Part shown: positions 1 to 64,000 of the stretch, one piece after another
Position numbering within the stretch: position 1 is the stretch's first letter
Layout of the letters: the number at the start of each line of letters is the position of its first letter
NCBI GenBank assembly: GCA_903813345.2
Contig: CAIIXF020000001.1
Span: 10,106,001 to 10,170,000 of the forward strand
DNA from: Owenia fusiformis
Lineage: Eukaryota
Length of the DNA: 64,000 bases
Direction of reading: 5' to 3'
Made by a program: the position numbers and the translations under genes
Notes under the pieces: generated by a model
Seen by the model: only the letters and a program-made list of their open reading frames with translations
What the model was told of the DNA's origin: nothing
Database searches by the model: none

Positions 1-22
1 CTTTAGCTTCATTTCAACCTAC

Positions 23-1177
23 CAATAAACGCTTTAATTCCCATTGTTCTTTATGTAGTAGATGTGGCAATGCAGCCATACGTGCTACTTCATAAGCCCT
101 TGCCCAGCCCGGCCCATCTGCCCTTTCTTCTACAGCCTGTGCATTAAAACTACCCGTCTCAACATTGTAGCTACCTGGGCCCAACTTTTTACTCTGAAAA
201 TACAAAGTAGACAAAAATAGTGATCCATAAAGACTACAACAGTGCAGAAGATAAAATGTCTGCATTTCAACATTTCCTAGTAACATGAAATTTGAGTAAA
301 ATTGGAAATACTATTTTTTGACAAGTATTTAGAATTGCATTAACAATATTACAAGCTTCAATAATTATATAAATTCAACTTGTGAATGTTTAATATTATT
401 CACTATAAAATATTTATGTATACTGTGCATGTATATAAACGGAATATAAAAGCATCCATTATTTTCATGGACTGGTTAATTAGTCATATTGTAGTAAAAA
501 TCATGTTATTTACCAGTGTACTCGTTGCTTTTCTGCAATAAGGAGTCTGTGTGAATGTTCCTGGCATTTTACTCTTTGGATGAACACCTGATACATCAAA
601 CCTGAAAATCAAAATTAACATACCTTTTACAGTTCTTATTGTCATGTAGAATATGTCATATTAGAATGGACATATTTTAGAAGTCCATATTAATAGGAGT
701 AAATTTGTTATTCATGGTATATACATTGTAAATAGGGGCTAGATTACTAGATATTGAGGTGGCAAATACTCCACATATGGCAGAATTTTTCTTGGGAAAT
801 ACGTCCTAAAGATCACTGTCTTTAGGAGGTATTTCCTAATAAAAATTCTGATATCTATGAAATACTTGTCTATGATTAATTATTTCATGTAATGGGTAGA
901 TCTACTTGGTTACCCAAAAAGGAGGCTATAAACCATCACAAGCCTAATCTAGATTATTTGACTAGTTTGTCCATTTGATAAAGCTATATTAAGTATGGAC
1001 ATCAGGGTAAAAACCAGGTCAATTACTGTGTTGAACAAAGTTGGAAGTTGCTTATCATTCTCAGATTCTGGCCTGAACTGAACATCAACATTGAAGTTGA
1101 ACATCATGAACATTATAAATATTTTACCTTGCTGTCTGAGTCCCAAATGGGCATCCCTTGAACTTCTTATCAGCCAT
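23..1177 (-). CDS. CIMAP2: Ciliary microtubule-associated protein 2 / lymphocyte expansion molecule (C1orf177-like), first three coding exons; gene continues off the left edge
   Basis: Exons 1177-1128, 601-514 and 193-23 with GT-AG introns and consistent phases (2,0,0) give [39 protein letters not shown]...KLGPGSY...GWARAYEVARMAALPHLLH. This matches the recalled LEXM/CIMAP2 N-terminus (F.GAPFG.Q..RFD.S...TFT..PY, GPGxY repeats). Confidence 0.85.
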
Positions 1178-1317
1178 CGTTAGTTAGAATTAATCCTTAT
1201 GATCCTTGCGTGATGATCCGATGTGATATGGCTAATTTCACAACATTTATAGTGAGATAAACTAGAAAATCGAAGCGGATTACAACGCTGGTAGCACTCT
1301 TACTTTTGATTACAATG

Positions 1318-1570
1318 CTCACATGACAACGGCCTCAATAATATCTAAAAGTAAAACTGCAAAAACGAAATTGTACTATTAATAATGTTTTCACGATTTA
1401 ATGATCGTTAATTTTGGGAAAAGTTAATGATTTTCTTTCAAATGAAGTTGTTGTTGTATATTTTATTAAATGTTGAGATTTTAAGCATATTGAAAAAACA
1501 ATTTCCAATGTAAATTCCCTTGCGGAGTTTGACATTTTGATGACGTCATATGTAAACAGAAAAGCACGTG
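1318..1570 (-). promoter_or_regulatory. Candidate proximal promoter motifs upstream of CIMAP2
   Basis: Half X-box-like CATGACAAC (~1322-1330), CRE palindrome TGACGTCA (1541-1548), forkhead GTAAACA (1552-1558) and E-box CACGTG (1565-1570), all within 400 nt of the ATG. Short motifs can occur by chance. Confidence 0.25.
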
Positions 1571-2824
1571 GTCTTTATGCATCTCACACAGAAAGTTTAT
1601 TTTTGAGCGATTTGGATTATGGACGTTCAAGTTATCCATACATCTTTCTAATTAGGTAGAGGCATGGTCATTTATCCCACGATCATTGATTGTGGAATGT
1701 GTATGAAAACCTTATTTCTTTTATAGCATGGACTTCTGGCTGGAATAAGCCCATGATAAGCAGAAATAAATAAAACAGAAGTCGATTTTCTTATTTTATT
1801 TTTTATAATTGTACATTTAATTTCGTTGTGGATAAGTATGTAAAATTAATAATAAGCCTTTTTATGTTTGCATTTTTATTTGCATTATCTGTAAAGAAAA
1901 ATTTAATTTAGGGCTGAAAATACAAATTGAAATCATTTCCAGAAATTACAATAGACATATCTGATGGATTTTTGAAAATCAAAATTCCCATGTAAACCAA
2001 AGGGAAATTGTATATTTGCCGCAAGTCATATGACAATTGAATTTGCCTGAAACTTTATTTATTAAAAAAATGTATGTGTTTCTTCCGATTCAACGATGTT
2101 ATACTTAGTATCCATAATCCAAAGTCAAAATTATTTTTTAAGAAACCTCTCCCTTTGAAATAATACGTACAAAGGAGTCGAAAAAAATAATTTTCCAAAT
2201 TTACTTTGAAGCGTTGTGACTTCACAAAATACAATAAAATTAATGTGCAAAAAAAGTTAGATTTTGAAGAATAGTTCTCAAATCTGACTTAGCAAACCCA
2301 ATGTATCGCATAAGTTAAAAATGGAAATGACGATTTTCAAAAGGTCATCACCTATTGTTATAAAAAAAATGGGAAAATGTGGGACGTACAGGAAAGAAAG
2401 TAAAGTTTCCACCGTTATCATGGCTCATTGTAGATTACATAAATAAAAGATCTAACACAATGGGGGGGGGGGGCAAGGTTGCCAAACTTTTGAAGGGGAG
2501 TGTACCCGTACCGTCGTTCAAATAACGGGGTGGGAATGTGACGATTCTGGTACTTATAAAACTTTCCATTAGGGTCAAACAGTTATTTTAAACGCCTATT
2601 TTAAAACATGGAAGCCCATGGAAGCCTTCCTCATTCTTCTGATCTCTCGGAAGACGTATTTATTTGAAGTAGCCAATTACGAGATGTTTTGAAAGCGCGT
2701 GGTCATTGTATAATTATTCATTCGAATACAAAATGCAAGTGATTGAGAAAATAGGATTGTTATAGTCCGCGTTCATCCAAGCAAAATATTAAAACAACCA
2801 TTTATATTTTGAACAGTTCTGACA

Positions 2825-3116
2825 CCTGAGCAGGATAGCCTAGTGGCGTAGACTGGGTTTACTTTGCGGTCAAACGTCCCAGAGGGATATGGAGGTCCCG
2901 CGTTCGAGCCTCAGGCACGGCGTTGTAAATCATAGTTCTACAGAACACCCGGTCTGATTGTGAGACTGTAGGTTGGTTCATCCACTGACGGGCTATAGGA
3001 GGCGCCGGTATTCATACAGAATGGTAGCGAGCCCCCACCAAGGGCAGTAGTGGAACGACACGAATCAGTCCCAGTATGGTTGCCTTGCAACAGAAGAGAC
3101 TCAAGGAAGAGACTCA
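2825..3116 (+). mobile_element. tRNA-derived SINE-like element
   Basis: Pol III box A TAGCCTAGTGG (2836-2846) and box B-like GTTCGAGCC (2902-2910), then a ~180-nt GC-richer body ending in a duplicated GAAGAGACTCA. No intact cloverleaf. Confidence 0.6.
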
Positions 3117-3399
3117 TGGGGCCCGCCCCCCCCCCCCCCCTAAGTTGTGCCAAGAAAAAAATTGGGTTCAAAGAAAATTTTGGGCCAAAAAAGGCCTCAG
3201 GGCCCGAAAAAGTGGGCCTTTTTTGTCATTACTGGGCATTCCAAGGCCTTATTTTTTAATTTCAGACAAAATCTTGAAGAAAATGGGCCTTAATATATCA
3301 AAATTTGGGCCCACTTTCGGTTTTAGGGGCCCAAATTTTTTTTCCGCGCAAGCCTGGAATTTGCCCCCCCCCCCTTGTTGGTTCCTGGATCCGCCCCTG
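3117..3399. mobile_element. GC-rich MITE fragment (CAGGGGCGGATCC-type end)
   Basis: Right end GGATCCGCCCCTG, poly-C tracts and GGGCCC motifs. A related copy lies at ~18107-18270. Confidence 0.6.
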
Positions 3400-5220
3400 T
3401 ATTATGTATGTAAAACTACAAGTTGCACGTTTACATTTTACATTAAACTGATGTTTTATTATGTCAACACCACAAATGGTGACATATTGTTATGATCTCT
3501 AACCTTTTTTGGGTGGTGACATGATTCAGTGTTAATGTCTTGTATTTATTTGAGTTGGAAGGTGGCTTCATTGGAAACAGTCAAGTCTTGTTTTTCGGTC
3601 ATCTCGTCTATACTGTCTAAATGTTATACCATTGCAATTCCTCAAGGGCTATCAAGGCATGGATACAAACAAGTTAACCCTGCCTTATTTTTAAAAATTT
3701 TGATGAAACCATAACAGAACTTCTAAAATGAATGACTTTCTGATTACCCAAAAAATTTGTGTGAATCTGAAAATACTAGTGTCTAAAGGTGTGAGAGTGA
3801 AAAGGTGTGACATGGACCAATTCTGTAACTTTATTTCCTTTTGTACTGATTCTAATTTTCAATTTTTTATTTACTGCATAAAAACATTGACCAGACCATA
3901 TACCCTCAGATTGTGGTAAATGCCAACATTAAGGAATTTTATTTGGAACATGTCACATAGTTAGATTCATCTTTGGCCTCCAATTTTTCAATCAGGGCAC
4001 CCCTCCCAATTTAATCTAGGAAACTCCTGCATGTAATTGGAATAAAAACAGCCTACATGTAGCTACGCCTCCGAAACAGATCATGGATGTCAGTCAGCTA
4101 TTACAGATAAAATGATCAACAGTTTTCAAGATGGGCACCATGTTCTTTTACAAGTACTTTTAGGATACTCAGATCGGAGGATATTCAATGTAAATATGAC
4201 AGTTAATTACATTTGAAATTCACTTCCAACATAACAAATGTGACTTGGTTGATTTCTCACAATTAAAAGATTTATTACATAAATATATAGAGATACACAT
4301 TGCTTCTTGACAATAATAAAATGCATTCAATTAAAATGCTCTATAGAATTGGAATGCTGCAACCAATATTGAATGTTAATTTTACATGCTAATTTCACCT
4401 TAAGAATCCAATAGGGATTGGTACTTGACATCTCCTAACAATCATATTTGTAATGGTAATGTAACATGTTATGGAAAATGTGACTTGATGCTAACAGGCG
4501 TGGCCACTTCATTGAATGTATGTATTAATTGGTAGTCTATGGGTGTAAGAATATTACAATTTTTGCAAACCTAGCAATCTTCACATGTACCTTTTATATA
4601 TGTATAATGGCATCATATTTTAAGCTCCATAAAAATTCAAAATATATAACATTTGCAATACATTTGATATTTGATCTATAATTATAACATATTGATAGAA
4701 TCTTCTAATAAGCTGGTGATTTTGAGATTGAAGACAAACCATTGATTTGCTATTTCAGTATTGAACATTGCTGTAAGGTGGCTCATATTATACAATTACA
4801 TGTATGCCATAATATAGTTCTATATTTGCTTAATTTAGTACTACTCTATATACATTCTGGTAGTAAAAGCAGATTTTCTAAAAGCATATACTAGGCCAAG
4901 GGAACATGATTTATAAATAGAAAATACACCGAACAACCATTTATGGGTGGGTCAAAATGTTTGCATTTTCTCAAAAAAATTCAAACAAAAAGTTCGACAT
5001 TCCCTTTCATTTAAGCTTATGGAAATTGAAATGACATTACTAGTGTGAAATTATACCCCAATTAAATGTCCTTACTTTCAAAGGTAAACATAAGTGGGGC
5101 TTTATTCACTTAATTCACTGTCAAAATTACCTTTGTGAAAAAATGCAACATATGACCTGGCCCAAATAGTGGCTGAAAATGAGACATTAGAGTAGCTCCC
5201 TTGCTGTAGTATGAAGTTGA

Positions 5221-5730
5221 CTGGTAGTAGTAGCTCATTTCTTGCATATCTACAATAAAGTCCACTCGTTGTTCACTTGTTGCATTACTACAATAAAATC
5301 CCACCAGTACCTCACTTGTATTACTACAATAAAGTCCACTGGTAGTTCACTTGTTGCATTACTACAATAAAATCCCACCAGTAGCTCACTTGCATTACTA
5401 CAATAATGTCTACTGGTAGCTCAATTGTTGCATTACTACAATGAAATTCCACCAGTGCCTCACTTGCATTACTACAATAATGTCCACTGGTAGCTCAATT
5501 GTTGCATTACTACAATGAAATTCCACCAGTGCCTCACTTGCATTACTACAATAATGTCCACTGGTAGCTCAATTGTTGCATTACTACAATGAAATTCCAC
5601 CAGTACCTCACTTGCATTTCTTCAATAATGTCCACTGGTATCTCAATTGTTGCATTACTACAATGAAATTCCACCAGTACCTCACTTGCATTACTACAAT
5701 AATGTCCACTGGTAGCTCAATTGTTGCAGT
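5221..5730. repeat. Minisatellite with a 74-bp dimeric unit, ~6.5 copies
   Basis: Unit CCACTGGTAGCTCAATTGTTGCATTACTACAATGAAATT + CCACCAGTGCCTCACTTGCATTACTACAATAATGT; period 74 (e.g. 5484 to 5558). Confidence 0.95.
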
Positions 5731-6420
5731 AATACAATTGCGTCCACTGTATATATTCAATTGTCATAACTCTGACAGATATGATATGTTTCTTTTGAAT
5801 CACCTCACCAATAAACAGTATAAAAATACATTAATTTCTTTCAAGAATACATTAATAAGTACTATTGTTACAACAAATTCTTGCATAACAACCAGCTTGT
5901 TTCTCGATCAGCACACATGAATATAACAGCCTGGGGTAGGTGATAACCCAGAAATTGCATGCAAAATTTATAAGGGCGACGTATGTGTATATAAATGTAG
6001 ATTATAAAGTACAAATATTGTGAATGGTCAACTCATTCGCTCTGCATAATGAAGAAGACAACCAATTAGCTATCAATTTCTGTTATATATCATAAAGGTG
6101 TTGAACAACCGTATGGCAATCATAGCTTCCCAAAATCAGAGAAATACGCAGGCATGAAATATAGTGAAAAGCAGTATGATGTAGATTTTCTATCTTGATT
6201 GTATGAAGCTACAGCCGCCATACACCCAGCATAGAGCAAATGTAACGGAGGCACATATGTTAATCAACAGGCATTGCATGGTGTCTAATGAACTGGGTGT
6301 GAAGGCCTCGTTACTTCTCAAGTTTCTTATTAATTTTATAGAAGAGTTGAGAAGAAACATCAATATACATGTAACTATGTGGAAAATCGGAGATAGAGTG
6401 CAAACATTTAGAGATTGTAT

Positions 6421-6582
6421 CGTAACAACCCGCGGCGCCTCCAGGGAGCTGTAGTGAAACAAAGCAGATACTGGACATGAAATGGAGTGTGTTAAATTCA
6501 ATGTCAAGTATGGGAACTGAACCCAGGACCTTCTAGTTCAGAGTCTGATGCTTTAGTGAGTTTGCTACCCAGGGTCGTTACA
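6421..6582 (-). mobile_element. Degenerate tRNA-containing solo LTR, same family type as 40981-41187
   Basis: Minus strand reads TGTAACGACCC...GGTCCTGGGTTCAGTTCCCATAC...TTGAATTTAACACA...AGTATCTG...CACTACAGCTCCCTG...GTTGTTACG, colinear with the 40981 element. The TSD is not preserved. Confidence 0.65.
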
Positions 6583-7171
6583 CTGTTATAGTATGAACTG
6601 AGGATTTTGTGCCTTTGACTCCTATTTTATTTAATTTTCACTTCTTCAACCAATATAAATTAATTTTAAAGTCTCTCTGGAGTTACCAAAATGTAACTAA
6701 CATTAACTTTAAATGTTTGGCTCTGGCAAAATGACCAATTCCATGATTCATATTCTTAACTTGTTATAAATCAAACAATTTTCTGTACAACATAATATAT
6801 ACATCAATCCCTAGATGGTATCTGCATGAATGGCTGTATTATCACTGACAAAAGGGTAACATTACAACATGCTATATAATACCCTTCACAATATAAACAA
6901 TAAAAATCAATAGTATACTACAGAAACTTGTTTAAGGCCTATCATTACAAGTCTTGGGAAGTGAGAAACTCAATATGACATATAGATTGAACATTTGTAT
7001 ATCTTTGTGCTAAATGCTCATGGAATGAAATCATTATTTGGTTACATACTGTATTTTGGTCACCTGATCATTCATTATACAGAACTTAATTATTAAGCAT
7101 TTCATTCAATCCATTGCTATTCACAGTTATAATCCATTCTATGATGATCACATCACCTTTTTTTACAATAA

Positions 7172-7461
7172 ACTAGAAAAACAGCAACTCCAGGGAGCAG
7201 CAGATCCCACCTAACAAATCATGTAAATCAAACAAATCAATGTTCAAGTTATAGACAAAGGTTAATTTTTAACATTAAATGGCAGCAATTTTATAATGAG
7301 TGACCCCTAAAGTCATGCAGAAGCAGAAGTCTTATGCTTATATTTAGCATAAGCCTGTGACTGAGTTGTCATTCAGACAGATGGATGATCAGGTGAATTC
7401 ATGAACAGATGGATCAACTAAGTTCTCAATATCCCTACATGAACTTTGTTCGGTGGGATAA
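7172..7461 (-). mobile_element. Helentron-associated (DINE-1/HINE-like) element, short copy
   Basis: Ends ACTAG.AAACAGCAAC... and ...ATCCCT...AACTT.GT...GGGATAAT are shared with 29191-29997. Confidence 0.55.
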
Positions 7462-7564
7462 TTAGATATAAAGTCTCTGTTTTGTCGATTCTTGGGTATC
7501 TTTCATATCCACATATCACTGTACAAATATACACAAACACAGTAGAAGTGTTGCATCAGATTTG

Positions 7565-10500
7565 CTAGAATTGTTCATTAAATTCCTGGGCTTTGACCAA
7601 ACGGCCCGATTTGGCATCTGATATAGCGCCCCATAGATCAAACTTAAAGTCATCTGTGAACCCAAATGCGCCAAGGTCCGATTCATCTATAGCTTCAGCA
7701 AAGTTATGGGGATTGTTGAGGTTCTCTCCAAGTTCCCAAATTGTTTGGGCTGCAATAGAAAAAACAGGAATTGAGTCACACTTTTCATGTGAACTTATTT
7801 TCTCAAATGAAATTGAAAATTCATATAGCATCTACAAGAAATATTCAGTGAAATCTTTTCATACATGCAGATTACCTAAGGCTTATGTACTGGGAGGTTT
7901 TGGATATGGGGTTTATCCAGAGAGATATATGCATAGCTACCTAAGGGACTGTGAGGACCGAAATGTAGATGTGTATATCTCAAGAGGGATAAACTCCATA
8001 TCCAAACCGACCATACATAACTGCTTTATCCTATTCCCAGTGGAGTTTTCAATTTTTTCTCATTTTTTCAGTTTTTCAAATTTTTTCTCATTTTTAAAAA
8101 AAGAAATTTCAAAGCGGGAAGATATGCCCTGGAGCCGGACATACAGAGGTTCTGAATATGGAAACCTCAAACTCAGGATACGAGATATATCTTACAAACT
8201 TATCTCCCTAAAACTCTACTTGGCATAGTATAAACAGGCTTACATCAGGTCCTTGTGCTATATTCAAATCTTTCCAGAGTATAAAAGTAGAAAATGTACA
8301 ATAGTCAACAAGACACATGATGCAATACTATTGTTGCATCCGGATCTATTCTTACCTAGCTCTTCATCATTGATGCCCATGAATGACTCCAGCAAGTTAT
8401 TTATTTTGTCTGTTGCCACGCCAACAACACCATCATCCTAGAAAATAGAAGACAAGAATTGCATCAACTATATAGCCTTGTGTCAGTTCATGAGAATTAT
8501 GGCAAGTTTATAGAGATATGGCATATTTTATAGAGCAATATGGAAATATTATTGTATGAAATCATGTTTTATTGACAACTATACAGGAAGTTTTCAATGC
8601 ATAATGTCTATTCTCAAGTGGTTTGCTCAGTATCTGATAAAACTGAGAGGCTGTGTTTATATAATATAAAGTGAAGTATGAAGTACTGTAGATAGAGGAA
8701 AGTACAGTATGTATAGAAATACACATGCAGGGGCGAGGACAGCAATAATCAAAGGGGGTGCAATTTTTGGGGTTTGCATCACTGCGAGAGATGCGAGCCC
8801 CAAAAAAGGGATATGGTGTTTACCCCTGGAAATTTTCAAAAATTTACATATGGTGCATTCTAAGCATTTCAAAATATAATTTGTCAATGTTCTTCAAACC
8901 CCCCCCCCCCCTGGCTACACCCATGACATGTCCAACTGCTGATCTGATAAAACTTTCAAATGATACAACATGTGTTAAAATTCTCTTCAAAGTTATGACT
9001 TCATCAGACACTTCAAAACCTTGGAGATGTCTGATAATATAAACATTTATGTCACCGTATATAAAAATTATCATGGTTATTGTATATTCACACAAGACAA
9101 ATCACTTGAACAGATAACAAAATGAATATGCTTGTACAATCAAAGTTCAAGCTTATCAGCTAGGCCAGGCAAGAGATGTAACCATTGTTTTGATTTGCTT
9201 GTGTTTCAAGATGCTCCACAGAACTAATTATTTGTCCTTAGACGTTACACAAAATGTGAGTCTAAATGACCCTTCTCTAGCTTGGAGTTGAGTAGCTGGT
9301 TAAAATGACACTTAATGCCCATTTTTATGATATATCCCCCTACCATATTGGATACAATTCAAAAAGACTGTTACAGGTAAACCCATTATTATAGTTGGTT
9401 CAGGCCAGGCTGTAAGTGCACAAAGTCATGCCAATTAATGGTAAAATTATTATAGTGACATGGCTAATGTATTACAACAATGGAAATTCAGGATGTTGCC
9501 CTTTGTGCAGTTATTATGTGGGACATGGAACCCATTTTCTGCCAGAGTACCAAATGTTGCCCTTGATAGAAATGGCCAACCTAATGATGAATGGGGTTGG
9601 ATTAGCCTTGGTTTAGATTTTAGATCAAGGAGATGTTTTGCAATTATGTATTTAGAACTATGAAAAGGCACAAACTAATCAGTGATCTCCACAGGATTTT
9701 TTCTCAAGTGGGTGCAAAATTCTCATTTTCACAATTCAGAACAAAATATGCCAATTTTTCATGATTTTTCTCATTTTCAAATGGGTGTAAATGGATTTTC
9801 AGGTGGGTGCAAGTCTATTTTCAAAATCTCAGGGGGGTGATGCGCCCACTTGGTTTAATGCTGGGATGATCACTGCTAATAATTATATAACCTCTTCTTC
9901 CAAACTTCATTTAAATATCTTATACTGCTTGTCATACCATATTAATTTTTTAAAATACTTTATCATATCTAAATATGTAATTACACTATTCATATAGAAT
10001 TTAGTAGACGAGTTTCCTTTTTACAGTTGACATTCATCCTTTTGCCAATTATAGAAATCACAAGTTCAGTCTAAATATATGTATGTATATGAGTACATGT
10101 ATGTGTTATATTAGAGCAATGTGCATGGCGCCAGATTGTGTTATGTATGATGTTGTTTGTGCTAGTTTATTCTCATAGCTAGGATCAGTTAAAATAGGTA
10201 CAATGAGACTATGTAAGTGCACACTCTAGCCAACATACAATATCATGTAAAGTTCCTTGGACCATCATACATGGACTGACATCTCTGCAAGTCAATACTC
10301 TAACCAAGTATGAAATTCATGTACTGTACTAATACATAACGTATATGGTTTTACTCAAGGAGAACATAATTTCTGCATTAAGCCTGTCCATCAAGCTTGA
10401 ATAATTCTCCACACCATTGCTTTGATTAATAATAAGGTACAACTGAATTAAAAATACAGCTCAACAATTTTCAACCCATTTAATGGCTTCTAAACATGTA

Positions 10501-13500
10501 TATGTTTATATATGATCAGGTTATGGTGCGGCTTTTTGCATGTGTGATTAATTGTCAAAGTTTTATGCAGCATTAGCTGCAACGTTCATGGAAAAGGATT
10601 GCGTGACTGACTGTCTGTAACCAGGATATGATAACCACAGACACTACCACAAGAGTGAAAATGGCTGAAAGCATTCAAATATCCACATTTATACTGCAAA
10701 CAGCACTGTATGTTATCCTGTATACGAGAAATAATGCAATCAGTTAGAAGTATACCAAGTTCTTACCTCTTGAACTGTAGCTGGACCTGTGGACCGCAAC
10801 CTCAGTGTTTGTTTGCCTGTTCCTACACTGCCTGATTTCTTGTTTCCGGTGTTTGGCCCAATATTCGCTGAAATTTAAATAAATATGGTTTGAACTTTAA
10901 GCTTTAGAATCAAGATTTTTTAATTTTCAATAATAGACAGCAAACAGCTATATATGGGCATTGTGATAGAATCTGAAATATATAGACTGATAATTTTTGA
11001 AGTTTTGTCAATTATGCTCATATATTTGTGAATTCATGTGGTAAGAAATGTGTTTAAAATGTCATATCATTCTCTCATCAAAGGAACATCCTCAGTTGTT
11101 GCAAAACTATCTCATAGTTCATCAAAATTTGTAAGTGCATGGGCATGTTGTTAAAAAAGTGGAAAGTCAGAGTTCCTATGCAAAAGAATGGTGGCTTTTA
11201 TAAAGGTAGGTAGATAGAGATAACCTTAATTGATTACTGCCTAATAGAAAGCATGGATCCTTCATCTGGTAAATTGCTAACCTTCGTTTTATAGCGAAGC
11301 ATTATTTGGTATGAATTATGGAATAATTTTTCATACATGAGGTGCTTGTGGATTTTCAATTTTATGAAGTTTTTATCAAATATACAAGGAAAAGGGAAAA
11401 GTGTGTACAGATGAGCTATTATTGTACATGTATATTTATTGGAAAACTCAGTATAACAGTGAGCTACACCATGGTACCAGGAAAAGAGGAAGGCCGAAGA
11501 AACGATGGAAGGACACCGTGAAAGAAGACCTAACCCGCTTTCATATGTCGGATGACTGGCACACGGCTTCACAAGCCAGAGAACTCTTCCGAAGCCAAAT
11601 CCACAAATAAAAGCATTTTCTGAAGAACTGCTTTCCACCCATCGTCACACTTGATGGGGACGAAAATGAGGGTCAGTATAACAATTCTAATGGGAGACAC
11701 TTTGTAGTACATGAACCATTTTATAAAGGTACATTTAATAACACTGCAGGAACAGAGACTGCATGGATAATGTAGGTTTCACCATTTGTTAACTTCTGAG
11801 TGAAAAACAATTACAGAATTTCTATTACTCATTAACCTTTTTTATGGTATTCATAGTTTAGTTAATTGGAACTAGAATTTTATACTAACAATTTACAAAT
11901 GATTCTAACCCATGTTCTCCAGTTCGCAAGATAATGCTGACTGGACCTTATATGTGGGTCAAGTAACATGAACTATCAACCAGAAAAAGATGGCCAAAGA
12001 TGATATTGAGTTCATATAGAAGTCATTGTCAATTTTTCATCATGTCTGTTGCCACATAACTTTCTTAAACTACTTCAAATATGTAGGCCTACAAATCAGA
12101 AAAATAGGGAAGTTTTCCAAATCTGGTTGATCTGACATGACTCCCCTGTATTTTAAATTTAGTAAGCAACTATGAGTTTTCTCAGAAATGCTCAAATTGC
12201 GCCAAACAGTATCTTGAAAAAGATATCCAAAGGATCAAGACCCTCCTAGAAGTCACTTGTGGCAATATTGTCATCTATATTTGATGGGAAATTTTGAAAA
12301 TACAACCCTGTATTTACAAATATGGTATGATGGGCCTGATACTGAAGTAGGATTACCAGTATGGCATATAATCATTACCAATCAATTACATTAGGTTTGA
12401 AATGATTTTTGAACCGGGCTGCCAAGAGCACCTATCATGAGGGTGGGGCTGCTTAACTGTAATATAGTCTATACTACGTAGGCAGAAGGTAGTTTATAAC
12501 TAGACTCTATATGCAGGGAAGGTAATATTAAAAATACAACAAACTGACACAGAATGACAACTTGCCCTGAATTAACTACAGCTACATCTTCATCAGTATA
12601 TAATCTACCAGGCGGTTACTATAGTAACTGACAATAGGATGTCTATTACTCCATCCTCCCTTACATCAGGTGTTTCAACCTTGGATTAAATGAGTGATTT
12701 GCCTATTTTCAGTTGGTTAAATTGTAAGGGTTCAAAAAAGAGGTTGGGTGATATAAATGTGATGGGATATCAAATGTTAAAGAGATCCTTGATCAATTTG
12801 ATGACACACTATAGATGAGAATATAAAAGAATCGGATCAGGTTCAATATGGTAACATTCATGAATGTCACTTTCACTCACAAAAGGTACAGCAAATTTTG
12901 CTTCAGGACACAGCATTGACTTATAAAATCTATCTAATATTAGGCATCAATATACCTTTAAGGTCAACAATACTCAAGACTTATGAGGGTTCAACTCAAA
13001 TATGTTTCCACTTGAAAGGTCACGCCTAACCATCGACAAGGTACAGTCACGTGACAGGTGACAAAATATGCCGTAGTACACTTTTGATGTACTATGTCAC
13101 TATTAACTGATTTTGAGCGAAGACCATGATGTAGGTTCGATGCAGGTTTTCAAAAATAAATTTTAGGAGAACACAAAGGATTTTATGTTTGGTTTCGCGT
13201 GCATTCGATTTCAAAGACATTTACTTTTCTAATAACGTGAAAAGATCTTCGAGCAGTGCTCGATTTTTTTCGTTGTTAGTCTACCCATACGATTCTTCGG
13301 TTGGAAAAATGTTGTTTTTTACACATTTCCTTTGATAATTTTCTCCCCTGACGTCTCAGAGTGTCGAATATTTTTATGAGAATGTGTTTCTCTAAACTAC
13401 ACAGTTTAGGACAGGTGAACATTTAATAAACATTCATGCATTTGATATAATTTAAAAAATCAGAAATGTACGTTGTCAACTCACAGTGTATGTTGTCCCT

Positions 13501-16500
13501 GTAATTGAAATACATGAGTTATAATATTATACATTGCAATGATTTAATTTCAAAATGCATTAAGGGTTTTATGCGTTACAAGTGATGTTCAACGAACATG
13601 CTCCTGTATCCCTAGTACAGATAAACAGGTAAAAGTGATTTTTTCGTTGAATGCTATTTTATTTTATGAAAGTATTAATATGGTGATTAATATGTGACCA
13701 CGGCGTGTTTTCTTCCGACCTCTTTAACCACTCGACGTCGGTACGTTACGTTATGTTTAGTTGCACTTTTATGAATTTTAATAATCTTAAGGAGTTCATG
13801 GAGAGATCTTTACTAGCTAATCCAAGATGACTTTATGCTACAGGATGTCCCCATAGGCAGACATATACCAATGTCTCCATGTATGTGTCGTATATCATTT
13901 TAAAGCTCATCCAAAGTTACATTAATTTGCCGAGTATCATGGTTCAACTCACAAATGGAAAAAGTTACAGGAATTTCAAAAGTTAGTGTTTGGACAAAAT
14001 TAAAGTCAGTTTTACACCAAAACAATAGTCGGTGTGTCTCCTTAGCCGCCATGTTAACAGCAGCAATACTTTCCATATATGATCTTAAACTGGCTTCAAA
14101 TAGGGATATGGCGTTTTGTAATCTTCATAAAACCTTTTGAAGGCATAAGAAGAGTTTCCTTGGAGTATCTACCCTAAACGTCATCTTTTTAGAACTCGAT
14201 ATCCATATATTATCTTCGAGAATAGCATCCATATTCACATTCAGGTCAGGGCTGTTTCCAGGATACTGAAATGAACTTTTTGGCACAACGCTATTGAAAT
14301 GCCTGTTACTTTTTACCATTTGAACCATCATATTTGGCAAATCAATGTAACTTTGGATAAGCTTAAATATGATATATGACACATACTATGGAGAAATTGG
14401 TATATGTCTGCCTAGGGGGGAAAGTGCAGAAGTTCAAAAGCCAGGGTTATGGAATACTAAAAAATTATTAGTAACATTGAAATTTAATCATATCAATGAC
14501 AATTTTATTGATTAACGTACAAAATATTAGAGTAAATTTTTCGATATGCCAGCCCTATTATTATAAAAAATTATTACTTTATTATCAAATATGTTCCTTC
14601 TATTACAAGTACATTATAGCATTTCATTCATGTAAAATTAACTGTGAATTGAGATCTGTAAGGCCAATGTGACAACATACATTCGAGTTGACAACATACA
14701 TTATCTGTTTTTCGTAGTAGCATCCAAAGTAAAAAGCGGTTTTGCATTAACTCTGGATGTATATTTGTATACTTATCTTAAGTTGTGTTAGTCGTAGTTT
14801 GGCTGTTATTTGCATAGCAAAACAAAAATTAGAGAGAATTTTGCGAAATTCAGTCAAGATTTAGAGATCCCTGACGTACTGGGTAGATCTATAACAAGAT
14901 ATTGAAGTTGCTGAGGATCATTTGAAATAGATATGCATATTTGCAACTTAATTACAAATCGAATGCAACAACTGCCTGATGATGAACTGACACAATATTG
15001 ATCAAATCAATGCTAGTTCTTACCTCGCTTCCTCATTCTAGAAAATGGCGATATAAAATGGCGGAAATGACATAGTACATCAAAAGTGTACTACGGCATA
15101 TTTTGTCACTGTCACGTGACTGTACCTTGTCGATGGTTAGGCGTGAAGGTGTAATAATGTAAATTCAATAATCAATTTATTGTGATGGGAGTATAACTTC
15201 AAGAGATGTTCTCAGAGACTGAGCCATTTGGGAAGTTCATGTATAATTATCCGTTGCCTAGGACTAAAAGTCGTGCAATATGGGAGAATTTGGCATGTTT
15301 AACAGACAAACATAGTATGCCTCTATAAATTCCTGATTATTTTGGGATTCTTTTTATGTATGGGTTAATCAGCAGAATGATCCAATAACACACAAAAAGT
15401 TCAATCATAAACGAAGATTTCCTCATTTTGCCAATTAGCCCATACGATTGGGGATTCAGCTACATGTACATGAAAAGAATCCTTAAATACTCAGGAATTT
15501 ATCAGGGTATGTTACTTTTGTAAGTTTTTTCTCTGATATTGTAATCATACAGACAAAGTATACAAGGATGCTCGCAGAACTATAGTCCAGGAACCAGACA
15601 ACCCTGCATTCAATACAGGTTTATGGAACTTTTACTCAATAATTCAAATATATTAGAACATGACTACCTCATATACAGATATATTTTCATAGATGTATCA
15701 TCTTGAGGATAATGTATGGAGGTGAATAAATCAAACATATCAAGCTCTTGTTTTAACATGTCCGAAGTCTAAGTTGTATAAAATATGTAAGACAATGAAA
15801 TAAATACATAGAAAATTATACATTTAAACTAAATCTGAAATATTCATGAATGTAACAAAAGTTTTTTACTTACAGAATCCTGACTGCATTGGTGCTACTG
15901 TTCGTATGGTGAAAGTTGAGCCTTTTGGGATTTCTTTTAACATTTTTGCCACCTCAAAATGGCGACAGCCTATTAAACTTTTTTCATTAATTTTTTCAAT
16001 ATGATCTCCTACAGCAATAAAGGGAGTTTTGTCCATAATGCTACCCTCTTTGATGCGTTTAATAAAGGCATATCCTGCACCATTATCTGTGATAGTAAGT
16101 CCTAGTGCATCTTCTGATTTTGTTACATCCAATTCTTTCGGCTGTCCTCGTATATGAGCAAATATGAAATCTTCCAAACCAATTTGACCGCCTAGAAGCC
16201 GCGTCATATCTATCTTGTGTGTGTTAAGTGTACAGAAGAGGATCTGAAAGAAATATCACAATATGTCACTATACAGTTGTGATATGGTAATTAAAACCCA
16301 AAAATGGCAACACATCCACTAACATCAACATACTAAATGTCAAAATCACTCATAAAATGAATTAATTTGAAATTCAGACATTTTACTCTTGTGATAAAAC
16401 ATGTTAACATTGAATGTCATGTTATTTATGATAGAGGACTCATTCAAGTCTGTACTTCCTTGTAATTTAATTGTTTTGATTTATCATTGAATATTTTGTA

Positions 16501-19500
16501 AAAGGTTCTTCGGAGCAATAAAGTGGATATGAGAAATTCAGACAAGAATGAAACATAAAACCTGTCTAATCCAAAAACTACTGGGATCAGGCAAAAGTAT
16601 ACAAATTAGCAAGTGTTCACATTTCAAGATTTTTAAATATGTGGGTTAATGGAAGATATTAAAATTGGGACTAAGAAAAGTGTTCACATTGAGAGGTGTT
16701 CTGATTATATAGGTGTTCAGATATACAGGTTTCACTATACTGTAAATAGTGTGCATCATACGAAATTTTCCCTGATCAAAAATGGAGGTCTCGTTGGTGT
16801 GAATACAATAAAAATATTCCATTCTGCAATATATTATAAAATCTGAAATGCAGGAGTCTTGTAAAAGTTAAAGTAAAAGTTGAAGTTGTGTCTTTGAAAA
16901 CTGGTGCAAAAACAGGTGAATTGTAAAGTTTCAAGGAAAAAGAACGAACATCTTCAGAAAAAATGGGGGGAGAGGATTTGGTCTGAATTGTAAAAACCAT
17001 TTGTCATCATTTTCAATCAATCTAAAATGCTGTTGAATCTATAGATCCTTGTACTTGCAAGCTTGGGATTCAGACCAAGTGTTTACCTATCAAAACGTTA
17101 TCATTACATGGCAGGGGATCGCACCCCCCCCCCCCCCCCTCTGGCTACGCCTATGCATGGTATGTGAACTCATTACAGACCACCCAGCTTATTCTAACAA
17201 ACTGCAGTGCATATAAACTGTCAATACATTATATACAGCATATTCAATATACATGCACAAACAGTAATTAATTCAACAGTTTAATTATTTTTCATCTAAC
17301 ACATCTGTTTCATATATTGTTATAGTATACAGGTACATTAATACCATATTAATGTATACAATGTAGTGATTTATTGTTTTTGGAATACTGTTTGTCTTCT
17401 GCATTTTTATAGATATTAGATAAATAAGGAGAGAGTAAAATGAAGGGGTTGGAGAGGCCCAGGTCTATTGTTACTATTGGTATATGAGTATGATTTATAG
17501 CAAATAAAAACTGATATGGTTCTCAACTTAAAAAAAATCAAAAAAATACAAAACCCAAAAACTGTTTGTTTTATTATATTGACTTCTATAAGAGAATTTT
17601 TTAACAAGTCTACTCTCTTTACATGTGTAAAGTTAGAGGTGCCACAATAAGCTGAAGTATTACCAACCCATCCTCCTAAGCAGGTATCCAGAATCTGTAC
17701 CTCCTTCTTCCCCGCCTGCTATAACCAATTTGGAAGCGCCCGATTAAACTGAATCACGGGATCTTATTATGCGCAATGACTTATACATGATTTCTGTCGC
17801 AGTGTTGCGACAGCCAATCAGATTGCGAGTTCTTAATCTGGGAAATGCTAACTGCTAATCGCAGGGGGTAAAAAGAAAGAATATATTCTGGATTTTGAAG
17901 CCCTGTGATCTGAGGTTGTACCAACCAAAAACAGACCCTTTACCCTAATTGTCTCAGGAGGATTTCTTACATTGAACCTATCCAATATCCTCATTTAGTT
18001 TAATCTATGCCCTATCATAATTACTAATTAGCTGCTATGACAATGATCAGTGATTGTCATGTATCTAGTTTAGAAAATCCTCATACTAATTTGTAAGACT
18101 ATATACTCCGGGGCGGATCTGCGGGAAGCAACAAGGGGAAAAAATTTAGCATTTTCTTCAAAATTTGGCCTAAAATTAAAAATAAGGCCCACTTTTTGGG
18201 GGCCAAAGGCTCTTTTTTCTGGGCCCACACAAGGGGGCTCACCCTGGGCCCCTCCCCCAGATCTGCCAGTGATACTATACTACAATTCACATGGTCGGGT
18301 CAAGAAAATGTGTTGTCAAAATAACTGAATTCCATATAAAAAAAACAAAAAAACTTCTGATTCTAGTAACACCTTGTAAGAGCCTATTCTATTATTTCTT
18401 TTAAATTATTATGATCAAATTTACTAGGCCATTCTTTTAAAGTATTATATGGCTAATAGGAATATATTTTATGGTCAAATGATTCCAAAATAGATGCTTA
18501 TCTAAATATTTATGACTAATATTCTTACATCAATTTGAATTTCCAAAAATTGAACTGGTTTAAAAAGTGAATATGTTCTATAAATCTAACACAGAGAGGC
18601 ACAAATCAGACGTATTACCCTTTGCATTCGTTTGACTTCACTTCTTAAAAGAGAGCTTCGTCTTCTTTAACTAGACTCTGCACGCAGGGTACAGACGTAT
18701 AGGGATGGTGTCTGATTACAAAGAGTTGTGGAAAAACAAAGCTTCAAAATAGTGGTTCAACTCGCTCCCTCTCACCTTATAACTAAAAATCAATTTCAAA
18801 ATCAAAGTCAGCATTTACCCCCTCTCCCGAAATAAACTTAGGGTGGGGTATAATAACATCTGGTTGTGGGTTCAATTCCCACCAGGGTGGAGTGACTTTT
18901 TCACATCAGCCCTTGGCATAGGATTTGACCCAATGATCCCTGTTCTTAGATTAACCAATCTTTCACAGCAGAATACCCAGGTACAGAAGTACAGTAGTAA
19001 GTTGAACTGGTTTAAACTTAGTTAACAGGTTAATGTCATGGTGAAATTACATGAGCAACCTACTATTACTACCTACTGACCATTTTCTGAAGAGTAAAAA
19101 GTGAAATCCAAGGGAGTGAAAATATTGCACTATGGTCCTTTGATTGCTGTTTTAATGTTTAATGGGAAAAAAGGTTTGACCGACTCACAAAAATTGATTC
19201 AAACTATAGGTAAGGGATGGCGTACAATTATCAACAGTTGTGAAATAAAGAAGTTAGTTTCGTTAGAGGGGGTCGGCCGGGGAGGGAGTAAATGATGGTT
19301 TCATTAGCCAACAGTGTCATTGTGATTTTTTTAAATATTCATGTGAAAGACAAACCAACATTTAAAAATTTTGTTAGGTGAGCAGAGGGGGCAAACCATA
19401 ACGAAATCAACTTCTTTTTTCCATGACTGGAGGTACGCTTCTGTAACTGGACACCATCCCAAATCTACAAAGTGAAGGATTGTATGCACAGTGCACACAC

Positions 19501-19954
19501 AAGATCGACCTTGACTACCACTCAACGAATCTATAATGATTAATAAATCAATAGACATTTAGGGTTGATATTGTGCTTTTTACAGATATTCGACACACCT
19601 GAAATAAAACTGAGCATGAATCAAACAGGGAAACAATCAAACAGGAAGTTAATTTACCTCGCTTGGTGAAATGTCATAGCACTGGGCTATTTTCTGGTAC
19701 AATTCCCTCACGTTAGTAAATCCAGATATAATACCAGTGGGACTACCATGAGCCTGTTGACAGTGGAACTTTAATGTGTGTCTCGGTGCAGTAACCTCTT
19801 TCCCAGGGCCCTGAGTTTGTCCCCCTGCCGCCCCATTTGTCCGCTGTGAATCTGTAGCTGGAGTCGAGGGAGGCGCGGACATATTTGGCGGCGGATTGTC
19901 GACTAAAGGAGCGTGAGCCTGCTTCTTCTTGCCGAAGATTGATCCTAAAGGCAT
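7565..19954 (-). CDS. GIPC: GIPC PDZ-domain adaptor protein (GIPC1/kermit-like), complete, 5 exons, 344 aa
   Basis: Exons 19954-19658, 16243-15874, 10867-10767, 8437-8356 and 7749-7565; phases 0,1,0,1; 1035 nt. Contains GH1 ([54 protein letters not shown]), PDZ ([23 protein letters not shown]) and GH2 ([10 protein letters not shown]...[14 protein letters not shown]). Confidence 0.96.
8728..8925. mobile_element. MITE with CAG-type termini and 5-bp TSD
   Basis: CAGGGGCG... and ...ACACCCATG, flanked by ACATG on both sides (8723-8727, 8926-8930). Confidence 0.7.
9680..9875. mobile_element. MITE with CAGTGATC TIR and 5-bp TSD CTAAT
   Basis: TIR CAGTGATC/GATCACTG; TSD at 9675-9679 and 9876-9880. 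An inverted second copy lies at 28795-29001. Confidence 0.85.
11450..11670 (+). mobile_element. 5'-truncated RTE-clade LINE 3' end
   Basis: Encodes [24 protein letters not shown]...W.......R..FRS, the typical C-terminus of RTE reverse transcriptase ORFs. Confidence 0.75.
13021..15145. mobile_element. Non-autonomous TIR DNA transposon with CACG termini and 5-bp TSD (Transib-like signature)
   Basis: ~80-bp near-perfect TIR CACGCCTAACCATCGACAAGGTACAGTCACGTGAC...; TSD AAGGT at 13016-13020 and 15146-15150. Lies in GIPC intron 2. Confidence 0.9.
13848..14420. mobile_element. Nested or inner inverted-repeat element within 13021-15145
   Basis: ~100-bp imperfect inverted repeats CCCC.TAGGCAGACATATACCAAT...GGTTCAA at both ends. 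Confidence 0.7.
18860..19020 (+). mobile_element. Truncated tRNA-derived SINE
   Basis: Box B-like GGTTCAATTCC followed by a CORE-like CCCTTGGCATAGGATTTGACCC segment; box A is missing. Confidence 0.4.
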
Positions 19955-22078
19955 TGTGCTATTTGTTCCTGACTGAATTATATTACAAATGTGCTAAATC
20001 TCTACCAGGATTGGCTGGAATCGCTGCATCTAAAATTAATGTCAATCGTCATCGGCGGCCATACTAGATATGTGACCCTACAGGTATACAGGTGCGAATT
20101 CTCAATTACGAAAATGACGTCACATCCCTTTTTCAATTCACTCTTAAAAATCAGTCTGTAAGTTGATTTTGCACACATCGATACTTAAATCAACTTTTCC
20201 ACATATTATAAAGTTAAATTAAAGCGTAAGTCAAAACAAATCATGTTCAAGAATAAATTGTAACTGATTGATTGGATTTACTTTCAAGTCACATATTACC
20301 TGATGAAACAGGTGTTTTAATTGGCTATTCATTCTGGGTGTACCCCACGACTAATTTCACTACAAATCAATATTTAGAAGAGAAACAATGGAACATCTCT
20401 GTCCAAGTTATCTATTTATAATTACATGTGCTTGTGCACAGTATACATATATCTTGTGTTTCAAGAAAATAGATTGACACACATACATTTTAGTAGGATG
20501 TAATAAATCATTAGTTCAATTAATAATTTTGAACTGTACTTTGGCTATGACTAATCCATCTTCTCGTGGGAGGTTTAAATCATGACTTTATATTTACTTT
20601 AAATGGTTCAAGAATCACCATCAGTTTCTCATTGTGGTAAACCACGCCTTTCCCATCATTCCATGCAACAGAGAGTTGCCAGTTTTTGATCATCGTGACA
20701 AATGACACGATGTGAGTCTCTATATGCTGGTCTTTTAGTGTAACAACAAAAGTGGTTTCATTGAATGAAAAAAGGAAATATAAATCATTATTTTTATTGT
20801 TAATGCTACAAATGACAAACATAAAAAGTATTTTTTATATAAAATTTATTATAAAATAATGGAATGTAAATCCAATACAGTGTTTACATGCATGGTGTGT
20901 ATTAAAACCATTATATGTGGATTATAATGAACGAGCCTGATTTCATGTCACACTATTGAATTAAAAATAACCTTGGTTCTAAAGGTCACATGATATGCCT
21001 ATTGGCTATTGCCTAAAGATGAGAAGCTTTTTCTAATCTTAGAAATTACAATCACTACACTAATGATGTTAAAAATAATTTGGTAAAAGATATATTTTGT
21101 TTTTAAAAAATCAGCTATGTACAAATTATAAAATAATGGCCATTTTATTTCACATTTTATGTTCAGTCAGTTAAAGATCATGAAAATATGTGATTGAAAA
21201 TGTTTCATAAAATCTACATCATACTGTTAACTAATATATAAAGTTGATGGAATGAATCATTGACGGATTACAAGATTAATATCTCATTGACAGTCGCAAT
21301 ATTTGCAAATCATTTGCCAATAATGCCATGCTTTACATGATAATTTCCAAAAATATTTACATACAGGTATTCCTTGTTTATCATACATGTTACTATATAC
21401 TAAATATTTACATTTTTTGCATAATGAAGACAAGTTTTAAAATGTCTAAATACATAAATATACTATATGAAGATTTCAAATTTCTTCTGAGCCAGTAAAA
21501 ACTGGTGTATACTTTAATGAATGATAACAAATCAATTTCCATAAAGCTAGAGGTATTTTCTGGTACTGATTTTTGCCTTTTCTAAAACTGACGTGAACTG
21601 CCTAACATTCCCCAAAAATTATTCATATTCAAGATATTTGGCATTCATTTTACTACTATTCCATTATTGCTTTCAAATGAATGATATACACCCAATCTGC
21701 TATTAAATCAAATGGTCAACCCTGCTGATTATAGTACTATATACCTTCCTTTCCAAAAATTTACTATTTGGAAATGAAGCATATTAAAACTGAACACAGT
21801 CATAACCTGTAATGCTAATTTGACAAGGTGGATGCATGGTATATCAATTAGTAATTTCTTAATTGGAATGTCCTATCCTGTTAATGGAATGTTTTCTTGT
21901 GTAAAGTACAGCACTTTCCCATTATGTTCAGATACTGGTGAGCAATATCACAAGACAGAGAACACAATTCCAATCAAAACCGTTCATTAAAGGGGCAACA
22001 TTGTTTTATAGGTTTCTTGTATTCTCCAATCATCTTCAAATGAAAGGAATGTTAGAGTGACAATCTCTGATACAATGT

Positions 22079-25000
22079 TTATGATAGGTTAAGGTGCACT
22101 ATGACTAAACTTAGTGCTAGAGATATGGTTGTGATGATATTTGCTTGTATGTTCCCTGCTGCTCCTAGAACCCACACAGTCTCTGTCTTCTCCCATGGGT
22201 CACTACCATCATTAAAATACTGTGGACACTCATCAACTGAAATCAAAAATTGTCATTATGTAAGTCTGTACACTTAGTGATATAATCAATTATGTGACAT
22301 GGGGGTCTAAAACACCTTCTCAATTAAGGTGATAAAATCAAAATACTGTATGAGCTGGACACAAATAAAAGATTGATGTGTTCATATTATGAATTTGTGT
22401 ACTTGTAGCCATTATTCAGAACTGACCCATGAATTTACATTTAATAGAATTATATTATGAATTTAAAACAAACAAATGTATTCAACTGGCAGTGAACTAC
22501 TTACACAATCTTTCATTTTCATAAAGTTTTAAATGAAGACTGGCCCCTTCACTGGGAGAGAAGCTCTCAGCTGTTTGCAAGTCGCCACACTGAGCTCTAG
22601 TTGCACGTGAGATAATAAGGTTGCGCCAATCAAGACGCTGGTATACCTGGAAATATAGTAAAAATGTTCCTGTAATGTCTAGATTTGCTTTTTACAATAC
22701 AATACAACATGGTTAAATGTACAAGAAACATTCTGAACAATGTGACACCAACTGATAAGACACAAGATGTCATATACAGTAAACCTGTATAAATGGAACA
22801 CCTTTGGTATATCCAATACAGTGTTCCACTTGCAGTTGCAATTAGAGATTCATTCAACGTGAGACTGAAAAAGGTTCCACTAACAGAGGTGTTCCTCTAT
22901 ACAGGTTTTACATAGCAATACTTAGGGAAGTAGAAATCTCTTTAAGATAAAGACCCCTTGTAATAGTACGTTTAACAGCCCTTTTTATGCAATTTTAGGA
23001 TAAACATAATGTTCAGGGCAAGAGTGTGTACAGAACAAGATATTAGTTTAAAAAACATGGCCAAGCTTGCACAACAAATACAGCAAAGAAATTCATTGTA
23101 TTTACCCAACATCTGTATCTAGTTATGGCATCTTCCTCATCATAAGTGATCAAGTAGGACTTCATATCCTCCATCCAGTAGCCGACACATCTCAGTTCCC
23201 GATCAGGTTCATCTGGATACACAAAATTACATTATATTTGCCATAGAATAAATTACTTGGTCTCTGATTATTTATCAGTACACATGCACTTTTGAAGAAT
23301 AATTGAGGAGGTTCTGACAAGAAGGTGGTATGTCTCCATTTAATTGCAGCTTTGTACACAAAATTAATTTTCTTTGTATCAGACACACGCTGCATGTATA
23401 CTGTACTGCAAAATAACCAGTAGTTAAACCTGTTAATAGCAATAAACTGAGGATGAAAATATGACCCATTCTTACCATATTCTCCAACTGGTCTGCCGGT
23501 GTAGTCCACAGTGGAACAATATTCTGAGTCAACAAAGATGGTCTTGATGTCCTTGCTACACACTTCAAACACACTCTCAGTCTCTCTGCAGTCAATGCGA
23601 TGACGAGGCCTGTCTGTGATACCTCTGATACGAGTGGTGAAGTGTTCCTCTTTGGGACCATGTTGTGTGAACTGGTACCTCCCTGCTATGGGGCACACAA
23701 TGGGGGAAGGAGGGTCCACTGGAAATATCAAAAAAATTTGATGATTAATTTTTTATTACCAAAGTATGTTGGTAAGAAATTCTAATTTCTTCTTACTAAG
23801 AATTGCCAAAGTTTAACTGAAGCAATAACCTTGACTTGCTCATAATAGTATATGTGTTTATAACTAATTTTTATTATCTAACCAGAGTAAATCAAACTAT
23901 TTCACACTTACAGATATAGGTTCTGTATTTCCATTCAACATTGTCCCTGTCAAATGTAAATGAAGACCAGGTACAAGCTTGTCTGAACTTGCGCACCATG
24001 AAGTTAGGTTGGTCCATCTCATCTTTGGTAATACGGAAAGGTTTGCCCATACGGAACCTAATGATATTGTGATGACGAGGGAGGAAGTCAAAGCAGATGA
24101 AATCAACCTCACTGAAAAAGATCACAACATATATCAACACATATTTCAATGTGATGTGATAAATACTATCAAGAATCCAGGACACAATAAGTAAAATTAT
24201 GCTTTAGCAAGACATAGCAGTGAAAAGTATGTTTGAAATTAATTTTTTTCTCTTAAATCAGAACTTGAATGCATTAGGTATAACCAAATTATAATCCAAG
24301 GTGATTTCAACTTTACATGTGGTATTTAAGTATTACGAGTCCTTAGACCTTTATTTCAGATTGCAATAAAAATGGCTGCATGGACACTGTGTCAATAACT
24401 CACTTTTCCACATTCTACTACATCATACTTACCACTTGCCCACAGTTACAGCTGTGGTGAGGAAACGAGAGTCTCTTGTCTGCTGGCAAGTGAAGTAGGT
24501 CTCAATATATGTGAACGCATCAATCTTGGTCTTATAGTAGATATGTGTTGAGTTGATGTACACCTGAGTGTCATATTCCCCAACGGTGAACCACTTCCCT
24601 GTGTAGTTACGGGGCAGGTTACAATGTGGTGTTACCATCTGATCCATTGGCACAACTGGAATTAAGATTGGCCACATGAGCAACAAAGCATTATTACAAT
24701 GAGGTTGTGCTTTTGGAAACACTTTCACTTATCACTTTTAGTAACACCTAAAATAACACTCATATATATAGTGTTCATTTTAAAAGCTTCTAGATTTTAA
24801 AAATACATCAATCTACTTAGGTGGTTCAAAAAGTTTTGCAGTTGATGCCATAACTTCAAGGAAAATAGGACTTTTGCAATGAAACTTGGTACACATATGT
24901 GTTATACATGTATATTTATACATTATATGGTAAAATTTGGGACCTCAATTCTGATTGGTTCTTGAGATATGGTTGCTATGGTAACCACAGTGGTGGGTAC

Positions 25001-28000
25001 CATGTTCAACCCGAAATTACGTTTTTCCAAATAGTTTTCTTGCTTGAATAAACTCTTTGTAAAGTGGCAATTAGCAGGTTAAGTGTCTTTGGATACTTAA
25101 AAAGATAAAAAAAAAGATAAAAGTTCTTATAGAGCAGGACAGACATATTTCATTCGAGGAAATAAGTGATTTTTACTGGATATATCTAAGGGGTCCTGCC
25201 ATACAATTGTCACAAAGATCTTGAAAAAGCGGTATGTTGCAGCAAAGTGGGTTCCAAAGTTCCTCACAGTGGAGCAAAAGGAAGCGCGTCTTGCAGCATC
25301 TAGGCAATTTCTGGATACGTTTTTGCATCATTTCCAAATGCTCCCTGAACCAGTTCATAAGTCTCTTGCAAAGTCTTGCCATTTTGAACCATGCACTGTA
25401 TCAGATTTCTATGCTTCCATTTCACCAATTTGGTTGGTGTGGACACATCTGCCATTTTGGAAATTTTGGAAAAAAAATTCAAAATTTCCTCACTTTTCCA
25501 TCTCAATTTTTCAACTGGGTTTTGGACAGTATACATCACAAAGGAACTTATCGTGTCACTTGTCTATTGTGATGTCATAGACACAATTAGAAAAATTGAA
25601 GAATTTGAAGAAAAATAGCCAACCAAAAAAAGTAAAAGTCTTATTTTCCTTGAAGTTATGGCATCAACTGCAAAACTTTTTGAACCACCTAAGTATACAA
25701 TAAAGTATGTGTTTGATATATGTATGTTCAACAATAAGATACATAGTTAAGACACAAAGTGATAAATATGGCACTCTGAGGAGCAAAATGGCCACCATGT
25801 TATTAACCAAGCATGCCAAAAACTTGAACAGATCTTGGCACTAGTCTGCTCTTGCACCTGTAAATTTTTAACACATACACACAAGTTAAGTGGTTTTCCG
25901 GGAATTTTGCTGACAAGATTTAGGAGACATCTACCCACCTAACCAGATGCATGCATGCCCAGCAGCACATCCACAAATATAGCAATTTTTCAAAGTGTGA
26001 TAAAAATCATATTGTCTTGTAAAGTGCCACTGAACAACTCACCTGGATTAAGTACCAGCCTGAGAGGACCATCGTAAGGACTCTTCAAAGTAGAGCATTC
26101 AGGGGTGTTTGACATGGTATATCTACGCTTGTTGTCAGTACGTTGCTGGTCATCTCGAGTCAACTGAAAATATACAAGAGAAATTTAATCATTGCAATGT
26201 GTATAACAAGACATTTTAACATGCAAAATGTCACCACCTGGCTTGTTACAGATGCTTAACCCCAATCACCAAACACCAACTGCCGAACATTCACAAAAAA
26301 AGTTGGGAGACCACTTTTGGTGGTGACATAAGAACATGGTAGCTAAATGTGAAATTGGAAGCATTTCAACTAATCAAAACCAGAGTCAAAAATCCTATCA
26401 GTTTGTCAAGTATTTCATCTTGATTTGCAGAGATTTTGCGACATGAATCCAAAATGACAACCTTCAGATTTACACCCATTATGCCAGAAAACTAATAATC
26501 AGTCGTAGATTTTCATACCCAGAAACATAACTAAAAATGCACTAACAAAACTGTGAATGGAAGTATACTCACAAAGCATCTAAATCTCTCCCTGATGATT
26601 TCCTGTCCCGTATTTAAAGCTGCAGCAAATACGTTGCCATAGTTATCTCGCCAGCTTCCCATACATTGGAACCGAATTTCTGAAAAATACATATACAATA
26701 TGCATAATTTTGTTTTTGTGTATGTATTTGTGCATATACTTTAAAATGTGAATTGTAAACACCTTTTAGATATCCATCTGAATCAGTTACATAAAAGTAT
26801 AATTTCAATGAAACAGAAAACCCAAAAATGTCATAAACGATAAATTTTGTTGTATTCAAAATTTTAAAAAATATTTTTAAAATAATGAGTGGGGATTCCA
26901 CAAGCTCAAAAGAAGACCCCAAAACATCACTACATCCCAGACCCAAAAATTCATGCAGAAACAAACGTTATGCTTTGAAATGTTACTTCTAGACATTAAC
27001 AAAGGGCAAAAGTACATGTATATTGAAAACAAACTTACGATCAGTTGAGGAAGTACTGACATCAGGACAGTACCCAAACTTCATCAAGAACACTTCATTG
27101 TCCACATAAGGTGAACCAGGCTCCTGACAGGCAACAATTTTACTGGTAGAGCTGTCACAGATACCACCTCCTCCAATGTCTACTTCATATGTAAACTGGA
27201 ACACTCCCTCAAACATAGTTTTGCAGTTTACAGTTAATAATGATTTTCCTGAAAGTAAATGATTCAAATTGATTAAAATGTTTGGGAAAAGGAATGACTG
27301 TTAACTGCTGAACCATTTAATGAGCATAATAAAAAATATTGTAATTTAATTATCAAGGATTATTTTAATGTATGAAGATATGTCCTCCTATGGAAAGCAA
27401 GTGCGAACAATGAAACAATGTATTAGGACAACAATTGAAAGTATAGTAAATAAATCATTTTTTCATAAATCATTAAAAATCAATAAAAGTAATAATGTTC
27501 TGTTTAGTGTAAATGAAGGAATTTCAAGTATTTCTTATGCCTAGTATAGCTAGTCTGTTTGTAAGTTTGTATTTACATCAACTGACATACTTTTGTTATA
27601 TCAGTCTTGTCTTCTTCAAAATTTGATTATTTCTATACATTCGAAAACTTACTGAACATGGTTAACATTGCATTTTGTGGTAGAATATCCCGACAAACAT
27701 CTTCAAGTTTGGCATCAGTACGGGAATCACATGTTGCTGCAATTCAAACAGAAAATCAGTTGAATGAGAGTTGGGACACACATGATGACACAAAAAAGTG
27801 CCATCCACCTCAAATTGAATAACTTTTTTGTCTATATGATTCCTGATTTCTTCTTTTGCACATTTAAACGGACTTCATGGAGCAACTCTTCAAGAAGTCT
27901 CAGATGACAAGATCAATTATGTGGAGTTTTATGATGGTTACAAGATGTGATCTAAATGTCGTCCATTCCATGGCACACTTCTGGATTTTTTATTGGCAGT

Positions 28001-31000
28001 TATTGACCACATTCGCCTGACATAAACCCACAAGATTTTTATCTCTCGGGGTACTTGAAGGATCATATGTGTATGTAACAAACCCCCAAACCACAGAACA
28101 CCTGAAGATAGAGATCACAAGATCCATTTCTGTGGGGAATGTGTTAAGGTTATCAATAACTTTACCCATAGAATGCAGGTGTACCTAACATTTAAAGAAA
28201 ATCTTATAAAGCTCATGAAACTGCATCCAGTTGAGCTAGTCATCTGAAACTTCTCGTGGAGTTGCTCCATGAAGTTCAGTTTTACTTTGCAAAAAAAGAA
28301 AGCAAGGAATCATATAGATGAAAAAGTTATTTAACATAATGTGGATGGCACTTTTTTGTGTCACCCTGTACATGTATTCTGATTGTGCATATATCCAACT
28401 GCAAAAGGTCTTTCTAAATAACTGTACCCTTCTCAGCAACCAATCTTAAACTGTGTGCCTTATTTAAACAAGTTGTCGCAAATACAAACAATTTTGTTTA
28501 GTTGATTTATTCAGAAATGATAGAGCTTTATCATAGGTAAAAAATTTAGGTGAATGAATTTAATCAAATACTGTAGTTCATCTAAATTGCTTATGCATTC
28601 TTTGTGCTTTTCATTGGAATTTATAATTTTATGTTCCAATCAGGAAAATTGAGCTACTGTGACATGCTTTAAGGATCATATAAACTTACACATTTTATTT
28701 TCCACTATATTTGGAGTCCTATAGTACAGCTCATAACATTTGTAGCAGTTACTTGATCTGAAAGACAAGATATTATCCATAAGATCAAATATTTCAGTGA
28801 TCTCCACAGCATTTAAGAAAGTGGACACAGCAACCACCTGAGATTTTGAAGATAGGCTTGCACCCACCCGAAAATCCATTTGCACCCACTTGAAAATGAG
28901 AAAAAATCATGAAAAATTGGCATATTTTGGCCAATTTTTGTCTGAATTGTGAAAATGAAAATTTTGCACCCACCTGAGAAAAAAGCCTGAGGTGATCACT
29001 ATATTTACAAGAAAATTATTTTGTGGTCAGACTTAAAAATGAATTTTATAGTTCTTCGATTCACATTCCGCACAGACACATGGTTCAATGTTTAAAATCT
29101 AAGAAAATTATGAAAAACTGATACCATACTCAAATGAGGCAATATTGTTGAAATATTATTGTTCAAACAAAGTACACTCTTACATAATTTACTAGACAAC
29201 AGCAACCCCAAACGTAGCAAATCCCATCAAACAGCCATGACTGGCATTTTTACATAACAAAAATGGCTACCTTTAAAATTGTCATTAGTCTTAGACAGTG
29301 TGACATGCTTATAGTACAGTTTTCACATACCAAATATGAACTAAATTGCTCCACTGCTTTTCGAGTAATAGTAAAATACGTTAAAATGGTGGCCATTATG
29401 AAAAATGGCCATCTTCTACCAAAAGTGTCATTAGACAGTTTGCCATGCTTATAGTATTCACACACCAAATATGAACAAAATTGCTCCACTAGTTTTCGAG
29501 TTATAGTGAACATGTTAAAATGGCCCCCATTTTGAAAAATGGCTGCCTTCTACCAAAAGTGTCATTAGACAGTGTGTCATACTTATAGTATTCACATACC
29601 AAATATGAGCAAAATCGCTCCACTACTTTTCGAGTTATAATAAAATATGTTAAAATAAAGAGTAAAGGCCGCCATTTTTCAAGATGGCTGCCATGTGCTT
29701 CTTTAATATCTAGATTTCTAGCTTTATTAATACCCTATATAATTTTTTTACACTTAAAACATATTGCTATTACAGTTTTACATATTGTACCTAAATTACT
29801 GTAAAACCGGCACCAACATGGCCGCCATTTTTAAACGAGCAGCCATTTTGAAAATCGACTTTCGAGCAGAACTTCTATCCCCATAGGGTTTATGTGTACA
29901 AAATATGAACAAAATCGGGCCAACAGTATTTGAGTTATTGCCTGGACGGATGGACACATTCCCTATATCCCTCCAAACTTCGTCTGATGGGATAATAACA
30001 ATTGAGGCTAAATTTTAATCCAAATACTAGTTCTGCCATTTAATTCAACGAAAACCATCATTTTTATATGTTTTATATTATCCATGAGTTAGTTGTTGAA
30101 TCATATACATGGTCACTGGTCAGGACTGTCAGGACTGTACTTACTGGTCATAAAACAATATTTTACTGTCAAACTTTCCATCAGCATCTATTGTCTGATT
30201 ATCATTTCTAATGTCTATACATTTGCCAGTGAAGAGCTTGTTACTGATGCCCTCTGAGTTAATAATGTGATCAATGTCTTCACCATTCTCCATTGTATAC
30301 CAGTCTCCCCAGAAGTGGTCTGGAACTGAACATGATCTAGCTCCTTGTGCATCTAGAAAATAGGAAAGAACAGATTAGATTAATAATATTAATTATATAC
30401 ACTTTATGTCGATTACAGTTAAATATTGATATACGTATCTTTAAACTGCTAAAATAGTGTACAGTCTAAGGCAGGGAAATGTAATTCTATCAAACCTAAA
30501 AAGAAACAATTAAAGGTCATGGTGTAATGCAATATAACATGAAACAAGATTTATGGAGCACCCATCCAGATACACGCATACATGCCCATCAGCACAAGTC
30601 AACCAAATAGCACTTTTCATTGTCATTCACATTTTAGGTTAAAATGTAAAAGCGCACTTATTAAAAATTGTACCTTTTGGGAATCTGCAACTGGTTAAGT
30701 ATTTTGGTTCAGTTGTAGACAGATATGTACACTCACTGATAAGTCTTCATTGCATGATGTGAAAGTTAAGGGACTCATAAACATGTTAGAAGTCATAATT
30801 TTGAAAAGGTAGAGATTTGAAAGGACATTTCAAATATTGCCACTCAAGCTTTTTTTTATTTGATTGAAATGTTGACTCATCACGTGTATATATACGTATT
30901 TAAACGTAATTGGCTTTAAAATACATATTTGGTACTCGTATATACAGTGCTGATACAAAATAATTGATAAGTCGTATAGTTGGCATATTTTCTTGAATTT

Positions 31001-34000
31001 TAACTTTTAATGTCCCAAACTGCAGAAAAGTATACACTATAAATCATATTTTCCAAAAGAGTGTCTCCAAGGCTTCATACCAACGTATGTATAATGCATT
31101 TGTCACGAGTTTGAGCTGAAATTTCGCCAAAATGAAGTAAGGGTAATATCCGCCAGGTTTGTTTACTGTGGTTAGCTTTTAGTGGTAAGTGTTCAGAAGC
31201 AAATAATTCATGTGCGCCAAATAATCAAATAATCTGATTGGTTTTAACTTTAGTGTGCATGCGCATGATGTGTGCCATGTTTTTTTTCTTGTGATTTTGT
31301 TTCGTTTCATGGAGTTTGTATTTTAGTGTAACTTCCACAAATATGGTGGACCAATGACAGAATTCACTTCGAAATTTAAGCGACCTTTTTACCTATAATA
31401 GCAAAACGTTTGTTTTATTTGTATATTCTATCTCACAGGCTGGTATCGAAAAATTTGTCCGCTGTGACGGAGCGTGCTATTTTGCATAGAATCACTAGGA
31501 AATCCACACAATTTATTTTTTTACTCATATGTTTTGCTATATCAAAGAAAATTACTGACTCCATGCAATGGATATATCATTTGCGGGTAACTTTAAATTA
31601 TGTTTGAAGTCTAACAACGTTATGAGTAAAAGCTATTGAAAACGGCGTCGGAGTATCATACTCCAAAATGTACCATTTCTTTTATTTCTTTTTAATGGTA
31701 CAATATAGCGACACGATAATATTTACATATGTTTTCAGCATAACTCTGAAGGTATTACTGAGATCTTTATGTATTGGCTATTTTTAATTTTTTTGGATAA
31801 AAAATAATAATTAATTTTTTTGTCCGCTGTGACGGAGCAGTTTCAAATCTGAAATGCGTTAAGAATTTAGATTCATAATATATTTCTTTACAACTAAACT
31901 TTAGAGGAGCGAGCGTGTCAAATCTCTTTCGTAAAGTATTCTGAAAAATGAAACGTAATAAAAGTACACAATTCAAATTCTGAGATGTATATACGACCAC
32001 TCTTTAAGCTTCTTTTCTCAGTTTGTACTGCAATCCAACTTATGCATGGTAACTCATGAAAATGATAGTCAACTTCCATTTCAGTAAAGGGTATTTGCCT
32101 TTCGTAGTGCCCTCTGTGGATCCATCCGCCTGACATGGTCATTTTTTACGGTAACTTAATTATTTGAAGTAAAATGATTTGCTGAAGATGAAGCTAAATA
32201 CATATAATGGTATGGACTGTGGATTGTTCTACCCTCTTTAGTCGTTCCAAAAGGTAAGTTGAATGTATCTTGAAATACGAAAATGCAAAATTTGATTTTA
32301 AGATCGTTCTTTATTTGACTAAGAGTTATGGCTATCTGATGCAACTACAGTAAAATATGTGTACAGTGAACACATGTGGAGCCCAACAATGTGTTCCCAG
32401 TTGGTATAGATGTTCACTCCATAGAGGCAATTTCATACAGAAGTCAGAGGAATATTTGATAAGAAGAGGTGTTCACTAGAGAAAGATATTCATTGATACA
32501 GGTTTTACAGTGCAGCACGTTTACAAAGACTTTTTTTATATATTATATTTTTTTATGCAAAACGATGAATTTCATGAATTTCAAATAATTGCAAATTAAA
32601 TCTGTATTGGGATCATCTTATATACAGTAATATAATATTATGTGGTAAAAGGTTATACATCTGTCGGCATGCACGTCTGTGCGCTATTTCGAATAAGTAA
32701 ATTCATATTAGCCCTATTTACACTACACGTGTCATTTCAAGACGTCTAGGCGAAAACGTATTAGAAATATTATGTTGAGTTTACATCATGTTGATTTCAG
32801 TACAAACCTCCGAAAAATACTAAGAGTGGTCATTTTTATATCTCAGATTTACATTACCCCATATCTCCAAGAGGCTGCTTGTCATTATTTAGGAAAGTGA
32901 TTTGTGACGTTCTCTCTTCTAAGGGTACTTTTAAAAGATATAATTTGAATCTTAAATTCTTAACTGCTCCGTCACAGCGGACAAAAAATGTAAACATTAT
33001 TTTTTATAAAAAATATTAAAAATACCCAATACATCAAGATATCATTTATACCTTCAGAGTTATGCTGAAAACATATGTAAATATTATCGTGTCACTATAT
33101 TGTACCATTAAAAAGAAATAAAACAAATGGTACATTTTGGAGTATGATACCCTGGCACCGTTTTCAATAGCTTTTACTCTTAGCGTTGTTGGACTTCAAA
33201 CAAAAGTTAAAATTACCGCAAATGATATACTCATTGCATGGAGTAAGAAATTTTCTTTGGTATAGCGAAACATATGAGTAAAAAAATAAATTGTGTGGGT
33301 TTCTTAGTGTTTCTATGCAAAATAGCACGCTCCGTCACAGCGGACACATTTTTCGATACCAGCCTGTGTATCTATCTATAAGAGTCTCAGGGGTACATAG
33401 ACAAATCCATTTTGGTAGGAGCTCTCTGTTTAGTTTGAAAACTCACCCTTTATTATTTTGTATCAGCACAATACAAACAATTTATTCCAAATTTTGTCAC
33501 TTGTGTTCTTATCAACAGCGATATGTACAGGGATAGAACATTACTGGGCCTCTAGGAAGACCAGTTTTGTACTGATAGAGGGACCCAGAATAAATATAGT
33601 TTTCAAATCAAATCAAATATCGACTGCGGTAACTCTTTCAACTTTTTAGCCAAGACTATGTTTTGGTCATAATCATTGCTTTGGTGTGTATTGCACATTA
33701 CAAATTTACTTCAGTTGGTTCTGAAAACTCTCAACATTATTTTAACACTAAATCTAAACGCTTTTATGATTACCATTTTTTAAATTCTTCAGGGAAAAGA
33801 TTTACACCTTGACCTACTTTTACCTGTGATCAATTACTTGTACTAACTAAGGCCCTTACACTATTTGCCAGTTATTTTGCCGGTTATATTTGGATTAGGA
33901 ATAAATGCAACGAGAAATTAACCTTTTTTCAAATGATTTTATAACTTTTCTAAACTTGATTGCAATTTTCAAAGATGGTTGCACAGGTGCGAAAATCACT

Positions 34001-34174
34001 TCCTGAAAGTCGTTTATCTTCCATTAATACATCTCCATACGTTTTAAAACTCACTAATTAGAACAACAATGCCAAAAGCTCATTACTTAATATAGACTTA
34101 CCTGTATAATGACATAGATGTGCAAGATATAAGACTGCAAATGCGGCCAAGCTCAAGAGTATTTTCGCCGCCAT
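22079..34174 (-). CDS. Uncharacterised secreted cysteine-rich protein (DUF7042/DUF7043/DUF7044-type, LP06548p/shavenoid-related family), probably GPI-anchored; 13 exons, 647 aa
   Basis: Exons 34174-34102, 30352-30145, 28757-28690, 27736-27653, 27248-27039, 26679-26573, 26163-26043, 24655-24433, 24111-23912, 23718-23476, 23212-23106, 22646-22505 and 22236-22079; all GT-AG and phase-compatible; 1944 nt. Signal peptide MAAKILLSLAAFAVLYLAHLC; repeated modules C..P....G.W, C...G.(F/Y)QFT, (Q/R)C.G.W...R(F/Y)RC; hydrophobic C-terminus. The family name is from recall of these motifs. Confidence 0.85.
24816..25693. mobile_element. Mariner-derived non-autonomous element with rearranged transposase fragments
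   Basis: ~58-bp TIR CTTAGGTGGTTCAAAAAGTTTTGCAG...; TA TSD. Plus strand encodes HTH2 plus KWVPKFLT; minus strand encodes an N-terminal HTH (HRNLIQCMVQNGKTLQETYELVQGAFGND). Confidence 0.9.
27781..28368 (+). mobile_element. Tc1/mariner-superfamily relic
   Basis: TIR (CAGGG)TGACACAAAAAAGTGCCATCCAC with TA at the right end. Internal fragment PHSPDINPQDFYLSGYLKD (~28007-28063) is from the catalytic domain. Confidence 0.8.
28795..29001. mobile_element. MITE, second copy of the 9680-9875 family
   Basis: Inverted homology to 9680-9875; 5-bp TSD TATTT. Confidence 0.85.
29191..29997 (-). mobile_element. Helentron-associated (HINE/DINE-1-like) element with internal tandem array
   Basis: Minus strand starts TTATTATCCCATCAGACGAAGTTTGGAGGGATATAGG...TCCATCCGTCC and ends CTAGT. 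Contains about three ~130-150-bp internal repeats (GTCATTAGACAG...ACCAAATATGA...TTTTCGAG). Confidence 0.75.
31433..33367. repeat. Long imperfect inverted repeat with ~410-bp arms
   Basis: 31433-~31850 is the reverse complement of ~32963-33367. Each arm carries GTCCGCTGTGACGGAGC twice. Confidence 0.9.
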
Positions 34175-35300
34175 TTTACCTGTTACTCATTCAGACCCCT
34201 TGCATAGTCATAAGAAATGTTTGCAAATAAGAAACAAGAAATCAAACCCAATTGTGTAACTATCTAACGTATGTTTATGTGAGGAAATGTGTCCCATAAC
34301 AATACATTCCTTGAAGATTAGCGAGAGGGTCGTTGTTGTTTGTCATTTATTTCTAAAAAAAAAAAAACTCATCATCACATGTGGGGTCCTTATTTCACCT
34401 ATTTTACCTGTATCTTATGCTGCCATCTTTAAATAAGGATAAAAGTTAAAGCATTTTATAAACCGATACATATGTAATAAGGTAATGTTATTACTGTATT
34501 ACTTTCTCTCCTAAACAATTGAATAATTTACAGCATATCAATATGGTAACTTGCACCATATTAATGATATTAATCAACGATACTTCCCAGTCTTGTGTTT
34601 TTATTGATTTAATTTTAAAAGACAGCCAGTCATCATTTCAGGATCTATAGGACCAATTTGGAATAACAAGCCTTTGTGACTCCCAACTACACATCCCATC
34701 CTTGCGTTAGGTATTTAGTCTTGTAAAGGAGGGGGGGGGGGCGTCACAGGGATTTGTAGGTAGACTAAATCAAATCTTAGGTCAATTTAGGCAGTTGCAT
34801 CTTTCAGCAAAACCATCCAAATGCAGTTTGAGCAAGATAAGAACAACCAACACATTCAGTGTATTTGGGACGAAATGAACTTGATGTAAGTGAATGCAAT
34901 TTGTTCTGGTTGTTTACCTTTTATTATTTTAAAACAGAACATGAACAGAACAACATGTTTATAATTATGTGTCGTGATCTAGATCATGCATCAATTAATT
35001 TCTATTGCTCTGCATGTCACTGATATATTGAAGGAGAAATACATTGCAAATAAATTGCCTTCTCTCAAATCATCTTTGGTAGTGTTGACAGTTCAGTGGT
35101 TATAAACAAAGAAAGGGACAATCTGTATTATTGTTTTATAACATATCATATATTTTATATATATATATCATTTCATTCATAATCAACATTTACATAATTT
35201 ACATTATATGTATCATATACATCTATTCAATTCATATAAAATTGTAAACACCATATGGAACCACACTACTAACAATACTATATACAATAATCACATATAT

Positions 35301-35482
35301 CAGGCCCGTAGCCAGGATTTGCCAAGGGGGGGTTCAGTTTTCAAAAATTTCCAGGGGGGGGTTCACATTTGACAATTTTGGCTCAAATATGGCTAAAATC
35401 ACTTGAGAAGTGCTCAAAATGGTGAAAAACCGCATGATTTTGAAATAATTTTTGGCCAGGGGGGGTTACGGCTACGGGCCTG
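35301..35482. mobile_element. MITE with CAGGCCCGTAGCC TIR and 5-bp TSD TATAT
   Basis: 13-bp perfect TIR. Related copies lie at ~51272-51401, ~55920-56000 and ~62172-62689. Confidence 0.85.
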
Positions 35483-35804
35483 TATATGAGGGTTGTTTTA
35501 ATGTAACATTTACAAGACACTTGGAAACTGATGAATACTATTCATATATCAATTTACCCCATACTAAAACAGATAATAATGCTAATTATGATAAATAATG
35601 ACCTAACATCAACTTACTTATTGAGTAACATTAGCAGTATAAAATAAAACATTTTATAAGCTTATTGCCTCTTTAAATTGTTAATTTGATATGATTATGT
35701 TTACATTATTATTATAATCAGGAAATCTAGCAGGGTGGAGAGACTTTTATTTTGTGATACCATTGATTTTTGCAATATAGAAGTCTTAGATTAGTAAAAG
35801 TTCT

Positions 35805-36047
35805 AGATTCATAATGAAGAGTTCAAATATATTGAAATACATTGATGTTTTGCCCCGATCCCTGATCTAAATTCCATTTACAATGAAATAACCATTTAGG
35901 TTTTAGTATGAAAATATATATTGAAAAACATTGATGGTTTGCCCTTATCCCTGATCTAAGCCAAAAGTCCTAGATTTAATATGAAACTACCATTCAAGGC
36001 TTTAGTATAAAGAGGAGTAAAATATATTGAAAGACATTGATGTTTTG
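35805..36047. repeat. Degenerate tandem repeat, ~2.5 copies of ~90-105 bp
   Basis: AAATATATTGAAA.ACATTGATG.TTTG occurs three times; CCCTGATCTAA occurs twice. Confidence 0.7.
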
Positions 36048-37043
36048 AAAGCAAAATCAATCAATGATATAGATAAATATGATACTGCATATTGGCAGTA
36101 TTCTATTCTAAGCAGATAAATATTCTAATATGTATATATATTTTTGGAATTCAAGAAAGTCTCAAGTCAGACTTTGGTACAAGTATCACCAGATCTTTTT
36201 TCATGAAAGACAAAAAAACTGTTGAGCTGTTGAGGGCAGACATATTTTGTATATCCTCTAAGGATACCAATCCTGGCAAGAGTGATCAGATCATTTAGAT
36301 AATATTTCTATATTATGTCAATATGAGATTGTAATATACAGCTGTCACATGTTGGTTTACTGTCTTTAATATTGTAAAAATTCATAACTTATTGTGCTCC
36401 TTTTTAAAATTGATTTAGCATACAAAATAATTCTAAGTTTGGGTCTAAAGGGGCAGCAAATGATAGTTTAACATGGTGGAATCAATATTTTCAAAAGACG
36501 TGTCAATGAGCCCTTTTTAAAATCTGAAAAAATATTGAGAGATGTCCGATTAAATATGGCAGTGTGTTGTTGTGAACTTGCACAACATGATTTTATTTAG
36601 ATTAAATGTGTAATATCATAATAAAAACTAAGGCATTTGTCAGAGTTCTTCGAATTTCTAGATATACACATGATAAGGTAATTGGTAAAAAGCTACTCTC
36701 AGCTTATCTCTCTTATTTGCTGCCTCTTTAACCCTAACCGCATATAATCTATTCACATTATAATATGCATGTACTATGGAAATAGCAAGTGATTGACACA
36801 ATGTCACATAAATAACCATATCTACTACAATAACCTATTCACCAAATAATATACAATTTCACATGCCTACAAGTACCATGGTTACAAAAAATCCACTAAA
36901 GCAGACAAAATATATGAGAAATACTCCTCAATCTGTACATTTTTTTCATTTTCTGATTCAGAGCCTGCAAAAGACAAGGTGAGGATAATATAAGCACCTA
37001 GTGCAGAGTCATCAGTCATTTTTGAATTTGAATGTATGATATA

Positions 37044-37312
37044 GGGGAAATCCGTCTAACTTCGACGATGGGGTTACTTCGTCATAGGACTATTTTGACC
37101 ATGGGGCTATTTTCGACATTTGCTCACATTTCTGATTCACGAAGTCCACCATGTTTGTTTTTGAAAAATTTTAAATCTCCAACAGGCGAGATCTTAATAC
37201 AAGATGGATGACCCCGGAAATATGAATTATCGGCAATTGTCGAAATAACCCCATGGTCGAAGTAGCCCCATGACGAAGTAACCCCATACGTCGAAATTCA
37301 ATGGATCTCCCC
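37044..37312. mobile_element. MITE with long repetitive TIRs and TA TSD
   Basis: TA|GGGGAAATCC...GGATCTCCCC|TA with GGGGTTACTTCG subrepeats; related to 57541-57797. Confidence 0.85.
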
Positions 37313-39129
37313 TACATGTATTTTAAAATCAATTAAACAGGGTTAATGAAAGTTTTAAAAATGTAATTCATTTTATAGTCACATAGTGGGCATTAAACCT
37401 CTCTCCCACATATGACATTTTGTACCACAAACATGTACATATAACATAATTTAAAACACAGCTGTTTGAATATGACTGTTGGCACCGCACCGAGGGCTCA
37501 ATTATCTGCACCAGGTGATTTTAGCTGGCTCAGACTGCACAGGGTGTCGTTGGTGACTTGAAAAATGGCAAGCCACAACTTGGTTTGATTCTTATGTACT
37601 GGATAAGCATGTAAACATTGCTCAAATAAAACAAAAGGTGATGGTCAAACTAAAAACATTTCAGATGCGTACCTGAGTTTTTACATGAAGGCAGATTGAA
37701 TATCGATTAATTTTGTAACATGCTATTTAGCACAAAGAGAAACTCGCAAAAGGTTGCCATCTATTGACCTTAGATTATTTCAACTAACTTTGCCAGTACA
37801 TCTTACAATTCCAAGGAGTATATGAATGTTGGGTGTAAAAAAGCAGACTAATTTTGGAATGATGACAAACAATATTCCATACTTTCTAGCAGATCTTATT
37901 TACAACTCTGTAAAAGATTTATAAAATACATTCAGAGTATTTATAATCTATTTTCGGAAAAATATATGTCTGAAAATTCTGTTGTGTATTAAACAGTTAC
38001 AACTGCAACCATTCACCATAGTAACTGTAGAGTGAAACATCTAATGGCATTCTTATTAAACATATATTTTAAAAAATAGTATGCTATTTGTTTTTACAAA
38101 GCTTTATAATGTACATGTATCAATATACAAATACACTTGAAATGTATTTTCTAGATTGGATAAAATTGGAATAAACGTACAAGTAGGTCAATATAAGCAA
38201 GGATGACCTTTGTATTTGGGACTCGCATCTGGGTTCTACCTTATTCCTCAAACCAAAAGCATGACATCTCAAAGAAGAAATGACAGAATTGGTACATTTA
38301 TGTCGGGCTACTTCATCAAACAAGTGCTAATTTACGCCATCATATCGTAAAATGAGACCAATGTCGTAATTATGACTATGGACTGTGGAACTATCAGATA
38401 TTAAAATACTATAGCTTGAATAATACATTCACTGGTATTTTGTTGCATTGCAATTTTATCAAAAGAGATGCTAACATCTAATTCACCGTAGTAATATCTA
38501 ACGATGTACATGTATCTGCAAAAAGTCATTTCAATAAAAAAAAATACGGATAAAAATATTTTGTTTGTATAAGTTAATGTTTCAACAAAACTATGTCAAA
38601 AACTCAGATGCGAGTAGGTAGTTACCAGTTTCACCACCAGGTGACTCATTCGGGTCAGATAACATGGCTGGTATAGTGGAAAGTTCCCCTTTAACTCAAA
38701 TATTCATCAGTTTCAGTGGTTCAATTTTCATATCAACCTTATGTATCTAATAGTTATGCAAATCAAAATATGTCCAGTGAAAGAAAATATTATCTATCCA
38801 ATACAGAAAAGATATTTCACTTTTTGTGATTTTATTTAATGACGATTATTCCTACTCGCACCTATTCTAATAAAGCTTCTGACAAAAAATTAACATTTTT
38901 AAAAAATGTAAAATAAAATCATGGTTTATACTTCCATATCATCCATTTCAATATCACAGAATTGCAGATGCAACAAAATAATACCATGGTGATGACACAT
39001 CTTTTTGATATCTCTCATTCATTTTTCTTCAAAATGTACATGTAATACTCCGCAAATATGACTATATATGATTATGGCTCCTTGTAGTCATGATGATGAT
39101 TACTTTGATGTGGTCATGGCCATTCAGAT

Positions 39130-42100
39130 CTATTCAAACTGGTCATAACCGGAACCTGTCCCCACGTCATCCTTAAAGCTTGGCTGAAACAGAAAGCATT
39201 TGGTTTTTATAATCAAAAGCAATTAAACATGATACATGATAAGTATTGTTTGTAACTACACACTGTTCACAAAAGGAACTAACTGTGTCTAGTTGATAGC
39301 ACATAATACATGCATACCATATCATACCAAATTGTAGCTAAACTTCGGAACTTTTTTCATAGTAGGGGGGATTTATTTCAAGTTTGTAGAAAATATGAAG
39401 GTACATAACATAGACACTGCATGTATTGGCATTGAAGGACCTAATCCACCACCATTCAATAATCAATATAGGTAGGGGGACATCTAAAGATGGTACAATT
39501 TTTTTTATCTTTATTGTTAGGTTATTGGTTTATTTTCAGCCTAAACACATATTATATAGTTTACAATAATGTTGAGGACCTAGGCTAAAGAATCATTAAT
39601 GGGGCCCCTCATGACGTAAACTTTTGTTAAAAAAATAATAAGACAGTTCAGTATGTGAAATGTACAGCAATGACAGATGGATGGTATCCAGGTCAGCCAT
39701 GTTACCCAGAGTATGAATGATGAATCTTGGGATGGGGGTGATAGGGTCATTGTAATATCCCATCTATGGATATGAATATAATGGCAGCATTGCTCTTTAC
39801 CCCACTCATCTGAAGTTTTTTCGTTCAAACATTTAAAGAGTTTAGCTTTGCTAGTATCAAATACAACAAAACTAGACAGTGAAGGCTACTATGTAATGAA
39901 GCCGAAGTGTTCTCTGGGGCAGTGCCATGAGATAGCATGTGACAATTTGGAATCATGATTTCAGTTCAGAATGAAAAAACACCATTCACTAAAATTTTTG
40001 TTTTTTCATGCTTTAGAACATAAATGCATCTACAACAAAATAAGATAAGAAAAGACTGTCAACATTTCAGATATTTGACTGAGATGGAGAATTATTTGCC
40101 TAAAACAAGGTACACGGTATGTACAGTACATTGAGATTGGATTGAGAGAGTTCCCTTATTTACTATCTCCATAATCACGGTGCCCGATACTACCCAACGT
40201 AAATCATTCCGGACTTGTTTTTCACTTGTTTTTCATAACCATTTGGACTCATTTTGAAAGGGAATGAGATGAGTCATTCAGCAGAATGGCTCAAAAAGAT
40301 ATTGCAATTCAATCGTTTAGAAAAATACATATATTAACTTCTACCTAAGACATTCTTTTTCATACCCACGTATCTATTTTGGCGATTGTGCCATCATAGA
40401 TCATATTTATCGGCATTAAATAACAAAAAGTGCCAGAAATATGCTCTAAATCTCCATTAGTGTCATTTTACCAGGTTTAAACAAAAAATCATTTTATATC
40501 GTGGAACACTATCCACTACATTAAAGATCGTGTTAATATCTTAAGTATCTGTACCTTCAATTTGCCATAAATGTCCGAAATGAAAAAAGTTGAGTTAACG
40601 ACGGCGAATGGTCATTATTCTGACACGGACTTGTCTTGTTATCACTGGGTGAACGACTGTGAATTGTAAACTTAATGCTTTCGACGTAATAAAAATATAA
40701 TGATTTGGAATTGTCTTGTATTCATACGTTCTGTTGCTTGATAATTTGTCTATTCTTTTGGAAAAGTTGCATTTGGTATGTTTTTGTATTCTTTTCAAAA
40801 AATATGTGGGGCTCAAATTATTACTGTAAGTTTACAGTAAATCCTGTCTTAGTGGACACCTCTCTCGTAAAGAGGTAAAACCTATAGATTTAGGCCATTA
40901 AATAATTTAGTGCATTGAAAGTTAAAGGGAGAGTCTAAAGTTGTTAACAATCCAGAGGCAAACTAGTTGATTTTTAACAGTGTAATGACCTTCGTTATCA
41001 AGTCGCTACTATAGTCTCAGCTGTGGTGGCTAACCTTTATGGCTCAGGGGTAGAACGTCTGACTCGAGAGCGGGAGGTCCTGGGTTCGATTCCCGTACGG
41101 GGCGTTGAATTTAGCACATCCTCTTTCGAGTAGTATCTGGCTTGGTACACTATAGCTCCCTGACTAGCGTGCCCAGGGGCCGTTACAACAGTAAATAACG
41201 ATTAAAACTGATTATTTCTTCTCAACTTTCACTAGACTTCTTGCTTAGCATTAATGTGAGCATGGAAGTCAGTTTAAAGCCAATAAGGGTGTTTTAAAGT
41301 CTTATTTGAGGCAAACTTATGCTCACATTTTTCATATTCAAAATAGCGACGAGTGTCTTTAAAAAAGCGAAGAGGCAAAACACAAGATAAAGTAAAAAAT
41401 CAATTTTTCTCTCTACATGCATTCTTGCCCCTTGAAAGTATCAAGTAAAGAACAATAACGACAATTGCTACTCATTTAAACCATTTTAAATCATGATTTT
41501 CGTTCACAATATGGCTACTTTCATTATGAATCGGTGTATTCATTGGATACAAGGCAGGCTGGTGATTATCTATCAAAATGAGCAGAATCGCTCACATCCC
41601 GAAAATAACAAGACTTTAGCAAACAGTTGGACAAAAAAGGCGTTTGCGGGTGCCTGAAGTAAGGGTATATAGTATGGTAAGTTATCTAATTGTATTATAT
41701 TTACATAAAGTCAAGTGAAAGCAATTTTATAACCAAATTTACAAACATACCTCTACTTTTTTCCATAAATCAAGTCCAAATGGTTATGAAAAACAAGTCC
41801 GGAACGATTAACATTGGGTAGTATCGGACACCGTGATAATGATTTAGGTTAAAAGAGAGAGTAAAGTTTAGCATGTATTGCCTTGGTAAGAACCATGACT
41901 AGCACTTACACAAAAATTTTATGATTTTTATAACAATTAACAGTACCATAAGTACGTCAATGAATAATGAGTTTACGATAAGAACCACCACCAATTTTGA
42001 GGTAAATCCAGGGGTACATCTAAGTAAGCATATTGCCAGTCAGTTTACCTGAGAATTTGTATTGTCTCCAGGTGTTTCAGATTTAGGATTTAGCTGCATT

Positions 42101-45100
42101 TAATCAAAAGAAATGACTTCAACCAGATAGTGACAAACATAATCTATCAAGAGCTTTATACATCATGCAAAATCACTATCAGTATCAAGCGAAGGTAACA
42201 GCCGTAACCTTCGCACCTTAGATTGCGGATGGTAATTGACGATTTAGATATTTTTAGTGTTCATTGCATTGAATTAAACTACTTTATAGTTGACATGATG
42301 ATAATTCGATGCAATATCGAAATCGACATTTACCATCCACCATCTTACAGTGAAGGTCAAAGCCATTACTTTTGCTTGATACTGACTGGTGAAAATGAGA
42401 ATTTTGCTTCATTATCTCAAAATATTTGTGTCTTTATTATTAATTCTGCATACTACATATTCCTTCTGTGCATGCATGCCTCAATAATGCCTTCTTTATT
42501 ATTCTGAACCACCTCTTCCAAGCCAATATATTTTGATTGGCCGAACATAAATAGTGCCTGGCTTACATTGGTGCCCCCACTTCCTACATGCCTATCATAT
42601 TTTGACCCTCCCCCCTTAGAAATAAGAATAGTTCTTGTCTTATTCTGCACCTCCCTTATATGGATACCCCCTCCCTCATATATGCAATGCTTGCCTTATA
42701 CTGCACCTCCCCTCTGGACCTCCCCCTATATGCCTGTCATTGTCTAGTGCCCCTCTCTATACATGCCTGCCTTATTCAAGTCCCCATACTATGATACATG
42801 CCTGTCATACTCCAATGCGCCCCCCCCCCCCTCCCTTATATGCCCTGACTTATTCCTGTGCCTCCTCCCACACATGCTTCACTTACATTTATGGAATGAG
42901 ATGGAAATGTTATGCTACTAAGCTGCAAGTACATTAATAAACAGGCAGCTCATCTAAGATATTGTAGAGTGGGGCCTGCATCCTTACCATCTATGCGAAC
43001 AGGGAATTGCAATACAATAATAATCAACAATAATTTGGATGGAAAAAGCCTATATTCATATATACACGTACACTACTATTATACAACATATGCTGAGAGA
43101 CAAAAATACACCTAACGTGTACTATAAGTAATGGCCCAGTGATCTCTCCATGTCACTTCTACTGGGAGCCCCTACTTGAAACCAAATGCCACCCAGTTGG
43201 CACCTTGTACTTCAACTTCTGATTTGAAAAATAAGTCAAGTAAGCAGCCATCTGGAGATTTTTTAAGATTTGAAAAATTGCACCCAGTTGGGGAGAACTG
43301 TGGCCATTTTGAAAATTCTGCCATGTACATCGTTCCACAAAATACATGTACACTCTAAAAACGAGTGTTGTTATGTTAACGTGTTAATGTGTTTGTTTTT
43401 GGTATATTAACACATTGATGCGTAATTACAGGAGCTTTTTTAACACGAGGCGTTTGCTTTTTAACTACGTTTTTGACAAGCGTTTTTCCTGTGTTAAGCG
43501 TTAAATAACTGTTTTGGATTTTCTTTGAAACACTTTTATTAACACTGTAACACTTGAAAAACGCATTTAAACTATCAACGCTTCAAAAACGCCTCACGTT
43601 TATAACGAGATGCGCATACGCAGTCTTTTCTAACGATATCCGGTCACAAGGGCAGGCCTGTCAACTGTCCCGCAATTTGCGTATTTGTCACGCATTTGCT
43701 GAATAATTTGAAGTCACGCCAGTTATTTTTGCGTGACAGAAAATGTCACGCAAATACGCATTTTATCTGGTAATTGTCAAGCAAAAATATTTCTGTAGAA
43801 AATTTTTTAAAAACGATCGTCTACACAGCAAAAATACGAACGACGGGAAAAAACGTACGCATTTCGTTCGGAATTTTCACGCGAATTACGGATATGTCAC
43901 GCATTCCGTTCGAAATTTTTCGTACCTATAATACCAAGGAACACGATAGACATGTATATTAAATGATACACTAAATGTGTGTCTCATAATTCCCACATGA
44001 AAAATGTCAAGATGCTTCGTTGATATTTCAAAATGGCGGATGTCCAACCCGAATAAACACAAAGCGTTGAAATACATTGTTGATCGCATTCCTTGGTACT
44101 ACGGATATTCGAAGAGAGAAAAAGTGAACCATTGAATAAAACTTGAAAAAATGAAGAAACAGATATTACCAATTTTGTCTGCACCCTTATGACAGGATAT
44201 TTTTAAGTGTTTCAGAAGTGTTTAACATTAACACTTTTTTTAACACATTGTTGGAGATAAACACGTTTCGTATTAATTATCTGTTGCAAGCCCTGAAACA
44301 CGTTTTTGTGTTAAAAAAAAAACACATGAACATGTTATAATGTATAATTTAAATACACTTAAATATTAACGTCGAAACGTGTTAATTAATATAGTATTAA
44401 CATTAAAACGTGTTAATTATCTGTTGCAAATAAGTGTTAAAACAAGCGTTGTTTTGGCGTTTCCAGTTTTTAGAGTGTAGTCCCAACAGGGTTCTCACCA
44501 GGAAATTTTTAGATCCCAGATTTTTAGCGGTATTATGACTACTTTTTTCGTGGTATCGTGACTACTTCTCCCCCATGTGAGATCAGAGATATCCTATTAG
44601 TATACTTTTCAACATACTTCTTAAGATTATCTTGCTATTTTAATCCCAATATTTATTTCTAACACCCCAGTCACATTTGTCGCACGGCGGCCGTAAGTCG
44701 ACCGCAGATCAATTAAATCAGTGTATTTCTGCGGCGAGCGTAGGAATAATAACTCGGAGTTATAATATTTGTTCATTTCTGAGGTCCCCGTAGAAATCAA
44801 CTGGCTCAACAAGATTGAATCATTATTTGTCAATGTTTCACGATCACTTTTCATTTGGTATTACATCCTAGCACTATGAATAACATTTATAAATTGTCCT
44901 GATGTAAATAAAATGAAAAAAAGTATTATTTATCAACAGAAATTTAAAATTCACCGTGCAGCTGCCGTGGGAAATGTGACTGCAAAAATGATAGACCGCA
45001 CGGCGGCCATGGGAAATGTGACTGGGGTGTAAAAGGTTTCTGACTTCCTATGCCTTGTTTGTATCCAGTTTTATGTATTTTCTCAAGAGTTTTACCGCAA

Positions 45101-48100
45101 ATAATGTGACAAAAATGTAAAATTAGACTCCGGAAAAAACACTTTAGACTCCAGAAAAGCTATTAGACTCTGGAGCAAGAGGGTTTTAAGACATTAAAAG
45201 CCTAGTTGGAACCCTGCCCAAACATTGGCCCACTCTTCTTATTGCTTACTGAGTTATTTCCCTGGAGAAGACTGAGAACAAAACCAGATGTTTGATGAAT
45301 TTTTCTGATTGTTCTGTAAGATACAAGATACATCTTGTTGAGAATTTATTATGAGGTATAATCAGTGATTTAATATTGCTTAGAGTACATGTATGTATTG
45401 TACAGTATTTGTGTTTTTCATGCATTATCCTATTGCACTTTCAAATTGTTCAACTGATGAAATATCTTGACTGAGGCGTTTCTTTAAATTGTCATTATTT
45501 ATGATGATTACTTACATATGCACTTTCTAATGTTCCCTCTTCCTTCATCCTCTTGAACTTACAGCCAAGTACCAAGATTCCAATTAGCTGTAACAATAAA
45601 TCACAGGTATATAACTGGAGAGCATGTTTTATGTGGTATATCAACATGATAATCCATGACATTTCATTTCTTCTCAGCCCTGAGATGTGTTTCAGGTGAA
45701 ACAGAAAGATGCTATGAGTATCAGAATGATGGTATATGCTTATCTCTTCAGTCAATAGGATAGTTTCTAAAATGCAGAAAAAGCAATGGAATCTAGTGCT
45801 GCCATCTTTTATTCAGCTTTTAATTTGGGCTAGAGTTCCATTCACATGCTAAAATCTTGGAAAAGTGGCTTAATTTCATGATTTATCAAAGAGTCTTAGT
45901 TGAATCTATATAAAACTTGAATGATATACCTCATGGTGACCCTGTTTATGTACATGTTGTGATTAAACATGCAAATGTTGGTTGACATACAAATAATCCA
46001 AGGTTTTAAAGAATTTTAGCATTGCATCTATGGAGATTTGGCCCAAGTTTTTTTTAAATTGTCATGGAAAATTATTCAAAATACATAACTGTGTAAATCA
46101 AAGCTAATATAGGAGAAAACAGTTCACTGAATTCAAAGATGCCATTTAAAAGAAGGTAATGTAAGCCATTGGAAGTCTAATATGTAAATCTCTTAAAATC
46201 TCACGAAAAACGAGATTTAGCAAGATTTCAAAAGCTATATGGAAACTATACTATCACAATAGTCTTTGAATTATTCAAAATTCCTGATATATTGCAGCAT
46301 ACCTACAGAATAGAGCTGTGTTCTCAAAATATCCAAAAACAAGACATTAACATGCAAAATGTCACTGCCTGCCATTTACTTAAGACACTGAACACCAACT
46401 GCCAAATGCCAAACACCAACTTCCAAACACCACTATAACCACGCGGTAGTATCTCTTCGGGACGTATCGAAACCACTCCGTCCCGAAAAACCGTTAATTT
46501 GAATTTAAAACCTACCCCAGTGTTTGAAAATCAAGGATTGTGGGTCTCACACTTCACTGTTTTTCTTCAAACTTGTTCCGTACAAAGCTTCACAGAAATA
46601 CCTTTCAGTCGATTCATTGTTTTCGTGTACAAAGTACCTCGTTTTAGCGGCGTTTTGGTCCCCAGCTGTGAGATAAAGCAAATTTTCATAACTTTCAACT
46701 GTAAGTCAAGTTATCTCGCCAGTCTTTTACCCATTCTCGCCCATAATTTCAGAATGGACTCCCATTACAACCTTCCATCGCTACGTCTTGACTTTTGGGC
46801 ATCAAACGCAGCAGTTTCTAAATCATCCACACATCTCTTCAAATTTGACCAATACGTCCCGTCATCTTCCACTACGCCCCGCCGAGTCTATCACTATACA
46901 CGTAGAGTTGCATTCTAAAACAATTTGTCCATCGATGTGTCCGTTTGTAGGTTGCCATTGTCGATTCTAAATACCAATCGGATTGTGTTTTAAGATTTAC
47001 CCATTCTTGTCCATTTTCAATATACCTATAATAGGGTGGTCCAAAATCGGCGGGGCGTAGTGGAAGGTGACGGGACGTATTAGTCAAATTTTAAGAGATG
47101 TGTGGATGATTTAGAAACCGCTGCGTTTGATGCCCAAAAATCAAAACGTAGCGATGGAAGCTTGTAATGGGAGTCCATTCTGAAATTATGGGCGAGAATG
47201 GGTAAAAGACTGGCGAGATAACTTGACTTACAGTTGAAAGTTATGAAAATTTGCTTTATCTCGCAGCTGGGGACCAAAACGCCGCTAAAACGAGGTACTT
47301 TGTACACGAAAACAATGTATCGACTGAAAGGTATTTCTGTGAAGCTTTGTACGGAACAAGTTTGAAGAAAAACTGTGAAGTGTGAGACTCACAATCCTTG
47401 ATTTTCAAACACTGGGGTAGGTTTTAAATTCAAATTAACGGTTTTTCGGGACGGAGTGGTTTCGATACGTCCCGAAGAGATACTACCGCGTGATAACAAC
47501 TTGTGGTGACACATTACCATTTCAGAGAAATATAATGGTATGCACTAATAACTGACATTTTCAGAATAAGTTATATTTCTTTAGTTTCCAGTTGTACAGA
47601 TTATCAAAAGTTGCAATTGAAGTCCAAAAATCACATTTAGACCATAAACTTGTGAGAAGATTCTAAAATTGTTCTTTTCACAGAAATGTTTGACAAAACA
47701 GTCATATAAAGTATCACTAAAAGCTCCTTTTAAATAACAATGATTATGACAAATCACCTCAGATGGATTGATATTAGATAGCTAAAATGGAATGGAAAGG
47801 TAAATATTTCTATAAATGTGTTAAACATGAGAAAAATAACAATAGAAGTGATCAATTTCAGTCAAAATTCAGTTTTTAAATTGTCTTAGAGAGTGACCAG
47901 ATCAGCTTGACCTAGAAGTTTTAACAAAGGCCATCAATTTCATTCCAAATATGGAAAGTGTAAAAATAGAACTGTCAATCAAATTATACTGTGGAAGAAA
48001 AAGTTGTACATGTTATCTGATCTTGATTTTCTTGGACCCAGACTTGAAGTTTTATAACAATGCTCAAAATTTAATTTGTGAACACTAAAAAACTATTTAA

Positions 48101-51100
48101 TGAATATTCATAAAGGTTAGTGTGACTTATTTATAGAAAATTATCAAAATTCATATTCTATTTACCAAAGTAAAAGAAATTAAAATGTCAGAGTTAATCT
48201 ATCTGGTAATGGCTGGTTTTGGTAAGAATATCTATTCCCATCAATTGAAACAAAGTATATGATTTTTTTTATATTTCTATACAATTTTAAGTCCACACTT
48301 CACATCTATGACAACAGTTCCTATGGTAACACTAATTCTTAATTCCCTGTTTTTTCTTCTTCATAATGAATCACAAACAAAAACACAAGACATAAACGAC
48401 AAAATGCAACCACCTGAAAATGGTTGCAAAAGTATAACAACTGTTACAAAGGTCAACCAAAGGTCATATCTCAAATCTAAAGTCAGATGATTTTGAAAAA
48501 TGGTCAATTTGAAGCAAGTTGCAAAAGGTTACAAAAGAGGAACAATTTTTACAGATGAAGGTCAACCAAACATCAAATCTAAGGTCAGATTTGAACTTCC
48601 AAGAACTTTGGTCAAAATTGGTCAATTTGAAGCAAGTTGAAAAAGACCTCTTCGACTTTTTTTTCTTCAATTTGTTGCCATGGTAACAAATATTGGCAGA
48701 AATGTGTTGGAACTCACAGGATGTTAATATATGTTGACAGTGAAAAATTGAAATCAGTCTTAATAGTACTTGATGTTATTGGAAGTTGTAAGAATTTGTT
48801 ACAGGCACCAACTGCAAGATGCCAACCATCAAATGCCAACCACCAAACACCATTCACAAAACGGTTGAAGACTATAACAATATATCATCACGTGGCATAA
48901 AAACCGTTTGTCTTATTTTTCAGATGTTACAAGTAAAACGATGATATTATATATATATGCCACGTGTAAAAACTAGATTGATTTTCACTTTTTTAAAACA
49001 ACAGGAAAATTGCAACATATGGTAGGCGTTTTTAATTGCGTTGTTCAAAGTAGATTGCATCTTTGGTCCAATAGTATTTCAATTCTTTCCATAGCTGCAA
49101 TAGAAGCAAAGCCAGATCTTGAAGGATGAGTAATTGTTAAAGTTTGAATATCGACAACAATATATTGGATGTATTTTCTATTAATCATGGGAATTTTGAC
49201 CAAAATTTGGAAAATTTCAAAAATAGGGAGATCCAAGAAAAGCAAAACTGTCAAATAATGTTGAACTCTTCGTTGTCAGTCTCCAACCAAATGTGGGACA
49301 AATGAGCCGCGTACAATAAACTCATACATAAGTAATAAACAGTATTATGTTTGATTTGACCTACCAGTGTAAAACTAAAGAAGAGTCCAAAACCTCCAGA
49401 TACTTTTTTGGCATGGAACATAATTGGCTGCATTCTATCCCAGCACTGAGTGGAACAAGGACATCCGGGTAATGATTTCGGTAGTGTGGTTCCGGTACAG
49501 CATACATATGTTTCATTTGCTTTCAAATTCTTACAGCACTCAAGCTAAATTCAGATATTATATATGATCGATTATTTTGCATACTCACCAGTGTAAAGCT
49601 AAAGAATAAACCGGTTCCACCAGCAGCTAGGGTTGCGTAATGCATAGTTTTTCGTAGTCTTTCATAGCAAGTAGTTTTACATGGACAAGGTGGGTCTGCT
49701 GTGAAGGGTGACCCAGTACAACAACTGGCTTTAGATAGTACCTGTTTAACCGTACAGCAAGAAATCTGGAAGGTACCATAACCACCACTAATCACCACAT
49801 ATACGAGGGGTGATTCAAAAGTAATGGACAAAATTTTATAGGCATACTAAATTTCACCCAATCAGTCTAATTTTTTCACAGTGAATAGATCAATCAATTC
49901 TCTATTTTGTGTCGAATTCTCATTTAAATGCATTTGAAATTGTTTCAGCTATGCGTAACCATGGTAACAAGGGTAAGCATGGGTGGAATTGGTTTTTTAA
50001 TGATAATTGAATGTTTTTGTCATTTTTGCTTGATTTCGTTTTAATGACTCAATTACCACACATGATATGTCTAACAAGCATGGTAATGCAATTGTCAAGC
50101 AAGACTCACATGCCCATGTGTTTGCTGTTGAGTTCTAAATTCAGCAACCAATTGTACTATGACATCACAATGATATTTCTAAGACAGGCACTTCAAAAGA
50201 AAAGGAAAGACACAAGAGAATCGTTTGTTACACATGGACAATGCCCCAGCACACAGGTCCAAGCTAGTTCAGGATACTCTTGCAGCATTCATGGACATGC
50301 CTCAACTTCCACATGTTCCATATAGCCCTGATACTGCTCCTTGTGATTTCTATCTTTTTCCCACCCTTAAGATGGGATTAAAGGGACAATCCTTTCAGAC
50401 ATTAGCTGAGCTGGAAATGGCTGTACAAAAACAGCCGAACACCATGGCTGCTGATGGATTTGGACATGAGTTCTCTGCATGGGTGCGCTGACAGAAGAAA
50501 GTAATTGAACTTGGAGGAGAATACATTGAGGATTGAATATAATTCAAATGGATGATCATCAGGAATAATAAGGAATGATATGGATTATTATTGAACTTAC
50601 TGCGATATGCTTTTCATATACATCTTGCATTGCAAAATATATTGCACCAGCAAACTTTTCATTGAAAATCCATTTGTTATTTTGATGAAAATAGCCTTAA
50701 AAATGGATTCCGGGTGTATGCACCATGATCCAAGAGAAGTGCTCTATCTCAAAATGTATTTGCATTTAGTTAATAAAATTTTAACATCTAATAGATAATT
50801 GATTAATCTTTATTTGTACAAAGTTTCATTCAAATCTGGTAAAGGTAAGCGTGCCTATAAAATTTTGTCCATTACTTTTGAACCACCCCAAGCAATAGGT
50901 TAAAACAAATACAACAGAATAAATAAACTATAAATAAATGTGTTCAAATATCCTTGAGTCAAGGAAACTTTGAGCAAAGTGAAATGTTCAAGCGAGAATT
51001 TATGAATGTGACACCAAATCGAAGCCATCTTCCAAATAGATACATGGATCTATTTCTGCTTGCTAGATCAGCTTGGATGCATATATCCCTTTAGCAGTAA

Positions 51101-54100
51101 ATCTATCTTGGCTATCAACTTTTCACCCCCTACTAAAATACATGTAGTCGGTTGTATGTTCAGTGTTCACACAAATTCAAGTGAATAAGGATTAGGAAAC
51201 ACTATTTAGTATATGAACATTTTAGCTCAAAGTTACCAGGACTCTTTGATTGAGACTGTTGCCATGGTAATCAGGCCCATAACCAGGATTTTCCAAGTTT
51301 TTTTTAAAATATTCTAGGGGGGATTCGCTTTTGACAATTTTAGTCCAAAAATGGCCAAAATCCCATTGAACACCCCCCCCCCCCCCATGGCTACAGACCT
51401 GCTGTTACCATGATATTACAAACCACAAGTGCATACTAAAAAGGGGATGAAACTAATGGCAAATTCACATGATTTGGCCAACTTATCTGTTTATCTTTGG
51501 TACCAAATATTTTAAATTGAAGTAATGATAAACCAGACAAGATGTAAATTGTCAATCTGACTATTTGTTTCACCCTGACCCATAGTAATAATTATGACAA
51601 TTATGAACTTATTGTATAAAATGTAAGGGGTAAAGGGGTATGCATCGTTAGAAATTAAATTGAAAAATAAATAATGGTGCATAAAACAATATTGGGATAA
51701 TTAAACAAAGCTTTAATTATAAATATATATGGAGCAATTCAATAAAAAAGAAACTAGAGATAGGAAATAGCTGGCACAAAATCTGAATATAGAATTAGAT
51801 AATTATGGCTAAAAAACTAAACTTTGACAGAAAAATGCATATTGTGTATCTATCACACCAAAGGCTGTGTGGGCTTACCATTCGCCACCTTGTGAATACT
51901 TTGGGGCAGACAGTGGGGCAGGGTTAGATACATGGGGGCAAAACAAATATTTTACAGCAAGATATCCCCCATCCCACCAAATATAAAAATTAATTAATTA
52001 AAAAATTAATTTCTTAAATAAGCCACATGTGGTGAATGGTAAGCCCACACGGCTAATGTGAGATCTACTTTAAAGGGACAGCAATTGAGAGAGTGTATTA
52101 TGACCGTAAAATGTTGGAAGCAAACTTTTTAACAGATATGTCAATGTTTCCCTTGTGATCACTTACTATATACATTGTGTACAGTAAAACCTGTTTATCT
52201 GTTCAACTTGGAAAGTGTTGGACTTAAATAGCGGTTCAGTTTGCATCGGTATTCAGTAACAGGACTTGAAATTGTTTGACTTTCGTGTTTCACTTAACAA
52301 GTTTTACTGTACTAAAAAAGAATTGAGATATCTGGTCACGCTAGGAAGAAATTGACATTTTATCAAAAAGAGACATCCTCTTTTCTGGTTTAAAGCAAAA
52401 CTACTTTTAAAACATTTTCATTCAATGAAGCTGTAACATTCATCTCAATCCTTTGCTGTCTCTAAAAATCTATAAGTTGGAGTTTTGTTTACTTTATTTA
52501 ATTACAATTGTGCCAAACAACTATTGAAAGTTATACCTCGGTCACATTTGATCTATGGCAACAGTACCTACAGCAGCATTAAATATAGGAATAAGCCGTA
52601 CAATGTAGATTTTCTATATCAATTTTGTGACGGCTTCCAAAGAGCAAATGTGACGGAGGCTTTAGAAAGCTTTATCTTTGTTTTATATATTTTTGTTAGA
52701 ATATAATTACACTTGGTATTTAATAGAGTACATAAATATGATAATACACTAGGAGGGATTGCATATAAAGAATATCTACATTACAAGGGAAGATATCAAT
52801 ATTTCATTGAGGTTTAAATCCTATATCTATCCTTACCAGGGAAAAGAGGATTTATCCAATGATCATGACAATATTGAGTGAATTAACATATTTTGCCTTT
52901 CACACTTTTTGACCATGTTAAACAAGGTTATCTATTCTGATCATGGGTTAACTTAATACATATAATTAAATGTAATCGAAGATGAACCTACCGCATCACA
53001 TCCTGGGTGTCCCATACCTGATGGATCATTGACACCCAAAGAGGCATTTTCAAATCCACAACATTCAAAATTAAATTGCACATTGGACTTTGCTTGATTA
53101 GATGCGTGTTGCCAGCCTGTTTCTGCGATCATTTTTATTCCATTGTCACCAACTGCTAGGCATGCACATGACACAATGAACATTATGATGAAAACAAATC
53201 CAAGTAAAAACATATTCTGAACAGAGTTAAGGAGTTCTAAACAATACAAAGTAATAATTATGCATTCCTGGCATGCTGAGTTTACATATAACAGAATTAA
53301 TCTTTAGTCATCCTCTGAACGCAGGGTTCCAGACATCATCCACTAAGTTTCTTCCTTCTTCGAAGAAGGAGGTACGAGTTCTGGAGGCCTGTGTTCGGAG
53401 GATGATCTTGAGGGAAAAGATGATTAAATGGCGAGTAAAAATGATTTATATATTTCTTTTATTGGCAATAATATCAAAACGTGATAGTTTACATAAATCT
53501 ATGCACAATCCAAGACATAAAATCAATCTAAAATTAACTGCACTGTACTATTTGATACATAAAGTTAAATAAATATTTCAGATGAAAATGGTTCCCCTTT
53601 TAGAAATTGTCATCTACCCACCTATTTGATGAATTATAGATTTTCTAGGTTCAACTTAACTGATCCATAAAAAGGCACTGAGAGTGAAGTATTTTGAAAG
53701 TTACGAGCAGTCAACCTGGGAAACTTTGATTGCATGATACCTTAACAGTATCTATTGATAAATAATTCATACAAGGCATTAACATAAAGAATATCACCAC
53801 CTGACATTTGTTACACATGCCAAACGCTGAACGCCAACCGCTGAATGCTGAACACCGTCCACAAAAAGGTTTGAGACTTTAACAATATGTCACTGGCAGA
53901 AAAACTTTAACAATATGTCACCACTTATGTTGCTGACACAAAAAAGTGTGTATTTGTAGAAAGTATTTCAGATTACCAACCTTCAATTCTACAGAATACC
54001 TGACAGGACAGAAGTAAACAGGGGTTCAGAAATTTTCCCAAAATGAACCTGACAGTATCTAAAATACCTGGCAGGCAAAAGGTTAACGAAGTGAAACCAA

Positions 54101-57100
54101 AATACCAAGTTTTCATGAAGACATATTTTCCTTTCATGATATTCATAAAAAATATCAAAGCACTGATAAAAGAAATTATAATCAAATTAAACTTGCATTG
54201 ATTTTCATCAAGCAAATACAATCTCGTAGTAATCTGTACTGTATACTTTAAGTTCCTGCTGTAGCCGTAAAATACCAATATGTTCGTGGTAACAGCTGTA
54301 ATACTGAATTAACCAGGATTTATGTATAGTCTGTATTATTTACAATTAGGTATCGAATCAATACTTGGTATCAAAGTATTGAGTTAATTAGCATACTGAA
54401 AGGTACATAGGTTATTACATGAACAGTAATTATTGCAAAATGCAAAGTGATCAATGTGATTTGCAATTGCAAACTATTATACATTACGCAATATTTTTGA
54501 TTATAGGCTCATGATTCAAATAGGTGGTCCATAACATGCATAAGCCATGGCCATGGTGAGTCCATGTGGTGATAGCTTTAAATTGCAATATTCTACCTGT
54601 ATCTAACCTCTGACCAATCATGTATCCTATACATTTGATACTGACTTACCACAACCATTAAGAAACCTTGATATACTAACTACAGTATGGGCAAGATATT
54701 GACCTTTTACATTTCAGGATATCTTGACAACGTGACCTTGACTTCCAATGATCCCAAAAATGATGTCAAAAACGCTTATTAACGTATACATAAAAATAAC
54801 TTCTGAAAATTGCTTTGGAGGCGAAGTCTCGCGAGTTGCTTGGATATAACCAGGCAAAAGCTGGAATTCATTAGCTATAAAAAATAAAACGACCTTCCCA
54901 TATGACCTTTCAGATTGACAAATAGATTGGAGGCCTTCAAATATTACATCATTTTGACCGTATATTGGGTGATTGGGACAATGATCTTTACATAACTTCA
55001 AGTCAAGGGACACATATAACATGTAACATCTTTATACCCAGGTGATGGCCAGAGAAATAAGTTTTGATGTTGAAGAAAAGGTTTTTGAAATGAATTAAAT
55101 TCTATTGATCATGCAAGATTCAATTCATTATAAATTTTCCAAAACATTTTGGAAGAATTACAGACACAGAATTACATAAACTGCCCCTTAAAGTGCATAT
55201 TTGAATTGAAAGGATACGCAGAAGAGTATCTTAGTGTTCTCAGTGATAGCACCAATGAGGCCCACACTAGAGATACCAAGTAGAAAGACACCACATACTA
55301 TGATGCCTACAATCACTCCTATAGCTCCTAGTTCCCCAGCTGCTTTGTATTGAGTACCAGCAATGATAAGTATCAGCAATGCCACAATCTGCAAAGATAA
55401 TAGGAACAAAAAGTTCATTTTATACATTAGGGGCTTGGAATGAAACAAATAGTTGAATAATGTAGGAATGGTTTGGGGTAAAATCACTGTAATTTCACAA
55501 TCAGTAATCATTTATTTAGCCAATGAACACAAAAAAGTACCAAAACTTTGGGCCCAAAGCCCCCCTTTATGATTATATTTTTTTACAAAAAACTGTAGCC
55601 ATATTCCTTCAACCGTCAACCAGAATTTTAGTTATTTCTTTACAGACGAATGAAAGGATAAATTGATGAACAGCTTCTTGAAATCTCGAAGGTTGCTGCT
55701 GCAGCATTCCTTACCGGCAATTTGTAAATATTGACAAATATAAGGTATATACAGACAAAGATAATGAAAATGTAAGTCTATGAAGCATAAGAATAAGCAA
55801 TCAAAGGACCATGGTAAGGCTAAAAACAAATAATATTCCCATTAATATTGCACCTTGGTACTTTGATTGCTTATTTCTTAGGTTTGAATGACACAAGGGT
55901 TCACTTTATAGAAATCAATTGAAGTTCTCAAAATGGTGAAACTGAATGATCTTGGCTTCTCAAAGCCCCCCCCCCTATCCCACCTTGGCTACGGGACTGC
56001 AGACTTTAGCCTATTTATTTTCCATGTTAAAAATAAGGGAATTTTCAAGAGGCCATGCATCAGTGGATGAGATTATACAAAATGTAAAATATTCAAATTT
56101 TAGGGGATACCTATCTGGACAATATTGGAAACTATGGGCTTTCAGACGACCATGGTTAGGAAATGGTGATAGAAAATCCGGGGTCTGCGCATTATACCGA
56201 AACCCATTAAACCGAAATCCATTATACCGAAATTGATTATACTGACGTGCATTATACCAAAACTCATTATACCGACGTGCATTGTACCGAAAGGCGTTAT
56301 ACCGAATGCCACAATACTGACGCACATTGTAAAGTTTCCTGCGTGTATCTGTGTGTAACCTTTAAGAGACATTGGAGTAAAATATTAGACAGTTTTTATG
56401 TTTTGATATATGATATTCATTAATTAGAATTGACAAAAATCTTTACAAACGAGAGAACATGTATTTTGAGACTAAAACAACCTGTCATCAGAGAAAAAAA
56501 GCCGCCCGTTTGTTTGTCTGTTTGTTCGTCTATTTATTCTATTCGGAAAACAACTCAATAGTTTATAGGAAAACGCCTAATGGCCATAGGATGTCTGATA
56601 TAGAACAATCTTCGAAAATGGAGGCCAATTAAAAAATGTTGCCGCCATAATTGTAACATTTATTCCGTGTTGTCGAGCCTTTAATTCAAGGATCCCTTCT
56701 CGAGGGCAGAAAACGGGCTAAAAATATAGATGAAATATTTTCACGAACTGACAAAATTACGTACATTTTTATGATTTGAAATACCTAGCCACATTATACA
56801 ACGCTCAACACACCATTGGAAAGCTTATTTTGTCTTCTTTAGTCTCCTTTCTAACAGAAGTGAATCAACTGTTACGCATTGAACTTCATTAATAGATGAC
56901 AAAACATTTTTTGCTGACTGATAATATTACATATGATTTGAAATAGCAAGCCACGTGTACATCACACCATTGGAAAGCTTGTTTAGTGTTCTTTAATCTC
57001 ATTCATAACAAAATCGAACCAAATGTTCACGGACTTGGAAATTAAGCGTTACGCACAGAACTTAAATATTAAATCACGAAATATCTTCGCAAGCTATCAA

Positions 57101-57901
57101 CATTACGTACACCTTTTGTTTATGATATGAAATGCATTGTAAAATCTATTTGATCCAAACTAATAAGTGCCATACAACTTGTACATGAAGGTTTGACTTG
57201 GGCTGTGATTTTAGGGTGTTTGCGGTTTTGAGTTTCCCTTACTTGATGAAGCTTATACTAGATTAGTATCCTGTTGCCATTTCTTGCCTGGTCTTCCTGA
57301 TTAAATGTGCATGATTTTCAATAATACTTATCATACTCTTCTACTATTATCATACATCTTCCATTCCAAGCCTTTTCACATCACAAAATCATGGTGTCGG
57401 ACTGTCGGTATACAGTAATGATTTTCGGTACAATGCGCGTTGGTGTATTGGTTTTCGGTACAATGCACGTCATTATAATGGGTTTCCGTATAATGTGCGT
57501 CGGTACAATGAGGTGATCCCGAAAATCCACCTGTCATCTAGGGCAAAGGGGTGTAATGTCGACGTGTGGGGTAATGTCGACATAATAGACAGGGTAACTT
57601 CGACACTTACGTATTAGAAGTAGAATTTCCATTTTCCGCCATGTTTGATTTCTGGAAAAATTAAAATCTTGCGAGATCTCGATCCATGCGAAAAAAAACA
57701 TAGATCAGAAATTAGAGCAAATAAACAACAAGGTGTCGAAGTTACCCCACATGTCGAAGTTACCCCAAAATGGTGTCGACGTTACACCCCTTCTCCCTAT
57801 CATGTTCCAAACTGTAAGATGGAGGATTATTTACTTACAATGTACGCAATATTGAGGCACATCAAGAAGACCCTTGAACAAGTGCAGTCGGTGATCCCCA
57901 T
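39130..57901 (-). CDS. TSPAN13: Tetraspanin of the TSPAN13/TSPAN31 subfamily, divergent; 268 or 269 aa depending on exon 4a/4b
   Basis: Exons 57901-57839, 55388-55218, 53216-52992, [49765-49589 or 49544-49365], 45587-45516, 42093-42049 and 39183-39130, all phase 0. Four TM segments; motifs CS...L..LN..Y, F.VSCACLA, GW......Q....CCGF and GG.GLFFSFT. The symbol denotes the subfamily only, since orthology (13 vs 31 vs paralog) is not resolvable. The last two exons are less certain. Confidence 0.85.
40176..41835. mobile_element. Non-autonomous TIR element with CACGGTG termini and 5-bp TSD ATAAT
   Basis: ~65-bp TIR CACGGTG(C/T)CCGATACTACCCAA...CCATTTGGACT; the left copy has an 11-bp internal duplication. 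TSD at 40171-40175 and 41836-41840. Confidence 0.9.
40981..41187 (+). mobile_element. Solo LTR containing a tRNA-like sequence (Helenus-type TRIM)
   Basis: TG...CA termini with an 8/10 terminal inverted repeat (TGTAATGACC/GGCCGTTACA); 4-bp TSD ACAG; internal box A TGGCTCAGGGG (41040-41050) and box B GGTTCGATTCC (41083-41093). Confidence 0.8.
42480..42880. repeat. Degenerate C-rich tandem repeat
   Basis: Recurrent TGCCT..T.ATTCTGCACCTCCC.TTATA units of ~40 bp. Confidence 0.55.
43351..44477. mobile_element. EnSpm/CACTA-like non-autonomous element
   Basis: TIR CACTCTAAAAAC/GTTTTTAGAGTG, 2-bp TSD TA, and many subterminal GTGTTAA/TTAACAC repeats. Confidence 0.8.
44487..45216. mobile_element. CAGGGTTC-ended element with 5-bp TSD CCCAA, carrying a nested MITE
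   Basis: CCCAA|CAGGGTTC...GAACCCTG|CCCAA. Confidence 0.75.
44663..45029. mobile_element. PIF/Harbinger-type MITE
   Basis: 16-bp perfect TIR CACCCCAGTCACATTT and 3-bp TSD TAA. Confidence 0.8.
46440..47492. mobile_element. Fold-back element: 446-bp TIRs, CACG termini, 5-bp TSD ATAAC
   Basis: 46440-46885 is the reverse complement of 47047-47492 (about 11 mismatches by manual count) with a 161-bp spacer. TSD at 46435-46439 and 47493-47497. Confidence 0.97.
49365..49544 (-). CDS. Tetraspanin alternative exon 4b (60 aa)
   Basis: tttag|LECCKNLKANETYVCCTGTTLPKSLPGCPCSTQCWDRMQPIMFHAKKVSGGFGLFFSFTL|gtaggt; 180 nt; phase 0-0. Confidence 0.88.
49589..49765 (-). CDS. Tetraspanin alternative exon 4a (59 aa)
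   Basis: ttccag|ISCCTVKQVLSKASCCTGSPFTADPPCPCKTTCYERLRKTMHYATLAAGGTGLFFSFTL|gtgagt; 177 nt; phase 0-0. Confidence 0.88.
49804..50892 (+). mobile_element. Mariner transposon relic
   Basis: TA|CGAGGGGTGATTCAAAAGTAATGGACAAAATTTTATAGG TIR with its inverse at ~50853-50889. Encodes LHMDNAPAH...PHVPYSPDTAPCDFYLFPTLK; internally deleted and frameshifted. Confidence 0.92.
51853..52061. mobile_element. MITE with ~35-bp imperfect TIR
   Basis: GTGTGGGCTTACCATTCGCCAC versus GTGGTGAATGGTAAGCCCACAC. Confidence 0.65.
53217..55217 (-). other. U12-type (minor spliceosome) GT-AG intron, tetraspanin intron 2
   Basis: 5' splice site GTATCCTTTC; branch site TCCTTAAC (53233-53226) 9 nt before the exon; no extended polypyrimidine tract. 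Confidence 0.9.
56180..57520. mobile_element. Non-autonomous DNA transposon with 8-bp TSD and subterminal 15-bp tandem repeats (MuDR- or Merlin-like)
   Basis: GAAAATCC at 56172-56179 and 57521-57528; GGG termini; CATTATACCGA... 15-mers at the left end and their reverse complements at the right end. Confidence 0.8.
57541..57797. mobile_element. MITE with TA TSD, relative of 37044-37312
   Basis: TA|GGGCAAAGGGGTGTAA...TTACACCCCTTCTCCC|TA; shares internal CC(G/A)CCATGTTT and GCGAGATCT with 37044-37312. Confidence 0.85.
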
Positions 57902-58310
57902 CTTGCTTATCTCTGACCTTCAATAAAATAAGCTAAACTGTCGGTATTCTGCAACACGAATTGATTTTGCCACGACTAAAAATTTCAATATTTTTTAGAA
58001 TTTTATTCTGAGTTAATAATTATTCAAATTAGGGTTTCGTATTTTTTATTTAATGACGTTTCGATGAAATTATATGAATTCAATTGACATATAATTATCA
58101 AATTACTTTGATTATCATTTAATGTATAATTTTTGTAAGCCTATTGTGTTTTATCAATGATCTCGTTCAAAATATGAAACGATAGGAATAATTTAGTAGC
58201 TCCGAACATTTACAAAACTATCATGACATTATTCAACTCCTCACGTTTTCACTTCAGGATTTATTTGAAATGATTGTTGAACTAATTTATGTTTACCTTT
58301 AGATAAAATC

Positions 58311-61300
58311 ATGTCTAGTTCATATGATGACAGGAATTTGGTGGTACCTATCACCCCTGTTCAACAGATGTTTGCATCAAGTTGTGGAGCACTCTTGACT
58401 TCTCTCTTTGGTAAGCTGCTTCTATATAAAGATCATGTGATTACATATTATTGCAGTTGCATTACATCATCTCATTTAAAAACTTCAATCTCACTTTTTT
58501 ACACGTAAATTTATATCAATATGGTGGTGGCTGTAGTTTACTCGAGTCTCTAGCCAATACTTGGCTAGAGGGGATTCATCTGGAATACTGTGAACTCTAT
58601 TTGAAAAAAGCTGCCGGGGTGTCATAAATTTATTGAATATTTTAAAAATCGCCAGATAAATAAATCATTAATCAAACCGGACCCAGCTCAAATCCTTGAT
58701 GAGATATGACATGATTTCATCAGGATTTCGTCTAAAATTAAAACAAAATGGCTCCAAGAAAAATGGCGATGTTCGAAAACTGGACGAAATGTCGTTACGT
58801 CTGACATTAGTAACTGGCTGTAAATTCTAAGTTAGCGATCCAGAAGATGTGCACTAATACACTGATCACTTTGTGTGTGTTTTGGAATTTTTGGTGAGGT
58901 AATAAGACCAAAACTCGCAATTCAAATTGTGATGTGGAAAAATGGCGGACATATGATTTCAAATTTTATGATTACGACATTACCAGTTGTTCATGCAGGA
59001 ATATATCTGTACTGGAAGGCCACGATACAGTGGCCTTAGAAGAAGGTAAGCTGTAGTACACTACCTTTTGATTTAGGCTATCCATCGAAGTACACCCTGG
59101 GTTTTTAACAACGCCGTCCTCCCATTATGAGGACGTAAATAAATAGTCATGGACGCAGAAAAAAATTGTTGGTGCGTTCTTGGGACGCATTACTCACCAT
59201 AGGTTGCAAACACATGTTATTTATCTTGAAAAACTTCCCTACAGTGCTCACCATAAAGAATTACAAAAAAATTACATGCTGTCGCACATGTAATAAATTT
59301 TTACCTCAGTGTATTCAGTGCTCTATTTTCTCCGTCCTTGTAAGTCCAGATATAGTGGAATTCATGTCCATAATGACAAAGAAGAACTTAAAAAATTGAA
59401 GTGGAGTTCACATGTTAATGCAGACTCTTCAAATGTTGAGGTGATTTTGGAGTCGGATTACGCGGCAATGTGGATTGGCTCCCAGAATGCAACACGACAC
59501 GTGTATCTGCTTAAATGGGCTTATTAGCCTTTTGCGGATTATAGATGTAGATGTACATGTCAGCTTTCAAAATGCCGTTCCAAAAAAATTCCAAACACAA
59601 AAGAAGAGATCGGGATATTAGTTCAAATCTTTTGGATCGCTGATTATAAATTTATAGCAGATTTATAGTCAGTATAATGTCAGAAAATAAGAACATTTTC
59701 AATGTTGGCATCTCTCAAGGTCATCAGCCATTCTCCAACAATTGTGAAATTCTCTCCACTTTAACAACAAATTGTGTAGATGGTGACATTTTGCATGTTA
59801 ATGCCCTGTAATTAACTATATTGTTTCATTTTCCAGTCACACCACTAGATGTTGTAAAGATAAGGCTACAAGCTCAACAGAAACCAATAACAAGAGGGTG
59901 CTGCTTCACATACTGTAATGGCTTAATGGACAGTTTAGAGATATGTGCCTGTCTCAATGGGGAGACTAGTACTCTGAAACCATGGTACAATAGACAACCC
60001 AAGGTTCACCTTAATGGAACTATGGTAAGGGGAAGGAGAAGTACGATAGTTTAACTCTAACACAATCACATGCCTGTCTAAAGGATTTCCCTAGGGGGGG
60101 CAACTTTTGCCTATTTTTGCTTTTGTGCTGTTGACACACCAGATGCACGAAACATGCTCCAATTTAAAACGTCGCCAACACAGAGCTAGGGTGGTCTGAA
60201 AATTTTAAACTTTTAACTCTTTCTGGTGCATTGCATACTGTATCTGAAAGCTATTTCACGATCTCTAAAAAAATTTCTGGAAAAAAGTGGGGGTGGTGAC
60301 CCCAAATACCCCCCCCCCCTCTTGTGCTGCAATAGTTTGTACTACATTTATTATGACAGGGTACTCTCAACTTATATCTCTGGTGCTCTAATTACAATAT
60401 CTGATCAACATTGTTATAGTCTCCAAATTGGTGGTCGGCATCTGTAACAAATGGCAGGTGGTGATATTTTGCATTTTAATGGCTTGTTTGTTTTATTTTA
60501 GGATGCATTCATGAAGATAGCACGTTATGAAGGTGTCAGTTCTTTATGGAGTGGACTACCTCCAACACTGTAAGTACTTATTTCAACCAGTTGAAAATGC
60601 GATAAACATTTATCGGTGCTTCATAGAGAACTATCGTACAATGAAGGGAGACCAAATTCAAAATGTTTCTATATTGATTTGATATGTGATATGTGAGGAT
60701 GATATCATTAAATGACAATGTAGATTAGGTTAGGCCAATATCCCAATTTTTCATTTTCCTGTAACACTTTGAGGAAAGATATTCATTGGAGAGCAGTGGT
60801 CAGTTAGATAGCTATTCCTGAAAAAATGTTCATTTAATATATTCAGTATTTGTATTAATCATTTTCCTGAGACTTGAAAATGTTCCTGAAAATTACCTAA
60901 ATTTAAGTTGGGGCAGTTCCCATGACCCTACAAATTCCCTTTTCCTATAACATAACATTAACAGCCATAATAACATGTTATTTACTTTTACTGTAGAGTA
61001 ATGGCTGTTCCTGCAACAGTTATATATTTCACCACCTATGACCAGTTAAAGTACATGATAGGCTACAGTGAACATGAGAAAGACACTTTATGGAGAGTAA
61101 TGTTAGCTGGATCTCTCGCTAGAAGTAAGCCTTAAATTTTACAAAAATGCCCAAAATGATGAAAAACTACAAAAACGTCCACATACTTTCCTCTCCTACT
61201 GATAATTGCAGGGAGGCTTGTTTATGTAAATATTTATATTCAGTATTTTAAATCAATGTCTTGATTATGTATAAAACACAGAAATTAACAAGTTTGAAAC

Positions 61301-63814
61301 TACATAACTTTGTATCCTCTTTAATGGTTGTTCATATCCATTTACATTAGGTGTATCTGCGTGTATTTGTTTTGTAGTTGGTGCTGCCACTGCTATCAGT
61401 CCATTAGAACTCATCAGAACTAAAATGCAGTCTCAACAACTAAGCTATACCCAAATAGGCCAAGCAGTAAAAAGCACCATCGGTCAGACAGGCCTCTTGT
61501 CTGTTATGAGGGGACTTGGGCCAACCATACTCAGGGATGTGCCCTTTTCAGGTAAAATATTCAAGTAGTCTTGATAAATGATGAATGATTCTTTATTCAT
61601 TTCCAAATTTTGTTTACTAGCTAGGTAATCAGTTATCACATGTTTCAGTGTGTGATACTGGAAATCTTCCTCGTAAGTAAAATTGTATCACCACGAAAAC
61701 GAAGCTTGAGTGGTGATACATTTTTCCTTGAGTGGAAGATTTCCTGTATCACACAAGCTGAAAGGTGTGATGACGATTTTATCACATACTATGTTAAATT
61801 TTAGTAATTTGATTGGGCAATACGTACGGCTACTTCTCATTACATGAAAAACAGCCAACAACAATCAGTAACTAGAACGATCAATAACAAACAATCTAAA
61901 ATATTACTTTGTTACGTCATGGACCCATTTCTTCCTTGTGTACCCGTTCAATTTAGTAATGACGTCAGTGTCCTAGGCAAATATAGGACACATCATAACT
62001 CGTTGCCTCTTGTAACATGTGAGATGGGAAAACCCACACAGTAATCAACCAACCAGATTACCAGAATTTTACATAGTATAGTAAAGTTCTATTTATGTAA
62101 TATTCCTTGCAATGTAATTATGGTAGTTGCTGAATTTACTGCTGAAGTTATCAATCTAAATTGAACAGGATCAGGCCCGTAGCCAGAATTTTCCAAGGGG
62201 GTTCACTTTTCCAAAAAATTCTAGGGGGGGTTACTTTGGCAAAGGACGATTCTCGGTTTGGAGAACGAAGTTCATCAATCTAAATGAGCATTATCCCTGC
62301 TTCGGACAAATTTGATTTTTTTACATAATATAGATTTGAATGTCTTCTTTTGAATAGTCATAATTTAATTTGGGTAATATTTCTAGATTTTTCGCAAAAA
62401 AATATTAGCGCAGTACACTGATGAACTTCTTTCCCCAAATCGAGACTTGTATTTGTTATTTTTACATCTTGTAGATTTAAATGTCCTCTTTTGAATATTC
62501 ATAGTTTAATTTGGGTAATATTTCTATATTTTTCATGAAAATTTTTTTAGCCCAGGAGGCTGCTCTCCAAACCGAGAATCGTCCTTTGGCCAAAAATCAC
62601 TCAAAAAATAGTCAGAATGGTGAAAAACTGCATAATTTTGGCCAGGGCGGGGATCGGGGGGTGGGGGGTTCGCCAGGCTATGGGCCTAAGGATTTTGTAA
62701 AAATATCTAATAGCATAGAAACTAGAAAGGAATCTCATAGTCATTCTTGTATGTCATGTGTAGTTTCATAAAATGCTCTGGAAATGATGCGTAAGGGACA
62801 AGTGACATCTTTAAATACTACACAGAGTTATAAGGCTCAACATGAAGTTTATCAACCTAGGATTTATAGATGTCACTAGGACAAAAGGTTTCAAAATGCA
62901 ATTTCAAATTTTTTGTTTAATGGATATTTGTTGTATACTCCAGGTGGTGTACACAATGTGTATATAATGTACATCTCCATGAAAATTTAATTTCAATTTG
63001 ACAATCTTCTAAATGGCACATGATTTTGGTGAAAACAACAACCAGAGAAAACAAAATATTGTTTTACATTTCAGCTATTTACTGGTTTGGTTATGAGTCC
63101 ATGAAGTCCTATATTATAAGAACACAGAGCATAGAACACCCATCATTTCTACAATGTTTCGGTGCAGGAGCTATTGCTGGTTCAGTAAGTCCTCTAAATT
63201 ATCATCTACATGTACAGTAAAACCTGAAATAATGACCACCTCTTTAATTTGAACATCTCTCAATGTGAGCACCGTTTTGGTTCCATTTTTTAATATCCCA
63301 TATACTCTACACTTTCATGTGAAAAAAACTCGATATGTGAACACCTTCTAATCTAAACATTTTTGGCAGATCCTATTGGTGTTCGGATAAGATAGGTTTT
63401 ACTGTATGCTTCATCTGGGTTTTTCTAGTCAGCTGTATTGTTTGATGACATTGTCACTGTGGGGCTTATGCCACGTTGATATATGGATAATATAGGTTGT
63501 AATGTTGAATAACATTTGAAAAGACAGGATTATTCCATTCGAATAATCATCACATCTTATGTTTTCAAAATTCTTGATAGGAGAGGTCTCAAAATTGTCA
63601 AAAAGTGGTTTCTATGACCCACCCGATGCATTTGTTACTTACTTTTCTTTACTTTTTCAAATGCCATTTTATAATAGAATATGTCAGCTGTCTCTGTTTG
63701 TCATAAGTGAATTTACAATGTTCATATTTCAGGTAGCAGGGGTCATCACTCTACCCTTTGATGTTGTGAAGACACATAGACAGATAGAACTCGGAGAGAT
63801 AGAGTTAAGAAAAG
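58311..63814 (+). CDS. SLC25A40: Mitochondrial glutathione carrier SLC25A39/SLC25A40 (Shawn-like), first seven coding exons; continues beyond the window
   Basis: Exons 58311-58410, 59837-60024, 60502-60569, 60997-61124, 61378-61551, 63075-63184 and 63733-63814; phases 1,0,2,1,1,0. Three carrier signatures ([30 protein letters not shown]) plus the family loop CF.YCNGLMD....C.C and [23 protein letters not shown]. Confidence 0.95.
61632..61774. repeat. Long imperfect hairpin, probably a palindromic non-autonomous element
   Basis: ~63-bp arms (…GTGTGATAC.GGAAATCTTCC…TGTATCACCAC / GTGGTGATACA…GGAAGATTTCC.GTATCACAC…) around a ~15-nt loop. Confidence 0.8.
62241..62587. mobile_element. TIR element nested in a CAGGCCCGTAGCC MITE
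   Basis: 24-bp perfect TIR AAAGGACGATTCTCGGTTTGGAGA, apparent GGC TSD, and an internal ~60-bp direct duplication. Confidence 0.75.
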
Positions 63815-63842
63815 GTAATAAAATACTGTTCTAATATTTCAT

Positions 63843-63995
63843 TATGTCACCACCACAAATGGTGACATATTTTTATTGTCTCCAACTATTTTGTGGATGG
63901 TGTTTGGTGGTTGGTTTCGGCATGGGCTTTCAACTAGAATTGAAATTAAAAGCCCATGGTTTCGGTGGTCAGCATTCGGCATCTGTAATAAATCA
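63843..63995 (+). mobile_element. Short Helentron-associated element (family with at least 8 copies in the window)
   Basis: TTATGTCACCACCACAAATGGTGACATA 5' hairpin and GGT/GTT-rich core. Other copies lie at ~3461-3523, 26206-26331, 46339-46434 (+47498-47512), 48795-48900, 53793-53940, 59700-59809 and 60405-60487. Confidence 0.65.
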
Positions 63996-64000
63996 TGTAA

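Follow-up and report, generated by a model that had tools for sequence, protein, structure and literature searches.

A tandem pair of alternative exons, probably used one at a time, exchanges the distal EC2 head of a TSPAN13/31-like tetraspanin in Owenia fusiformis

A tetraspanin gene on the minus strand of a 64,000-nt stretch of the Owenia fusiformis genome (the window) carries two homologous versions of its fourth coding exon side by side, exon 4A followed by exon 4B. This arrangement raises the question of whether the two copies serve as alternatives within a single gene and, if so, what keeps them from being joined in one transcript. Tetraspanins organise membrane partners largely via the variable part of EC2, a part that the duplicated exon covers. 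The evidence assembled here indicates that exon 4 was duplicated in tandem and that one or the other copy is probably used, and joining of the two would be prevented by the 44-nt spacer between them.

Both exons are intact and bounded by canonical AG/GT borders (Table 1). Exon 4A, preceded by ...ccttccag and followed by GTGAGT, encodes the peptide ISCCTVKQVLSKASCCTGSPFTADPPCPCKTTCYERLRKTMHYATLAAGGTGLFFSFTL (ISCC...GLFFSFTL), and exon 4B, preceded by ...gaatttag and followed by GTAGGT, encodes LECCKNLKANETYVCCTGTTLPKSLPGCPCSTQCWDRMQPIMFHAKKVSGGFGLFFSFTL (LECC...GLFFSFTL). Global alignment of the two peptides gives 25 identical residues out of 60 with one 1-residue gap and places all of the cysteines in register (7/7), and the last 9 nt of the exons are common to both (TTTACACTG). 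An earlier note on this DNA had described a pair of phase 0-0 exons of 177 and 180 nt with a 44-nt spacer and seven cysteines kept, and this description was confirmed by sequence and alignment; each of the two lengths is divisible by 3. Stop codons are absent from only 3.5% of 180-nt stretches taken at random from the 64-kb window. A profile of exon 4 derived from relatives matches both copies (E 1e-20 and 5e-19), no other ORF of the 64-kb window matches that profile better than E 2, and the peptides of both 4A and 4B recur at 100% identity within deposited Owenia fusiformis proteins. The rarity of such an open frame, the profile E-values and the exact matches to deposited proteins together exclude a chance origin of either exon. 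Pfam searches with the single-exon peptides of 4A and 4B returned no meaningful match, as these peptides are too short.

Table 1. Exons, spacer and deposited isoforms of the tetraspanin gene, with positions in the window.
Feature	Position	Strand	Length	Description
Exon 1, coding part	57839..57901	-	63 nt	From ATG
Exon 2	55218..55388	-	171 nt	TM1 end, EC1, TM2
Exon 3	52992..53216	-	225 nt	TM3, EC2 helices A and B, CCG motif, HPGC
Exon 4A	49589..49765	-	177 nt	Phase 0-0; variable distal loop of EC2 (7 Cys), final EC2 helix and outer TM4 half; in P0001, P0003, P0004
Spacer intron	49545..49588	-	44 nt	GTGAGT...TTTAG
Exon 4B	49365..49544	-	180 nt	Phase 0-0; second version of the 4A module; in P0002
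Exon 5	45516..45587	-	72 nt	Inner half of TM4, start of cytoplasmic tail; common acceptor
Cassette exon, optional	42049..42093	-	45 nt	LNPKSETPGDNTNSQ, cytoplasmic tail
Exon 6, last coding exon	39130..39183	-		PSFKDDVGTGSGYDQFE plus stop
P0001			253 aa	4A
P0002			269 aa	4B + cassette; junctions ...HPGCDA|LECC... and ...FSFTL|LIGIL...
P0003			268 aa	4A + cassette
P0004			233 aa	4A, retained spacer, then 4B in the wrong frame; stop after 21 codons

Splicing of the exons found in the window yields a translation that is exactly P0001, with exons 1 to 3 reproducing residues 1-153 of this protein. Exon 3 provides the common donor for 4A or 4B; its last position is 52992 and its intron begins at 52991, in agreement with the junction coordinates of the earlier note. 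All coding exon lengths of the gene are divisible by 3, and the 45-nt cassette is present in P0002 and P0003 and absent from P0001.

Four isoforms of the gene have been deposited under consecutive accessions (P0001, P0002, P0003 and P0004). According to the available part of the methods of the genome paper (PMC9977687), the Owenia gene models derive from RNA-seq assemblies (StringTie, Trinity, Mikado and PASA) together with curated junctions. In P0002, exon 4B sits between exon 3 and exon 5, in the same place that 4A occupies elsewhere. The proposed production of two isoforms, distinct in the distal EC2 head, from a single gene is borne out by these models, P0001 and P0003 carrying 4A and P0002 carrying 4B, and by RNA-derived contigs of sequencing run X1, one for each exon, that are cut at the exon borders and have equal depth. 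The two proteins differ only in the exposed head, over about 60 residues, and are otherwise identical. P0004 is the only model that contains both exons; it keeps the spacer and its product is truncated, exactly the frameshift that had been predicted for spacer retention, with 21 extra codons before the stop.

By its sequence, the gene is a TSPAN13/31-like tetraspanin. Pfam PF00335 matches residues 10-218 of P0001 at 50.6 bits (gathering cut-off 32.1), and the relatives that carry names, among 20 clusters looked up of which many have none, are called tetraspanin-13/31, tetraspanin-31-like, tetraspanin-13-like or TSN31-like, in agreement with the family assignment made earlier. AlphaFold models of the 4A and 4B isoforms (pLDDT 83.0 and 81.3; pTM 0.74 and 0.70) both predict four TM helices, a small EC1 and a large EC2, with the same helices at residues 6-38, 44-70, 73-99 (on to 115), 118-128 and 186-228/229. 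Every one of the 10 best PDB matches is a tetraspanin (CD9, Tspan15, CD53, CD81, uroplakins and PRPH2/ROM1), at a moderate level of similarity (best E-value 7e-4, TM-scores 0.30-0.54). Exon 4 corresponds to residues 154-212/213, comprising the Cys-rich variable loop, the last EC2 helix and the outer half of TM4. Since the predicted helix 186-228 is continuous and the exon supplies 186-212 of it, inclusion of both exons would duplicate half of TM4, as had been proposed. Blocks of the variable loop have pLDDT values of 70/66 in the 4A model and 56/54 in the 4B model, and with values this low the models allow no structural statement on either head.

The residues C130, C131, G132 and C151 are invariant in the alignment of relatives (A1), and either version of exon 4 supplies seven further cysteines beyond the CCG motif and C151. 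The TM4 motif GGxGLFFSFT is present in both exon versions, and the tail motif RYRNxKDPxxNPxAFL is absent from the Owenia protein, which has other sequence in its place; both motifs are alignment consensus (A1/A3) rather than a curated family definition. The four TM helices, the CCG motif and GGxGLFFSFT are likewise found in TSPAN13/TSPAN31-type proteins of Sycon, Limulus, Nematostella, Mya and Gordionus, and the exon unit, with borders cag|xCC...FSFTE|gt, recurs in many genomic loci. The Owenia gene differs from these relatives in its tail, where KFKRMKEEGTLESAY...GYDQFE replaces the usual RYRNQKDPxxNPSAFL, and in its exon 4, which is duplicated in Owenia and present in one copy in the relatives examined. 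An ending of the form ...DDxG..Y..F is shared only with P0028/P0154 among the aligned relatives.

Use of the two exons was followed in four sequencing runs (X1, X2, X18 and X20, of which X18 and X20 are raw RNA) aligned to positions 45300-53400; the sample-type labels of X1-X17 are guesses only. The joints 49765>52992 and 45587>49589, which connect 4A to exons 3 and 5, were found in all four runs, each with CT..AC borders, i.e., GT..AG on the minus strand. They are supported by 3 and 5 reads in X18, by 13 and 14 reads in X20, and by one contig each in X1 and X2. In X1, a 228-nt contig (depth 14.4) aligns to 4A alone and a 231-nt contig (depth 13.8) aligns exactly to 49365-49544, the extent of 4B, both with 0 differences and with 30 and 21 unaligned letters at their ends. 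Flanks of 30 and 30-9 = 21 letters are those of a 31-mer assembly bubble between exons 3 and 5 whose two paths share their last 9 nt, and from this bubble we infer that in X1 4B, like 4A, is joined to exons 3 and 5, at approximately equal abundance. The depth of X1 is 0 in the intron bins 49094-49364 and 50991-51261, and this run is therefore not genomic DNA.

The other runs present a different picture. X2 contains one unbranched 975-nt contig running through exon 5, 4A and exon 3, with nothing aligned to 4B, and the bin depth left for 4B is approximately 0 in X18 and 1x in X20. With 4B about equal to 4A in X1 and near absent in X2, X18 and X20, use of 4B is sample-dependent, and isoform choice differs between samples across these four runs. 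Among the 15 joints listed of 40, there was no 4B joint (52992>49544 or 49365>45587), no joint of 4A to 4B (49589>49544) and no joint skipping exon 4 (52992>45587). Of the junctions proposed for mapping in the earlier note, those of 4A were thus recovered in every run, whereas those of 4B were not among the joints listed; the latter come from the P0002 model and, in the reads, from the bubble. A search for a short Logan-derived peptide spanning 4B and its flanks yielded no candidate. Index words of the 401-nt stretch covering the exon pair occur in 17 runs of 5 studies, none of them listed as RNA on record, a result that speaks neither for nor against use of the exons. X2 contains 0.72 of these words, above what 4A alone could give, yet 4B has no alignment in this run; the mismatch may stem from a filter or from low-depth variants popped during assembly.

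Comparison of 4A with 4B gives a pS of 0.71 (dS about 2.1, near saturation) and a pN of 0.41 (dN 0.60), the latter falling to 0.17 in the TM4 part, and the dN/dS ratio, a check suggested earlier, is about 0.28. These values fit a duplication that is not recent and purifying selection on both copies, in line with the earlier proposal of an old duplication under selection. In a tree of the exon-4 segment only (116 segments, 56 columns), 69 of the 113 inner branches are open and 4A and 4B fall in a polytomy; measured by path, the segment nearest to either of them is the other (1.95), and no supported branch joins or separates the two.

The spread of the duplication was assessed by a metagenome scan with an alignment of 7 closer sequences and the motif GGxGLFFSF, which returned 77 loci, 40 of them cDNA-like and 37 treated as genomic-like (L041-L077). 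No second exon-4 match at E < 1 was present in any of the 37 genomic-like loci, of which 23 are flanked by 300 nt or more on either side, a set that includes several near-duplicates and a few cDNA-like entries and is no test of close Owenia relatives. This result shows that the duplication is not family-wide, and the recurrence of the borders cag|xCC...FSFTE|gt in many of the genomic-like loci indicates that the exon unit itself is old in the family. A weak match at 161-346 of L062 (E 3.9) was dismissed as a second exon copy as it lies upstream of exon 3. P0161 (90% cluster of P0114) and P0020 were likewise rejected as an exon pair, being whole-gene paralogs that each have their own TM3 and CCG. 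The longest contig of each of these two is 7956 bases, and they may share one contig.

In the proposed mechanism, the donor of exon 3 would be spliced to 4A and the donor of 4A to exon 5, or alternatively the donor of exon 3 would be spliced past 4A to 4B and the donor of 4B to exon 5. Joining of 4A to 4B would be blocked, as the 44-nt intron would place the branch point of 4B at most 31 nt from the donor of 4A, below the roughly 50 nt that the spliceosome would need. If both exons were nonetheless present in one RNA, the spacer would stay, the frame would shift and the protein would end early, as in P0004. The spacer has a strong donor, GTGAGT, and a weak pyrimidine tract; no strict yUnAy branch site occurs within its 44 nt, and the adenosines that fit a relaxed UnAy pattern are 17, 24 and 31 nt away from the 5′ splice site. 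Steric exclusion by the short spacer is the most likely mechanism and the best available explanation of the pattern inferred for this exon pair.

Exons 2 and 3 of alpha-tropomyosin are reportedly the classic case of a branch point lying too close to the upstream donor, said to have been described by Smith and Nadal-Ginard in 1989. A distance of <50 bp between donor and branch point serves as the criterion for steric interference in the available part of Hatje et al. 2017 (PMC5740500), where 57 human clusters of mutually exclusive exons (MXEs) fall under it; the whole Owenia intron, at 44 nt, is shorter than this distance. As in the Owenia pair, alpha-tropomyosin exons 2/3 and these human clusters consist of two adjacent homologous exons; one is always chosen there, and joining is blocked by a branch point too near the upstream donor, as would be the case in Owenia. 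The systems differ in the intron, since the whole spacer is only 44 nt in Owenia whereas these known cases have a distant branch point within a longer intron, and also in gene family and phylum, the Owenia gene being a tetraspanin.

Mutual exclusion could also be real and enforced in another way, through long-range RNA structures, exon-specific repressors or the decay of RNAs that include both exons. Such means of enforcement are known in other MXE clusters (PMC6071210 and PMC7797038, available parts), and the lack of a strict yUnAy site in the spacer means that the branch point of 4B may lie elsewhere. However, no branch point between the 4A donor and exon 4B can be more than 44 nt from that donor, and folding of the local RNA (466 nt) was no better than that of shuffled sequences (z +0.70, with 74 of 100 shuffles as good), giving no signal of a structure. 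Decay alone would also be insufficient: if the spacer were spliced out, double inclusion would be in frame and NMD would not police it, whereas retention of the spacer gives a stop, as P0004 illustrates. Enforcement by these other means is therefore considered unlikely, and steric exclusion by the spacer is preferred.

A different objection concerns 4B itself, which might be a low-level or relic exon that is spliced in as noise, leaving the 4A isoform as the only functional product. The near absence of 4B from X2 and X18 and its weak signal in X20, the absence of a second copy from all 37 related loci and the lower loop pLDDT of the 4B model are in keeping with this idea. Against it, 4B retains an intact 180-nt frame of a kind open in only 3.5% of random stretches, all seven cysteines, the start of TM4 and canonical splice sites; its dN/dS against 4A is about 0.28 with synonymous sites near saturation, its depth in X1 matches that of 4A (13.8 vs 14.4), and it is part of a full-length transcript-based model, P0002. 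A relic status of 4B consequently appears quite unlikely. An artefact, in the form of an assembly duplication or of alleles or paralogs collapsed side by side, deserves next to no credence, as nothing was found in its favour and given that the copies are of unequal length and agree at only 25 of 60 residues, that both are transcribed with 0 differences to the window, and that the index words of the 401-nt stretch recur in 17 runs of 5 studies. The divergence of the copies, these runs and the exact transcript contigs refute the artefact for practical purposes. The preferred reading remains that of a tandem pair from which one exon is chosen.

The splicing device itself, combining tandem duplication, same phase, a one-of-two choice and a very short intron, is well known. 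Exons 4a/4b of OGDH are MXEs that arose from tandem exon duplication (PMC7969005, available part), and in MXEs of this origin generally, as in Owenia, duplicated exons of the same phase and like length replace one structural module; the module swapped in Owenia consists of the variable loop of a tetraspanin EC2 together with half of TM4. A literature search found no description of MXEs in a tetraspanin, although the supplementary lists of MXE surveys may hold one, and the available main text of PMC5740500 contains 0 mentions of TSPAN or tetraspanin. This tetraspanin instance thus appears to be undescribed, with its isoforms already public as unnamed gene models; the novelty suggested by the earlier note holds for the published literature, but not for the public annotation, where both isoforms are found.

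In CD151, the QRD194-196 site is placed after the CCG motif. This EC2 site is required for strong integrin association, according to the available part of PMC2173251. The segment swapped in Owenia is likewise the part of EC2 that follows CCG, and by analogy with other tetraspanins the two heads may bind different partners. A fuller reading can be offered tentatively, as a possibility falling short of the probable: that this is the first described tetraspanin with a partner-binding EC2 head swapped by MXEs, that the two heads diverged anciently, are maintained by selection and are stage- or tissue-specific, and that their exclusivity is hard-wired by an unspliceable 44-nt spacer.

The practical weight of the finding is limited, as it concerns a single gene in a single species, with isoforms that are already public and a textbook device. 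The 44-nt spacer is a clean candidate for probing how short a spliceable intron can be in a spiralian. The diversity of tetraspanins, of which humans have 33 genes, is usually credited to gene duplication, and a splicing swap of just the variable part of EC2 represents a second route to it. If the fuller reading is true, nature would have carried out at this locus the domain swap that bears on the rule by which tetraspanin specificity is set after the CCG motif. The gene also provides two natural chimeras on one scaffold, which may be of use in finding the partners of the poorly understood TSPAN13/31 group.

Among the deposited Owenia fusiformis models, the 45-nt cassette exon is present in P0002 and P0003 and left out of P0001, a 4A isoform. 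P0002 is the sole model carrying exon 4B, and since it also includes the cassette, the choice between the tandem alternative exons 4A and 4B and inclusion of the cassette might be coupled. In a search that covered runs X1-X17, run X2 contained 0.72 of the index words sampled across both exons and their spacer (49365-49765), yet no X2 contig maps to 4B. The C-terminal tail, encoded at its end by the last coding exon (39130-39183, minus strand), finishes with GYDQFE, and within these residues is a Yxx-hydrophobic pattern resembling tyrosine-based sorting signals. In the alignment this ending stands in place of the NPSAFL found in most relatives, and the related proteins P0028/P0154 have an ending similar to that of the Owenia protein.

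Features of the tetraspanin locus outside the tandem exons
Feature	Position	Strand	Description
Cassette exon LNPKSETPGDNTNSQ	42049-42093	minus	45 nt, phase 0-0, encodes part of the cytoplasmic tail
Intronic repeats	45650-45730 and 48460-48810		very high read depth
Inverted repeat	46440-47492		arms of 446 nt, 98% complementary, 161 nt between; intron between 4B and exon 5
Tc1/mariner-like remnant	49807-50889		bounded by inverted repeats

The acceptor of exon 4A lies just 42 nt downstream of the end of the Tc1/mariner-like remnant, whose 52-nt terminal repeats (49807-49858 and 50838-50889) are 87% complementary. An ORF within it (50183-50491) matches DDE_3 at 20 bits, below the cut-off of 28.6. 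The remnant is covered by reads originating from its other copies, and a junction inside it in run X18, 49820>50854, indicates that shorter versions are present at other sites. RNA-derived contigs heavily cover the inverted repeat of the 4B-to-exon-5 intron; this repeat thus probably belongs to a foldback-type repeat family. The intronic repeats at 45650-45730 and 48460-48810 show numerous back-joints and loose ends in the mapped runs, and are probably copies of repeats expressed from elsewhere in the genome rather than parts of the tetraspanin mRNA.

Two diverged TSPAN13/31-like ORFs from ENA contigs, P0020/P0162 and P0114/P0161, group together as sister sequences in the tree of exon-4 segments (SH-aLRT 94). 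Because the longest contig listed for each of them measures 7956 bases, they may share a single contig; if so, they would represent a whole-gene tandem duplication within the TSPAN13/31-like family, outside the Owenia locus.
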